From an uncultured Candidatus Saccharibacteria bacterium (GTDB lineage Bacteria > Patescibacteriota > Minisyncoccia > Phycocordibacterales > CAYRGE01), in assembly GCA_964612415.1 (NCBI GenBank), contig CAZTCT010000004.1, positions 1-52,733 on the forward strand: 52,733 bases of DNA, in the 5' to 3' direction. A program made the position numbers and the translations under genes. Of the stretch, positions 1 through 52,733 are shown one piece after another. The stretch's first letter is position 1; each line of letters starts with the position of its first letter. The notes under the pieces are model-generated. The model did no database searches, was not told the DNA's origin, and saw only the letters and a program-made list of their open reading frames with translations.

Positions 1-38
1 AAATTTAATAGTGGGGAAACACTGATTAATTACCATTT

Positions 39-1427
39 ATGAAAAGATTGATTTTCAGTATCGGAACAGTTTTGTTCGCTGGAGGTGCGATAGCTGTCGG
101 TGCGACAGGAGCGTTCTTCTCGGATACCGAGAATTCTGTAGGCAATACATTTGCCTCAGGAGCTATCGACCTTAAGGTGGACAACGAAAGTTTTTATAAC
201 GGACTTCTGAGCGCCACAACCACATGGGAAGCGACAGATCTCACCATTGAGAAATTCTTCGACTTCAATGACTTGAAGCCTGATGACTACGGCGAGGACA
301 CTATTTCGCTTCACGTAGATACGAACGATGCGTATCTCTGTGCGAATGTCACTCTCACATCCAACAACGACAACGGATGCACAGAGCCGGAAGGGCTCCT
401 AGACCAGACCTGTGACAATCCTGGCGAAGGGCAGGGAGAGCTCGCAAGTAATGTGAACTTCCTCTGGTGGGCAGATGATGGAGACAATGTGCTTGAAAAT
501 GACGAGACAGTCATCACGCAAGGTGCTATCGGCTCGCTCCCACTCAATCAGGCATATCCAATCGCACTTGCGGACTCTGACGAAAATATTTGGACAGGAG
601 TAGGTGGTCCAGTTGTTGGCGGTGGGGACTACTATATCGGTAAAGCATGGTGCTTTGGGACACTGACTCCCGCACCACTTACGCCAGGAGAGTATCCAGA
701 TGGTCCTGCTGGAGACAATGACGGTAATCAGACTGCGGGACAGCCTGAAGATGGAGGTATCCTCTGCGACGGCACAACTCTCGGCAACGAAACACAGACC
801 GACTCATTGACCGCCGATGTTTCTTTTGAAGCGGTACAAGCACGCAACAATCCAAACTTCCAGTGTGATGAGCCTGAGCTCGTGCGTGAATGTACAAATG
901 TAGAAGTGTACGCAGATGCGTTCTATGACGTAAATCAGGGAACTCGCAAGAACGGTACGCCAGTCCTTGCTGCACGCTCAAATGCAAACGCAGCACTTGG
1001 CGCACCGCAGTCACTTGGTACTCCGTATGACAATCCTCCACCTGCTGACAACAACTTCTTCTCGCTCGGATTTAAGAGCCTGCCAGTAGGGACGACTGCT
1101 ACTACTACACCAGGAGGTTCTGTCGTCCTCTCATTCCCAGGCAATGTTGTGGATGGGTCAGGAGCTGACCTCAAACTCTGGGAAGTAACTGGTGGTACCA
1201 ACTATCCTGACGAACTTGTGAAGGTTGAAGTATCCAACTCACTTGCAGGACCATGGACAGTCGTTGCTGCAAGCGTAACGCGCGACGCGGAGATTGATAT
1301 TGCGCCTGTGACATCCGCGAAGTATGTACGCATCACAGACATATCACCACCTGGGCCGTTTGAAGCTACTGCAGATGGATTTGATCTTGATGCGGTACAA
1401 GCACTCAACTGCGTATACCCTCTCTAA
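39..1427 (+). CDS. Secreted TasA/camelysin-family protein with SipW-dependent-type signal peptide and an extra C-terminal beta-sandwich-like domain
   Basis: 462-aa ORF. The N-terminus ...AIAVGATGAFFSDTENSVGNTFASGAIDLKV matches the SipW-cognate signal / TasA N-terminal motif. The core is paralogous to the next ORF (FDFNDLKPDDYG vs FDFDDVKPGDYG; QTDS..DVS..AV). Confidence 0.8.
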   Translation: MKRLIFSIGTVLFAGGAIAVGATGAFFSDTENSVGNTFASGAIDLKVDNESFYNGLLSATTTWEATDLTIEKFFDFNDLKPDDYGEDTISLHVDTNDAYLCANVTLTSNNDNGCTEPEGLLDQTCDNPGEGQGELASNVNFLWWADDGDNVLENDETVITQGAIGSLPLNQAYPIALADSDENIWTGVGGPVVGGGDYYIGKAWCFGTLTPAPLTPGEYPDGPAGDNDGNQTAGQPEDGGILCDGTTLGNETQTDSLTADVSFEAVQARNNPNFQCDEPELVRECTNVEVYADAFYDVNQGTRKNGTPVLAARSNANAALGAPQSLGTPYDNPPPADNNFFSLGFKSLPVGTTATTTPGGSVVLSFPGNVVDGSGADLKLWEVTGGTNYPDELVKVEVSNSLAGPWTVVAASVTRDAEIDIAPVTSAKYVRITDISPPGPFEATADGFDLDAVQALNCVYPL

Positions 1428-1472
1428 ACTAACTTAAGTGTGAGTCCCGCCTCGGCGGGTTAAGACAGACCA

Positions 1473-2519
1473 ATGGACAAAACACACACAACTATTTTTG
1501 CACGAAGCATCCTCGTATTGGGGATGCTTCTGCTTGTCTGGGTGGCGGCGGATGCGCGGGGCGCAGAGCCGGGGATTACCTTTGCGACCAATGGTATTGA
1601 TCTGAAGATTGATAGCACCGCGTTCTACAACGGCTCATTCTTCCCGACATCAAGCTGGTATCTCAAAGACTTGAATCCTTGGACGGATCACTTCTTTGAT
1701 TTTGATGATGTGAAGCCGGGTGACTACGGCAAGACCATCATCAGCATGCATGTGAAGAAGACCGATGCGTGGATGTGTCTTGATTTCAACAATTTGGAAT
1801 CAGAAGACAACGGACAGAACGAGCCAGAATTGCTGGACGACCCTGATGGCGATGCCGATGGAGAGCTTGCGGAGAATCTTTTCTTCTTCGCGTGGCAAGA
1901 TGACGGCGACAACAAGTTTGAAGTAGGGGAGACACCGCTCTTTGGCAACACTCCATTGCCTGCGACGCAAGTACTTGATGACAAGTCATATCCTATCGCT
2001 GACTACGGACATGGCAATTCCTGCCGTGAAGGTACGACACGATATGTCGGCATCGCATGGTGTGCTGGCGCGATGACGGTCAATCTCTCTACTGCGCAGA
2101 TATCGTGCGATGGCTCTGGTATGGACAATGCCGCACAGACCGACTCAATGTCGGTGGATGTGTCTATCCGCGCCGTGCCGACGAAACAAAATCCGAAGTT
2201 CGTGTGTAAGGACACATATACACACGACGACAAGGATGACGACCACAAAGGGGACAAAGATGATGACAAGGGTGGATACGGTGGGCACGGTGATGACGAC
2301 TACGACAAGCCTGACAAGCCAACGCAGCCTGACAAGCCAAATCAACCCACACAACCAACGCAGCCAAGCGAGCCAGATAAGCCGAACCAGCCTTGGCAGC
2401 CCAATCAACCCAGTCAGCCAAACCAGCCGACCCAACCGAGCCAACCAAGCAAGCCGTCAAATAATAGTTGGGGTGGAGATTTCTTTAAGAATTGGTTTTC
2501 TTGGGGAGGGAAGAAATAA
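1473..2519 (+). CDS. TasA-like paralog with ordinary A-x-A signal peptide and a C-terminal xQP/xKP tandem-repeat tail
   Basis: 348-aa ORF that aligns by eye with ORF 39..1427 over about 230 aa (GIDLKIDSTAFYNG, FDFDDVKPGDYG, WQDDGDN, AAQTDSMSVDVSIRAV). The N-terminus has a hydrophobic segment followed by ADARGA. The tail is DKPTQPDKPNQPTQPTQPSEPDKPNQPWQPNQPSQPNQPTQPSQPSKPS. Confidence 0.75.
   Translation: MDKTHTTIFARSILVLGMLLLVWVAADARGAEPGITFATNGIDLKIDSTAFYNGSFFPTSSWYLKDLNPWTDHFFDFDDVKPGDYGKTIISMHVKKTDAWMCLDFNNLESEDNGQNEPELLDDPDGDADGELAENLFFFAWQDDGDNKFEVGETPLFGNTPLPATQVLDDKSYPIADYGHGNSCREGTTRYVGIAWCAGAMTVNLSTAQISCDGSGMDNAAQTDSMSVDVSIRAVPTKQNPKFVCKDTYTHDDKDDDHKGDKDDDKGGYGGHGDDDYDKPDKPTQPDKPNQPTQPTQPSEPDKPNQPWQPNQPSQPNQPTQPSQPSKPSNNSWGGDFFKNWFSWGGKK
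2304..2459 (+). repeat. In-frame 9-nt (3-codon) tandem repeat encoding (D/T/N/S)(K/Q)P units
   Basis: Direct reading shows about 17 consecutive imperfect xQP/xKP triplets (cagcc/aagcc periodicity) inside ORF 1473..2519. Confidence 0.85.
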
Positions 2520-2525
2520 ACTGAT

Positions 2526-3062
2526 ATGAAAATTATCGCAAAAATATTTTACGGAATTTTCATCACACTCTTGGTGGGTGTCGCGCTGCTTTTCCTCGCG
2601 TCACTGCTTCCCATACCTGGCAATGTTGAACTTAAGATAGTGAAGTCAGGTTCTATGGAGCCTGCCATCATGACTGGTGGCATCGTGCTCATCAAGTCAT
2701 CAGATACATATGTTGTCGGAGACATCATCACTTTTGGCGAAGATTCTCGCGGCGAGATTCCTACAACGCACAGAATTATTTCTGTTCGCGAGAGCGGTAC
2801 GCAGACTTTTTACACTACGCAAGGTGATGCCAACGAAGACCCCGACCCACAAGAGACTCCAGGGCGTGAGGTGATAGGCAAAGTGCTCTTCACCATGCCG
2901 TACGCGGGTTTCGTGCTTGATTTTGCGCGCAAGCCACTGGGCTTTGTGCTCCTTATCGGTATCCCCGCGGGCATCATCATCTTAGATGAGCTTGCGCGCA
3001 TTGCGCAGGAGGTCCGAGATATGAGGCGCAAAAAGCGTGAAGCAGAAATAACACACACATGA
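2526..3062 (+). CDS. sipW: Signal peptidase I, SipW / archaeal-ER type (S26B)
   Basis: 178-aa ORF with an N-terminal TM segment, the Ser motif KSGSMEP, the His motif TTHRI, and GDANEDPD. A C-terminal TM segment is followed by a basic tail. It sits between genes that carry SipW-type signals. Confidence 0.85.
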   Translation: MKIIAKIFYGIFITLLVGVALLFLASLLPIPGNVELKIVKSGSMEPAIMTGGIVLIKSSDTYVVGDIITFGEDSRGEIPTTHRIISVRESGTQTFYTTQGDANEDPDPQETPGREVIGKVLFTMPYAGFVLDFARKPLGFVLLIGIPAGIIILDELARIAQEVRDMRRKKREAEITHT

Positions 3063-4330
3063 GCCACTCGTTGTACAAAACGACATATGTGCGTCCCAAC
3101 AAGACTGCCGACATCGCAGTGCGGCATGTGGTAGTGGCTGCGCCTGCTTCGCCAATGCCGAGGAAGAAGGCGAAGCAAAACTCTGGCGCATCACTCGGCA
3201 CATTTTTTGCAGCACTTATTTTGATGTTTGGTGCATACTCGCTTGCCAATGCGAGCTCTACAGTGTCGTACTTTGCAGATACCGAGAGATCTGTCGCCAA
3301 TGTATTGCAAGCGATGGGGGTAGGTCTCAGAGTTGATGACGATAAAGAAATTTTTGTATCACCAGGAGGTATCGGCGTGTTCCCCTCGCAAGTAGCGCTT
3401 GAAGACGAGAGCGGCCCACTGCAGTACAGGATATTTGCGGAGCAATCCAACAATCAGGCGCTTGAGAGCGTGACCGCATTTTGTGAAGCGCTTACCGCGT
3501 CTACCACGTCAGCCTTTTTGCCATACACAGGGCCACTGCTTAGTCTTGCCACAGGTACGACAACAGAGATGGGGGATTGGAGCTACGATGTGACTTTCTC
3601 CGAAGATGCACCGGGTATCATAGATGGCGATACATGTAAGCTTGATATGGTATATCGCGCATGGAGTCTTGGCGCGCAAGAAGGCACTGGCTATCAGGAC
3701 GAAGAGCGATTCTCCGTTATCGTACATGCAGTTGTTGCCGATGCGCGCGTACAAGAAGAGCAGCAGTTTGCACCGCTCGCATTTGTCGCACTCTTTGCGG
3801 AAGATACGGCGACAAGCACGACTGCTACAAGCACCGAAGAGACAGAAGAAGAAACTCCAAAAGAAGATAACGATGGCGGCTCAAACAACGCTCCACTACA
3901 AAGTGGCGGAGGTGGCGTACCTCCAGTAGACCCTGATCCAGATGACGAGACGCTTGATGACAAGAAGGATGATAAAGACACAGAGAAATCTGACACTGCT
4001 ACTACTACGGAAGAGGTTCAAGAAGAATCTGATACCGCGACGACTACAGACGAAGTAGCTGATGAGGAAGATGAGTCTTCGGATGAAGAAGTTGTCTCGT
4101 TTAGTCAGGAGATCGTGACGGACGAAGAAGTAGATGAAACGATAGTAGACGAAGGTGATTCTGGTGACGAGCAGGAACAAGAGCAAGAAGGCGAGACAGA
4201 GAGTGTGCAAGAAGAGACCCCTCCTGCAGATGATGAGACAAACACTCCTGAAGCGACAGATGATACTCCACAAGAGCAGGCACTTCCTCCAGAGCCGCAG
4301 CCGCTAGAAGACCAAGCTCCTGGGGAGTAA
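3059..4330 (+). CDS. SipW-signal protein (TapA-like accessory or minor subunit candidate) with a long hyper-acidic C-terminal tail
   Basis: 423-aa ORF. Its start overlaps the sipW stop (ATGA). A TM segment (LGTFFAALILMFGAYSLA) is followed by SYFADTERSVANVLQA, a SipW-type motif. The last ~170 aa are rich in D/E/T. Confidence 0.7.
   Translation: MSHSLYKTTYVRPNKTADIAVRHVVVAAPASPMPRKKAKQNSGASLGTFFAALILMFGAYSLANASSTVSYFADTERSVANVLQAMGVGLRVDDDKEIFVSPGGIGVFPSQVALEDESGPLQYRIFAEQSNNQALESVTAFCEALTASTTSAFLPYTGPLLSLATGTTTEMGDWSYDVTFSEDAPGIIDGDTCKLDMVYRAWSLGAQEGTGYQDEERFSVIVHAVVADARVQEEQQFAPLAFVALFAEDTATSTTATSTEETEEETPKEDNDGGSNNAPLQSGGGGVPPVDPDPDDETLDDKKDDKDTEKSDTATTTEEVQEESDTATTTDEVADEEDESSDEEVVSFSQEIVTDEEVDETIVDEGDSGDEQEQEQEGETESVQEETPPADDETNTPEATDDTPQEQALPPEPQPLEDQAPGE
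3801..4327 (+). other. Low-complexity, strongly acidic (D/E/T-rich) coding tail
   Basis: The translation reads EDTATSTTATSTEETEEETPKEDNDGG...DEEDESSDEEV...GDEQEQEQEGETES...; GA-rich codon runs also create spurious antisense ORFs. Confidence 0.8.
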
Positions 4331-4387
4331 ACAGCAGGATAAATTTTTTAGCACTTTCATCTATTCCGTGCTAAAAATATAAAGAAT

Positions 4388-5674
4388 ATGAATGCCGCGA
4401 AAAAGGTGGGCGGGCGCCTGGAGCAACTCCTTCTTTCTGTCAAAGTAGGGGTTTTTCTTGCGTTGCGACAAGTGAGGCGTGGTTCTATTTGGACCAACTT
4501 GCTCATCATTGCCATCATGATGTTCACCTTTTTGAACCTTGTGGTGGTAAGTGGTATCCTCGTCGGACTCATTGAAGGCATCGGACAATCTGTGAAGACC
4601 TATTACACCGGAGATATTATCGTCACGAATCTCAAAAGCCATACATATATTGAGCGAAGTCAGAATGTTATTGATACCATCAAGAAAAATGAAAATGTTA
4701 CCGCACTCTCTGCACGCTACCTTGAGAGTGGGACAGTACAGGAAGATTATAAGCAATTGACCAAGGCCTCCGAAGAACGGCGCATTGTCGGGGCGATATT
4801 TGCGGGGATCGATCCTGTAGAGGAAGATCAATTCTCTGGTCTCTCAAAACTTGTGGTAGAAGGACAGTATCTTGATGAGAATGACTATGATGAAGTGCTC
4901 ATCGGCGGACAGCTACTTTTCAAATATGCGGGCTTTGAATCAGAGGCATTCCCCGTGCTCACGCATACTGAAGTCGGGTCAAAAATACTTATCACCGTGA
5001 ATGGTGCTTCACGAGAAGTGACGGTGAAGGGCGTAGTGCGCAGCAAGGTAGATGAAATTGACCGACGCGTGTTCTTTACCGACAAGCAATTGCGGCAACT
5101 CATTGGACGGTACGATTACAATGTGGATGAGATATCCGTGCGCATCTTACCCGATGCTGATCCCAATCTTGTGAAGCAAGAATTGATTGACACTGGGATG
5201 GACACATATGCGAAAGTGCAGACAAACAAGGATGCTGAGCCGAAATTCGTCCAAGATATCAGACAGACATTCGCGATTCTCGGGAATGCGATTAGTTCTA
5301 TCGGACTTGCGGTAGCAGCGATTACAATATTCATCGTTATCTTCATTAATGCGATTACACGGCGCAAATATATCGGTATTCTCAAAGGTGTAGGAGTGGA
5401 GGGTGTAGCCATAGAGAGCGCATATATTTTCCAAGCGCTCTTCTATGCTGCGGTCGGTACGATACTCGGATGCATTTTGGTCTTTGGATTTCTCAAGCCA
5501 TACTTTGATGCGCATCCGATAGATTTCCCATTTAGCGATGGCATTTTGGTTGCGACAGTAGACGGCACACTCTTGCGCGTGGGCGTACTCTTCATCGCAA
5601 CGCTCATCGCAGGATACCTGCCAGCGCGCATTGTGGTGCGGCAGAATACGCTTGATGCCATCTTGGGCAGGTAA
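4388..5674 (+). CDS. ABC transporter permease, FtsX/MacB-type (4 TM plus a large extracytoplasmic loop)
   Basis: 428-aa ORF with TM1, a soluble loop of about 240 aa, then three C-terminal TMs. This is the typical FtsX-like layout, and the cognate ATPase follows directly. Confidence 0.8.
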   Translation: MNAAKKVGGRLEQLLLSVKVGVFLALRQVRRGSIWTNLLIIAIMMFTFLNLVVVSGILVGLIEGIGQSVKTYYTGDIIVTNLKSHTYIERSQNVIDTIKKNENVTALSARYLESGTVQEDYKQLTKASEERRIVGAIFAGIDPVEEDQFSGLSKLVVEGQYLDENDYDEVLIGGQLLFKYAGFESEAFPVLTHTEVGSKILITVNGASREVTVKGVVRSKVDEIDRRVFFTDKQLRQLIGRYDYNVDEISVRILPDADPNLVKQELIDTGMDTYAKVQTNKDAEPKFVQDIRQTFAILGNAISSIGLAVAAITIFIVIFINAITRRKYIGILKGVGVEGVAIESAYIFQALFYAAVGTILGCILVFGFLKPYFDAHPIDFPFSDGILVATVDGTLLRVGVLFIATLIAGYLPARIVVRQNTLDAILGR

Positions 5675-5681
5675 ATTACAT

Positions 5682-6365
5682 ATGATCAAAGCAAAAGAAA
5701 TAAAAAAAGAGTTCAAATCAGGAGGAGATACTATCTCTGTGCTCAATGGCATTGACCTTTCCATTGAGGCGGGAGAATTCGTGGCGATCATGGGCCCGTC
5801 AGGGGCGGGGAAGAGCACATTCCTCTATCAGCTTGGACTGCTCGATCGACCGACATCTGGATCCATTGTGATTAACGGTGTTTCAACAGAAGGCCTCTCA
5901 AATACGGATCGCACCAAGTTTCGCCTAGACAATCTTGGCTTTGTGTTCCAAGACTATGCGCTCTTGCCGGAGCTCACTGCCGCAGAAAATATTTACATAA
6001 CACTTCTCATGAAAGGGGAGTCTCGCAAAGCTGCCTTCAAAAAAGCATGTGATGTGCTCGCGGAAGTCGGGCTTGATCATCGGGTAGGCAACTTGCCATC
6101 GCAACTCTCTGGGGGTGAGCAGCAGCGTGTGTCGCTTGCGCGTGCGGTGGTACACAATCCTGCTATTTTGTACGCGGACGAACCAACAGCGAGCCTTGAT
6201 TCGGAACGCTCTACGGAGATCATGGGGCTCTTCAAAAAGCTCAATGGCAAAGGGCAGACGATTGTCATGGTTACTCACGAACCAGAATATGCCGTGTACG
6301 CGAAGCGCCTGGTACAGATCAAAGACGGACAAATACTCTCTGACGAACGGCAAAAAGGCGTGTAG
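5682..6365 (+). CDS. ABC transporter ATP-binding protein (MacB/LolD-like)
   Basis: Walker A GPSGAGKST, signature LSGGEQQRVSLARA, Walker B ILYADEPT and the H-loop VTHE. I moved the start to the ATG at 5682 (MIKAKEIKKEF), 5 nt after the permease stop. Confidence 0.9.
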   Translation: MIKAKEIKKEFKSGGDTISVLNGIDLSIEAGEFVAIMGPSGAGKSTFLYQLGLLDRPTSGSIVINGVSTEGLSNTDRTKFRLDNLGFVFQDYALLPELTAAENIYITLLMKGESRKAAFKKACDVLAEVGLDHRVGNLPSQLSGGEQQRVSLARAVVHNPAILYADEPTASLDSERSTEIMGLFKKLNGKGQTIVMVTHEPEYAVYAKRLVQIKDGQILSDERQKGV

Positions 6366-6372
6366 CAAAAAT

Positions 6373-6402
6373 GAAAAGCCCGCGACATAGTCGCGGGCTT
6401 TT
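6373..6402. terminator. Bidirectional intrinsic terminator hairpin
   Basis: AAAAGCCCGCGAC-ATA-GTCGCGGGCTTTT lies between convergent genes. Confidence 0.8.
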
Positions 6403-6426
6403 TGAATGAGGGCGTGTGCTTTCTTT

Positions 6427-6708
6427 TTAGAAAACAAGGATTCGTTCAATATGCTGAGCGGTACTTCGTTCTGGTGCGCGTCTTTTTTCTGGAGTCTCTT
6501 CTGGGAGTGAGGATTTTCTTATTTCATCAAGTAAAATACTTGCCTGTGAAATAGTAATCTTCTTTCCCCCGTGGAGCTTTATGACGGTCTGTCGTGCCTC
6601 CTGCTTTGAGGCGAGTGTGTGACTTCTCCTCCTTTTCTTTCCGTGAGTGTACAGAATGCGAGCCTTTTTGTTTCCGTGACCGATTTTTAAAAACGCACTT
6701 TTTGACAT
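6427..6708 (-). CDS. Small basic hypothetical protein
   Basis: 93-aa ORF rich in K/R (GHGNKKARILYTHGKKRRRSH). It is flanked by terminators. I recognised no family. Confidence 0.45.
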   Translation of the reverse strand: MSKSAFLKIGHGNKKARILYTHGKKRRRSHTLASKQEARQTVIKLHGGKKITISQASILLDEIRKSSLPEETPEKRRAPERSTAQHIERILVF

Positions 6709-6802
6709 CGCACGTTCTCCTTGTTGTTAGCTTGAATGTACTAGAAACAGCTGCGCGTAATTATACTCTCTTCGATCCTTTTTTCAATAGACTCAGTGGA
6801 AA

Positions 6803-6840
6803 ATAAAGGCCCCGCTGTCTGTGCAGCGGGGCCGTAAAAA
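6803..6840 (-). terminator. Intrinsic terminator downstream of ORF 6854..7150
   Basis: GGCCCCGCTG-loop-CAGCGGGGCC with a T-run on the minus strand. Confidence 0.7.
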
Positions 6841-6853
6841 GTGAAATATATTC

Positions 6854-7150
6854 TTATGCGAATGCAGGATGTGCATGCTCCATGCGAGCATTGTCTTTGA
6901 GGGTTTCCTCAAGTCTCTGTTCTTGATACTCGATGAAGCATTGCTCGGAACAGGCCGGACGATATTTTGTTTTTCCATCCAGCTTGTACTCCGTGATCAG
7001 AATGAAAGGAGCACCTCGTTTGATCTCGGTATTACATCTTTCGTTGGCACAGATCCTTCGTCTGCCACGGTTGAATCTGAGCGGTGATGCGGTGAAGTAC
7101 GGTCTTGCCTGGTGTATATCCCCCTGATCCACTGAACGCTGTGTTTTCAT
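6854..7150 (-). CDS. Hypothetical protein with a putative 4-Cys zinc ribbon
   Basis: 98-aa ORF containing C-x4-C (CANERC) ... C-x3-C (CSEQC). It has its own terminator. Confidence 0.5.
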   Translation of the reverse strand: MKTQRSVDQGDIHQARPYFTASPLRFNRGRRRICANERCNTEIKRGAPFILITEYKLDGKTKYRPACSEQCFIEYQEQRLEETLKDNARMEHAHPAFA

Positions 7151-7174
7151 TCGAATTCTCCCTAACTATTCGTA

Positions 7175-7324
7175 TTTAGAAAATCCTATGAATCACCAGA
7201 AGCCGTTTCTGTAGCTACGGAACAGCCCTGGGCCAAATATGGTGATGGCGCCGATAACACCACACACCAATCCGATCATAACGCCCGACACAGTCGGGTA
7301 TAGTACCTCAGGTATGCTTGGCAT
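7175..7324 (-). CDS. Small (49 aa) single-pass membrane protein
   Basis: Not in the supplied ORF track (<60 aa). A strong SD (GAGGAGGGGGAAAT) precedes the ATG. Translation: MPSIPEVLYPTVSGVMIGLVCGVIGAITIFGPGLFRSYRNGFLVIHRIF. It lies just upstream of ORF 6854..7150. Confidence 0.4.
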
Positions 7325-7400
7325 ATTTCCCCCTCCTCTATATTTTCACCCAGTACAACTAATAAAAAACTGTATCACGAAATATTCTTTTGTCAAAAAG

Positions 7401-7425
7401 AAAACCGCCCCCGAAGGGCGGTTTT
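7401..7425. terminator. Intrinsic terminator hairpin
   Basis: AAAACCGCCC-CCGAA-GGGCGGTTTT, downstream of the DUF378 gene. Confidence 0.7.
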
Positions 7426-7447
7426 CCATGTAGCGCGCACGGTGAAT

Positions 7448-7672
7448 CTACATTGCTGGGGTACTGCTGCCCCCGCAGGTCTTGCAGTCTTTCTTGTGCG
7501 TGAACACCATATAGAGAGCTGAAAGACCGACTAAGATATAGACGATCTGTGCCACTATTGGCCATGAGCCGACAAGCATTTCTACGAGATTCCAATCACC
7601 GAGACCTACCAAGCCCCAGTTGATGCCGCCTACGATTACGAGAATAAACGTAACCATGTGTAGTGCTTTCAT
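7448..7672 (-). CDS. DUF378-family small membrane protein
   Basis: MKALHMVTFILVIVGGINWGLVGLGDWNLVEMLVG matches the DUF378 G-G-(I/L)-N-W-G-L-V-G signature. I moved the start to the internal MKAL. Confidence 0.7.
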   Translation of the reverse strand: MKALHMVTFILVIVGGINWGLVGLGDWNLVEMLVGSWPIVAQIVYILVGLSALYMVFTHKKDCKTCGGSSTPAM

Positions 7673-7780
7673 GTATTTGCGTATGAAAATTATGGGTAAG
7701 AACGACACGCGGTCCGACCAGAGCCGCTACATATAAGTATGGCGCAGTGGGGGAGGGAGTAAAGCAAATCTGTTGATAAG

Positions 7781-7806
7781 AAAAACCCCGCATTGCGCGG
7801 GGTTCA
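7781..7806 (-). terminator. Intrinsic terminator downstream of the P-loop-CYTH gene
   Basis: CCCCGC-ATTGC-GCGGGG with a T-run on the minus strand. Confidence 0.7.
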
Positions 7807-7822
7807 AAAAGAAGGAAAGGGT

Positions 7823-8926
7823 CTATGGACGGGCGAGTTCATAGTTGCTGTATACAGGGTCACCAGTCACTTCTTTGAGTTGCCACTCGGGAGGGAACTC
7901 AACTGGCTCATCCATGCTTCCGAGCTCTACCTCAAGAAGCACAAGTCCCTCACGGGCAGGGCGCCCACTCTTGAAGACATCAAGCTCAAATTGGTGTCCT
8001 GCATGAGAGAATAAATACCGGTGCTTTGTAAGTGTTGTCCTGGAAGAGTCTCGTTCGGAAAGCAATCGCAAGTATTCTTTCTCCGGGATAATCGATTCAT
8101 ACTCGATGCGCTCGCCTCTATGCTTTGTGGGGAGCTTCTCGGTGTACGTATAAATGATTGACCCGAGACACTCTCGTGCTCGGACACGGCGTTCTTTTCC
8201 ATCAGCGCGATGAAGGTATGTCTGTGCGATTGCTGCGACGATGGCATCTTCTGGTATGAGCAGTGGAGAGAAATTAAGGACTTTGAATTTTCTTTCAATT
8301 TCTTTGGGCTCTGGCATATCCAATACCCTCGCGAGTGCGCACTTTGCGCGATGAATTTTTGCGCCAATCGACGACGTGCTGTTGTCAATGATGAAGCGAT
8401 GAGGATGTGCCGCCCATGCGGCTAATGTTGCGGTATCTTTTTGGCGGGCCTCCTCTGGACTTTCCGTGCGGGCGGGGTTGTTCTCGCATGTGTAGAATTC
8501 CTCAGCGCCGTTTGCAGCAGTGACAAGATGTATGGCCATCTTATAGCGTAAAAGCATGTCCATAGGAGTGTAGAGCTGCTTACCTATGGTTTCCAGATAA
8601 TGTTCTGGCGTCATGTATGCTTGGCAATCGGGTACGCCACGGTCACATAGAATCACCACCTTTTTCCCTCTACTCGCGAGTTCCGAAGCCATCTTTAGGT
8701 ACGCTCCTTCGCGAGTTAATTGGTAGAGGACCAAATGGCTTTCAAACGCGTAAAGACCAAGCGCCGGAGGGCCTGCGTTTGCCGTGATGAGTTCTGTTGA
8801 AGATTCGGACAGAACCATGACATGGAAATTGTGTGTTTGAAGCTGTTCGTATGCCTGTGAAAGGAATGTAGATTTTCCTGAACAAGGGCCGCCGGTAATG
8901 GCGATGAATATTGGTTCGTTGCGCAC
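7823..8926 (-). CDS. P-loop NTPase/kinase (AAA_28/NadR-like) fused to a C-terminal CYTH (triphosphate tunnel metalloenzyme) domain
   Basis: GTG start preceded by AAGGAGG. Walker A is ITGGPCSGKST. The C-terminal half opens with the CYTH ExExK signature (KEIERKFKV) and has a later acidic strand, LLEVEL. Confidence 0.75.
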   Translation of the reverse strand: MRNEPIFIAITGGPCSGKSTFLSQAYEQLQTHNFHVMVLSESSTELITANAGPPALGLYAFESHLVLYQLTREGAYLKMASELASRGKKVVILCDRGVPDCQAYMTPEHYLETIGKQLYTPMDMLLRYKMAIHLVTAANGAEEFYTCENNPARTESPEEARQKDTATLAAWAAHPHRFIIDNSTSSIGAKIHRAKCALARVLDMPEPKEIERKFKVLNFSPLLIPEDAIVAAIAQTYLHRADGKERRVRARECLGSIIYTYTEKLPTKHRGERIEYESIIPEKEYLRLLSERDSSRTTLTKHRYLFSHAGHQFELDVFKSGRPAREGLVLLEVELGSMDEPVEFPPEWQLKEVTGDPVYSNYELARP

Positions 8927-8992
8927 ACGCGCCTCCTTTTTGTTTGTGAAATAACCAGACCTCTCCTAGGGTAACAAGTTTTTGAGCGACGC

Positions 8993-9151
8993 TCAATGTG
9001 TAATCTTGTATGCCACCCAAATGCCCGCAAAGGCGCCAATTGCACTAAAAAATACTCCCGAAAATGAGAAGAGCCCTGCTCCCCAGAGTGCAGGTACCAT
9101 GCCACCTATACTTGAACCAACCACAATGCCGATCCAGGCAGATGTTTTCAT
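8993..9151 (-). CDS. Small (52 aa) Gly-rich two-TM membrane protein
   Basis: Not in the ORF track. Translation: MKTSAWIGIVVGSSIGGMVPALWGAGLFSFSGVFFSAIGAFAGIWVAYKITH. A promoter-like TAGACA-16-TATAAT ends 6 nt before the ATG, which would make the mRNA leaderless. Confidence 0.45.
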   Translation of the reverse strand: MKTSAWIGIVVGSSIGGMVPALWGAGLFSFSGVFFSAIGAFAGIWVAYKITH

Positions 9152-9157
9152 GAGTTA

Positions 9158-9185
9158 ATTATAAAACGGTCAATTTTTGTGTCTA
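9158..9185 (-). promoter_or_regulatory. Sigma70-like promoter (TAGACA-16 nt-TATAAT) placing the TSS at or near the ATG of the 52-aa gene
   Basis: Read on the minus strand: TAGACA caaaaattgaccgttt TATAAT taactc ATG. Confidence 0.4.
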
Positions 9186-9275
9186 TTTTGGTTATGCACC
9201 ACCCTCCTTGACAATAGGGTGGTGAAGTGGGAATAATATCCCCCATAACGCCCACGGGGCGTTTATTATATTTTT

Positions 9276-11396
9276 ATGCTTTCACTTACCGCGGTACTGA
9301 CACTCTTTTTATTGCTTGCGATTTCCAGTGCGACATACTTTCTTGCGGGGCGTATCAAGGTTCCCTATACAGTCCTCCTTGTAGCGGTTGGCACATTCAT
9401 TCTTGTGCCACTCTCCAAGACTCATGGATTCTCATTTTTGAATGATTTTCATTTCACGCCAGAGCTCCTCTTTTATATCTTTTTGCCAATATTACTCTTT
9501 GAGTCGGCATACAACATGAATATCAGACATGTGATGGAGAACATTCGCTCCATCACATTGCTTGCGGTGGTGAGTCTTTTTATATCAGCGACACTCATTG
9601 GCGTAGGTCTCTATTACATTTTCCCGCTCATTGGGATTGAAGTACCGCTTATTGTCACGCTTATCTTTGGGGCGCTCATTTCCGCAACAGACCCAGTGGC
9701 AGTGCTCGCGCTCTTTAAAGACTTTGGCGCTCCACGCCGGCTCTCACTTATATTTGAAGGAGAAAGTATTTTTAACGACGGTACAGCGGTTACACTCTTT
9801 CTTATTGTGCTCGGTGTTGCGCTTGAAGGGTATCATGGGGCTGAGTCAGTTGGCGCCGGGCTGGGGATGTTTGCATTTATGGTTGTGGGGGGTATTTTTG
9901 CCGGGCTTTTTGCAGGAGGTATTTTCGCAAAGGCCATTGGGTATGCTCAAAAGAGCGAATTCGTACAAATCACGCTGACCGTTGTGCTCGCGCACCTCAC
10001 TTTTATTATTACTGACTATATTTCAGAAAATCTTGTCATTTTCGGATTTCACATCCATCTCTCTGCGATCATCGCAACCACCATTGCTTCAATGGTTTTC
10101 GGCAATTATGGGAGGGCCAAAATTTCACCAAAGGCAGAAGAGTTCGTGGAAAAGTTTTGGGGACAATTTGCCTTCTTTGCCAACTCACTCATTTTCATTC
10201 TTATCGGTCTCATCTTTGCCACACTGCCATTTGATGTGATTGATTTCACATTCCCAGTCGTTATCGCCATCTTGGTCGTCGCGGCGGCACGCGCTCTCTC
10301 TGTTTATCCTGTCATCGGGATTTTGAATAAAACAAAGAGTGAGTCGCATATTCCTCGTACCTGGACACACCTGCTTGCGTGGGGGAGTCTCCGCGGAGCG
10401 CTTGCAGTGACGATGGTCCTCCTGATACCAGATACACTCACTGTGCCGGGGTGGATATACTCGTTCTCTCCAAAAGAGTTCATTCTTGCGCTTACTATCG
10501 GGTGTATTTTTGCAACGCTTTTTATCAAGGCGACGACCATCAACTGGCTAATGCAAAAGCTCAAGATCGGAGATTTCACAGAACGGGAAAAACTGAGTTA
10601 TGAGGAGGCACGGGCACTTATCTACGCGCACGCACTTGTGCGTTTGGAAGATTTTGTACAGAAAGGGTATGTTGACAGCGCGGTGGCAGAGAAAGTCCTA
10701 GGAGAGTGGAAAAGAAAAGCAAGACAGTTTAAAGAGGCCTCAAAAAAGATCATCGGAGAATCACAAGGAGATGTGTCCGAACAAGTCTTGCGACTGTATG
10801 CAATTGGTATTGAAATCCATCACCTGCGTGAGTTGTATTCATATCATGAGGTTACGGAGAAAGTGTATAAGCGCATTCTTGGAAAGCTTACTATTCAACA
10901 AGAGCAAACAGAGTGCAATGTATTCAACCCAGATACGTCCGTCTATATAGACCGCAAAGATGTTTTTGAGCAGCTTGCAAATGTGGTGAGAAGGATTGCC
11001 ATGCCTAGCCATCTCAAGCAGGGCCCTGAAGAGAAATATATGTATTATCGAGCGCAATTGATCATCTCTCGCAAAGTAGTAAAGGAGCTCTGCTTTTTAG
11101 AAAAGTCACAGATGCATACAATCTTTGGAGAGACTGCGTTTTCTCACACAAAGGCTACTTACGAGAGCTTTCGTGATGGATCAAAGCGCAAGATGGATGA
11201 AGTTTCCAAGCAGCATCCCCAATTAATCCGTGCTCTCTCAGAGAAGCTTGCCTGTCGTGGTATGCAAAAAGTGGAAGAAGCGGTGCTGCAGGATCTTTTG
11301 AGAAAAGGGATGCTTACCCCCAAGACTCACATTGCCATTAGAGATGAGCTTGATAGGGAAGCGGAAGAAAGAGGTCCTACTGTGGGAGAAAAATAA
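9276..11396 (+). CDS. Na+/H+ (cation/proton) antiporter, CPA1/NhaP-type, with a long cytoplasmic C-terminal domain
   Basis: 706-aa ORF. It has about 12 TM segments, with motifs such as FLPILLFESAYNM and SATDPVAV. A soluble, charged tail of about 270 aa follows. Confidence 0.85.
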   Translation: MLSLTAVLTLFLLLAISSATYFLAGRIKVPYTVLLVAVGTFILVPLSKTHGFSFLNDFHFTPELLFYIFLPILLFESAYNMNIRHVMENIRSITLLAVVSLFISATLIGVGLYYIFPLIGIEVPLIVTLIFGALISATDPVAVLALFKDFGAPRRLSLIFEGESIFNDGTAVTLFLIVLGVALEGYHGAESVGAGLGMFAFMVVGGIFAGLFAGGIFAKAIGYAQKSEFVQITLTVVLAHLTFIITDYISENLVIFGFHIHLSAIIATTIASMVFGNYGRAKISPKAEEFVEKFWGQFAFFANSLIFILIGLIFATLPFDVIDFTFPVVIAILVVAAARALSVYPVIGILNKTKSESHIPRTWTHLLAWGSLRGALAVTMVLLIPDTLTVPGWIYSFSPKEFILALTIGCIFATLFIKATTINWLMQKLKIGDFTEREKLSYEEARALIYAHALVRLEDFVQKGYVDSAVAEKVLGEWKRKARQFKEASKKIIGESQGDVSEQVLRLYAIGIEIHHLRELYSYHEVTEKVYKRILGKLTIQQEQTECNVFNPDTSVYIDRKDVFEQLANVVRRIAMPSHLKQGPEEKYMYYRAQLIISRKVVKELCFLEKSQMHTIFGETAFSHTKATYESFRDGSKRKMDEVSKQHPQLIRALSEKLACRGMQKVEEAVLQDLLRKGMLTPKTHIAIRDELDREAEERGPTVGEK

Positions 11397-11397
11397 A

Positions 11398-11421
11398 AAC
11401 CCGAGAGCGAGGCTCTCGGGC
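11398..11421. terminator. Bidirectional terminator hairpin
   Basis: CCCGAGAGC-GAG-GCTCTCGGG between convergent genes. Confidence 0.65.
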
Positions 11422-11425
11422 GAGG

Positions 11426-11938
11426 TCAAGGAAGGAGTTGAGATATGACGGCGAAGTCGTTGAGGAGTTCCTCGTAAGTTTTCGGGCGATGGATGATATT
11501 ACGATAGTAGTAATAACCTTCATCGAGCAGAATGGGTGGGTACTGACAACCAAATGTGTGGCGTATCGTACCAATTTGGCATCTGTGCGGGTTAGTAGAA
11601 TCTCCAGAGATTTCAACAAGTGCCGCAAGGGCATTCTTGCCAGTAACAATACCAACCTCGCATGGACCTGCGGTCATGTATTCTATGGTCCTCTGCCAGA
11701 TTGTTTTCGTCATCAGTGGAGAGTTCAAATATAGAGTTTCAAGTACGGGGATAGGGAGGCGCTCAACAGGAGCAACTCTCTCAACTACAAGCCCCGCGCT
11801 GTGGATCATGCATCGTATTGTCACTCGAGAGTCGAAACCCTCAGGCTTTATAACGTATACAGATCGATTTTCGTTCACGGGGCACCTCGTAGGGCAATGA
11901 TCTACCTTGATTACATACGAAAGCAGAAGGGAAGTCAA
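11426..11938 (-). CDS. Divergent nucleoside-diphosphate-kinase-like protein
   Basis: NDK-like landmarks: VYVIKPEGF, GPCEVGIVTGKNALAAL, GDSTNP..GTIRHTFG, and N-I-I-H in place of the catalytic N-x-x-H. It is otherwise atypical. Confidence 0.55.
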   Translation of the reverse strand: MTSLLLSYVIKVDHCPTRCPVNENRSVYVIKPEGFDSRVTIRCMIHSAGLVVERVAPVERLPIPVLETLYLNSPLMTKTIWQRTIEYMTAGPCEVGIVTGKNALAALVEISGDSTNPHRCQIGTIRHTFGCQYPPILLDEGYYYYRNIIHRPKTYEELLNDFAVISQLLP

Positions 11939-11993
11939 TAATATAAAAAGCCGCCCGTTATGGTTGGGCGGCCAGGAATTTGGGGTGTGGCGC

Positions 11994-12146
11994 TTAATCA
12001 GTTTCAGGGGCTTCTGGCTGTGCGGCTATTTCTTTTGTACGGGTGTGTGATATTTCACTTTCGTCAGGCTCCTCATCTTCATCGGGGAGCGGGCAATTTG
12101 GGATATGCGTATCATCGATTCCAAAAACATTTTTTGGTACAGGCAT
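11994..12146 (-). CDS. Small (50 aa) acidic hypothetical protein
   Basis: Not in the ORF track. An AAGGAG SD lies 7 nt upstream of the ATG. Translation: MPVPKNVFGIDDTHIPNCPLPDEDEEPDESEISHTRTKEIAAQPEAPETD. A terminator-like hairpin follows at 11946-11973. Confidence 0.35.
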   Translation of the reverse strand: MPVPKNVFGIDDTHIPNCPLPDEDEEPDESEISHTRTKEIAAQPEAPETD

Positions 12147-12269
12147 AAGAGCAGCTCCTTATCTTCACAGTCTGTTACGTAACATCCTTTCTCATAGTAA
12201 CTCCATTATCAGAAAAATAAAACCCCGCGACATGGTGTCGCGGGGTGGGTGAAAGGAGGTACATTGTTG

Positions 12270-12593
12270 TTATTCGTTGCGGGCCAGCTTGCGTAGCTCG
12301 GCTTCGTCGAGCGTGATGCCGGCTTTGGCGGCATATATCCTCGCGAAGAGGATATGGTCGATGTTGTATCCCAGGGCTGCGCGTGCGGCGGCGAGATGCT
12401 CTTTGGCCTGCTGCGCATACTCGGCCGTTTTGCTCGCGTCGTCGCTCCGTAGCTCATGCAGATCGCGCGAGACAGGGATGGACTCGACGGATATTGTGCC
12501 CACCTCGTCGGCCGCGAGGGCTTTGAGGGAGGGGACGCCGAAGGCAAAAATGGTAAAAACGATTGCCGAAAGCAAGGGGATCAATTTTTTCAT
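12270..12593 (-). CDS. Small secreted hypothetical protein
   Basis: Signal peptide MKKLIPLLSAIVFTIFAFGVPSLKALAADE. The terminator hairpin CCCCGCGAC-ATGGT-GTCGCGGGG lies downstream at 12218-12245. I moved the start to the internal MKK. Confidence 0.6.
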   Translation of the reverse strand: MKKLIPLLSAIVFTIFAFGVPSLKALAADEVGTISVESIPVSRDLHELRSDDASKTAEYAQQAKEHLAAARAALGYNIDHILFARIYAAKAGITLDEAELRKLARNE

Positions 12594-12716
12594 TGTAAGC
12601 ACTCCTTTTTGCTGTTGAAAGATCAAGTATTGCTATTTTTAATAATAGCATATTTTAGTATAAAAGTCAAGCTCTTTCACAACAAAGAAAACCGCCTCAA
12701 GTAGGCACTGAAGCGG

Positions 12717-13349
12717 CTATATTTTTTCAAAAAGATCGGTTTGTCGGCGTGGCTCAAAAAACTTTTTGAATTTTTTGAGCGCATGCTTTTTTATTCTAGA
12801 GATTTCCTTTCCTGAAAGACCAAGATCTCTCCAGCTCTTTCCGATCATCTGTCCAACCATAAATGGCTGCTCTTTTTCCTGATAGTACAAAAGGAGACAG
12901 TATGTGAGGAACTCTTCTTTCCCTGAAACCCAGACACCCATCATTCCTAACGCTTCGTGACGCGGAGACTCAATACAAATATTTTCCCCAACATATTGCT
13001 GGGCTCTTGTTTGAAGAGATTTGCGTAACTTTGTCTTAATCGCAATGATTTCTTTTCTACTTACCCCCAGCTCCTTCCATGTGGTGCCTTGTCCCTGGCG
13101 GATTTTATAGAAATCACTCTTTTTCCTGAGTGCCTCTGTCTCTATTGGGTAGTACAGCATTTCAACACATGCGTATTTGTTGCGAGCAAATTTAATCCAG
13201 ACGTCAAAAAAAGTTGCTATGGTGCGACGGGGTTTTTCAAAGTATGCAATTTCCCGGACGGGACGAGCGAGGGGCTTGTGCGTTTGTGGTGTTAAGACAT
13301 TCACCCGAAGTTCCACAAAGCCGAGTTGCTCCATAGGGAATTCCTCCAT
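12717..13349 (-). CDS. Hypothetical protein with two tandem sigma70-region-4-like HTH modules
   Basis: There is an internal duplication: GTTWKELGVSRKEIIAIKTKLRKSL and GKSWRDLGLSGKEISRIKKHALKKF (W-x-x-L-G-x-S-x-K-E-I-x-x-I-K). Confidence 0.55.
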   Translation of the reverse strand: MEEFPMEQLGFVELRVNVLTPQTHKPLARPVREIAYFEKPRRTIATFFDVWIKFARNKYACVEMLYYPIETEALRKKSDFYKIRQGQGTTWKELGVSRKEIIAIKTKLRKSLQTRAQQYVGENICIESPRHEALGMMGVWVSGKEEFLTYCLLLYYQEKEQPFMVGQMIGKSWRDLGLSGKEISRIKKHALKKFKKFFEPRRQTDLFEKI

Positions 13350-13446
13350 GTATATTGTCTAACTCAACTATTCCACTTTTTATATGGATGTCAATTCGTA
13401 CGTGTGCTCTTAAGGTGTGGACGGTATCAGAAGGATATGTGTTACC

Positions 13447-14646
13447 ATGACTACAATGGCAGAGGGCAATGTAGAACACGCATATACAAAAAGCTTAGAT
13501 CTACTAAAAAATCTCGCACACGAAAAAGGCTTCTTCGCATCGCGTGAGGATACTGCAAACTATAAACGTGTATGGTCTCGTGATGGCATAATCGCTGGTC
13601 TCGCCGGCCTCTCCTCAGGTGATGAAAAATTGATTGGCATTCATCGTGCTACCTGCGATACTCTACGTGACCATCAAGATAGGACGGGAAGAATCCCCAG
13701 CAACGTCTCTTTGGATGGAAGCCAAGTCAGCTATGGTAAAACTGTGGGGCGCATAGATGCGACGCTATGGTATGTCATTGGGGTTTGTCAGTATACTCTC
13801 CGGCATAATGATCAGCTATTTTTTAATGCTCATCGACAGGCGGTTGAGAAAGCACTTTTTTATCTTGAGTGCCTAGAATTAAACGGCCGTGGGCTTCTCT
13901 ATATTCCACAAGGAGGGGACTGGGCTGATGAGTATATCAACCATGCATATGTGCTTTTTGACGAAGTGCTTTACTACCGGGCGCTTCGTGATGCGGCGCG
14001 CACGCTTGGACGAGATGATTTGCATAAAAAAGCTGATCATCTACGGCGCCTCATTGTGGTGAACTATTTCCCTGCAAAAGAGCATATTGATGACCCCGAT
14101 ATCTACCATCCGCAACTCTTTAAAAGAGTAGTTGAGACGTATCGCCCACCATTGCCGCTTGCGTATTTCACTACGCACAGCACGCTCGATCATATTGATA
14201 CATTTGCGAATGCACTTCTCTTGTTCTCAGACATAATTGATCAAGAGCGCAAGGAGGCCATTGGGCACACAATGCTTGCGCAGTGTCTGAATAATGATTT
14301 TCAGATATTACCAGCGTTTTATCCGGTGATCACAGAGACGGATCACAATTGGGTACACCTGCAGAACAACTTTATCTATGAGTTCCGTAACGTGCCGTAC
14401 GAGTACCACAACGGGGGGCTTTGGCCTCTTGTGCATGGGTTTTTTATAGCTGCGCTTCAGGATGGAGACATGCATGGGCGGCTGGGAACCTTTGCGGATA
14501 TTTTGGCAAGAGACGGCTATGTTTTCCCGGAGTACTACAGCGGGAAAACATTTGAAGCGAAGGGCACGAGGGAGCTTGGATTTTCTGCTTCAGCATATGT
14601 GATTGCGCATAATGCGATCATACATAATGACCCGATCTTTGTATGA
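13447..14646 (+). CDS. (alpha/alpha)6-barrel glycoside hydrolase resembling neutral/alkaline invertase (GH100) or the GDE_C family
   Basis: Motifs GFFASREDTANYKRVWSRDGIIAGLAGL, GRIPSNVS and DATLWYVIG. About 400 aa. An alternative GTG start exists at 13417. The family-level assignment is uncertain. Confidence 0.6.
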   Translation: MTTMAEGNVEHAYTKSLDLLKNLAHEKGFFASREDTANYKRVWSRDGIIAGLAGLSSGDEKLIGIHRATCDTLRDHQDRTGRIPSNVSLDGSQVSYGKTVGRIDATLWYVIGVCQYTLRHNDQLFFNAHRQAVEKALFYLECLELNGRGLLYIPQGGDWADEYINHAYVLFDEVLYYRALRDAARTLGRDDLHKKADHLRRLIVVNYFPAKEHIDDPDIYHPQLFKRVVETYRPPLPLAYFTTHSTLDHIDTFANALLLFSDIIDQERKEAIGHTMLAQCLNNDFQILPAFYPVITETDHNWVHLQNNFIYEFRNVPYEYHNGGLWPLVHGFFIAALQDGDMHGRLGTFADILARDGYVFPEYYSGKTFEAKGTRELGFSASAYVIAHNAIIHNDPIFV

Positions 14647-15470
14647 TACGACTGATAGCAAGCGATTTGGATAGGACTCTTATACCTAATGGGTACGAGC
14701 CTGATGATGGAGGGCTTCCAATTTTTGCGAAGCTTGTAGAGGAGCGCAACTTTGTCCTTGCGTATGCTTCGGGGCGCAATTGGCAACTTTTTGAGGAGAC
14801 GCTCAAAGAGTATCCGCTTCCAGTGCCTGACTATTTCTTTGGCGATGTGGGAACGGTGCTTTACAAAAAGGATGGAGAGGGAATGACAGAAGATGCAGAA
14901 TGGACTTTGTATATAAAGGAGAATACGCCTCGTTGGAATTGGGAGAACCTACAAAAGCTTACAGAGCATGCGAAGGTACGTTTGCAAGAGGATTGGCGGC
15001 AGAATCCATACAAGCTTAGCTATTATGTGGATGAACTTGAGGCAGGGAAGGATGTTACGCAGGAACTAAGGAAGCGCTTAGAAGATGCTGATATTCATGC
15101 AGATGTTATATACAGCGTTGACCCGCTCAAGAATGTTGGACTTCTCGATGTGCTCCCTGCAGTTGCTACGAAAGTGACGGCGGTTGAATTTTTACGCAAA
15201 AGACTTGGGGCGCAAAAAGATGAGGTGGTTTATTGCGGAGACAGTGGCAATGATCTTTTGCCGCTCACTTATGGGTACAAGTCTGTGCTTGTAGGCAACG
15301 CCTCGGATGATATCAAAGACGAGGTAGAATCACGCCATGCGCAGAATGGCACAACAGAAAATCTCTATATTGCTTCAGGGAGAGGCTCTCTCAATGGGAA
15401 TTTTGCATCAGGGGTTCTTGAAGGGCTTGTTCACTTTGGAGTTTTCTCTGAAGATGCTCTCAAAAAATAA
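14643..15470 (+). CDS. HAD-IIB phosphatase, sucrose-6F-phosphate phosphohydrolase (S6PP)-like
   Basis: DLDRTL (DxD nucleophile motif), ASGRN, DVLPAVATK and CGDSGNDL. The start overlaps the upstream stop (ATGA). Confidence 0.75.
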   Translation: MIRLIASDLDRTLIPNGYEPDDGGLPIFAKLVEERNFVLAYASGRNWQLFEETLKEYPLPVPDYFFGDVGTVLYKKDGEGMTEDAEWTLYIKENTPRWNWENLQKLTEHAKVRLQEDWRQNPYKLSYYVDELEAGKDVTQELRKRLEDADIHADVIYSVDPLKNVGLLDVLPAVATKVTAVEFLRKRLGAQKDEVVYCGDSGNDLLPLTYGYKSVLVGNASDDIKDEVESRHAQNGTTENLYIASGRGSLNGNFASGVLEGLVHFGVFSEDALKK

Positions 15471-15977
15471 TTAGGGCACATATATCTCCGCAATATGTGT
15501 GACGATATTATCCTTTACAGTAATCTCGTAAGGGAGATTGTGCCAATGTAGCGCAGGGTCGTTGATAAGATCAGCGAATTCACTCAAAGAGAGATCCTGC
15601 TCCATGACCTGTCCTGTCTCCTCCATTTTCCATGTTTGCATGGTAACGCTCGCATCAAGGGAGACGCTGACACGCTCATCTTTTGGTGTTGTATTTTCAA
15701 TAAAGTATCCGTTCGGAGTACATTCATCACGAGTTTCTTCAGTGCAGAGATTTGCCCTTATTGCGGCATCTTCTGCCTCCGTACCTGTAAGCCAGACTGC
15801 ATCATCGAAATCCATGCTGGTGCCATTGTCTGTAAGCGCATGTATAAACCCAAGATATTTCCCAGTCGGAAAGTCTGCCAATGGCCCTTGCTCTGTGTGA
15901 TAAATGTATGAGTTAAATACAAAAAATCCTCCAATAAAAACAACAAAGACTCCTAATGTCCACCACATTTTTTTCAT
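15471..15977 (-). CDS. Membrane-anchored hypothetical protein
   Basis: MKKMWWTLGVFVVFIGGFFVF anchor followed by an acidic soluble domain of about 140 aa. I moved the start to the internal MKKM. Confidence 0.55.
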   Translation of the reverse strand: MKKMWWTLGVFVVFIGGFFVFNSYIYHTEQGPLADFPTGKYLGFIHALTDNGTSMDFDDAVWLTGTEAEDAAIRANLCTEETRDECTPNGYFIENTTPKDERVSVSLDASVTMQTWKMEETGQVMEQDLSLSEFADLINDPALHWHNLPYEITVKDNIVTHIAEIYVP

Positions 15978-16045
15978 GCGCGCATTGTAACACATAAGAA
16001 TAAGAAATATTTTTCAATATAGGGTATATTAGTAATAAGAATTCT

Positions 16046-16606
16046 ATGCGTTGGGCAGAAAGGCACAAGATTTTGGTAACCGTCCTCCTTTTGGTGGTCG
16101 CGTTCAATACTCTCTTTTTCTACATTAGCCCGACAGAGATTGTAGAGTATATTGGGGTAGAGAATAGCTACGTGGCTGCATTTTTACTTGCAACCATTGG
16201 TGGTGTATCAACACTCACTGGCGCGGCGCTTTTTACCACAATTGTGGCATTTGCAGCGGGCGGGCTTGATGCGAAGATGCTCGGAGTTATTGCGGGGCTT
16301 GGGATTTTTGTTTCCAATAGCATCTTCTTCTTTCTTGCGCTTTATGGGAGAAAGTCGGTTCCAAGACAATGGCATGAGCGACTGGTACGGATTGAGCAAT
16401 GGATTAAGAAAAGGATTTCTCGTAAAAAAATCCTTTTGCTCTCCTATTTATACCTAAGTCTTACTCCATTTCCTGATGATGTGCTTATGTTCGGGCTTGT
16501 GCTCGCTGGCTATTCATACAAAAAAGTTGCACCAATCTTGCTCGCGGGGGGTATTTCCATTGCTACTCTTGTTGCGCACCTAGGAAATTTTTGGCACACA
16601 GGGTAG
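16046..16606 (+). CDS. Polytopic membrane protein (DedA/VTT-like?)
   Basis: 186-aa ORF with about 5 TM segments. The family assignment is tentative. Confidence 0.5.
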   Translation: MRWAERHKILVTVLLLVVAFNTLFFYISPTEIVEYIGVENSYVAAFLLATIGGVSTLTGAALFTTIVAFAAGGLDAKMLGVIAGLGIFVSNSIFFFLALYGRKSVPRQWHERLVRIEQWIKKRISRKKILLLSYLYLSLTPFPDDVLMFGLVLAGYSYKKVAPILLAGGISIATLVAHLGNFWHTG

Positions 16607-16685
16607 TTCGCATCATTCTTGCAGGGGGGTATAATAGGGTAAATGCTGCTGGGGAGGCAGATTTATAGGCTAATCCCATAATTAT

Positions 16686-17834
16686 ATGTTCAAAAAAGCC
16701 TTGGGAGTTTTGGGTATAAGTACGGCGCTTGCCCTTGGAGGGGTAGCGTTCGTCGCTTCTGCAGCTGAATTGCGGGCAGGAGAACAGCCGTCTTTACCAA
16801 AAGGAACAAGTATTAATGATGATGTGTATATCGCAGGGGGAAGTATTACTTCTTCTGCAAACATTACTGGTGACTTTGTTGCCGCGGGTGGAAATATATT
16901 AATAAACGGTTTTGTTTCCGAAGACTTGATTGCCGCAGGGGGTGACATCAGTATTCTCGGAAACGTGGGGGATGACTTACGCATTGCTGGAGGGAATATT
17001 ACTGTCGGGGGAACTGTCGGCGGAGATGCCGTAATTGGCGGTGGTCAGGTGCAGATCACAGGGGACGGTATTCGTGGTGATCTCGTCTGGGGTGGAGGAG
17101 TTTTGCAGATAGATGCTCCTGTACAAGGGGATCTTAAGCTTGGTGGAGGGGAAGTATTCATTAACGCCCCAGTCACGGGGAATGTTGAATTTCATGGAGA
17201 TAAACTGACTCTTGGGAGCGGTGCAATCATACGCGGTACACTTACGTACAAAACTCCGAAAGAATTGACCAAAGAAGAAGGAGCTCAAGTCTTAGGAGAA
17301 GTAGTATACAAGCCCCGCACAGTTGCTTCTGATGCGCGTTTCAAGGAAGCGCTTGCGGCGGTATTCTCTCTTGCGGTGCTCATGGGCTTGCTGTCGCGCT
17401 TTGTAGCGTCTCTTGCTTTTGGGCTTCTGCTCAAGCGCTATTCAGAGACCATCATAAAGGGCGCGCTTGGTTCACCACTGCGAGAAATTGGCCGTGGCTT
17501 CATTTCTCTTGTTGCCATTCCTGCCGCAGCGATCATTTTGCTTGCAACGGTCATTGGGATTCCGCTTGGATTACTTACCATCTTTGCATTCCTTGCGCTC
17601 TTCATCGTTGCGATGATCATTTCGCCGATAGTGCTTGGAAGTTTCTTGCATGCATGGTTTGTAAAGTCCAGCCACTATCAAGTGAACTGGAAGACGATAC
17701 TTCTCGGTGTTTTTGTCTACTTCATCCTTGGATTTATTCCTATTGTGGGGTGGATTATCCGATGCGGATTCTTCCTCGCTACAGTAGGGGCGATGGTGAA
17801 GCTTAAAGGAGAACTTGTGAAGGATTGGAGGTAA
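16686..17834 (+). CDS. Secreted beta-helix repeat protein (bactofilin/polymer-forming-like repeats) fused to a C-terminal polytopic membrane domain
   Basis: Signal peptide, then about 9 repeats of the type (I/V)xGD(L/F)xxAGGx(I/V)x(I/V)xGxV. Four or five TM helices follow. Confidence 0.65.
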   Translation: MFKKALGVLGISTALALGGVAFVASAAELRAGEQPSLPKGTSINDDVYIAGGSITSSANITGDFVAAGGNILINGFVSEDLIAAGGDISILGNVGDDLRIAGGNITVGGTVGGDAVIGGGQVQITGDGIRGDLVWGGGVLQIDAPVQGDLKLGGGEVFINAPVTGNVEFHGDKLTLGSGAIIRGTLTYKTPKELTKEEGAQVLGEVVYKPRTVASDARFKEALAAVFSLAVLMGLLSRFVASLAFGLLLKRYSETIIKGALGSPLREIGRGFISLVAIPAAAIILLATVIGIPLGLLTIFAFLALFIVAMIISPIVLGSFLHAWFVKSSHYQVNWKTILLGVFVYFILGFIPIVGWIIRCGFFLATVGAMVKLKGELVKDWR

Positions 17835-17846
17835 AAAGCAAAAACA

Positions 17847-17875
17847 AAACCGCGCGGGGAACCGCGCGGTTTTTC
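17847..17875. terminator. Bidirectional terminator hairpin
   Basis: AAAACCGCGCGG-GGAA-CCGCGCGGTTTTT. Confidence 0.8.
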
Positions 17876-17900
17876 GTTGGGGCTGCAATATTTATCGTTG

Positions 17901-18302
17901 TTACGTTGGGAGTTGATAGAGCATGACGGTCCCTGTGCCGATCGTCATTGCCCACAGCCAATAAAATGCGCGAGCCAGATATTTGTGCACAAGAGGGCTT
18001 CGCAATCCCGTAAAACGGACCACCATGACACTAAAGACTATCACAAGCATTGTCACTATAAGGAAGTGGAACGCTTGCAAGAGCCAGTGTGATGAATATG
18101 GGTCAGGGCTTATGCGGATCTGGAGCTCCACAAGTGCGACCGCGACGAGGGTCAGACACCCGAGCGTCGCAACTTTTGAGCGATGAACCGCGAGCTTCTC
18201 AGGACTAAATCCTTTTGTGAGATTTTTCCCCGCTTGCCACAGGTCAAAAAGTTGCCATGCGATAGCAAGTCCAAAAAGCAGCGTAACAATCTTAAAGAAC
18301 AT
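17901..18302 (-). CDS. Membrane protein (about 4 TM), hypothetical
   Basis: 133-aa hydrophobic ORF. I recognised no family. Confidence 0.5.
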   Translation of the reverse strand: MFFKIVTLLFGLAIAWQLFDLWQAGKNLTKGFSPEKLAVHRSKVATLGCLTLVAVALVELQIRISPDPYSSHWLLQAFHFLIVTMLVIVFSVMVVRFTGLRSPLVHKYLARAFYWLWAMTIGTGTVMLYQLPT

Positions 18303-18361
18303 TTAGACCTCCTTTTCTCTATGTCAGGATGATTACTGTCGGCGAGTATAACACAGAAATG

Positions 18362-18826
18362 CTAGGTTTTCTCAATTTTGAGAGACTCCTTGTGTGCCAT
18401 AAAAACAACAAATACAAATAGAAATGTATATCCAATCATGAAGTAGTGATATGGGTATGGAGGGTTAAGTACGGCCATGACGAATATCCATGTCCATGAA
18501 AAAACTGAAATTGCCCTATTGAGGATAAGATGTGCATTTTTCTTGAGTACAAAAAAGGAGACTTCTGTCACAAGAAGGATCACCATAATCGTCATATTAG
18601 AGAGGAATTTCCCAGAATCTAAAAATTTTTCAGGATCAGCAATGAATAGAAAGACGCCTGATATCGTGATGCCGATAATGCCAATGAGTGCGATTGCCAT
18701 GCCTATCCGCACAGGTTTTGTCACCAAGGGGACACCTCTTCTCGCGTTTTTGAATAGGGAAACACTTGAGATGTATGAACCGATGATTCCAAGTATTGAT
18801 GAAATGATGTGGGCGATTAGGTCCAT
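18362..18826 (-). CDS. Membrane protein (about 4 TM), hypothetical
   Basis: 154-aa hydrophobic ORF. I recognised no family. Confidence 0.5.
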   Translation of the reverse strand: MDLIAHIISSILGIIGSYISSVSLFKNARRGVPLVTKPVRIGMAIALIGIIGITISGVFLFIADPEKFLDSGKFLSNMTIMVILLVTEVSFFVLKKNAHLILNRAISVFSWTWIFVMAVLNPPYPYHYFMIGYTFLFVFVVFMAHKESLKIEKT

Positions 18827-18902
18827 AAGCGAGTTTGAGGCAATGTGGGATATAGTGTAACATTATCGGCGGAAATCATGTAATTCACAAAGATGGAGGT
18901 GA

Positions 18903-19298
18903 GTGATGGAGCGTGGTCCTATTAAATTTCTACTGCTCTGGTGCGGGCATCTACTCGTTTTTATTGGTGTCATTGGTATTTTTGTCCCAGTGCTACCCAC
19001 AACCCCGTTTATCCTTATCGCGAGTGCGTGTTATGCTCGCAGTTCTGACAAGTTTCATCGTGCTCTGTACGAAAGCAAGCTGTTCGGTGGGATGCTCAAG
19101 AACTGGCAGGATACGCGTTCAATTGCGCCGCGGGCAAAAGTTATTGCGGTAGCAACAATTTGGATCGGAATTGCCATTTCTTTTTCCTTCATTACGACCA
19201 GATGGGTCGAACTTGTTCTTTTAGGCATTGGCGCGTTCATTTCTTTGTTTATTATTACAAGGGCGAATCCGCCTCGTACTGTATCTGAGGACAGCTAA
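18903..19298 (+). CDS. DUF454 (YbaN-family) inner-membrane protein
   Basis: VPVLPTTPFILIASACYARSSDKFHRALYESKLFGGMLKNWQDTRSI matches the YbaN family pattern. Confidence 0.75.
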   Translation: MMERGPIKFLLLWCGHLLVFIGVIGIFVPVLPTTPFILIASACYARSSDKFHRALYESKLFGGMLKNWQDTRSIAPRAKVIAVATIWIGIAISFSFITTRWVELVLLGIGAFISLFIITRANPPRTVSEDS

Positions 19299-19300
19299 TA

Positions 19301-19340
19301 AAACCCCTCGCATATGTATTGCATATGGGAGGGGTTTTTC
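19301..19340. terminator. Bidirectional terminator, long hairpin
   Basis: AAACCCCTC-gCATATG-tattg-CATATGg-GAGGGGTTTTT between convergent genes. Confidence 0.75.
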
Positions 19341-19346
19341 TTATAC

Positions 19347-20129
19347 CTATTGTTTGAGCCCAAGTCCTGTGCGGATGAGATACCAGTTGATGGCGATGAG
19401 AATGAGGATAAGGAGGAGAAGCATCCCCACAGAAATCGCAAGTGAAATATCTGCCATCCCCAAGAATCCGTATCGGAAACCGTTAATAAGATAAAAGAGC
19501 GGGTTTGCGTAGGTAATGGTTTGCCACCATGCGGGAAGTACATGTACAGAGTAAAATATTCCACCAAGATATACCAGTGGCGTGAGTACGAATGTAGGGA
19601 TGATGTTGATGCCGTCTATGGATTTTGCATATATACCATTTACAAGTCCTGCCAGGGAGAAGACAAGGCAGGTGAGGATCGCAAACGCAAAGATAATAAG
19701 TATGTTATGAATCGCAAGCGTGAGCCCTGTGAAGAAAAGGGACACAAGCAATACGAGCGTTCCCACAAGAAGCCCACGTACTACTCCTCCTCCAATGAAT
19801 CCTGCGATGAGAAGCCACGGTGGTGTAGGTGATACTAATATTTCGTCAATGGAGCGTGCAAAGAATTTTGAAGTGAAAAATGTGAATGAGGTGTTGGCGT
19901 ATGATGTGGTGACGATAGCAAGCATTACAAGTCCTGGAACGACGAACGTCATGTAATCAACGCCCTGCATAGTGCCGATGCGAGAGCCAAGGACAGTGCC
20001 GAAGATCAGAAAGTACAACACAGAAGTGATGATAGATGGAAGGAGTGTCTGTGGCCAGATGCGAATGATACGCACAATATCCTTGCGTATGATGGTATAA
20101 AAAGATATCCAAAGTCTGTGTGGCTCCAT
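19347..20129 (-). CDS. ABC-2 type transporter permease
   Basis: 260-aa protein with 6 TM segments. I moved the start to MEPHRLWISFYTIIRKDIVRI (ATG at 20129), 1 nt after the ATPase stop. Confidence 0.8.
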   Translation of the reverse strand: MEPHRLWISFYTIIRKDIVRIIRIWPQTLLPSIITSVLYFLIFGTVLGSRIGTMQGVDYMTFVVPGLVMLAIVTTSYANTSFTFFTSKFFARSIDEILVSPTPPWLLIAGFIGGGVVRGLLVGTLVLLVSLFFTGLTLAIHNILIIFAFAILTCLVFSLAGLVNGIYAKSIDGINIIPTFVLTPLVYLGGIFYSVHVLPAWWQTITYANPLFYLINGFRYGFLGMADISLAISVGMLLLLILILIAINWYLIRTGLGLKQ

Positions 20130-20130
20130 A

Positions 20131-21051
20131 TTATTCTTTTGTGAGATGAACGAACACTTCCTCAAGTTTCCCTGACTTATTGCGTACTGTTTGTACTGGC
20201 AGACTATGTCGGTTGAGCGTGAGCAATGCTTCATTGAGACCCTTACCCTCACCAATCTCTATTTCTATAGTTGTGTCGTCAATCTTTTTTGCGTTATAAG
20301 AGGAGAGCGCGCGAAGACCGCTTTCCGTCACTGGCTTTGTGAGGTCTATAAGTACGCTTTCGTGCTTGAGTTTTTGGAGGATATCTTTCATGGCGCCAGA
20401 AGCAACGATCTGACCTTTGTTGATGATAGCGACATTCTTGCAAAGCTGCTCTGCTTCTTCAAGATAGTGTGTGGTGAGAAGTATGGTAAGTCCATTTTTT
20501 GTGAGGCTGCGAAGATAGTCCCACATGCTCCTGCGCAACTCTACATCGACGCCAGCTGTGGGCTCGTCTAAAACAAGAAATCTTGGTTCATGAATAAGCG
20601 CACGAGCGATCATGAGGCGACGCTTCATACCTCCAGAGAGTGACATGGAAGACTGACGCATCTTTTCTCCCAATCCAAGGTCAGAGAGTAATTTTTCTGC
20701 CCGTGGAATTGCGATTGAGCGCGGGATGCCGTAATAGCCACCTTGGTTCACCACAATATCAATTGGTTTCTCAAACGGGTTAAAATTTATCTCTTGTCCG
20801 ACGAGCCCTATTTGCGCTTTCGCGAGCTCTGTTTGTTTATCAATATCGTACCCAAATACCGATACTGTCCCGGCGGTTTTTGTAACAAGACCTGTGACGA
20901 TGCCGATGATAGTAGTTTTTCCGGCGCCGTTTGGTCCAAGGAGTGCGAAGAAATCTCCCGCAGGCACCGTGAGGGAAACACCCTTGAGGGCTTCTGTTCC
21001 TGTTTTGTACTGTTTCTTGAGATCGGTGACGACGAGTGCGTGTTCTGACAT
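20131..21051 (-). CDS. ABC transporter ATP-binding protein (ABC-2/DrrA-like)
   Basis: Walker A GPNGAGKTT, signature LSGGMKRRL and Walker B LVLDEPT. I moved the start to MSEHALVV. Confidence 0.9.
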   Translation of the reverse strand: MSEHALVVTDLKKQYKTGTEALKGVSLTVPAGDFFALLGPNGAGKTTIIGIVTGLVTKTAGTVSVFGYDIDKQTELAKAQIGLVGQEINFNPFEKPIDIVVNQGGYYGIPRSIAIPRAEKLLSDLGLGEKMRQSSMSLSGGMKRRLMIARALIHEPRFLVLDEPTAGVDVELRRSMWDYLRSLTKNGLTILLTTHYLEEAEQLCKNVAIINKGQIVASGAMKDILQKLKHESVLIDLTKPVTESGLRALSSYNAKKIDDTTIEIEIGEGKGLNEALLTLNRHSLPVQTVRNKSGKLEEVFVHLTKE

Positions 21052-21158
21052 TGTGCTAATCATACCAAACCCTGCAAGAGAGAGGGAGGGGCGGTTGCAA
21101 AATCTTTCATCCCCGTTACTATGGGTAAGTAGCTTTAGACCTAATTGGCTGAAGATCA

Positions 21159-22433
21159 ATGAAGATATTTCTTACTCTTGTTGCCGCTGGCTTTGTTGCG
21201 GCAGGTGCGTGGTTTGTGAGCTCTTCCCAAGAGCCTCAAGAAGAGCTCCTCACATTTACTCGTGAGGAAACACCAGAGACATCGAAAGAAACAAAAGTGG
21301 TGAAGCCCGACGCTATCACGCTTGTTCCGCAAACTCTAACCTTCAATGATGGGACGGAAGTTACATACCAAATTGCTGATGGATTTGATATTGCGATCGC
21401 TACAGAAGACATGGGCAAAGCACGATTTATGACCTGGAGTCCTGATGGGAGAATGTTCGTACCAGACATGATCAATTACAACCTAAGTCATAATGGAAAG
21501 ATATACATTCTTGATGACTTCAATGAGAAGACACATCAATTTGAGAAAAAGTCTGTCTACTTGTCTGGTTTGCGCGGGCCGCACAATGTTGCTTTTTACA
21601 CGGACAAAGAAGGGAAGAGTTGGATATATGTGCCCCTTACCGAACATCTACTCCGATATCCATACAAGGCGGGGGATATGGAGCCTTCAGGTGAGCCTGA
21701 GGTGGTGACCAACTTTCCAAACCAGCAGAGTGAAGGCGCTGACGGAATCGTGTGGCATATTACCCGCACCGTCCTTTTTCATGACGATACGCTTTTTGTG
21801 TCAGTAGGGAGCGGGTGCAATATTTGCGAGGAGAAGGAAGATGAATATCGCGCGATGATCCTTGCCATGGATCCAGACGGAAGTAATGTCAGGGTATATG
21901 CACGAGGGATAAAGAATCCCGTTGGTCTTGAGTGGGCAAATGGGTCACTCTATGCTACAGAAAACGGGGTAGATCACCTAGGCGCTGACGCTCCAGATGA
22001 TGTGATGTACAAAGTGGATGAAGGCAAACATTATGGGTGGCCGTATTGCTATGAACTTGATGGAGAAAAGCACGCTGAACCTGGGCGTACATGGGAGAGA
22101 AGTCCTGGTGCGTGCGAGACATTAGGACAAGCGTTTGTGTCTTTTGGTCCCCATACTGCGCCGCTCGGTGTCACGTATTTTGAAAATGCGAATTCTGCAC
22201 TCGCACACACGTTTCTTGTAGCACTACAAGGCTCATGGCAGCCAGAACTTAGGCAGGGGTATCAAGTGGTGCGCGTGATGGAGGATGGCACTACGGATGT
22301 ATTTGTTGATGGTCTGCAAGCTCCAAATGGTGAGCGTCTTGCACGTCCTGTCGGGATTCTCCAAAAAGATAAAGACTCATTCTTCTTTACCGACGATTAC
22401 AACGGGAGGATATATTACGTGTACGCAAAATAG
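21159..22433 (+). CDS. Soluble PQQ-dependent sugar (glucose/sorbosone) dehydrogenase-like beta-propeller protein
   Basis: Signal/anchor N-terminus, plus HYGWPYCY, NPVGLEW and FFTDDYNGRIYYV, which are motifs typical of the SGDH family. Confidence 0.7.
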   Translation: MKIFLTLVAAGFVAAGAWFVSSSQEPQEELLTFTREETPETSKETKVVKPDAITLVPQTLTFNDGTEVTYQIADGFDIAIATEDMGKARFMTWSPDGRMFVPDMINYNLSHNGKIYILDDFNEKTHQFEKKSVYLSGLRGPHNVAFYTDKEGKSWIYVPLTEHLLRYPYKAGDMEPSGEPEVVTNFPNQQSEGADGIVWHITRTVLFHDDTLFVSVGSGCNICEEKEDEYRAMILAMDPDGSNVRVYARGIKNPVGLEWANGSLYATENGVDHLGADAPDDVMYKVDEGKHYGWPYCYELDGEKHAEPGRTWERSPGACETLGQAFVSFGPHTAPLGVTYFENANSALAHTFLVALQGSWQPELRQGYQVVRVMEDGTTDVFVDGLQAPNGERLARPVGILQKDKDSFFFTDDYNGRIYYVYAK

Positions 22434-22440
22434 AGGATAG

Positions 22441-23646
22441 TTAGAAAGGTGGGCGTGAGACCCATACGGTCTCTTGATATGTTTTTCGGTAGAAGAGAAA
22501 TGCGCCCATCATCACTAAACTGCTGATGATGATGACATAGTAAACAATACCCTCGTTAAATACTGGGGTGTGAAGGTAGTCTGGAATACTGAAGAAGAGA
22601 ATGATGGTGACAAGCCCACGCGGCGCGAGGAGAAGTTCTTGGATAAAATTGCCACCGATAATGTATTTGAGTGAGACGAGGCGAATTGCCAGAATGATAA
22701 GAAAGATAATGGTCCCTGCAGTAAGTACGGTAGAGCTTGAGAATATCTCAAGTGGGAGGGTATATCCAAAGACGATGAAGAAAAATGTGCGGATGAGAAA
22801 GGAAAGCTCAGTGATGAAAGTCTTGAGTTCGTCTGTGGCTTTGAGGAAATTATCCATGTCAAAACCCTCCTTTACGATCTCCGGCACAAGTTCAAGATTT
22901 TTGATAAGCATGCCGAATGCCAAAATGAGAAGCAGGGCAGGAAGATGAAGTATCTTTGTGGTTGCAAAGACAGCGACAACAATAGCGAGTATTGGAATAA
23001 GCCTGATTGAGAGATTGCTAAAATGCATCAACCAGAGCATGAGGATAAGGAAGATGATGGCGATAGGGAACGTGATGCCGATGTCTGTCACAAACTGCAG
23101 TGGGAGATTGCCAAGAGAGAAAGTTGGCATAATTACATACCCGAAGGCTAAAATGCCTATGATGTCTGAGAAAGTAGATTCATATACAACGAACTCGCGC
23201 TTTTCTGGAGTGAGGTGAACCGCGGTAGGGATTGCGATTGCGCTACTAATAATGGAAAGAGGAATCGCGTATGCCAGTGCGCTCTGGAAGGACACGTTCA
23301 TAAAGATGACAAATATCTCCGTAATAACGCCTGCAGTGAAGGCAAATATAAGGAATGCGGAACTGAATGCCTTCGCTGCCATCTCGAGCGAACTCTTTTT
23401 AAGAGAAAGACCAAGAGATCCCTCCAAGACAATGAAAATAAGTCCAAGAATACCCAATATTTCCAGAAGAGAATGTATTTGGGAATCAAAGTGTCCTGCA
23501 GATGCACCAAAAAGTGAGTGCAGGAAAACTCCAAGGGCCATCAATAAGAGCACGGAGGGAATCTTTGTCTTATTTGAGATCCAAAAGAAGATGTGGGAGA
23601 GAATGACGAGCCCACTTCCCATCAACAAGAGATAATAAGTATCCAT
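22441..23646 (-). CDS. Cation:proton antiporter (Na_H_Exchanger family)
   Basis: 401-aa ORF with about 11-12 TM segments and no soluble domain. Confidence 0.7.
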   Translation of the reverse strand: MDTYYLLLMGSGLVILSHIFFWISNKTKIPSVLLLMALGVFLHSLFGASAGHFDSQIHSLLEILGILGLIFIVLEGSLGLSLKKSSLEMAAKAFSSAFLIFAFTAGVITEIFVIFMNVSFQSALAYAIPLSIISSAIAIPTAVHLTPEKREFVVYESTFSDIIGILAFGYVIMPTFSLGNLPLQFVTDIGITFPIAIIFLILMLWLMHFSNLSIRLIPILAIVVAVFATTKILHLPALLLILAFGMLIKNLELVPEIVKEGFDMDNFLKATDELKTFITELSFLIRTFFFIVFGYTLPLEIFSSSTVLTAGTIIFLIILAIRLVSLKYIIGGNFIQELLLAPRGLVTIILFFSIPDYLHTPVFNEGIVYYVIIISSLVMMGAFLFYRKTYQETVWVSRPPF

Positions 23647-23696
23647 AAAACTACTTTCTTAAAGTATACTACGAAACTTTTTTAGGAAAGGGGAAA

Positions 23697-23726
23697 ACAA
23701 AAGCCGGACATATGTCCGGCTTTTGT
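23697..23726. terminator. Palindromic terminator hairpin
   Basis: AAAAGCCGGACATATGTCCGGCTTTT. Confidence 0.8.
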
Positions 23727-23730
23727 TCAG

Positions 23731-23853
23731 CTATTTGCGACGCTTCTTCTTTGATTGAGCTGCGAGGCGTGCGTGTTTGATCGCGAGTCGCTTCTTCGTC
23801 TTCTTCGAGCGCGACTTTTTCTTGTGCGCGGGCCCAGTGTCTCTTTTTGCCAT
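23731..23853 (-). CDS. Tiny (40 aa) extremely basic protein
   Basis: Not in the ORF track. Translation: MAKRDTGPAHKKKSRSKKTKKRLAIKHARLAAQSKKKRRK. It is the last gene before the terminator, 12 nt downstream of the SPFH gene. Confidence 0.4.
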   Translation of the reverse strand: MAKRDTGPAHKKKSRSKKTKKRLAIKHARLAAQSKKKRRK

Positions 23854-23865
23854 ATTGATGTGTTA

Positions 23866-24615
23866 TTAATTCTTTTTAAATCCTTCTAATGCCTTAAGTG
23901 CCTCAATGGGGATTGCGAACACGACGGTATTTGATTGGTCAGAACTTAAGTCGTTGATTGATTGTAGCGTACGGAGGTGAAGTGCGCCAGGTGCTGATGA
24001 GAGCATAGATGCTGCTTTGGCCATGTTTTCTGCCGCAGCGACCTCACCTTCGGAGTTGATGATGACTGCGCGTTTCTCTCGCTCAGCCTCTGCTTGTTTG
24101 GCGATGGTGCGCTCCATTTCAGGTGGAAGTGATACATCTTTGAGTTCTACATTGTTCACCTTAAGCCCCCATGCGTCGGTCTCTCGGTCAACGATCTCAC
24201 GGATACGCTCAGCGATTTTCTCGCGGTTTGCGAGGAGGTCGTCAAGCGTCGCTTCTCCCACGATGTTGCGCATAGTTGTTTGCGCGTATTGCGAGATTGC
24301 ATATCGAAAATTCTCCACTTCAATGATGGCCTTCTCAGCAGACTCAACTTTATAATAAATAACCGCATTGACTTGCACAGATACGTTGTCACGGGTGATA
24401 GCCTTTTGGTCTGGCACATCAACTGCTTTCACGCGCATATCTACCTTCTGATAGGTCTGGAAAATAGGAATAACGAGGCGCCATCCGGGATCCATAATGC
24501 CCGTGAAGCGACCAAGCGTGAATCGTACTCCACGCTGGTACTGATTAATCTGGCGGATTGAAACCAGAACTATCACTACCGCAATGAATATTATTGTGGT
24601 GAAAAGTCCGTCCAT
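23866..24615 (-). CDS. SPFH/band-7 (stomatin/prohibitin-like) protein
   Basis: N-terminal TM segment, then INQYQRGVRFTLGRF...DVPDQKAITRDNVSVQVNAVIYYKV and a coiled AEAEREKRA segment. Confidence 0.85.
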   Translation of the reverse strand: MDGLFTTIIFIAVVIVLVSIRQINQYQRGVRFTLGRFTGIMDPGWRLVIPIFQTYQKVDMRVKAVDVPDQKAITRDNVSVQVNAVIYYKVESAEKAIIEVENFRYAISQYAQTTMRNIVGEATLDDLLANREKIAERIREIVDRETDAWGLKVNNVELKDVSLPPEMERTIAKQAEAEREKRAVIINSEGEVAAAENMAKAASMLSSAPGALHLRTLQSINDLSSDQSNTVVFAIPIEALKALEGFKKN

Positions 24616-24621
24616 ATATCT

Positions 24622-25407
24622 TTAGCGAATATTATTAATACTATTTTTGACCGTGTCGTGTTTGGTCTTCAAAACATTTGAGAGTGTCGCGAATGTCCTC
24701 TCGCCAACGCCCTCACTATCTTTCCCGCTTGCAAGTATTGCCCACCACGGGAAGCGCACCTTTACGCGGTCCTCGGCGTCTATCTCAACAGTTGCTCTAG
24801 CGGTAAGGGGGATGAAGCCAAGGAATTTAACGGGCTGCGTTACTTTTGCCTCTACTTTTTCGTAGTTAAGCGAGATGTTTTCTATTGGAGCGCCCTCCTC
24901 CTGTGCCCCCTGTAGGAGAATGTGCCCCAATTCATGACGACTTTCTTGTGCCTCTTCGCTACCCTCATCACTTCCGCCACTCAATAAAATGCCGAAGTTG
25001 GTGGCATTTGACCCATCATCACCCATGAAGTCTATTTCATCTGGCTCGATACCCGGAGTTGGTTTTGGGGTGATTCTTTGTGGCCTAAGGGGCGCAGATT
25101 CCCCTTCTTCAACTTTCCATTCGGTCTCTACATTTCCTTTGGTTTCTGTCGACTCGCCTTCAACGCCTTCGATTTCAAGATATGCATCCACCTGGCCTTT
25201 CTGGGGGTCTTCTGGGGCAACGACCCTTGTTGCTCCTGGAGTTGTTTGTGTGGTGCCTGTAGAGGCCGACTCAACTTTAAGCGTGGTTGGCGTTGGTGCT
25301 GATTTGGTTGATTCGCCCTCAATGTCATCATATTTAATGAAGACAGCCGCTTGTGCAAATGCAAATGGGAATAGCGCAAGTACGCTTGTAAAAATAAGTT
25401 TTTTCAT
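24622..25407 (-). CDS. Secreted acidic protein with Hcp-like sequence motifs
   Basis: I moved the start to MKKLIFTSVLALFPFAFAQA (signal peptide). Motifs are FIKYDDIEGES, YLEIEGVEGESTETKGNVETEWKVEEGES and ENISLNYEKVEAKV. Compare P. aeruginosa Hcp1: FIKIGDVKGES...IDVLAWSWG...ENVTLNFAQVQVDY. Confidence 0.6.
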   Translation of the reverse strand: MKKLIFTSVLALFPFAFAQAAVFIKYDDIEGESTKSAPTPTTLKVESASTGTTQTTPGATRVVAPEDPQKGQVDAYLEIEGVEGESTETKGNVETEWKVEEGESAPLRPQRITPKPTPGIEPDEIDFMGDDGSNATNFGILLSGGSDEGSEEAQESRHELGHILLQGAQEEGAPIENISLNYEKVEAKVTQPVKFLGFIPLTARATVEIDAEDRVKVRFPWWAILASGKDSEGVGERTFATLSNVLKTKHDTVKNSINNIR

Positions 25408-25435
25408 ATACCGCCAGTATACACCTTTTGGGCGG

Positions 25436-25603
25436 TTATTGTGCAAGGGTAGGGGTGGCGAAGAATTCACCCAAATAGTATGGCCAAATAACAATCGCAA
25501 GTACTCCTTGCCAGAAGGAGAGCTTGAGATAGCCGATGGTGAACATCCATGCGGCAAACCACACTCCACCACTGACCGTGTGCTGTTCAACTTTTATTTT
25601 CAT
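25436..25603 (-). CDS. Small (55 aa) two-TM membrane protein
   Basis: Translation: MKIKVEQHTVSGGVWFAAWMFTIGYLKLSFWQGVLAIVIWPYYLGEFFATPTLAQ. The longer 112-aa form in the track overlaps another small ORF. Confidence 0.45.
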   Translation of the reverse strand: MKIKVEQHTVSGGVWFAAWMFTIGYLKLSFWQGVLAIVIWPYYLGEFFATPTLAQ

Positions 25604-25643
25604 ATATAGAAAGTATATCTCTTTTCCGCAGAGGGCGCTATTT

Positions 25644-25814
25644 TCAATCAAGGTCCCTTTTTCTCTTTTCTTTGAGGGACTTAATCTTTCCCTCAACAAG
25701 TGATGTCCACCCAAGAACCCCAGCAGCAGTGAGGACGGCCTCCTTCTCGCGCTTTGTGAGAGAATATTTTTCAATCAGGCGTAATAAAATTAAAGAGGCT
25801 TCTTTGTCTTTCAT
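25644..25814 (-). CDS. Small (56 aa) hypothetical protein
   Basis: Not in the ORF track. Translation: MKDKEASLILLRLIEKYSLTKREKEAVLTAAGVLGWTSLVEGKIKSLKEKRKRDLD. A GAAGGAAG SD-like element lies upstream. Confidence 0.35.
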   Translation of the reverse strand: MKDKEASLILLRLIEKYSLTKREKEAVLTAAGVLGWTSLVEGKIKSLKEKRKRDLD

Positions 25815-25886
25815 AAATGAATCTTAACTTCCTTCTGATAAAAACAAAAACCGCCCATACAGAGACGATTTCTGTGTAGGCGTGGG

Positions 25887-26114
25887 TTAACGTGCGTCCA
25901 TAGATGCGCATAAATCAGAACAATATACGGGGATTTGGTTGGGAGGGAGCGGGTTGTCACACTCATCCCTGCGACATTGTCTACCTTGGGGATGGGTCTT
26001 TGGGGTGAGCCAGCCGTGATCGTTGCACTTGCTACATCCCCAACCGCCGCAGCCATCACATTGAACAGAATCGGCGGGGAAGGACTTTACTCTTGGAATA
26101 TCTAAGGTATTCAT
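25887..26114 (-). CDS. Small Cys-rich (8 Cys) putative zinc-binding protein
   Basis: A TAGGAGG SD lies 5 nt before the ATG. It contains CDGCGGWGCSKC (DnaJ-like CxxCxGxG) and further Cys residues (CRRDEC...YCSDLC). A terminator lies downstream. Confidence 0.6.
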   Translation of the reverse strand: MNTLDIPRVKSFPADSVQCDGCGGWGCSKCNDHGWLTPKTHPQGRQCRRDECDNPLPPNQIPVYCSDLCASMDAR

Positions 26115-26162
26115 TGCGGCCTCCTATGGCATAAATCTTTCCTTGTCTTATAACAGATTTAT

Positions 26163-26993
26163 ATGTTTGTCAAAAATTCTTTTCAGAAATTAATAGTGCA
26201 TAATAGACGTATGAGAGGGTTTCTTATTGAACTCTGGTATTTCTTTCTCGCCAATCTACGAGCAAGTTACTTCGGGGTATTTCTCCTGGCGCTATTTCTT
26301 CTTACAGAAGTTGTTACGATCCCGGTCATAAGTAGATACGACTTTATTTTCCTTGCCGCAGTGGCTTATCAGGTATATGCGCTTTTGTTTCGATTTGAAA
26401 AGGCGAGAGAGTTTTTTGTCATTGTAATCTTTCATATCCTTGCGACCATTATGGAATTATTTAAGACAAATCCTGCGATCGGCTCGTGGGTGTATCCTGC
26501 GGTGGGCACGGCTATTTTTACTCTATATACTGTGCCGCTCTTTACTGGATTTCTGTATTCAGCGATTGGTAGCTATATCTCTCGCTCATTCTTCTCTCTG
26601 CGCTTGAGATATGAGAATTTCCCTTCGTACTTCCATTTATGGACTTTATCTGTATTGATCTACGTAAACTTTTTCACGCATCATTATTTCTATGACATAC
26701 GATATTTTCTCTTCGCATATGCGTGCATTATTTTCTTTAAGACCACAGCCCACTTTCGTGTGTATAAAAAGGAGAGGAGTTTGCCACTTCTTGTCACAGC
26801 ACTCCTTACCGCTTTGTTCGTCTGGATTGCGGAGAATCTAGGTACACTTACAAATATCTGGCTTTATCCAAATCAATTAGAGCAGTGGCAACTCATCTCG
26901 TTTCAGAAGGTTGGCTCGTGGTTTCTCTTGCTCATCTTAAGCTTTGCCCTGGTATCCATTATCTACCGAGATAGGCTAGAGAGGAAAAAGTAG
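26163..26993 (+). CDS. Polytopic membrane protein (DUF817-like?)
   Basis: 276-aa ORF with about 8 TM segments. The family assignment is tentative. Confidence 0.55.
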   Translation: MFVKNSFQKLIVHNRRMRGFLIELWYFFLANLRASYFGVFLLALFLLTEVVTIPVISRYDFIFLAAVAYQVYALLFRFEKAREFFVIVIFHILATIMELFKTNPAIGSWVYPAVGTAIFTLYTVPLFTGFLYSAIGSYISRSFFSLRLRYENFPSYFHLWTLSVLIYVNFFTHHYFYDIRYFLFAYACIIFFKTTAHFRVYKKERSLPLLVTALLTALFVWIAENLGTLTNIWLYPNQLEQWQLISFQKVGSWFLLLILSFALVSIIYRDRLERKK

Positions 26994-27040
26994 GGAAATG
27001 CATTGCAATTTGAGACTTTTTTGCTATCATAGCCGAATAT

Positions 27041-27116
27041 TCCGCGGTAGCTCAGTCGGTAGAGCATCCCGCTGTTAACGGGAGGGTCCTTGGTTCGAGC
27101 CCAAGCCGCGGAGCCA
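27041..27116 (+). tRNA. tRNA-Asn (anticodon GTT), CCA encoded
   Basis: I folded a manual cloverleaf. The acceptor is TCCGCGG/CCGCGGA and the D arm is GCTC-AGTCGGTA-GAGC. The anticodon arm is TCCCG-CTGTTAA-CGGGA and the T arm is CTTGG-TTCGAGC-CCAAG. The discriminator is G, followed by CCA. Confidence 0.95.
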
Positions 27117-27124
27117 GAAGAATT

Positions 27125-27147
27125 AAAGGCCCTTTTGGGCCTTTTTT
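27125..27147 (+). terminator. Intrinsic terminator after the tRNA
   Basis: AAAGGCCC-TTTT-GGGCCTTTTTTG. Confidence 0.8.
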
Positions 27148-27169
27148 GTTTTAATGATTAAATGACCAT

Positions 27170-27364
27170 ATGCGCATTACCTCAGGTTTTAAAAAGCTTA
27201 TACCTTCTATTTTGGGCGGGGCATTAGGCATCTTTTTCATTATCTATGGGGGCAACGATGACAGCCCTGGAGCTCAAATCTTAGGTCTGATTACTTTTGT
27301 TGTCTCAATGATCATCATGGTTAGGACCAGACGAAAGATTACCTGTGATATAAAAAATAACTAA
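27170..27364 (+). CDS. Small (64 aa) two-TM membrane protein
   Basis: ORF-track entry with two hydrophobic segments separated by GGNDDSPGA. Confidence 0.45.
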   Translation: MRITSGFKKLIPSILGGALGIFFIIYGGNDDSPGAQILGLITFVVSMIIMVRTRRKITCDIKNN

Positions 27365-27369
27365 CAAAA

Positions 27370-27398
27370 TTGAACAAACGCAGGCAGTTTGCTATGAT
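27370..27398 (+). promoter_or_regulatory. Sigma70-like promoter TTGAAC-17 nt-TATGAT upstream of pyk
   Basis: Direct reading: 17-nt spacer, 32 nt upstream of the pyk ATG. Confidence 0.55.
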
Positions 27399-27430
27399 GT
27401 CTCGCATATTACTCACTATTTCCGCCGCTC

Positions 27431-28864
27431 ATGAGTATCAGAAAAACAAAAATTGTTGCAACGATAGGGCCTGCTTCTGGTGAGCAGGCTGTTATGGAGC
27501 ATATGATAGCCGCCGGACTCAATGTCGCGCGTCTCAATTTTTCTCACCGTACGCACAAAGAACACGAAGAATCAATCAAAAATATTCGCGGTGCATCGGA
27601 CAAGACAAAAATTCCCGTTGCCATCATGCAAGACCTTGCCGGCCCTAAGATTCGCACAGGAGAATTGGCTGAGAATACTCTAACACTTGAAGAAGGGAAG
27701 AAGATTACACTTACTACCAAGCCATGTATTGGGACATCAAAGGCACTTTATATAAACTACAAGCAACTTCCAAAGGAAGTGAAGAAAGGAGATCGTATCT
27801 TGCTCGATGACGGCAAGAAGCGGCTTGATGTCATCTCAACGGACGGGAAGACAGAAATCGTTTGTAAAATTATTTTAGGGGGAGAGATCATGCCACGCCG
27901 CGGCGTGAATGTGCCCGATGCATCACTCTCTATGTCGTCGCTCACACCCAAAGACAAAAAGGACATTGTTTTTGGGGTGAAGCACAATGTTGACTTCATA
28001 GCGCTCTCGTTTGTGCGCAAGGCGAAAGACATTGAACATCTACGTTCTATCTTGAAAAAACATAAATCGGATATCGGCATCATTGCAAAGATTGAAACTC
28101 AAGACGCTATCAAAAATATTGATGAGATTATTGAGGCATCAGATGCCATCATGGTCGCGCGCGGAGACTTGGCTGTAGAGGCTCCACCGGAGGAGGTACC
28201 ACTTTTGCAGAAACGCATCATCAAGAAGTGCAACACGGCAGGCAAGCCTGTGATCGTTGCCACACAGATGCTTGAGTCTATGATAAGCGCGCCCGTAGCG
28301 ACACGCGCAGAAGTCAGCGATGTCGCAAACTCTATCTTAGATGGAGCGGACGCTATCATGCTCTCAGCAGAGACTGCAATCGGTGCGCACCCCGCAAAAG
28401 CGATAGAAGTAATGTCTCATGTTGCTCGCGCTACAGAGCATGGTTTTCCATACTCAAAAGTCCTTGCAGAAGCATCCGCCATGCTTCAAGAGGAGAGAAC
28501 AGTGGGGGTTTCAGATGCCATTACTCATTATGTAGTAAGTACTGCGTATGATGTGGGTGCAAAAGCTATTATTGCCCTCACCGAGTCGGGCTCTACTGCG
28601 CGTTCCATCTCTCGTTTTCGCGCCAAGCAGCCGATCGTTGCAATGAGTCCAAATCCACGCACGCTTAGGAAGCTCATTCTCTCATATGGGTGCTATCCGG
28701 TTTCTATCAAGCCGTTTACCTACGTTGGAGAAGCGCTTGATCGCATCAAAAAGGAGATCATCAAGAGCGGGTTTGTTAAGAAGGGAGACAAGATTGTGGT
28801 TGCAGCCGGTGTGCCTTTCCGTACGACGGGGGGTACTAATATGATTATTGTTCATCAAGTTTAA
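27431..28864 (+). CDS. pyk: Pyruvate kinase
   Basis: RKTKIVATIGPAS, NFSHR, MVARGDLAVE and other family motifs. 477 aa. Confidence 0.95.
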   Translation: MSIRKTKIVATIGPASGEQAVMEHMIAAGLNVARLNFSHRTHKEHEESIKNIRGASDKTKIPVAIMQDLAGPKIRTGELAENTLTLEEGKKITLTTKPCIGTSKALYINYKQLPKEVKKGDRILLDDGKKRLDVISTDGKTEIVCKIILGGEIMPRRGVNVPDASLSMSSLTPKDKKDIVFGVKHNVDFIALSFVRKAKDIEHLRSILKKHKSDIGIIAKIETQDAIKNIDEIIEASDAIMVARGDLAVEAPPEEVPLLQKRIIKKCNTAGKPVIVATQMLESMISAPVATRAEVSDVANSILDGADAIMLSAETAIGAHPAKAIEVMSHVARATEHGFPYSKVLAEASAMLQEERTVGVSDAITHYVVSTAYDVGAKAIIALTESGSTARSISRFRAKQPIVAMSPNPRTLRKLILSYGCYPVSIKPFTYVGEALDRIKKEIIKSGFVKKGDKIVVAAGVPFRTTGGTNMIIVHQV

Positions 28865-28867
28865 ATT

Positions 28868-29110
28868 ATGCAGCGTATTCGCGTCCTCGTGTTTGCTGAT
28901 GCGAAAAAACAGGCTCTCATGGAAGAGAAAGAACGGCTTGTCATTTCTGTGCGCGAGCCAGCAGAGCGCAACTTGGCAAACAAGCGTGTAGTGCTTATGG
29001 TCGCGGAGCATTTTGGAGTACCGCCAGGGAAGGTGCGCATCCTTACGGGGCACAAGTCTCCACAGAAAACACTGGAGATTTCAGATGAAATTATTTACGA
29101 CGTAGAGTGA
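28868..29110 (+). CDS. DUF167 (YggU/UPF0235) family protein
   Basis: 80-aa ORF. ...VREPAERNLANKRVVLMVAEHFGVPPGKVRILTGHKSPQK matches the YggU-like pattern. Confidence 0.65.
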   Translation: MQRIRVLVFADAKKQALMEEKERLVISVREPAERNLANKRVVLMVAEHFGVPPGKVRILTGHKSPQKTLEISDEIIYDVE

Positions 29111-29233
29111 GAGAAATGAAGGTATCATCACTTTCATTTCCGAGCCGAGGAGTAAATATAGCCTAACCCTGCGTGAATTTGTTCCGTTAGGACTATATCC
29201 ACAAGGCGTGAATTTGATATACTAAACAACGCT

Positions 29234-29605
29234 ATGAAAACAAATATAAAAGCGACCAACCTTGAACTTACACAGAATCTCTCAGATTATGTGAACAAAA
29301 AACTTTCAGGAATAGAGAAATTCATTCACGCCAAAGACCCTGAGAGCGTGCACACATATGTAGAAGTAGAGAAGACCACCTCTCATCACCAAACAGGGGA
29401 GACCCTCTATAGAGCAGAGGTAAATATCAAGACAGATATGGGCTATTTCCGGGCGGAGCACACTGGCGCAAGCCCAGAGGCAGCAATAGACGTCATGAAG
29501 GATGAGATTGTTCGTGAGCTCACCGCAAGTGTCAGCAAAGAGCGCACACTCACTCGTCGTGGGCAGGCTGCTCTCAAGAAATTATTCAAGCGATTTTACC
29601 GATAA
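29234..29605 (+). CDS. hpf: Ribosome hibernation promoting factor (HPF/RaiA family)
   Basis: The [31 protein letters not shown]-terminus is typical of HPF/YfiA. 123 aa. Confidence 0.8.
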
Positions 29606-29618
29606 ATACCTCTCATTT

Positions 29619-30323
29619 ATGGAAAGCGAGACAAAAAATTTTTTCACCTCATCATTTATCACAGGAGTAATCGTACTTGTTGCAGTCATCGGGCTAGCTT
29701 GGTACTTCGTAAGCCAGAACGGTGTCCCTGCTTCTGGGAACGAAGATACGACAGACGAATATGACATTACTCCTAATACATCAACAACTACACAATCTAT
29801 GACTGAAACAAAAAAGACCGAAGATAACACAACAAGCACCAATCCTGTTGTGATACTCAAGACAAATATGGGCGACATTACCATTGAGCTTCTTGCCGAT
29901 AAGGCACCAAAGACGGTAGAGAACTTTGTGAAGCTCGCAGGAAGTGGGTTCTATGACGGCACACGGTTTCACCGCGTCATTAAAGATTTCATGATTCAAG
30001 GAGGTGATCCATTATCAAAAGATGCGTCTAAGCAGCAATTGTGGGGAACAGGTGGCCCCGGATACCAGTTCGCAGACGAGATTAACGACGTGAAGCTTGT
30101 CAGAGGTATTCTTGCAATGGCAAATGCAGGCCCCAACACAAATGGCAGCCAGTTTTTCATTGTAACTACTGCTGCAACCCCATGGCTTGATGGCAAGCAT
30201 ACTGCTTTCGGGCGAGTTACTGCCGGAATGGATGTCGTGGACAAGATTGAGGGCACTCCTACAGGAGCTGCCGACAGACCCACTTCTGATGTAATTGTCG
30301 AGAAGGTGACAATAACCCAATAG
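29619..30323 (+). CDS. Peptidyl-prolyl cis-trans isomerase, cyclophilin type, membrane-anchored
   Basis: [34 protein letters not shown]. An N-terminal TM segment is followed by a T-rich linker. I moved the start to MESETKNFF. Confidence 0.9.
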
Positions 30324-30354
30324 GTACCCATCCCCTAGAGGGGTCCCCAAGGGC

Positions 30355-30392
30355 AAAAAAACGGCTCAACCGATCGGTTGAGCCGTTTTTTT
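30355..30392. terminator. Perfect palindromic bidirectional terminator (copy 1 of a repeated element)
   Basis: AAAAAAACGGCTCAACC-GATC-GGTTGAGCCGTTTTTTT between the convergent PPIase and fmt genes. A 35-nt identical copy lies at 39344-39378. Confidence 0.85.
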
Positions 30393-30414
30393 AACTACCT
30401 CATACATTTCAAAT

Positions 30415-31269
30415 CTATGAGTATTTCGCCAAAAAAGCCCTAAAATCAAGCTCTTTTTGGCCTTCGGGGATAACCCGGAGGATTTCCAGGCCCCCCTGGG
30501 GGGTCAGACGGGCATCTGTCACAATAACCCTTATTTTTAGGCCTTTTCCGGTATTTTGGTAGAAATGGGCACGGGGAGTTGTCGAAAAAGCCTTAATTTT
30601 AGCCATATTTTCGGTAGGGGAGCCATTTTGGAGGTCCAAAAGCCCATCATTTTTGGCAAATTTATGGGTGTAGGTGGCCTTTTCATGGTCTTGGGGGGTG
30701 GGGGTGATTTTGCCCTCTATCCAGTCTGGAAGGATATCTGCCAAAAGGGTGGCGCCCTCCCCGGCAAGGGTTTTCTCCAACTCGGCCGTCTTTGGGGGCC
30801 ATGGTGATATAGGGACTACTCTTTGCGCCACGATTGGCCCATGGTCCATTTCCTCATCCATCTGCATGATGCTCACCCCGGTCTCTTTTTCTTGCAAAAT
30901 AGCTGTTTGGATCGGCGATGGTCCGCGTAGCAGCGGCAGAAGTGATGGGTGGATATTTAAGACACCATGTTTTGGCATGGAAAGAATTTCTGGTGGAATA
31001 ATTTTTCCGTACGCAAGCACGATAAATATATCCCATTGCTCTTTTGAAAGTTCCTTCAGAAAATTTTCATCGCGCAATTTTTCTGGCTGGAGTACGGGGA
31101 CATTATTTTTTTGCGCCCATACTTTTGTTTCCGGCGGCAATACCTCCATGCCGCGGTTGCGTCGTCTGTCTAGTCCGCACACGATAAGCGATGGCACTAT
31201 TTCGCGCGCCTGAAGCGTATCAAGTGCGTGCACTGCGATATCGGGTGTTCCCCAAAATGCAATGCGCAT
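30415..31269 (-). CDS. fmt: Methionyl-tRNA formyltransferase
   Basis: MRIAFWGTPDIAV, HPSLLPLLRGPSPIQ. I moved the start to the internal MRIAFWG, just downstream of def. Confidence 0.9.
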   Translation of the reverse strand: MRIAFWGTPDIAVHALDTLQAREIVPSLIVCGLDRRRNRGMEVLPPETKVWAQKNNVPVLQPEKLRDENFLKELSKEQWDIFIVLAYGKIIPPEILSMPKHGVLNIHPSLLPLLRGPSPIQTAILQEKETGVSIMQMDEEMDHGPIVAQRVVPISPWPPKTAELEKTLAGEGATLLADILPDWIEGKITPTPQDHEKATYTHKFAKNDGLLDLQNGSPTENMAKIKAFSTTPRAHFYQNTGKGLKIRVIVTDARLTPQGGLEILRVIPEGQKELDFRAFLAKYS

Positions 31270-31273
31270 ATCT

Positions 31274-31816
31274 TTAGTGAGTTTTGCGCTGCTCATATTC
31301 TTTGATGGCTTCTGGGGGGATTTCTTCAAGATCTTCTGCGTGGTCACTAAAAAGAATTCCATCTAAGTGTTCAATCTCGTGCTGGAATATCTGTGCAAGG
31401 AGCCCGCTTGCGCCACGAGTGAAGGATTTACCATGCTCATCATAAGCCTTCACGGTCACTTTCTCTGCGCGTTCGGTATTGCCGTAGAGCCATCGCACAC
31501 TCAAACATCCTTCAGGGTTCCATACGCGCTTAGCGGATTTTTTCGTAATAGTTGGATTTATATAGACGGTATGTTCTTTTGGGTCCATTTTTTTGGCGCT
31601 ATCTTCGGCCTCAAATGCCAGAGGAGAAATGACGAAAATGCGCAGGGACTCTGCGATCTGGGGGGCGGCGATAGCGACGCCGTCGGGCTCTTTCTCAAGA
31701 GTTTTTTTCATATCGGAAATAACACTCTGGATTTTAGGTGTTTCTATGTCTGCCGGCTCTACCTTTGTAGCGATCTGGCGCAATATTGGATTATCTCTCT
31801 GGATGATTTCTCGCAT
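31274..31816 (-). CDS. def: Peptide deformylase
   Basis: GVAIAAPQI, EGCLS and HEIEHL motifs. Confidence 0.95.
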   Translation of the reverse strand: MREIIQRDNPILRQIATKVEPADIETPKIQSVISDMKKTLEKEPDGVAIAAPQIAESLRIFVISPLAFEAEDSAKKMDPKEHTVYINPTITKKSAKRVWNPEGCLSVRWLYGNTERAEKVTVKAYDEHGKSFTRGASGLLAQIFQHEIEHLDGILFSDHAEDLEEIPPEAIKEYEQRKTH

Positions 31817-31817
31817 A

Positions 31818-33734
31818 TTAAAGAAGACTGTCGGGATCTACGGCGATATCAAAAAAGGGCGGCAACCTGCGCAAAAGCCCAAGTAATTTTTCATCAATCC
31901 ATACCTCAGGCTTAAGCCGCAAGAGCATATGTTCACGATAAACCCCGTGCTTGGTCTCAATGAACGAAGGATAGCGCACCGGTTCGTACTCGGCAAGCAG
32001 TTCCTCCACCTTTTTCATCTCTTGTGCGACCGTTTCGCGCTTGCCACCGAGTGTGATTTTGATACATGTTGAAAACGGAGGATATGCGAATCTTTTGCGC
32101 GACGCAAGTTCCTCTCGGTAAAAATCTACGAGATTCCCCTGGAACACATACGAAAAGACCGGTTGGTCTGGATTGCGTGTCTGCACAAGAAATGTTTTCT
32201 GTGTTTTTGTCCGCAAAGCAAGCAGAAGATGGAACACTTTTTCATTAATCTTGTAATCTGGAATAGTGAAAAGCGAATCAATTGAGTACACCGCTGCATT
32301 TTCTATAGGCTGATCAAGATAGTGCACGAGCATCTCTGTCCCGATGAGGACTGCGCCTGGGGTTGAGGTAAATTTCTTCATAATCTCTATGGCCTTCTTA
32401 GGACTTCTCGCGGTGTCACTATCAAGACGGAAAAGTGGAACTCCGGGATGTTGTTCGGATATTTCTTTGTATGCGCGTTCAAGGCCTACACCAAGTGTCT
32501 TAAGGCGCCATCCACTGCACTCTGCACAGGTAACCTCTGAGCTCTCCTGTCTGCCGCATGAATGACACATATAATATGTTTTCTTCTGGTCTGCGGCGTG
32601 AAGCACAAGGGGTACTTTGCATACAGCACATGAAACAGGCGCTCCGCAATCGCTACATACCGTAAGAGGGGCAAGCCCACGACGTGATACGAGGATCGCA
32701 AGGCGCCCATTTGCTTCACGTGACTTTGTGATGAGCTCGTGGAGTTTGCTGCTTGTGGCGACGAACTCTCCCATACTGTCTTTGCCGTACTCGCGCATGT
32801 CAACGATTTCTTGGCGTGCGACCGCAAGCGAGCGGAACTTGAGCGGGGCGAATTCAAGAAATTCTCCTCGCTCGTGTCGGAACAGCGTTTCGGGGCGGAG
32901 GAGAATATCTCCGAAGATGAGGCGAATATTTTGCTCCCTTGCGATGTACTCTGCCATGATACGTGCGTCTACGCGCGGGCGCGCGATATTTTTGTAACTT
33001 GATGCGTGCTCGCGGTCCACGATGAGAGTTTTTATATCTTCGCGTGGAAGTGAGAGGAATGACGCCGTTGCCACAATAAGCACGGGGTGCTCATTGGAGA
33101 GGGCCTCGCTCCATGCGGTGGTGAGCGCTTTTTTTGAAAGTCCGCTATGCAACACATAGGTGTACTCTTTGATCCCGCGTTCAAGAGAGCCTGCAACACG
33201 TTCAATATCTTGTGTGGTGGGAAGGCAGAAAAAGACCGATGCGTGCTGGGCGAATTGTTCGCGGATGAGACTCTTGTATGCAGACATTCGTTCTGCGTCG
33301 TCTGCCTGGAATACATACGCCTCGCTTGAAAGTCCTTCTTTTATACGTCGGCGGCTGACGTGTCCTGATGCGGTGTACTGCTCTCCGCGTGATGTGGTTG
33401 ATTCTGCAAGGATTGTTTTTGGGGTGAATGCTTGGATGACCTCACCTGTGGTTGTGGCAAAGTGCCGCGCAGCTTTCCTCGCTGCGCGGACAAAAGAAGG
33501 AAGAAACAAAAAGACATCGGTTGTCTCCTCAATTTTCTTCATTTGGTATGGCAATGACCGCAGATATGCCTTTGCACTTACGGCTTCTTCTGAACCCACT
33601 ACCAGTGCGGGCGCTCGCTTGCCGCGCAGGGGTGCGGCAACGAGCGTACCAGGCTCAATCTTCTTTGAACTGAAATAAGATAACTCTTCTTTAAATACTC
33701 CTCGTGCAAGAGGAACGACATGTATCAGACGCAT
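31818..33734 (-). CDS. priA: PriA-like primosomal protein N' homolog with degenerate helicase ATPase motifs
   Basis: It has a PriA-like N-terminus (VVPLARGVFKEELSYFS). The Cys-rich insert is CSDCGAPVSCAVCKVPL...MCHSCGR...CAECSG, and there is a PriA-like C-terminal region. I found no GxGK(T/S), and LIVDREHASSYK replaces DEEHDxSYKQ. Confidence 0.7.
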   Translation of the reverse strand: MRLIHVVPLARGVFKEELSYFSSKKIEPGTLVAAPLRGKRAPALVVGSEEAVSAKAYLRSLPYQMKKIEETTDVFLFLPSFVRAARKAARHFATTTGEVIQAFTPKTILAESTTSRGEQYTASGHVSRRRIKEGLSSEAYVFQADDAERMSAYKSLIREQFAQHASVFFCLPTTQDIERVAGSLERGIKEYTYVLHSGLSKKALTTAWSEALSNEHPVLIVATASFLSLPREDIKTLIVDREHASSYKNIARPRVDARIMAEYIAREQNIRLIFGDILLRPETLFRHERGEFLEFAPLKFRSLAVARQEIVDMREYGKDSMGEFVATSSKLHELITKSREANGRLAILVSRRGLAPLTVCSDCGAPVSCAVCKVPLVLHAADQKKTYYMCHSCGRQESSEVTCAECSGWRLKTLGVGLERAYKEISEQHPGVPLFRLDSDTARSPKKAIEIMKKFTSTPGAVLIGTEMLVHYLDQPIENAAVYSIDSLFTIPDYKINEKVFHLLLALRTKTQKTFLVQTRNPDQPVFSYVFQGNLVDFYREELASRKRFAYPPFSTCIKITLGGKRETVAQEMKKVEELLAEYEPVRYPSFIETKHGVYREHMLLRLKPEVWIDEKLLGLLRRLPPFFDIAVDPDSLL

Positions 33735-33763
33735 ATGCTCAATACGAAAAACAAGAGGCAGCT

Positions 33764-34579
33764 CTATGGGAGCGCGGCGTACACGATCTTTGTCCCATCT
33801 TTGACGTATATGACCCCATCCTTTGTGGTGACAAAGGGATTGAGCCCGCGATAGACGGGGAAGAAGTTTTGTACGGAGCGTTTATCGAGCTCTATTGCAT
33901 ATATTCCGTCTGCAATAGAAAAGACGACCGCGTCCTCTCGCCCTGGGAAGAATACCACATCCTTGATCTTATATGCCGGACCCTGCTTTTCTGTCGTGAA
34001 GACGGTCATGGGGGTCGCGCACTCACTCTGGTCGCAGAAGAACGACGGCAGATCGTCTTCATCACCGAGCCACTGTTCAATGAGAGATTGTCCTTCAATG
34101 TCCACGCGGATCTTCGCATCCTTTGAAAAGGTGTTGATGTTTCTCGTGGCGAACAATTCGTTCGCTTCTTTATAAGTAAGGAGGGTTGAATCAGACGACT
34201 TTGTAGTCGGAACATTTTTCCACTCAACTTCACTTGGAACAAGTAGTACGTCTGCTGAGGCACTCCCACGAGAAGGAATGTACAATGTCTTACTCCACGG
34301 CAGTGTGCTGGGATTGTACACGAGGACAGAGCGCACTCCGGAGCGGACGCTCAACGTGACGACTTCGTCAGCTGACCTTGTCATATACTCAAACCCTTGG
34401 TCGACGAAGATGGAGGTATTTGCTTGCGGTACTGTGAGGACGATGCTCCCAGTCCTACCGAGGGTGCTCATAAGCACGACCACGACAATACCAACGAACG
34501 CAACAACAACGCCGGCAACAGCATATACATACCGCTTTCTGTCCATTCCGATCATGGGTGATTCCCCATAATATGCCAT
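33764..34579 (-). CDS. Membrane-anchored hypothetical protein (PEGA-like N-terminal beta domain?)
   Basis: 271-aa ORF with one TM segment (YAVAGVVVAFVGIVVVVLM), followed by extracytoplasmic beta-rich sequence. Confidence 0.55.
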   Translation of the reverse strand: MAYYGESPMIGMDRKRYVYAVAGVVVAFVGIVVVVLMSTLGRTGSIVLTVPQANTSIFVDQGFEYMTRSADEVVTLSVRSGVRSVLVYNPSTLPWSKTLYIPSRGSASADVLLVPSEVEWKNVPTTKSSDSTLLTYKEANELFATRNINTFSKDAKIRVDIEGQSLIEQWLGDEDDLPSFFCDQSECATPMTVFTTEKQGPAYKIKDVVFFPGREDAVVFSIADGIYAIELDKRSVQNFFPVYRGLNPFVTTKDGVIYVKDGTKIVYAALP

Positions 34580-34651
34580 AAAATAGGGGATTTCGGAAGT
34601 TCGCGGCCGAGTCGCTTATTTGAAAAAAAAGAGAAAAAACCGTACTATAGT

Positions 34652-35947
34652 GTGCACATGAATGACGCTCTTGTTATTGAAGGACTTGCCGGGAAGCGTG
34701 CACTAAGCGGCACTATCACTGTTTCCGGGGCAAAGAATGCAGCTCTCAAAACCTTTGCCGCAACACTCCTCTTTAAAGACTCGGTTACGATAGAAAATGT
34801 TCCTGACATAGAAGACATTAAGCGCATGGCGGATCTTTTAGGCGATCTCGGCGCTTCGCTTGAGCGGAAAAATCATCACACGTACATTATCAAGACGCCA
34901 GAGAAAATCCGTACCGAACTCGCGAACAGTATTTCCAAGCGCATGCGGTCCTCTATTTTGTTGATCGGACCATTACTTGCACGGTTTGGTAGTGTCTCGT
35001 TTCCGCACCCAGGAGGGTGTGTTCTTGGCGAGCGACCAATTGATATTTTCTTGAATGGTTTTTCTCAAATGGGGGCATCAGTCAAAAAAAAGGGAAGCAC
35101 GTACTCTATGAAAGTATCTGGGAGGCTCAAGGGCGCAGAGATCTTCATGAAACTGCAAAGCGTGACCGCTACTGAGACATTTATGATGGCAGGAGTACTT
35201 GCGAAAGGGACGACGGTACTCAAAAACGCGGCCACAGAGCCTGAAATTATTGAACTCGCAGCATTTCTCAACGTATGCGGGGCGAAAATCGAAGGTGCAG
35301 GAACGCATACCATCACAATTCAAGGAGGGAATCTCCTTTCTTCAGGAGGGAAGGTGCATCGTACGATGCCTGACCGTATTGAAGCGGGAAGCTTTCTTAT
35401 TCTCGCCGCCTTGGTTGGGAAGGACATCACAATAAAAGAATGTGAGCCAAAGCATATTGAGGCGCTCATTGTTGCGTTGAGAGCAGCCGGTGTTCAGATG
35501 GAAATTAAAGGAAGTAGTATTCGTGTCCACACACTTATAAAATGGAAACCGTTTCGTGGCGTAAACGTGAAGACACATGAGTATCCTGGATTTCCCACAG
35601 ATCTTCAGGCGCCGATGACAGTTTTCTTAACACAAACAAAAGGAGAGAGTTTGGTGTTTGAAACGATTTTTGAAGGACGGCTCAATTATACGGAGGCGAT
35701 CAATTCAATGGGTGCTGATATCACCATGATGGACCCGCACAGAGTTTTGGTGCACGGTCCGACACCTCTGCGTGGCAAAAAACTCGAAAGTCCTGACATT
35801 CGGGCAGGACTCGCATTCCTTATCGCTGCGTCTATCGCAAAAGGGCGTTCAACAATAGATAATGTATACTACATTGACCGTGGATATGAGCGCATAGAGG
35901 AACGGCTTTCCGCCCTTGGGCTCAATATCAAACGCATTCAAAAGTAA
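34652..35947 (+). CDS. murA: UDP-N-acetylglucosamine 1-carboxyvinyltransferase
   Basis: SGAKNAALK, catalytic-loop GGCVLGERPID, full length 431 aa. Confidence 0.95.
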   Translation: MHMNDALVIEGLAGKRALSGTITVSGAKNAALKTFAATLLFKDSVTIENVPDIEDIKRMADLLGDLGASLERKNHHTYIIKTPEKIRTELANSISKRMRSSILLIGPLLARFGSVSFPHPGGCVLGERPIDIFLNGFSQMGASVKKKGSTYSMKVSGRLKGAEIFMKLQSVTATETFMMAGVLAKGTTVLKNAATEPEIIELAAFLNVCGAKIEGAGTHTITIQGGNLLSSGGKVHRTMPDRIEAGSFLILAALVGKDITIKECEPKHIEALIVALRAAGVQMEIKGSSIRVHTLIKWKPFRGVNVKTHEYPGFPTDLQAPMTVFLTQTKGESLVFETIFEGRLNYTEAINSMGADITMMDPHRVLVHGPTPLRGKKLESPDIRAGLAFLIAASIAKGRSTIDNVYYIDRGYERIEERLSALGLNIKRIQK

Positions 35948-35948
35948 C

Positions 35949-36962
35949 ATGTCTTTTTTCTCTCCAAAACTCGGTATTGACCTTGGTACTGCAAACACAC
36001 TTGTGTATGCGCCGGGGAAGGGCGTAGTACTCAATGAGCCATCGGTTGTTGCGGTATCTGAGCAGGATAACAAAGTCTTGGCGGTGGGGCTTGAGGCAAA
36101 AGAAATGATCGGACGCACGCCGGACTCAATCGTTGCGTATCGTCCTATGAAGGATGGAGTGATTGCGGATTATCGAGTAACCGAAGCGATGCTCAAATAC
36201 TATATCGGCAAAGCGCTCGGCAAGATGAATATTTTTAAACCAGAAGTCATGGTGTCGGTGCCTGCAGGAGTTTCATCCACAGAACGCCGCGCTGTTATTG
36301 AAGCGTGCGTAAAGGCGGGGGCAAAAAGTGCACACGTAGTGAAAGAGCCGATCTTGGCGGCTATTGGTGCGGGCATTCCTATTTATGAGGCGCGTGGACA
36401 TATGGTGGTAGATATCGGAGGTGGCACTGCGGATGTCGCGGTGATTTCGCTTGGAGGTATCGTGTCTTCTACTTCAGTAAAGTGTGCCGGAGACAGGATA
36501 AATACTGCAATCGCAGACTATATAAAGAAGACCTTTAATTTGGCAGTTGGTGAAAAGACATCAGAAGATATCAAGATCACCGTTGGGTCAGCTATTCCTC
36601 TTGATGAAGAACTTTCTATGACGATCAAAGGGCGCGACTTTGTCTCTGGCTTGCCTCGTAGCACTGAGATCACTACCAATGAGGTGGTAAAAGCGATTGA
36701 TAAAGAACTTCGTGAAATCATTAAAGCGATCAAAGATGTGTTGCAGGAAACTCCACCAGAGCTTGCAGCAGACATTATTGATCAGGGCATCATCATGACT
36801 GGCGGGTCCTCTCAACTTCGCAATTTTACCGAGCTCGTATACAGGCGCACGGGTGTTAAGGCACGTCTCGCTGAAGACGCGCTCTATTGTGTAGCGAAAG
36901 GTACTGGCATCGCGCTTGAGCACTTGGATGTATACAAGAAGAGTGTGATGGCAAAGCAGTAG
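35949..36962 (+). CDS. mreB: Rod shape-determining actin homolog MreB (paralog 1)
   Basis: LGIDLGTANTLVY, VDIGGGTADVAVISLGG, IIMTGGSSQL. I moved the start to MSFFSPK, 1 nt after the murA stop. Confidence 0.9.
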   Translation: MSFFSPKLGIDLGTANTLVYAPGKGVVLNEPSVVAVSEQDNKVLAVGLEAKEMIGRTPDSIVAYRPMKDGVIADYRVTEAMLKYYIGKALGKMNIFKPEVMVSVPAGVSSTERRAVIEACVKAGAKSAHVVKEPILAAIGAGIPIYEARGHMVVDIGGGTADVAVISLGGIVSSTSVKCAGDRINTAIADYIKKTFNLAVGEKTSEDIKITVGSAIPLDEELSMTIKGRDFVSGLPRSTEITTNEVVKAIDKELREIIKAIKDVLQETPPELAADIIDQGIIMTGGSSQLRNFTELVYRRTGVKARLAEDALYCVAKGTGIALEHLDVYKKSVMAKQ

Positions 36963-36970
36963 AAAGCCTC

Positions 36971-37651
36971 ATGCAGGTCTTAATTGAGACATATAAAAAG
37001 AACGGGCAGCTGGGCAATGCGTATCTTTTTGAAGGAGCGCACGAAGAGGTGTTTCCTGAGCTTTTGACAACGCTCGGCACCTTGGGGTTTCAAGTAGAGA
37101 AGAATCCAGATATATGGAGTGGGGTATTTGAAAATTTGGGGATAGATGATGCACGGAATATTACAGGCATCAGTGTGGGGAGACCCTTTGCGGGGAATGA
37201 TAGATTTTTTTTGATATCCACGAACACCTTCACCCTTGAGGCTCAAAATGCGCTTCTCAAGACCTTTGAAGACGCAAAAGAAGGCGCACACTTTTTCTTG
37301 GTTGTACCAAAACGAAATATTTTATTACCTACACTTGCATCGCGTTTCGTCTTTGTGGCGAGAGATGAAGAAGAGCATAAAGGGGGAGAGCTCGCAAAAA
37401 ATTTCTTCTCATTATCAAAAGCAAAGAGGCTCAAAGTGATTGAGCCTATAGTGAAGGAAAAGGACAAGTCCGCTGCGCTCGTGTTTCTTGATGCGCTGGA
37501 GGGGGAGTCGCGCAAGGCGCGCGTGAGTGAGAAGGAGTGGTACACGAGGCTTTTTGAAGCAAAGCGTTATTTGAACACACGCGGGGCGTCGGTGAAGCTT
37601 ATCCTTGAAGGGCTTGCACTCGCTGCGCCGGCCGGGAATATTTCAAAGTAA
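36971..37651 (+). CDS. holB: DNA polymerase III delta'-like clamp-loader subunit (short)
   Basis: NAYLFEG..., FLISTNTFTLEAQNALLKTFEDAKEGAHFFLV...LLPTLASRF (SRC-like motif). 226 aa. Confidence 0.65.
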   Translation: MQVLIETYKKNGQLGNAYLFEGAHEEVFPELLTTLGTLGFQVEKNPDIWSGVFENLGIDDARNITGISVGRPFAGNDRFFLISTNTFTLEAQNALLKTFEDAKEGAHFFLVVPKRNILLPTLASRFVFVARDEEEHKGGELAKNFFSLSKAKRLKVIEPIVKEKDKSAALVFLDALEGESRKARVSEKEWYTRLFEAKRYLNTRGASVKLILEGLALAAPAGNISK

Positions 37652-37678
37652 AATAATGTGTGTTAGGATATTCTCGTT

Positions 37679-38230
37679 ATGGCATACAATTTTTCTCCGT
37701 TCAAAACTCGTCTCTCTGAAATTGAGAAATGGCTCCAGAATGAGCTTTCTTCTATTCATACTGGACGTGCCACTCCAGCGTTGCTTGATGGGATTACCAT
37801 TGAAGCGTATGGGACACGTTCTGCTATTCCGCATGTGGCATCTGTTTCAGTAGAAGATGCTCGCACGTTGCGCGTTGCTCCGTGGGACAAGTCGCATGTC
37901 AAAGAAATTGAGAAATCCATCAATGAGGCAAGTCTTGGTGTGTCTGCATCTTCTGACGCCGCAGGTATCCGTGTATTTTTCCCAGAACTCACTTCAGAGA
38001 GGCGTGATATGTTCGCAAAAATCGCTCGCGAGCGACTTGAGGACGCACGTGTTTCCGTGCGCAAAGAACGAGAAGAAACATGGAACGATATCCAGAAAAA
38101 AGAGAAGGAAGGCGGGATCTCAGAAGATGAAAAATTCCGTAGCAAAGAAGAACTTCAGAAGTTCGTTGATGAAGCAAATAAAAAACTAGAGGAGATGACA
38201 GAGCGCAAAGAGAAAGAGATCAAATCCTAA
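37679..38230 (+). CDS. frr: Ribosome recycling factor
   Basis: LSSIHTGRATPALLDGITIEAYG and the full-length family pattern. Confidence 0.95.
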   Translation: MAYNFSPFKTRLSEIEKWLQNELSSIHTGRATPALLDGITIEAYGTRSAIPHVASVSVEDARTLRVAPWDKSHVKEIEKSINEASLGVSASSDAAGIRVFFPELTSERRDMFAKIARERLEDARVSVRKEREETWNDIQKKEKEGGISEDEKFRSKEELQKFVDEANKKLEEMTERKEKEIKS

Positions 38231-38236
38231 TCGCGC

Positions 38237-39343
38237 ATGTCAGGAGTTATTACATTCATCATTATTCTTGTGGCGCTCGTGCTTTTCCACGAGTTTGGGC
38301 ATTTCATTATTGCCAAACTTTTCCGGATCCGTGTTGATGAATTTAGTATTGGATTTCCTCCCCGTATTTTCAAAAAGAAATTTGGAGAGACGACATACTC
38401 ATTAGGCGCACTCTTGCTCGGTGGGTATGTGAAGATCTTTGGTGAGTCGGGTGAAGAGGTAGAAGGGAACGAGCAAGACAAAAGTCGTAGTTTCATCGTC
38501 AAACCTCGATGGATGCAAGCAAGTGTCATTGGAGCTGGAGTACTTTTTAACTTTTTGCTTGCATGGATACTTTTGTCGTTTGGATATGTGATGGGGATGC
38601 CGCAGGCGATCGTTGATGTACCAAGAGGCGCTGTCGTGTCAGACCAAAGACTCATAATAATAGACGTAGCACCAGATTCTCCCGCCGCAGAGGCAGGACT
38701 TACTGCCGGGGATTTCATCAACAAAGTTTCTCATGGAGAGGCAGAGATTGTTTCACCTGACGCAGGTGAACTATCTGATTTCGTAAATGTGTACCAAAAG
38801 GATGGTGTGACAATTGACTATACTCGCGGGGCGGAGGAGAAGGAGGTGAGTCTCGTGCCGGTGACAGGATTTGTCGAAGGGAAGACTGCCATTGGCGTAT
38901 CGCTTGTGATGACGGGGACTGTGGCAATACATTCTCCACGAGCAATACTTGAAGGCTGGTCGCTCACACTTGAATACACCAAGCTTACTTGGGATGGACT
39001 CGTTGGGTTCTTCGGGTCACTTTTCACTGGTTCGGCAAACTTCTCAGAAATCCGCGGACCAATAGGTATTGTTGAAGTAGTGTCGGACGAAAGCGCCCTT
39101 GGTTTTGTATACCTACTTATTATCACAGCAATCATCTCTATCAATCTTGCCATCATCAATCTTATTCCTATTCCGGCGCTTGATGGAGGAAGACTCCTTT
39201 TCATATTTATAGAAGCGATAGTCAAAAAGCCAATAGGGCAGACCCGCGCCGTACTCATCGCACAAGGTGTAAGCTTCGCGCTCCTGATACTTTTACTTCT
39301 CATCGTCTCGTATCACGATATTGTGAGGATTGTGGGAGGGTAG
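38237..39343 (+). CDS. rseP: RIP site-2 metalloprotease (M50, RseP-like) with a PDZ domain
   Basis: HEFGHFIIAK zinc motif, PDZ-like DSPAAEAGLTAGDFI, and C-terminal NLIPIPALDGG. Confidence 0.9.
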   Translation: MSGVITFIIILVALVLFHEFGHFIIAKLFRIRVDEFSIGFPPRIFKKKFGETTYSLGALLLGGYVKIFGESGEEVEGNEQDKSRSFIVKPRWMQASVIGAGVLFNFLLAWILLSFGYVMGMPQAIVDVPRGAVVSDQRLIIIDVAPDSPAAEAGLTAGDFINKVSHGEAEIVSPDAGELSDFVNVYQKDGVTIDYTRGAEEKEVSLVPVTGFVEGKTAIGVSLVMTGTVAIHSPRAILEGWSLTLEYTKLTWDGLVGFFGSLFTGSANFSEIRGPIGIVEVVSDESALGFVYLLIITAIISINLAIINLIPIPALDGGRLLFIFIEAIVKKPIGQTRAVLIAQGVSFALLILLLLIVSYHDIVRIVGG

Positions 39344-39378
39344 AAAAACGGCTCAACCGATCGGTTGAGCCGTTTTTT
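39344..39378 (+). terminator. Perfect palindromic terminator (copy 2 of the repeated element)
   Basis: AAAAACGGCTCAACC-GATC-GGTTGAGCCGTTTTTT directly after rseP. It is identical over 35 nt to 30357-30391. Confidence 0.85.
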
Positions 39379-39430
39379 ATGGCTTAAAATGGTCTTTTGC
39401 TTTTTGCGGGCTTAGTGTACTATTAGCCCA

Positions 39431-40654
39431 ATGCGCCAGCGAGAACTCTTCACAAAAACAAGTAAAACTGCTCCTTCCGGCGAAGTTGCCAAGAATGCTC
39501 GTCTTCTCGTGCAAGCTGGCTTCATAGACAAACTCTCTGCCGGTGTCTACACACTACTCCCGCTTGGTCTTCGTGTTTTCAAAAACATTGAACGCATTAT
39601 TCGCGAAGAAATGATCGCAGTCGGCGGACAAGAGATTCTCATGCCGTCGCTTCATCCGAAAGAAAACTGGGAAGCTACTGGCCGTTGGGACACAATGGAT
39701 GATCTCTACAAAGTGACGGACTCTTCCGGCAAGGAGTCAGCACTTGGACCAACGCACGAAGAGATTGTGGTGCCGCTTGCAAAACAATTTATTTCTTCAT
39801 ATCGCGATCTCCCTTTTTCTGTTTTTCAGATTCAAACAAAATTTCGCATGGAACTCCGCGCGAAGTCTGGCATCTTGCGTGCCCGCGAGTTTGCAATGAA
39901 AGATCTCTACTCTTTCCATTCCAACGAAGAAGACCTGAATGTGTACTACGACAAAGTCAAAGATGCATATAAAAAAATCTTTGAACGTGCAGGTATCGGA
40001 GAGAAAACCTATCTTACTTTCGCAAGTGGCGGGTCGTTCTCAAAATATTCGCATGAGTTTCAGACGCTTACTGATGCCGGAGAAGACACTATCTATGTTT
40101 GTAGCAAGTGTCGCATTGGTGTGAATAAAGAGATAAGTCACGAACAGAAGACGTGTCCGGAGTGCGGCTCTGACAAGCTTGATAAAGAGACGGCCGTGGA
40201 GGTAGGCAACATTTTCAAATTGCGCTCCAAGTATTCAGAGCCATTTGGTCTTTCGTATAAAGATGAGAAAGGGGAGGAGCACGTTGTTGAAATGGGCTGC
40301 TATGGCATTGGGCTTGGGCGTCTCTTGGGTACCATTGTAGAAGTACTCGCAGACGAGAAGGGTCTTGTCTGGCCACAAGAGATCGCGCCATTCCGTGTGC
40401 ACCTGCTCTCGCTTGGCAAAGACGCCGAAGCAGAAAAAGTTTATAATGAGCTCTCGTCTTCCGGGATATCGGTACTTTTTGACGATAGGGATGTCAGCGC
40501 GGGGCAGAAATTTGCAGATGCGGATCTCCTCGGTATTCCGTATCGCGTAGTAATTAGCGAGAAAAGTCTTAACGGAGGTGGCGCAGAAGTTAAAGCGCGC
40601 TCCTCTTCACAAAGCGAAATCGTACCTCTAGAAAAAATAACATCACAATTTTAG
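39431..40654 (+). CDS. proS: Proline--tRNA ligase, short form lacking the INS editing domain, with a CxxC...CxxC insert
   Basis: Class II motif 2 FRMELRAKSGILRAREFAMKDLYSFH, motif 3 MGCYGIGLGRL, and a C-terminal anticodon-binding domain. The 407-aa length leaves no room for the ~180-aa bacterial INS. Confidence 0.9.
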   Translation: MRQRELFTKTSKTAPSGEVAKNARLLVQAGFIDKLSAGVYTLLPLGLRVFKNIERIIREEMIAVGGQEILMPSLHPKENWEATGRWDTMDDLYKVTDSSGKESALGPTHEEIVVPLAKQFISSYRDLPFSVFQIQTKFRMELRAKSGILRAREFAMKDLYSFHSNEEDLNVYYDKVKDAYKKIFERAGIGEKTYLTFASGGSFSKYSHEFQTLTDAGEDTIYVCSKCRIGVNKEISHEQKTCPECGSDKLDKETAVEVGNIFKLRSKYSEPFGLSYKDEKGEEHVVEMGCYGIGLGRLLGTIVEVLADEKGLVWPQEIAPFRVHLLSLGKDAEAEKVYNELSSSGISVLFDDRDVSAGQKFADADLLGIPYRVVISEKSLNGGGAEVKARSSSQSEIVPLEKITSQF

Positions 40655-40667
40655 TACATAACCTGCA

Positions 40668-41732
40668 ATGAGTATGTTTGACGGACTATTCAAGAAAATG
40701 AAGATAACGACAGGTGTGGGGGTGGATCTTGGCACTGCCAACACGCTCATTTATGTTGATGGACAGGGGATCGTGATCAACGAGCCATCTGTGGTGGCGC
40801 TCAATCAGAAGACGGGGCGTGTGGTTGCGGTAGGAAAGCAGGCGTATCAGATGCTGGGCCGTACCCCTGGGCACGTGGAAGCAGTTCGCCCGCTTGTTGA
40901 TGGTGTCATATCAAACTTTGAAGTGGCAGAAGAGATGCTTGCATATCTCATCAACAAAGCTCTCAAGATCGCAAAAAAAACCGCGCGACCCAACGTGGTA
41001 ATCGGAGTGCCCTCGGGTATTACCAATGTTGAGACAAGAGCAGTGTATGACGCGGCACGCAACGCCGGCGCCAAAGAAGTTTTTATTGTTGAAGAGCCGA
41101 TGGCTGCTGCACTTGGAGTAAAACTTGAAGTGCGTGAGCCGGTTGGCAATATGATCATAGATATTGGAGGAGGTACCACAGACATTGCGCTTATTTCACT
41201 TGGCGGTGTTGTCCGCTCAAAGAATCTTCGTATCGCGGGGGACAAATTAAACAGTGATATAATTTCCTACATCCGCGATGAGTTTAAGATCTTGATCGGT
41301 GAGCGTACTGCCGAAGGGGTCAAGATTGCGATTGGCTCTGTAGCAAAAAATGAGACACCCATGGAGGCGTCCATCCGCGGGCGCGATCTTGTGACTGGTC
41401 TGCCTCGCGAAGTAATCATTACGGACTCTGATATTAGAGAAGCTATTGCGCCTTCTATCGCAGCGCTTGTTGATTCGATCAAAGAGGTGCTTGAATCTAC
41501 TCCACCAGAAATCCTCTCCGATGTGATGCACAGAGGTATCGTACTTGTTGGAGGAGGGGCCATGCTTCATGGGCTAGATGCGCTGCTCATTGAAGTCTTA
41601 AAGGTTCCGATCCATATTGCGAACGATCCCCTGACGGCTGTCGCACGCGGGACAGGAGTTATCCTTGAGGATATAAACGCGTATCAGGATGTATTTATAA
41701 AAGAAGATGACGATGCAGTACCGCCGAGATAA
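40668..41732 (+). CDS. mreB: Rod shape-determining actin homolog MreB (paralog 2)
   Basis: VGVDLGTANTLIYV, IDIGGGTTDIALISLGG, IVLVGGGAML. It is followed by mreC, an mreD-like gene and PBP2. Confidence 0.9.
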   Translation: MSMFDGLFKKMKITTGVGVDLGTANTLIYVDGQGIVINEPSVVALNQKTGRVVAVGKQAYQMLGRTPGHVEAVRPLVDGVISNFEVAEEMLAYLINKALKIAKKTARPNVVIGVPSGITNVETRAVYDAARNAGAKEVFIVEEPMAAALGVKLEVREPVGNMIIDIGGGTTDIALISLGGVVRSKNLRIAGDKLNSDIISYIRDEFKILIGERTAEGVKIAIGSVAKNETPMEASIRGRDLVTGLPREVIITDSDIREAIAPSIAALVDSIKEVLESTPPEILSDVMHRGIVLVGGGAMLHGLDALLIEVLKVPIHIANDPLTAVARGTGVILEDINAYQDVFIKEDDDAVPPR

Positions 41733-42513
41733 TAAAAAGAAATTTTTCAAAAAGAAGACATTTATCGCGCTTGGCGTGGTCCTTTTGCTTGTAATTTTTT
41801 CCTTTACTCCCGCAGGGGGGCTAGTCTCAAGCGGGGTATATACTGTGTCGACGCCGCTTATGCATGCAGGTGATGTGACCAAAGAGGCGTGGACCACTCG
41901 CTACAGCGCATTGTTCCACGAAAAAGAAACTCTTGTTGCTGAAAATTCCGATTTAAAAACCCAACTTGCGCAGGTCTCAGCGCGCCTCCTTGATCGCAAC
42001 CTATTGTTTGAGGAGAACATGAAGCTGCGTGAAATGCTCGGACGAGATATGCAAAATTCTGTAAAAGTAACCGCACGGGTTCTTGCGGGACCTTCGCGTA
42101 CCCCATACGATACGCTGCTGATTGATGCTGGTGCGACATCGGGCGTTCAAGTGGGTGACAAGGTCTCCTCCGGGGCGAGTGCTATTATTGGAGAAGTAGC
42201 AGAGGTATATGGTTCTTCTGCAAAAATTATTCTTTATTCTTCTCCGGGTAAGCAGGTCGATGTGTTCCTTGGGGAAGATCGGGTCCCTGCGACTGCTACA
42301 GGGCGAGGTTCAGGGAATTTTGATATTCAGATTCCTCGGGATATTGCTGTATCTCTTGGCGACCCAATTGTTATTCCAGGGAGTGATATTCGTATTGCGG
42401 GCAATATTGAGCGTATTGATGATGATCCCAACAACCCTTTTAAGACGATACTCTTTAAAAGCCCAGTTAATCTCTATACTTTAGAATGGGTGGACGTACT
42501 CAAAGCAGAATAG
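41707..42513 (+). CDS. mreC: Rod shape-determining protein MreC
   Basis: N-terminal TM segment, coiled coil (ENSDLKTQLAQVSARLLD...ENMKLREML), then beta domains. The position after mreB supports the call. Confidence 0.8.
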   Translation: MTMQYRRDNKKKFFKKKTFIALGVVLLLVIFSFTPAGGLVSSGVYTVSTPLMHAGDVTKEAWTTRYSALFHEKETLVAENSDLKTQLAQVSARLLDRNLLFEENMKLREMLGRDMQNSVKVTARVLAGPSRTPYDTLLIDAGATSGVQVGDKVSSGASAIIGEVAEVYGSSAKIILYSSPGKQVDVFLGEDRVPATATGRGSGNFDIQIPRDIAVSLGDPIVIPGSDIRIAGNIERIDDDPNNPFKTILFKSPVNLYTLEWVDVLKAE

Positions 42514-42785
42514 TTCCGCGTGTCATTGCAGGGGTACTTATCTTTGCCGCAGTATTTTATGCCCCACATTGGCTCATTGCCGCGGCAATGGGAGTTATCT
42601 GTGCCTTCGTTTTCGCCAATTTTTATGAACTTCTTTTTGCGGCGCTCTTTCTTGATGTGCTCTACGGCGGTCCTCTTGCCTGGTTGGGGGGATTCGCATA
42701 TCCATTCACGCTCTTGGCCCTAGGACTTCTCCTTGTAGCAAGTACCCTTAAGACGCAACTACGCTTTAATGCTTTTCAAGATTAA
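42486..42785 (+). CDS. mreD: MreD-like small membrane protein (call is mainly positional)
   Basis: 99-aa ORF with 3 TM segments, overlapping both the mreC end and the PBP2 start. Confidence 0.5.
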   Translation: MGGRTQSRIVPRVIAGVLIFAAVFYAPHWLIAAAMGVICAFVFANFYELLFAALFLDVLYGGPLAWLGGFAYPFTLLALGLLLVASTLKTQLRFNAFQD

Positions 42786-44472
42786 AAAATTTTTTAGAAG
42801 GAGAAAATTCACAAATAAGTCGATTGACCCCGACGAGATTTTTCTTGATGCGGGGAATCTCCCACAATTCAATACACAGCAATTTGAAGGGGTACTTGAG
42901 AAGCCGATCTCAAAAAAGACCATCATTGGGGTGGGGATCGCATTTTTGCTTATAGGCATTACATATGCATATCGCGTAGGTGATTTGCAGATCGCGCAGG
43001 GGGCATCTTTTGCCGCACGTAGCGAGAATAATTCATTGCGTGAGACGCCTCTTTTTGCCAATCGTGGGATAATCTATGATCGCAATGGGGTAGAGCTTGC
43101 CTGGAATGTCCCGGGGCAAGAGACCAACATCCCCACACGCTCGTTTATTAACGCAGAAGGCTTCGGGCATATTCTTGGGTTTGTGAAGTCTCCTATGGTA
43201 GATAAAAATGGGTATTACTTCCGAGACAAGTTTGAAGGAATGGCTGGGATTGAGCTCGTCTTTAATGACATGCTCTCTGGTATTAATGGCAAGCGAATGG
43301 TAGAGACCAATGCGCTTGGAGAGGTGGTGCAGGAAAGTATCGTCGCGCAACCTTATGACGGAGAGAACATCACGCTCGCGATTGACTCCCGCATACAAGA
43401 ACAGCTTTATAAAAATATTGCTACCACTGCGCGCGATCGTGGCTTTTTAGGGGGCGGCGGGGTCATCATCGACGTGAATACCGGAGAAATTATTGCACTT
43501 ACCAGCTATCCAGAGTATAGCCCAAAGATTCTTACTGAAGGAAGTGATAATGCAAAGATATCTTCGTACTCGTCAGACTCAAGCAATCCCTTTTTGGATC
43601 GGGCGGTAGCCGGGCTCTATACACCTGGGTCTATTGTGAAGCCGTTCGTTGCTGTGGGGGCGCTTATGGAAGGGGTTATTTTTCCAGGTACCAAAATATT
43701 GAGTACAGGTTCTATTTCAGTGCCCAATCCATACGTACCAGGTGTTTTTTCTGTTTTTAAAGATTGGAAGGCGCATGGATGGGTGGATATGCGCGATGCG
43801 CTCGCGGTATCGTCTGATGTGTACTTTTATGAAGTTGGGGGCGGGTTTGAAGACCAAAAAGGGATAGGAATCGCGAATATTGAAAAGTATTCTCGTATGT
43901 TTGGGCTCGGAGAGCTCACCGGGGTATCTCTTCCGGGAGAAAAGAAAGGAGTCATTCCTAATCCAGAGTGGAAGCAGGAAGTCTTCGGAGAAGATTGGCG
44001 ACTTGGGGATACATATATCACTGCGATCGGACAGTATGGTTTTCAGTCAACGCCCATCCAGATGGCGCGTGCCGATGCCGCCATCGCCAACGGAGGGACA
44101 CTCTACATTCCACAGATCATTCACAACGCAGAGAGCGCTCGTGATGCAGTGCCAGTGCCGGATACAATATTGCAGATCGTTCGCGAGGGGATGCGACAAG
44201 CTGTTACCGCGGGTACCGCAAAGGGTCTTGATGTGTCTTATGTAGACATGGCTGCAAAAACAGGCACCGCAGAAGTTGGTCTTTCAAAACAGCAGCTCAA
44301 TTCATGGGCGACAGGCTTTTTCCCATATGAACACCCACGATATGCATTTGCGATCGTGATGGAACGCGGACCTCACGAGAACACCATAGGTGGAGTGTAT
44401 GTGATGAGACAGCTCCTCGATTGGATGTCGTACAACACACCAGAGTATTTTAAGGACGAAAACCCCCAATAG
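42769..44472 (+). CDS. mrdA: Penicillin-binding protein 2 (elongasome transpeptidase)
   Basis: SxxK GSIVKPF, SxN/D SSDVY, KTGTAE. It follows mreBCD. Confidence 0.85.
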   Translation: MLFKIKKFFRRRKFTNKSIDPDEIFLDAGNLPQFNTQQFEGVLEKPISKKTIIGVGIAFLLIGITYAYRVGDLQIAQGASFAARSENNSLRETPLFANRGIIYDRNGVELAWNVPGQETNIPTRSFINAEGFGHILGFVKSPMVDKNGYYFRDKFEGMAGIELVFNDMLSGINGKRMVETNALGEVVQESIVAQPYDGENITLAIDSRIQEQLYKNIATTARDRGFLGGGGVIIDVNTGEIIALTSYPEYSPKILTEGSDNAKISSYSSDSSNPFLDRAVAGLYTPGSIVKPFVAVGALMEGVIFPGTKILSTGSISVPNPYVPGVFSVFKDWKAHGWVDMRDALAVSSDVYFYEVGGGFEDQKGIGIANIEKYSRMFGLGELTGVSLPGEKKGVIPNPEWKQEVFGEDWRLGDTYITAIGQYGFQSTPIQMARADAAIANGGTLYIPQIIHNAESARDAVPVPDTILQIVREGMRQAVTAGTAKGLDVSYVDMAAKTGTAEVGLSKQQLNSWATGFFPYEHPRYAFAIVMERGPHENTIGGVYVMRQLLDWMSYNTPEYFKDENPQ

Positions 44473-44514
44473 GGCAAATTGACTTTTTAACCCAAAGCCC
44501 TTACTATTACCCCC

Positions 44515-44982
44515 ATGCCTGAAGGAAAAAACTATCTAAGTAAAGAGAAAAGAGAGGAGCTTACTGCGGAGCTTAAGCATCTCAAAGGTGTCCGTCGTAA
44601 GGAAGTTGCGGAGAAACTTGAGTTTGCAAAGTCACTCGGCGATCTCTCAGAAAATGCTGAATACCATGAAGCTCGCCAAGACCAAGCAGAGCTTGAAGAT
44701 CGCATCATGCAGATAGAAGCACTTTTACAAAGTGCCGAAGTTGCTCCTGAAAGCAAAAAAGGAGTTGTTGGCATTGGCTCCAAGGTTACTGTAAAGAAGG
44801 AGAAAGAAAAAGACTCAGCGATGTACACAATTGTTGGTGCCGAGGAAGTCAACACAGCCGAGCGAAAAATTTCATACAAATCTCCGATCGGGGGCGCACT
44901 TATTGGCAAAAAGAAAGGTGATACTGTCACATATCAAACACCGGGAGGCGCAGTGACCGCTACCATCGTGAGTGTTGAATAA
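44515..44982 (+). CDS. greA: Transcription elongation factor GreA
   Basis: SLGDLSENAEYHEARQDQ coiled-coil tip motif. 155 aa. Confidence 0.95.
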   Translation: MPEGKNYLSKEKREELTAELKHLKGVRRKEVAEKLEFAKSLGDLSENAEYHEARQDQAELEDRIMQIEALLQSAEVAPESKKGVVGIGSKVTVKKEKEKDSAMYTIVGAEEVNTAERKISYKSPIGGALIGKKKGDTVTYQTPGGAVTATIVSVE

Positions 44983-45000
44983 AATCTCGCCGAACAATCA

Positions 45001-46470
45001 ATGGCATCTCTTGAGGAAATCCGCAATGAACGCATCAAAAAACGCAATCTTCTCAAAGAGAGAGGCGTTGATCCATATCCAGTAGAATCTAAACGCGAAG
45101 TTACTCTTGCTGAAGCACTTGAGAAATTTGGCACGCTTTCAAAAAGGAAAAAGGCGACTGTCCTTGCTGGGCGCGTGATGGCGGTGCGCAGACAAGGAGG
45201 ACTTATCTTCGTGGATCTCTATGATGGGACAGGGAAAATGCAGGGTTTGATAAAAAAGGACGAGGTGGAGGATAAAGATTTTAACCTCTTTGTAGATGTT
45301 GCTGACATTGGTGATTTTATAGAGATAAAAGGGAACCTTTTTACGACAAAGCGCAAAGAGAAGACCATACTTGCACAGTCGTGGAGGATGCTTTCCAAGA
45401 GTTTGCGCCCACTTCCTGCGAAATGGCATGGGCTACAGGACGTAGAGGAGCGTTTTCGCAAGCGTTATCTTGACTTGCTTTCATCCGCCGAGATCAAAGA
45501 GCGGTTTATGACGCGATCGGGCATTGTCGCTTTCTTGCGTGAGTACCTTGGGAAGGAGGGGTACGTTGAAGTCGAGACTCCTATATTGCAGTCGCTTGCT
45601 GGTGGGGCAACCGCAGAACCTTTTAAGACTCATCACAATGCACTTGACATTGATCTCTATCTCCGTATTGCACCGGAGCTATATCTTAAGCAGCTTGTGA
45701 TCGGTGGTATTGATAAGGTTTTTGAAATTGGGCGCAATTTTCGCAATGAAGGTATTGATGTGACGCATAACCCAGAGTTCACCATGCTTGAGTTCTATGA
45801 GAGCTTTAGCACTGCAGGCAAACAAATGGAGTTTGTAGAGAAATTGATAAAAGCCGCTGTGAAAAAAGTTCACAAGGGTGCGTCTTTCACATACGATGGA
45901 CAAAAGATAGATACAAGCAAAAAATTTACAGTCATTTCCTATGGAGATCTCTTGAAGCGATATGCGCTTATCCCTGACCCGGACAATGTGACCCGCGATG
46001 AGCTCGTACTTAAAGCGCAGCAGCTTGGTATCAAAATCAATCCTGCCGATTCGCGTGAGAAACTCATGGATGCTATTTACAAAAAGGCATGTCGCCCAAA
46101 GATTATCCAGCCTACTTTTATTGTGGGGTATCCTGTACACTATTTGCCATTAGCAAAGCGCTCTCCAGAAAAGGCGGGTACAGTAGATGCATTCCAGCTT
46201 GTAATTGGGACACTTGAAGTTGTCAAAGCGTTCTCTGAGCTTAACGACCCTATTGATCAGGCAGAGCGATTTGCTGAGCAGGAGAAGAATCGTGAGGCGG
46301 GGGACACAGAAGCCCAGGTCAAAGACGATGCATTTTTGGAGGCGATGGAGTATGGCATGCCTCCAGTTGGCGGAGTAGGGCTTGGAGTTGATCGCCTTAT
46401 CATGCTTCTGACTGATGCGACCAACATCCGAGAGGTGGTGCTGTTCCCAACTTTACGCCCAAAGGAGTAG
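45001..46470 (+). CDS. lysS: Lysine--tRNA ligase (class II)
   Basis: OB-fold N-terminal domain, RKRYLDL, FRNEGID, and GLGVDRLIMLLT (motif 3). Confidence 0.95.
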   Translation: MASLEEIRNERIKKRNLLKERGVDPYPVESKREVTLAEALEKFGTLSKRKKATVLAGRVMAVRRQGGLIFVDLYDGTGKMQGLIKKDEVEDKDFNLFVDVADIGDFIEIKGNLFTTKRKEKTILAQSWRMLSKSLRPLPAKWHGLQDVEERFRKRYLDLLSSAEIKERFMTRSGIVAFLREYLGKEGYVEVETPILQSLAGGATAEPFKTHHNALDIDLYLRIAPELYLKQLVIGGIDKVFEIGRNFRNEGIDVTHNPEFTMLEFYESFSTAGKQMEFVEKLIKAAVKKVHKGASFTYDGQKIDTSKKFTVISYGDLLKRYALIPDPDNVTRDELVLKAQQLGIKINPADSREKLMDAIYKKACRPKIIQPTFIVGYPVHYLPLAKRSPEKAGTVDAFQLVIGTLEVVKAFSELNDPIDQAERFAEQEKNREAGDTEAQVKDDAFLEAMEYGMPPVGGVGLGVDRLIMLLTDATNIREVVLFPTLRPKE

Positions 46471-46507
46471 GGGCACTTTTGGCACAGGGGAGTTTTACAC
46501 AGGGGTA

Positions 46508-46536
46508 TTGACCCCTTTTTCTTTTTGTAGTATAAT
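46508..46536 (+). promoter_or_regulatory. Near-consensus sigma70 promoter TTGACC-17 nt-TATAAT
   Basis: Direct reading: 62-nt leader with a GGGAGAAG SD before the ATG at 46599. Confidence 0.65.
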
Positions 46537-46598
46537 TAACCACGGTAGTACCCAATGAAAACGGGCGAACAGCCCCAAATATAAAAGGGAGAAGTGAA

Positions 46599-46946
46599 AT
46601 GAATAAGAGACTACAGGTGGCAACTCCGATGACATTACGTCAATTCGATGCAGCAATGGAGACACTGCTTGATCGCGAGCGTAGAACCCCACAGGTGTTC
46701 GGGGTAGTGACATCGTCTCGGCTTGGAAGGTTGCGAAAGGCGCGCGGTGCTTACACCGTCGATGAGCACAAAGAGTTTGCTGACCACACCCTGGTTGCGG
46801 AACTCAATGTTATTCTTAGCAAAATACCATGTTGCGTAGCGCTTGATGTGCTCGATGATGTGGCGGATGCGGAATATCTTGAGGAGCACCCCGAAGTCTT
46901 GTTGCAGGACGCTGAGGCGGAGGAATCTATCACCACTTCGCATTAA
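46599..46946 (+). CDS. Orphan hypothetical protein (115 aa, acidic C-terminus)
   Basis: It has its own consensus promoter, an SD and a terminator (46971-47001). I recognised no family. Confidence 0.6.
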   Translation: MNKRLQVATPMTLRQFDAAMETLLDRERRTPQVFGVVTSSRLGRLRKARGAYTVDEHKEFADHTLVAELNVILSKIPCCVALDVLDDVADAEYLEEHPEVLLQDAEAEESITTSH

Positions 46947-46970
46947 AACAATAAAACCCCTTTGCAATGC

Positions 46971-47001
46971 AGAGCTCCGTACCTAGTACGGAGCTCTTTT
47001 A
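46971..47001 (+). terminator. Intrinsic terminator
   Basis: AGAGCTCCGTAC-CTAG-TACGGAGCTCTTTTAT. Confidence 0.8.
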
Positions 47002-47003
47002 TA

Positions 47004-47032
47004 TTGCAAAATTTGAAGTTTCGTGTTATATT
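47004..47032 (+). promoter_or_regulatory. Sigma70-like promoter TTGCAA-17 nt-TATATT
   Basis: Direct reading: it starts 2 nt after the terminator annotated to 47001. A 28-nt leader with an AGGAGAGG SD precedes the ATG at 47061. Confidence 0.6.
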
Positions 47033-47060
47033 TTATGCAGAATTTCAACAGGAGAGGATT

Positions 47061-47330
47061 ATGACCACACAGCAGGTTGTACGTCGTTCCTTGGAGAATT
47101 TTGACAATATAATGGGAAAAGTGGCTTTGTGCCCAGGTTGTCTCATAAGCAGTGAGGCAGCAACCGTAATTATGCAGATTCAAGACGAGAGAATGGAGCA
47201 CACACGGTATCATTCTAAGGAAACGGTGTCCCAAAAACTCGAGTCGCTTCTTTGTCGCCTTCTACCCATGCTCCCGCCTTATGTGAGGCAGGAAGTTCAA
47301 AAAACCACAAGTGAAGGCACAGTCCACTGA
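47061..47330 (+). CDS. Orphan hypothetical protein (89 aa)
   Basis: I moved the start to MTTQQVV, which follows a strong SD. It has its own promoter and terminator (47356-47382). It contains CPGC and later Cys residues. Confidence 0.6.
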   Translation: MTTQQVVRRSLENFDNIMGKVALCPGCLISSEAATVIMQIQDERMEHTRYHSKETVSQKLESLLCRLLPMLPPYVRQEVQKTTSEGTVH

Positions 47331-47355
47331 ACCATCGTTTCAATAGAAACACCCC

Positions 47356-47382
47356 AAAACCCCGCAATAGCGGGGTTTTTCT
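47356..47382 (+). terminator. Intrinsic terminator
   Basis: AAAACCCCGC-AATA-GCGGGGTTTTTC. Confidence 0.8.
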
Positions 47383-47419
47383 TTGCCCACAACAGGTTAT
47401 CCACACGGCATTTGTTAGT

Positions 47420-47470
47420 GATGTGGGATGAAGTGTTATATAATTTCTACGAAGTGGGATGAAGTGGGAA
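47420..47470 (+). promoter_or_regulatory. dcw-cluster promoter with four MraZ-type operator decamers GA(A/T)GTG(G/T)(G/T)A(T/A)
   Basis: The decamers are GATGTGGGAT (47420), GAAGTGTTAT (47430), GAAGTGGGAT (47451) and GAAGTGGGAA (47461). They form two adjacent pairs with 10-bp phasing that flank TATAAT (47439-47444), 26 nt upstream of the mraZ ATG. Confidence 0.7.
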
Positions 47471-47495
47471 TCATACCTTTTTCCCTAAATTATGC

Positions 47496-47930
47496 ATGTT
47501 GATCGGCGAATATATACATACACTGGATCCGAAGAAACGACTTTCGCTACCAGCACGCTTCCGCAAAGAAGTAGGGAAAAAGGTCGTGATTACCAACGGT
47601 CTTGATAACTGTTTGTTCGTGTATCCGATGGCTGCATGGGAAGCCGCGACGGCCAAAGTCTCGCAGCTGCCAATGGGGCAATCAGACACCAGAGGATTCT
47701 TAAGATTTCTTCTCGGTGGGGCGGTGGAAACAGAGGTAGACTCTATCGGTCGCATTCTGGTCCCCGACTTTCTCAAACAGTTCGCAGGACTTAAAACCCG
47801 CGTCGCAGTGGTAGGTATGCACGATCGTATCGAGCTTTGGGACGAGAAGGCATGGCGCGCATATCGTGGCCGTGTCGAGAAACAGGCAGACACGCTCGCA
47901 GAGAAGCTTGGTGACGTAGGTGCTATCTAG
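47496..47930 (+). CDS. mraZ: Transcriptional regulator MraZ
   Basis: The MLIGEYIHTLDPKKRLSLPARFRKEV...GRILVPDFL pattern shows the duplicated SpoVT-AbrB/MraZ halves. Confidence 0.95.
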   Translation: MLIGEYIHTLDPKKRLSLPARFRKEVGKKVVITNGLDNCLFVYPMAAWEAATAKVSQLPMGQSDTRGFLRFLLGGAVETEVDSIGRILVPDFLKQFAGLKTRVAVVGMHDRIELWDEKAWRAYRGRVEKQADTLAEKLGDVGAI

Positions 47931-47931
47931 C

Positions 47932-48828
47932 ATGCAGGAACACATTTCCGTTCTTTTACATGAGACAGTAAATATTCTCGACCCGAAACCGGGTGAGACG
48001 ATAGTGGACGCCACGCTTGGAGCGGGCGGACATACTCGTCTTGTTGCGGAGAAGGTTGGTGAGCATGGACGCCTCATTGGCATTGATGAAGATGAAGATG
48101 CCATACAGAGGACGAAAAATGCGCTTGCTGGTATCAAGACACAGGTTTTTTTGGCAAAGAACAATTTCCGCCACATTGATCGTGTAGTTTCTGATGCGCA
48201 GGTAGGTGCGGTCAACGGTATCATCTTTGACCTAGGGCTTTCCACGCCACAACTTGAGAAGTCGGGGAGAGGATTTTCATTTCAGAAGGATGAGCCGCTG
48301 CACATGACGTTTGCCAAAGATGTGCAAGGGCGCATCACCGCTGAAGTGATCTTAAACGAATGGTCACAGGAAACGCTTGAAGATATCCTAAGAGGTTTCG
48401 GTGAAGAGCGATTTGCCAAACGCATTGCAGAAGCAATCGTTTCTGCGCGAGAGGTACAGCCCATCACACGTACCGGAGAGCTTGTAGAAATCATTGCGCG
48501 TGCAGTGCCGGCATGGTATCGCCATCGCAAGATCCATTGTGCCACCAAGGCATTCCAAGCACTGCGTGTTGCTGCAAACGATGAAATGGGGGCACTCACC
48601 GAAGGGCTTGAGAAAGGATTTGAGTTGCTTGCGCCCGGGGGGAGGATGGCAGTCATTACCTTCCACAGCATTGAAGACCGATTCGTTAAAAATTTTTTCA
48701 AACAAAAAGCAAGTGAAGGGAAAGGGGTTCTGCTTACAAAAAAGCCGATCGCTCCGACCCGCGAGGAAGTAGAGAGTAATCGGCGGGCACGAAGTGCAAA
48801 ATTACGAGGATTACAAAAAGTTCTTTAG
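47932..48828 (+). CDS. rsmH: 16S rRNA (cytosine1402-N4)-methyltransferase RsmH (MraW)
   Basis: HISVLLHE, DATLGAGGH, DLGLSTPQL, SIEDRFVK. I moved the start to the ATG at 47932, after the mraZ stop. Confidence 0.95.
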   Translation: MQEHISVLLHETVNILDPKPGETIVDATLGAGGHTRLVAEKVGEHGRLIGIDEDEDAIQRTKNALAGIKTQVFLAKNNFRHIDRVVSDAQVGAVNGIIFDLGLSTPQLEKSGRGFSFQKDEPLHMTFAKDVQGRITAEVILNEWSQETLEDILRGFGEERFAKRIAEAIVSAREVQPITRTGELVEIIARAVPAWYRHRKIHCATKAFQALRVAANDEMGALTEGLEKGFELLAPGGRMAVITFHSIEDRFVKNFFKQKASEGKGVLLTKKPIAPTREEVESNRRARSAKLRGLQKVL

Positions 48829-48832
48829 ATAT

Positions 48833-49165
48833 ATGACACGACACACAACACACGCACACAGGATCAATATGATAGAGCGCAAGCTTTTTATTGCGCTGAT
48901 AGGGTGTATTTTATGCGCCTCTGCTCTCTATGTGCTTTTCGTAGTACGAGCATCAGTATTTGCCTCAGACCACTCTCATTTGAGTTCGGAAATAAATACA
49001 CTTCGCTCGCAGGTAGGCGAGCTTGAATCTCGTTATATCGCGCAGAATAAAAATATCAATAGGGAATATGCTCGATCACTAGGGTTTAAGGACGCGAGCG
49101 TGGTAGTCTTTGCCACACCTCGTGCACTTGTAACCAATGTTTCAAGTCCGGGAAATGAAATCTAA
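48833..49165 (+). CDS. FtsL-like bitopic cell-division protein (call is positional and architectural)
   Basis: Single TM segment (LFIALIGCILCASALYVLFVV) followed by a short coiled coil (LSSEINTLRSQVGELESRYI). It lies between rsmH and ftsI. Confidence 0.6.
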   Translation: MTRHTTHAHRINMIERKLFIALIGCILCASALYVLFVVRASVFASDHSHLSSEINTLRSQVGELESRYIAQNKNINREYARSLGFKDASVVVFATPRALVTNVSSPGNEI

Positions 49166-50867
49166 TCGTCCTGTCGCGCGCACTCTCTTTTTCTACGTCG
49201 CAGCCCTCCTTTGCGCCGCCATTTTGGGCGGTCGCCTTTTTTTTGTGCAAGTTGTTCATGGGGCGGAGTATCGGGATAAGGCAGAGAGGCAGTATGTCTC
49301 TCCAGAAGGGACTTCATTTGATCGCGGTTCAATTTTTTTTGAAGGAAAGGACGGTAATCTTTTTTCTGCTGCCACTATGCGAAGCGGATACACGCTTGCC
49401 ATCAATCCAAGCGTACTGAAGGATGCTCAAGGGGTGTACGATAAATTGTCTAAAGTTGTTGAGATCGATCAAGAAGATTTTTTGGCGAAAGCATCAAAGA
49501 CGACCGACCCGTATGAAGAGATCGTCAAACAACTTACTCCCGATCAGGCCAAAGCATTGCGGGGTCTAAAGATCGAGGGGGTCATACTAGCTGAGAGCAA
49601 GTGGCGCTTTTATCCAGCTGGAGATACCGCAGCACAAACACTTGGCTTTGTGGGCTATCGTGGCAATGCGCTTTCAGGGCAGTACGGACTTGAGCGCTAT
49701 TATGATGATATCTTGGGGCGCAATAATCCTGGATCACGCGTGAACTTCTTTGCGGAGCTCTTTGGCAACATTGAATCTGGCGACGAAGGACAGGACAACG
49801 AAGAGGGCGACATTGTTACCTACATTGAGCCAAACGTGCAGACCTTTCTTGAAGAGCAGCTAGATAATCTTGAAGATGCGTGGCATCCAAAGCTTGCGGG
49901 AGGTATTGTCATCAACCCAAATACTGGCGCGATCGTCGCGATGGCAAGTACACCGACATTTGATCTCAATAATTACAACAAACAGAGCGACCCCCGTATT
50001 TATGTGAACCCACTCGTCGAAGATGTATTTGAAATGGGCTCTATTGTGAAGGCACTTACCATGGCTGCGGGGCTTGATGCAGGGGTTGTAACACCCGAGA
50101 CTACATACCAGGACGATGGGCACCTCATTTTAAATGGAAAGCGGATCAACAACTGGGATGGGCGAGGGCGTGGGGTGACCAATATGCAGACAGTGCTCAA
50201 TGATTCACTTAATACAGGTGCGGTGTATGTAGAGCAGAGACTAGGGAACGACAAATTCCGTGAATATATGAAGAAATATGGCATTGGGGAAGAAACGGGA
50301 ATTGACTTGCCCAACGAAAGTGCTGGACTTGTGAATAACCTCAATAGTTCCCGTGATGTTGAGTATGCGACTGCGTCATTCGGACAAGGTATTGCCATGA
50401 GTCCGATAGAGATTGTGCGCGCGCTTGCGTCTCTTGCAAACGGTGGTGTATTAGTCACGCCGCAGGTGGTAAAAGAGATACATTATGAAAACGGAGAAGA
50501 CAAGCCCATTGCCCCATATCCGACACAGCGCGTTTTGAAATCGAGCACTTCTCACGAGATCACGCGCATGTTGGTCAACGTGGTGGACAAGGCGCTTGCC
50601 AATGGTACGGTGGCACTGCCTCACTATAGTGTAGCGGCAAAGACTGGCACGGCACAGATCGCTGACAAGGAAAATGGGGGGTACTACACTGATAGATTCC
50701 TACACTCATTTTTCGGGTATTTCCCTGCGTTTGATCCCGAATACCTCGTGTTCTACTTTATTGTGGAGCCCCAAGGAGCATCGTACGCATCACAGACCAT
50801 TACGACTACCTTCATTGACACTGTGAAGTTTTTGATAAATTATTACAATATTCCTCCTGACAGATAA
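49155..50867 (+). CDS. ftsI: Penicillin-binding protein, FtsI/PBP3-like divisome transpeptidase
   Basis: SxxK GSIVKALT, SxN DSLNTG, KTGTAQ. An N-terminal TM segment is present. I moved the start to MKSNRPV. Confidence 0.85.
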   Translation: MKSNRPVARTLFFYVAALLCAAILGGRLFFVQVVHGAEYRDKAERQYVSPEGTSFDRGSIFFEGKDGNLFSAATMRSGYTLAINPSVLKDAQGVYDKLSKVVEIDQEDFLAKASKTTDPYEEIVKQLTPDQAKALRGLKIEGVILAESKWRFYPAGDTAAQTLGFVGYRGNALSGQYGLERYYDDILGRNNPGSRVNFFAELFGNIESGDEGQDNEEGDIVTYIEPNVQTFLEEQLDNLEDAWHPKLAGGIVINPNTGAIVAMASTPTFDLNNYNKQSDPRIYVNPLVEDVFEMGSIVKALTMAAGLDAGVVTPETTYQDDGHLILNGKRINNWDGRGRGVTNMQTVLNDSLNTGAVYVEQRLGNDKFREYMKKYGIGEETGIDLPNESAGLVNNLNSSRDVEYATASFGQGIAMSPIEIVRALASLANGGVLVTPQVVKEIHYENGEDKPIAPYPTQRVLKSSTSHEITRMLVNVVDKALANGTVALPHYSVAAKTGTAQIADKENGGYYTDRFLHSFFGYFPAFDPEYLVFYFIVEPQGASYASQTITTTFIDTVKFLINYYNIPPDR

Positions 50868-50876
50868 TCTCTATTC

Positions 50877-52166
50877 ATGAAGGCATTTCTGAAATCTATT
50901 GTCGTAAAAATTCTGCAAGCTGAGGCGCGTCTTGTCCTCAAAAAATACCGTCCCAAGATCATAGCAGTGACGGGCAGTGCAGGGAAGACAGGAACGAAAG
51001 ACGCTATTTTCCAGGCGATTGCTCATACTACTTCTGCCCGCAAAAGTGAGAAGAGCTTCAATAGCGAGCTTGGCGTGCCACTTACCATATTGGGACAGCC
51101 AACGGGCTGGACTAATCCACTTGCGTGGGTACGGATTATTTTTGATGGGCTGTTGCTCATTACACTCAAACGACCGTACCCGGCATGGCTCGTACTTGAA
51201 ATCGGGACACAAAAGCCTGGTGATATTCCTGCAATCACAAAATGGCTCACACCTGATGCGGTGGTGGTAACACGCCTCGGTGAAGTACCGGTGCATGTTG
51301 AATTTTTTGATACCCCAGAAGCGGTGAAAAAGGAGAAGGGTGCCCTTGTTGAGGCATTGCGAGAAGATGGCCTTTTGGTGCTCAATGCAGATGATCCTGC
51401 AGTACATGAATTTGCCAAGCACTCAAAGAGCAGACTCATCACCTATGGCATCAAAGAGAAGGCGACTATCATGGGTACCCATATCAAAACTATCTATGAC
51501 GATGGCCGCCCCGTGGGTATGTCATTCAAAGCTGAGTACGATGAGAATGTGATACCAGTGAAGCTCTCTGGTGTGGTGGGGGATCACTATGTAGGCAGTA
51601 TGCTCGCAGCGCTTGCTGTGGGAGTGGGCCTTGGGATGAATATTGTTGATCTTGCCAATGGTCTTGCTGGATACGAAGCCCCGCGCGGACGCTCACGCCT
51701 CATCCGCGGGCTCAAAGAGACGACGATCATTGATGACACATACAACGCAGCACCTGCAGCAGTAGAGGCAGGCCTTGAGACACTTGCGGATATGGAGACC
51801 AAGGGGCGCAAGATCGCCGTCTTGGGAGACATGCTTGAACTCGGGAAGTTTACCGTCGAAGAACACAAAAGGCTTGGCGAGCTTGCAGCGAAGTCGTGCG
51901 ATATTTTGGTAGTAGTAGGACCTCGGGCGCAATATTTTGCAGAAGGAGCGCTTTTGGGTGGCATGAATGAAAAACACATTCATCAATACAACAATGCGTA
52001 TGAAGCAGGGAATGAGGTAGAGCTTATGATGAAGCCGGGCGATATTGTGTTGGTCAAAGGTTCACAGGGCGCTCGCATGGAACGTATCGTAGTAGAGATC
52101 ATGGCCAATCCGGAGGCGAGACACAAACTCCTTGTCAGACAGGAAAAAGAGTGGGAGGTGAGGTGA
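50877..52166 (+). CDS. murF: UDP-N-acetylmuramoyl-tripeptide--D-alanyl-D-alanine ligase
   Basis: VTGSAGKTGTKD P-loop, DDTYNAAP and the overall Mur ligase layout. Confidence 0.9.
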   Translation: MKAFLKSIVVKILQAEARLVLKKYRPKIIAVTGSAGKTGTKDAIFQAIAHTTSARKSEKSFNSELGVPLTILGQPTGWTNPLAWVRIIFDGLLLITLKRPYPAWLVLEIGTQKPGDIPAITKWLTPDAVVVTRLGEVPVHVEFFDTPEAVKKEKGALVEALREDGLLVLNADDPAVHEFAKHSKSRLITYGIKEKATIMGTHIKTIYDDGRPVGMSFKAEYDENVIPVKLSGVVGDHYVGSMLAALAVGVGLGMNIVDLANGLAGYEAPRGRSRLIRGLKETTIIDDTYNAAPAAVEAGLETLADMETKGRKIAVLGDMLELGKFTVEEHKRLGELAAKSCDILVVVGPRAQYFAEGALLGGMNEKHIHQYNNAYEAGNEVELMMKPGDIVLVKGSQGARMERIVVEIMANPEARHKLLVRQEKEWEVR

Positions 52167-52195
52167 TTGACATTTTATGTAAAGAGAGGTATAAT
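52167..52195 (+). promoter_or_regulatory. Consensus sigma70 promoter TTGACA-17 nt-TATAAT
   Basis: Direct reading: it begins 1 nt after the murF stop. A 49-nt leader with a GGAAGGAGGG SD precedes the ATG at 52245. Confidence 0.65.
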
Positions 52196-52244
52196 TAAAA
52201 GAGCAGTCAAAATCCAAAACCAATAACCAAGGGAAGGAGGGTCT

Positions 52245-52607
52245 ATGACCTCAAATGGTATTCATAAACTGAGTATCATCCATGTGATTTCTGTTGACCT
52301 CGCACACTGGGCGCTCGGTCATGATTTCAGCAAGAATCGTGGCGTGCATGTCCAAAAAGCAGACAGTTCTTTCCAGCGCGAAATCGAATGTGTGCCGGCG
52401 GTTGGCTCATTCATGGAAGTGCAACTTCCTTCAGGGCTTGTTTTGATGGGGAGTATTACGGGACATCGTATGAGTGTTACAACATCAAAAGCCAAGCTGC
52501 ATATACTCTCTTCGGTGATATTGCATGCCGACAAGTCCATGACCCTGGATGAATTTATCCAAGACCTGGCGGCGGGTGGCTGGGAGCCCTTTGCGGGCTA
52601 TAAATAG
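52245..52607 (+). CDS. Orphan hypothetical protein (120 aa)
   Basis: It has its own consensus promoter, a strong SD and a terminator. I recognised no family. Confidence 0.6.
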   Translation: MTSNGIHKLSIIHVISVDLAHWALGHDFSKNRGVHVQKADSSFQREIECVPAVGSFMEVQLPSGLVLMGSITGHRMSVTTSKAKLHILSSVILHADKSMTLDEFIQDLAAGGWEPFAGYK

Positions 52608-52620
52608 AAAGGCAGAACAT

Positions 52621-52655
52621 AAAACGCCTCTTGAGTAATCAGGAGGCGTTTTTCT
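52621..52655 (+). terminator. Intrinsic terminator
   Basis: AAAACGCCTCTTGA-GTAA-TCAGGAGGCGTTTTTC (one mismatch in the stem). Confidence 0.75.
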
Positions 52656-52733
52656 TATCTGGACGATTCACCAATTATCCTATATAATTTTGCCGTTGCC
52701 CGCTCGGGCATTTTTTTCTACGGCCCTATCGTC

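Follow-up and report, generated by a model that had tools for sequence, protein, structure and literature searches.

A candidate surface-fibre operon with TasA-like subunits and a dedicated archaeal-type signal peptidase in Patescibacteria

The first genes of the window (the whole stretch of DNA that was analysed, 52.7 kb) raise the question of whether a bacterium outside Bacillota exports and assembles surface subunits in the manner of Bacillus TasA. The four genes, termed g1 to g4, were evaluated by profile comparison, structure modelling and a survey of related loci. The cassette probably builds an adhesive surface fibre, the subunits of which we infer to polymerise.

Layout and conservation of the cassette

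Four co-directional open reading frames were located on the plus strand (Table 1). The gaps were 45 nt between g1 and g2 and 6 nt between g2 and g3, and g3 overlapped g4 in the ATGA at 3059-3062. The frames, spacing, motifs, paralogy and tails described in the initial annotation were all found in place. The SipW-type motif occurred only twice in the window, as GATGAFFSDTENSVGNTFASGAIDLKV in g1 and as SYFADTERSVANVLQA in g4. The window begins 38 nt before g1, and the relatives usually had more paralogues upstream; hence, the cassette is probably the 3' part of an operon that was cut at the 5' end of the contig. The module had been called self-contained; it is probably incomplete in the window.

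Table 1. Features of the cassette, with positions in the window and in the encoded proteins
Feature	Residues	Nucleotides	Strand	Remarks
g1		39-1427	+	462 aa; TasA-family, candidate shaft subunit
g1 SipW-cognate motif and predicted donor strand	25-47	111-179	+	AFFSDTENSVGNTFASGAIDLKV; aligns to TasA 27-47
g1 TasA-like beta-sandwich core	45-280	171-878	+	invariant Cys C101, C205, C243, C276
g1 galactose-binding-domain-like domain	285-462	891-1424	+	F5/8 type C, discoidin/CBM32-like
Hairpin between g1 and g2		1446-1459	+	5-bp GC hairpin CCCGC-CTCG-GCGGG; judged non-functional
g2		1473-2519	+	348 aa; TasA-like paralogue, candidate terminator or anchor
g3		2526-3062	+	178 aa; archaeal/ER-type (SipW-type) signal peptidase I
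g4		3059-4330	+	423 aa; TapA-like accessory protein, candidate fibre initiator
g4 basic N-terminal stretch	first 43		+	
g4 membrane segment	44-63		+	
g4 SipW-type motif and strand	70-92	3266-3334	+	
g4 Ig-like beta-sandwich	~90-224	3326-3730	+	
g4 acidic D/E/T tail	250-423	3806-4327	+	E 21%, D 16%, T 15%

The conservation of this arrangement was explored in 72 Patescibacteria loci that had any sequence remaining beyond the last TasA-like gene. One to four tandem TasA-like genes were followed downstream by an archaeal-type peptidase in every one of them (72/72), which bears out the expected co-occurrence of peptidase and subunits. The g4-type gene was fused to the peptidase gene in at least 23 of these loci and adjacent to it in 25, and most other long peptidase frames encoded a membrane segment and the motif, followed by a different passenger. 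The order of TasA-like genes, peptidase and g4-type protein is thus conserved across Patescibacteria, and the cassette is widespread in these ultra-small bacteria. The family proved less uncharted than the label "uncharacterised" had implied; at NCBI, the proteins already go under the name "SipW-dependent-type signal peptide-containing protein", and Patescibacteria are listed, in one sentence, among the phyla with TasA homologues (Wang et al. 2022, PMC9245690).

The peptidase and its putative substrates

The sequence of g3 marks it as a signal peptidase I of the archaeal type. It scored 110.6 bits against TIGR02228 (archaeal-type signal peptidase I; cut-off 51.85) and 111.2 bits against NF046067 (SipW), which is under the cut-off of 190 for the latter. 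The motifs SGSMEP, THRI and GDANEDPD began at residues 41, 81 and 100, respectively, and supplied Ser43, His82 and Asp101/Asp107. Hydrophobic membrane segments were present at both termini. The archaeal/ER-type assignment made earlier therefore stands, with the TIGR02228 cut-off passed and the three motifs in place.

The g1 family had more than 2371 homologues, for the most part in Paceibacteria. In the comparison with the Bacillus TasA family by hhalign, a probability of 96.0% was obtained (E 4.3e-9, 75 columns), and the match spanned the signal, the donor strand, the first strand and the LKPGD motif; the sequence-profile homology ended after about 90 residues. PF12389 was matched by 51/57 close homologues, in some of which (P0008, for example) the match extended to profile position 129 of 196, and g1 itself reached 18.7 bits over its N-terminal 36 residues only, under the Pfam threshold of 22.5. 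Searches of the PDB sequences with g1 and with the family profile gave no match. The AF2 model of g1 (pLDDT 86.0) was matched by Foldseek to the TasA fibre form 8aur_A with a probability of 1.00 and an E-value of 1.3e-3, at a target-normalised TM of only 0.39. The fold and profile comparisons thus agree with the TasA-like fold that had been suggested for g1 rather than with an unrelated one.

From the alignment with TasA, the cleavage site of g1 is predicted to be T-G-A↓FF, after A25 (the arrow marks the scissile bond). Conservation was higher in the donor-strand segment (top-residue frequency 0.83) than in the core (0.72), and residues 21-41 were disordered in the monomer model (pLDDT <50). 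A segment that is conserved yet unstructured in the monomer is what an intermolecular strand would show. The extra C-terminal domain noted in g1 is real; it was well modelled, with pLDDT values mostly above 90, and Foldseek retrieved the discoidin/CBM32-like structures 3f2z, 3ggl, 3nng, 4a41 and 4zy9 (target-normalised TM 0.44-0.58, probability 1.00). Moreover, PF00754 was matched by 21/57 homologues, and SpaA-like prealbumin domains (PF19403) replaced or supplemented this domain in relatives. The domain is a candidate glycan-binding or adhesive module.

The start codon of g4 may be M1, in the ATGA overlap, or M33. The likeness between g1 and g4 was confined to the N-terminal 48 aa (E 9e-5), and the rest of g4 is a domain non-homologous to g1 and a D/E/T-rich tail, as had been described along with the SipW-type motif. 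By hhalign, the g4 family matched the g1 family at 95.9% over 51 columns and the TasA family at 85.6% over the signal and strand. Both g1 and g4 have the N-terminal module of Bacillus TasA, namely, a signal peptide, the T-x-A/S↓(F/Y)F context, a donor-strand-like segment and the first beta-strand. The g4 domain family comprised 283 representatives, with a peptidase fusion in 33 of the best 152, and had two invariant Cys. The AF2 model of g4 had a pLDDT of 86.4, and Foldseek matched it to Ig-like pilins and chaperones (E ~1e-4, TM 0.33-0.51), which is generic for Ig-like sandwiches.

The signal of TapA occupies residues 1-43, and the mature protein starts with AFHDI, has an Ig fold that contains a single disulfide, and is acidic at the C-terminus; the stop codon of tapA overlaps with the start codon of sipW (Roske et al. 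2023). The architecture of g4 is that of TapA: a long signal and an AFxDxE-type N-terminus precede an Ig-like domain that has one Cys pair, and an acidic tail follows; sequence homology between g4 and TapA was not detectable by hhalign (8%). The proposed tapA-sipW-tasA logic is thus retained for the architecture of the accessory protein and not for its sequence.

BLASTP aligned g1 residues 3-276 with g2 at 37% identity (E 3e-45). The g2 protein had an ordinary A-x-A signal peptide and retained the core, and the donor-strand segment was missing. Its tail consisted of a D/K/H-rich stretch, xQP/xKP repeats and a basic aromatic C-terminal peptide ending in NNSWGGDFFKNWFSWGGKK. The motif was absent in 32/36 members of the g2 orthologous group. 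A g2-type gene stood directly upstream of the peptidase gene in 27/72 loci, in none of which it carried the motif, and the type was missing from the other 45. The description of g2 as a paralogue of the same core was correct, and its description as simply a second subunit was not, given the loss of the donor-strand segment in its group. The donor strand of TasA comprises residues 28-38, and the TasA delta28-38 mutant is defective in fibre formation (TasA literature); g2 can be seen as a natural counterpart of this mutant.

Proposed assembly and competing explanations

The reading that we favour, with somewhat better than even confidence, is a surface-fibre operon based on donor-strand exchange, in which g4 is the initiator, g1 the lectin-bearing shaft and g2 the terminator or anchor. 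The g3 peptidase would cleave g1 after A25 and g4 after S70 (T-V-S↓YF), and the new N-termini would be FFSDTE... and YFADTE..., respectively, both with the P2' Phe that TasA also has. TapA has been proposed as the donor of the first strand to TasA (TasA literature). In the same way, the Ig-like domain of g4 would already be complete, and its freed N-terminal strand would go to the first g1, so that assembly would be nucleated beside the peptidase. Further g1 subunits would then be chained head-to-tail by donor-strand exchange, each showing its discoidin/CBM32-like domain. The g2 protein would cap the fibre because it could accept a strand and could not donate one, and with its proline-rich spacer and basic aromatic C-terminal peptide it may fasten the fibre to the envelope. 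This role of g2 as terminator or anchor is a candidate one that we infer purely from its features. If the model is true, the product would be a fibre that binds glycans multivalently and serves to attach the bacterium to host cells or to surfaces.

A less probable explanation, which still deserves some weight, is that g1, g2 and g4 are processed by the SipW-type peptidase and do not polymerise, forming monomeric or S-layer-like lattice envelope lectins or adhesins. The SipW-type signal would then serve export and processing only, and the role of the conserved N-terminal segment would be recognition by the peptidase or attachment to the envelope. The restriction of TasA homology to the N-terminal third, the weak structural match to the fibre form (TM 0.39), the larger g1 core with four invariant Cys and extra lectin-like or SpaA-like domains, and a searched literature that holds no fibre evidence are in keeping with it. 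However, conservation ran about 20 residues beyond the predicted cleavage site, which is more than a peptidase site needs, and this segment was unstructured in the g1 monomer model. Furthermore, the same strand module was found in the g4 family, which is otherwise unrelated, and in diverse peptidase-fused passengers; in parallel, biofilm structuring requires no more than a fraction of the N-terminal residues of TapA (observation cited by Boehning et al.). A conserved class of strand-less paralogues is also hard to account for without strand exchange.

A role of g2 as a second, ordinary shaft subunit, comparable to the TasA and CalY pair of the Bacillus cereus group, with the hairpin at 1446-1459 setting the g1:g2 ratio, is improbable. 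That g2 retains the core in full as well as the TFATNGIDLKID strand, and that a GC hairpin lies between the two genes, would suit this arrangement; g2-type orthologues nevertheless lack the segment equivalent to TasA 28-38, the deletion of which impairs fibres. The suggestion that the hairpin sets paralogue stoichiometry was not upheld. Its folding was at chance level (MFE -12.5 kcal/mol, z = -1.53; 14/200 shuffles folded equally well), it had no T-run and drew no call in a terminator scan, and no conservation was seen in 29 related intergenic regions (median z ~0). A function of g1 and g2 as secreted metalloproteases of the camelysin type (peptidase M73), and not as structural proteins, is very unlikely; the sole Pfam family matched is Peptidase_M73 (camelysin metallo-endopeptidase), but the match lies chiefly in the signal and strand region, the structurally characterised member TasA is a fibre subunit, Foldseek of g1 gave no protease-like fold, and an operon with paralogue arrays and a peptidase-fused accessory protein that bears the strand is ill-suited to an enzyme.

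Comparison with known fibre systems

The nearest likeness to the proposed donor-strand fibre is the tapA-sipW-tasA operon of Bacillus subtilis (TasA PDB 8AUR, 5OF1; TapA 6QAY, 8AIF). In both, a dedicated archaeal-type peptidase is encoded with its substrates, and the peptidase and accessory genes overlap from stop to start. The T-x-A↓xF signal context and homologous N-terminal donor-strand segment of g1 recall TasA, and the strand-like N-terminus, complete Ig-like domain, one Cys pair and acidic disordered tail of g4 recall TapA. By contrast, the gene order here is reversed (subunits, peptidase, accessory), the relatives have 2-4 tandem paralogues, the g1 core is larger and contains cysteines, and the shaft subunit bears a discoidin/CBM32-like domain, with SpaA-like domains in relatives. 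Patescibacteria, which take the place of Bacillota as hosts, also have a paralogue class lacking the donor strand and a peptidase often fused to the accessory protein. Furthermore, g4 has no sequence homology to TapA, and g3 falls under the SipW equivalog cut-off.

In the B. cereus group, the locus order is sipW-tasA-capP(bc1280)-calY, and, as far as is known, both TasA-family paralogues retain the SipW-type N-terminus, whereas g2 has lost it. Unlike g1, the subunits there are not known to have lectin-like C-terminal domains. The pairing of two TasA-family paralogues with one SipW is shared with the cassette, and an extra factor is reported to act as a chaperone when the filaments assemble (bioRxiv 10.1101/2024.02.27.582368).

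The AbpA/AbpB pili of Pyrobaculum calidifontis (PMC9245690) likewise have a TasA-like jelly-roll subunit, and the polymerisation by donor-strand complementation that is proposed here is known for them. For a larger protein adjoining the ABP subunit, donation of the first strand and perhaps a role as an adhesin were proposed (Wang et al. 2022, PMC9245690). The ABP operon has no dedicated peptidase, and a generic signal peptidase I is assumed (PMC9245690), whereas the cassette has g3. Moreover, the relationship between ABP and TasA emerges only with the most sensitive methods, whereas the CPR family still matches PF12389.

Multi-subunit strand-donation filaments are also found outside Bacillota in the haloarchaeal Tat-dependent bundling pilus and tafi; these use Tat export, and neither a SipW-type motif nor a dedicated peptidase is evident from the abstracts that describe them (PMC12337348, PMC11821415). 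Chaperone-usher pili (Fim/Pap) serve as a working analogy only. In them, N-terminal donor strands link one Ig-like subunit to the next, and the specialised subunits (initiator/adhesin and terminator) are unlike the shaft subunit in whether they can donate or accept a strand. The best Foldseek matches of the g4 model were chaperone-usher chaperones and pilins, which are weak matches typical of any Ig-like sandwich, and no homology is claimed. In contrast to these pili, the cassette has neither an usher nor a periplasmic chaperone, and no outer membrane is involved.

Gene layout and conserved order

The four co-directional ORFs of the cassette were recovered at the positions proposed in the initial annotation, with gaps of 45 nt and 6 nt according to the ORF list, and the overlap of the g3 stop with the g4 start was read as ATGA at 3059-3062. 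All the peptide motifs that had been quoted were found in these ORFs. The proposed paralogy of g1 and g2 was borne out, since the two are 37% identical across residues 3-276 of g1 (E 3e-45), and the likeness of g1 to g4 was confined to the ~48 first residues. Elsewhere the window looks like any chromosomal region, with genes for pyruvate kinase, for a transpeptidase of the PBP2 type, for a Na/H exchanger and for ABC transporters, and with a single tRNA-Asn. The transporter pair downstream of g4 was rejected as a part of the module, because no synteny with the cassette was found in 78 related loci. The ABC ATPase ORF of this pair is listed from a TTG at 5631 and overlaps the permease gene by 44 nt.

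The conservation of the gene order was evaluated by a g1-family scan of one genome per GTDB species. The scan gave 210 confirmed stretches, from which 78 distinct loci were kept and analysed by HMM and phmmer on stop-to-stop ORFs. Most of the titled records were Patescibacteria MAGs, among them Paceibacteria, Parcubacteria groups and the Microgenomates-type Woese-, Levy- and Curtiss-bacteria; Gammaproteobacteria were named in six titles, and no phylum was named in four. Many TPA records carried automatic 'Saccharibacteria' or 'Gammaproteobacteria' labels, which were considered unreliable. Each locus contained one to four tandem TasA-like ORFs (mode 3). A same-strand SipW-type peptidase lay downstream in 72 of the 72 loci with room for it, in agreement with the co-occurrence expected in the initial annotation, and the other six loci all ended 0-2 nt past the last TasA-like ORF. 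Three Microgenomates-type loci have, in addition, another gene for a SipW-type peptidase, which lies upstream of their TasA-like genes and is read from the other strand.

The cassette in the window is an ordinary member of this large family and is probably 5'-truncated, because g1 is preceded by just 38 nt of the contig and one to three extra TasA-like paralogues are usually found upstream in the related loci. An independent assembly with an identical g1 (Logan SRR15237813, a 5.3-kb contig; L082 1-84) stops 84 nt upstream of g1. The assembly breaks may be caused by the tandem paralogues.

Positions of cassette features in the window and of related features in other loci (L handles, loci from the GTDB-species scan; P handle, homologous protein)
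Feature	Position or locus	Strand	Remark
g1	39-1427	+	462 aa (ORF list)
g1 invariant C101, C205, C243, C276	339-341, 651-653, 765-767, 864-866	+	CPR family conservation
Intergenic hairpin	1446-1459		
g2	1473-2519	+	348 aa (ORF list)
g2 tail	2208-2516	+	low-complexity spacer
g3	2526-3062	+	178 aa (ORF list)
g4	3059-4330	+	423 aa (ORF list)
g4 invariant C142, C193	3482-3484, 3635-3637		
FtsX-type permease (428 aa) and ABC ATPase (244 aa)	4388-6365	+	57 nt after g4
L018 hairpin	L018 10707-10760		between g1-type and g2-type genes
Second SipW-type peptidase	L012 3402-4211, L050 2056-2736, L069 7074-7787	-	Microgenomates-type loci
Peptidase-g4-type fusions (23/72 loci)	L004, L006, L007, L010, L014, L016, L018, L024, L027, L029, L030, L034, L045, L046, L051, L053, L057-L059, L061, L062, L078, L079		ORF analysis
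Peptidase-LTD-like passenger ORFs	L023, L038, L050, L055, L068, L073, L075; P0123 (PF00932)		Microgenomates-type

The predicted donor-strand module in g1 and its absence from g2

The relation of g1 to TasA was explored at the level of sequence, profile and fold. More than 2371 proteins among the 8000 candidates examined were related to g1 at E <= 1e-3, and the named members came from Paceibacteria-type lineages (Kaiser-, Nomura- and Zambryski-bacteria). Some members already bear the NCBI name 'SipW-dependent-type signal peptide-containing protein'. The JGI name 'predicted ribosomally synthesized peptide with SipW-like signal peptide' was rejected because the proteins are folded and ~460 aa long. 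The g1 protein itself scored 18.7 bits on Pfam PF12389 (Peptidase_M73) over residues 16-51 only, against a gathering threshold of 22.5 bits. PF12389 was matched at E <= 0.01 by 51 of the 57 close homologues (55-70% identical to g1), and ten of ten rescanned homologues scored above 22.5 bits, three of them reaching profile positions 100-129 of 196. The g1-family alignment was matched by hhalign to the alignment of 40 Bacillaceae TasA/CalY proteins with a probability of 96.0% (E 4.3e-9), over 75 columns only, which run from the signal peptide through the donor-strand segment and the first strand to the (D/N)LKPGD motif. A camelysin-type protease role for g1 or g2 was considered very unlikely, as its only basis is the name of the Pfam family.

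The AlphaFold2 model of g1, with a candidate TasA-type beta-sandwich (jelly-roll) core, had a mean pLDDT of 86.0, and its Foldseek match to the TasA fibre (8aur_A) had a probability of 1.00 and an E value of 1.3e-3, with a target-normalised TM of only 0.39. This match stood at rank 22 because the C-domain matches dominate the two-domain query; the list for the whole model was led by C-domain and multi-domain matches such as PAPP-A and neuropilin. The TasA sequence used was verified as identical to PDB 8AUR. Among PDB sequences, neither g1 nor the profile of its family found a match. Four cysteines (C101, C205, C243 and C276) were invariant across the CPR family in its candidate TasA-like core and are also present in g2, whereas no cysteine was invariant in the Bacillaceae alignment. 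This pattern suggests that the extracellular domains of these organisms may be stabilised by disulfides.

The C-terminal 180 aa of g1 matched the discoidin/CBM32-type structures 3f2z, 3ggl, 3nng, 4a41 and 4zy9 in Foldseek (probability 1.00, target-normalised TM 0.44-0.58). In g1 itself, PF00754 was not matched in this domain at E <= 1; among the 57 homologues, PF00754 was matched by 21 and PF22633 by nine. Judging from the modelled fold, the C-terminus of g1 is a candidate glycan-binding domain of the F5/8 type C/CBM32 galactose-binding-like class. In other relatives, SpaA-like prealbumin domains are found, and the discoidin-like domain may be present as well or absent.

The SipW-cognate N-terminus and the donor-strand segment are present in g1 and g4 and absent from g2. 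According to the alignment to TasA (T25-W-A27↓AFNDI), cleavage is predicted at T23-G-A25↓F26-F27 in g1, giving mature FFSDTE, and at T68-V-S70↓Y71-F72 in g4, giving mature YFADTE. Both predicted sites have Phe at P2', which, according to PMC10269814, makes TasA a poor substrate of LepB. Mature TasA begins at A28, its donor strand comprises residues 28-38, and deletion of this strand gives defective fibres and biofilms. In the g1 family, the top-residue frequency was 0.83 in the donor-strand segment versus 0.72 in the core. Residues 21-41 of g1 had pLDDT values of <50 and were disordered in the AlphaFold2 monomer. A segment that is conserved yet modelled as disordered in the monomer has the signature expected of a strand that would fold only against another subunit.

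In g2, the A-D-A↓R end of the signal peptide leads almost straight into ITFATNGIDLKID, which corresponds to residues 37-47 of TasA, and no PF12389 match was obtained. The motif was missing from 32 of the 36 g2-type ORFs of the related loci. In 27 of 72 loci, a g2-type gene immediately precedes the peptidase gene and never has the motif; the g2 type was missing from the other 45. On these counts, the lack of the donor-strand segment is a property of the whole g2 orthologous class and not a genome-specific quirk. The tails of g2-type proteins are low-complexity spacers that vary in composition (D/H/K-rich, G/N/S/T-rich or Pro-rich) and end in a ~20-residue basic, aromatic, amphipathic-looking stretch, such as DFFKNWFSWGGKK, GSLLQNLFKKK or AWNNVRNRHS. 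This stretch may be an envelope- or membrane-binding peptide.

The initial annotation had given the hairpin between the two paralogous genes a possible role in setting the g1:g2 stoichiometry. The hairpin exists, but this role was rejected. Its MFE of -12.5 kcal/mol corresponds to z = -1.53, 14 of 200 shuffles fold equally well, and it lacks a T-run and went undetected in the terminator scan. Across the corresponding intergenic regions in 29 related loci, the median z was ~0. A role of g2 as a second subunit of the usual kind, tuned by the hairpin, is thus contradicted by the class-wide absence of the motif and by an insignificant, unconserved hairpin. In one related locus (L018), a strong 15-bp GC-rich hairpin was observed (-25.5 kcal/mol, z = -4.3), and none like it was found in the 28 other loci examined.

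The peptidase, its fusions and the g4 protein

The g3 protein passed TIGR02228 (archaeal-type signal peptidase I) with 110.6 bits against a cut-off of 51.85, and failed NF046067 (the Bacillus SipW equivalog) with 111.2 bits against a cut-off of 190. Judged by these profiles, g3 therefore falls in the broader SipW/archaeal/ER class but is no SipW equivalog. Ser-His-Asp motifs (SxSMxP, HR and GDxNxxxD) are present rather than a Ser-Lys dyad, as SGSMEP from residue 41, THRI from residue 81 and GDANEDPD from residue 100. The catalytic residues in them are presumed by analogy with SipW and Sec11. Hydrophobic segments lie at both ends of g3.

A g4-type domain was found in 48 loci, in the peptidase ORF itself in 23 and in a separate ORF directly after the peptidase in 25. 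The order in the fused ORFs was peptidase, linker, membrane segment, SipW motif and Ig-like domain. Independently of the locus scan, an N-terminal peptidase domain was carried by 33 of the best 152 g4-family representatives, and gene callers had treated fused ORFs of this kind as one protein. It is unusual for a signal peptidase to be joined to a protein that is presumably its own substrate. The topology would be sensible on the predicted segments: the C-terminal membrane segment of the peptidase would end inside the cell, followed by a basic linker, and the next membrane segment would take the passenger out. In 18 further loci, the peptidase ORF was long (>= 300 aa) and had no match to the g4-type domain. 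Most of the long ORFs inspected run on into a membrane segment and a SipW-type motif, after which comes another passenger, often a Pro/Thr linker and then an LTD-like 'EWIELYN' domain. The passengers after the SipW motif vary; therefore, the conserved element is the strand-like N-terminus and not the passenger.

In g4, a membrane segment (residues 44-63) precedes YFADTE, which starts at residue 71, and the tail is 37% D+E. As a query for homologues, full-length g4 gave only three matches, probably owing to the effect of its acidic tail on the word index; when the N-domain (residues 41-256) was used by itself, a family of 283 representatives (50% clustering) was found in the representative library. 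No NCBIfam or Pfam match to g4 was found. The g4 model (pLDDT 86.4) was an Ig-like beta-sandwich, and its best PDB matches in Foldseek were chaperone-usher chaperones and pilins (FimC, FaeE, AggA and FimA; E ~1e-4, TM 0.33-0.51), which were treated as the generic Ig-like fold class. The g4 family was matched by hhalign to the g1 family (95.9%) and to the TasA family (85.6%) over only ~50 N-terminal columns. With this restriction to the N-terminus and an Ig-like sandwich in the model, a divergent TasA-like jelly roll was not supported for g4.

The start of g4 (within 3059-3157) could be M1, with ATGA coupling, or M33. M1 gives a 43-residue basic N-terminal stretch, and M33 (ATG at 3155) would give a conventional signal-peptide n-region, MPRKKAKQ.... 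No obvious Shine-Dalgarno sequence was found before either start, unlike g3, which is preceded by GGGGAGGGAAG. The first 43 residues look like a remnant of the fusion linker.

TapA has a 43-residue signal, a mature AFHDI end nearly identical to AFNDI of TasA, an Ig fold with one disulfide, an acidic C-terminus and a stop/start overlap with sipW, and it is able to sit only at the filament beginning (Roske et al., 2023). This architecture is matched point by point by g4, which has the long signal, the strand, the Ig domain, the Cys pair, the acidic tail and the overlap with the peptidase gene. The TapA query, checked against PDB 6QAY, gave a probability of only 8% against the g4 family in hhalign, i.e., no sequence homology, and TapA structures were absent from the top 50 Foldseek matches of g4. 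Sequence comparison thus does not support g4 as a TapA homologue, and by analogy of architecture g4 is called TapA-like in function and not a family member.

A putative self-priming fibre

The favoured reading is a probable mechanism in which the g3 peptidase would free the N-termini of g1 and g4. The Ig-like domain of g4 appears complete, so g4 would be unable to accept a strand and would donate its own N-terminus to the first g1. With TapA as a precedent, g4 would nucleate the fibre at the membrane, beside the peptidase or attached to it. The g1 subunits would then chain by donor-strand exchange, each displaying one discoidin-like domain, until g2, which would accept a strand but could not donate one, ends the chain. 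The spacer and basic C-terminal peptide of g2 may anchor it. In a bolder reading, Patescibacteria would possess a self-priming, three-part donor-strand pilus that requires no chaperone, usher or sortase. Its peptidase, fused or translationally coupled to the initiator, would cut the initiator free and expose the first donor strand; its shaft would be TasA-like and lectin-bearing; and a paralogue lacking the donor strand would terminate and tether it. This bolder scheme is put forward tentatively, as possible but on balance doubtful.

The main rival is that these proteins undergo SipW processing without polymerising, as surface lectins or as members of a lattice. The TasA homology past residue ~90 and the fold match are both weak, which suits this alternative. 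However, the conservation of the strand runs well beyond a cleavage site, unrelated passengers that are fused to the peptidase have the strand too, and a class of paralogues exists that is defined by its absence. Non-polymerising proteins were considered the less likely reading.

Patescibacteria (CPR) make up a large share of bacterial diversity. A life attached to other cells is assumed for many of them, with attachment structures known mostly as type IV pili. If the donor-strand pilus is real, it would be a length-controlled, glycan-binding attachment organelle for ultra-small, probably host-dependent cells, distinct from type IV pili. A TasA-type donor-strand fibre conserved in both Paceibacteria and Microgenomates would add a second major class to the surface appendages of CPR bacteria, and glycan-binding domains on its shaft would point to a way of recognising hosts or surfaces. 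The biology of the cassette would be valuable if fibres were shown. In open-access papers and bioRxiv, the CPR cassette, the peptidase-initiator fusions and the paralogue lacking the donor strand were found undescribed. There, SipW or TasA was connected with Patescibacteria or candidate phyla only in one sentence of Wang et al. (2022; PMC9245690), which places Patescibacteria among the phyla with PF12389 homologues.

TasA and SipW in Bacillota and TasA-like donor-strand fibres in archaea are already known, and the signal type is named by annotation pipelines. The core idea follows directly from TasA biology, and family membership is implicit in public annotation. For fibre termination, we know of no solution in the Bacillus system. 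The peptidase-initiator fusions and the natural 'delta-donor-strand' paralogue may serve as ready-made experiments on the starting and stopping of chaperone-free donor-strand fibres.
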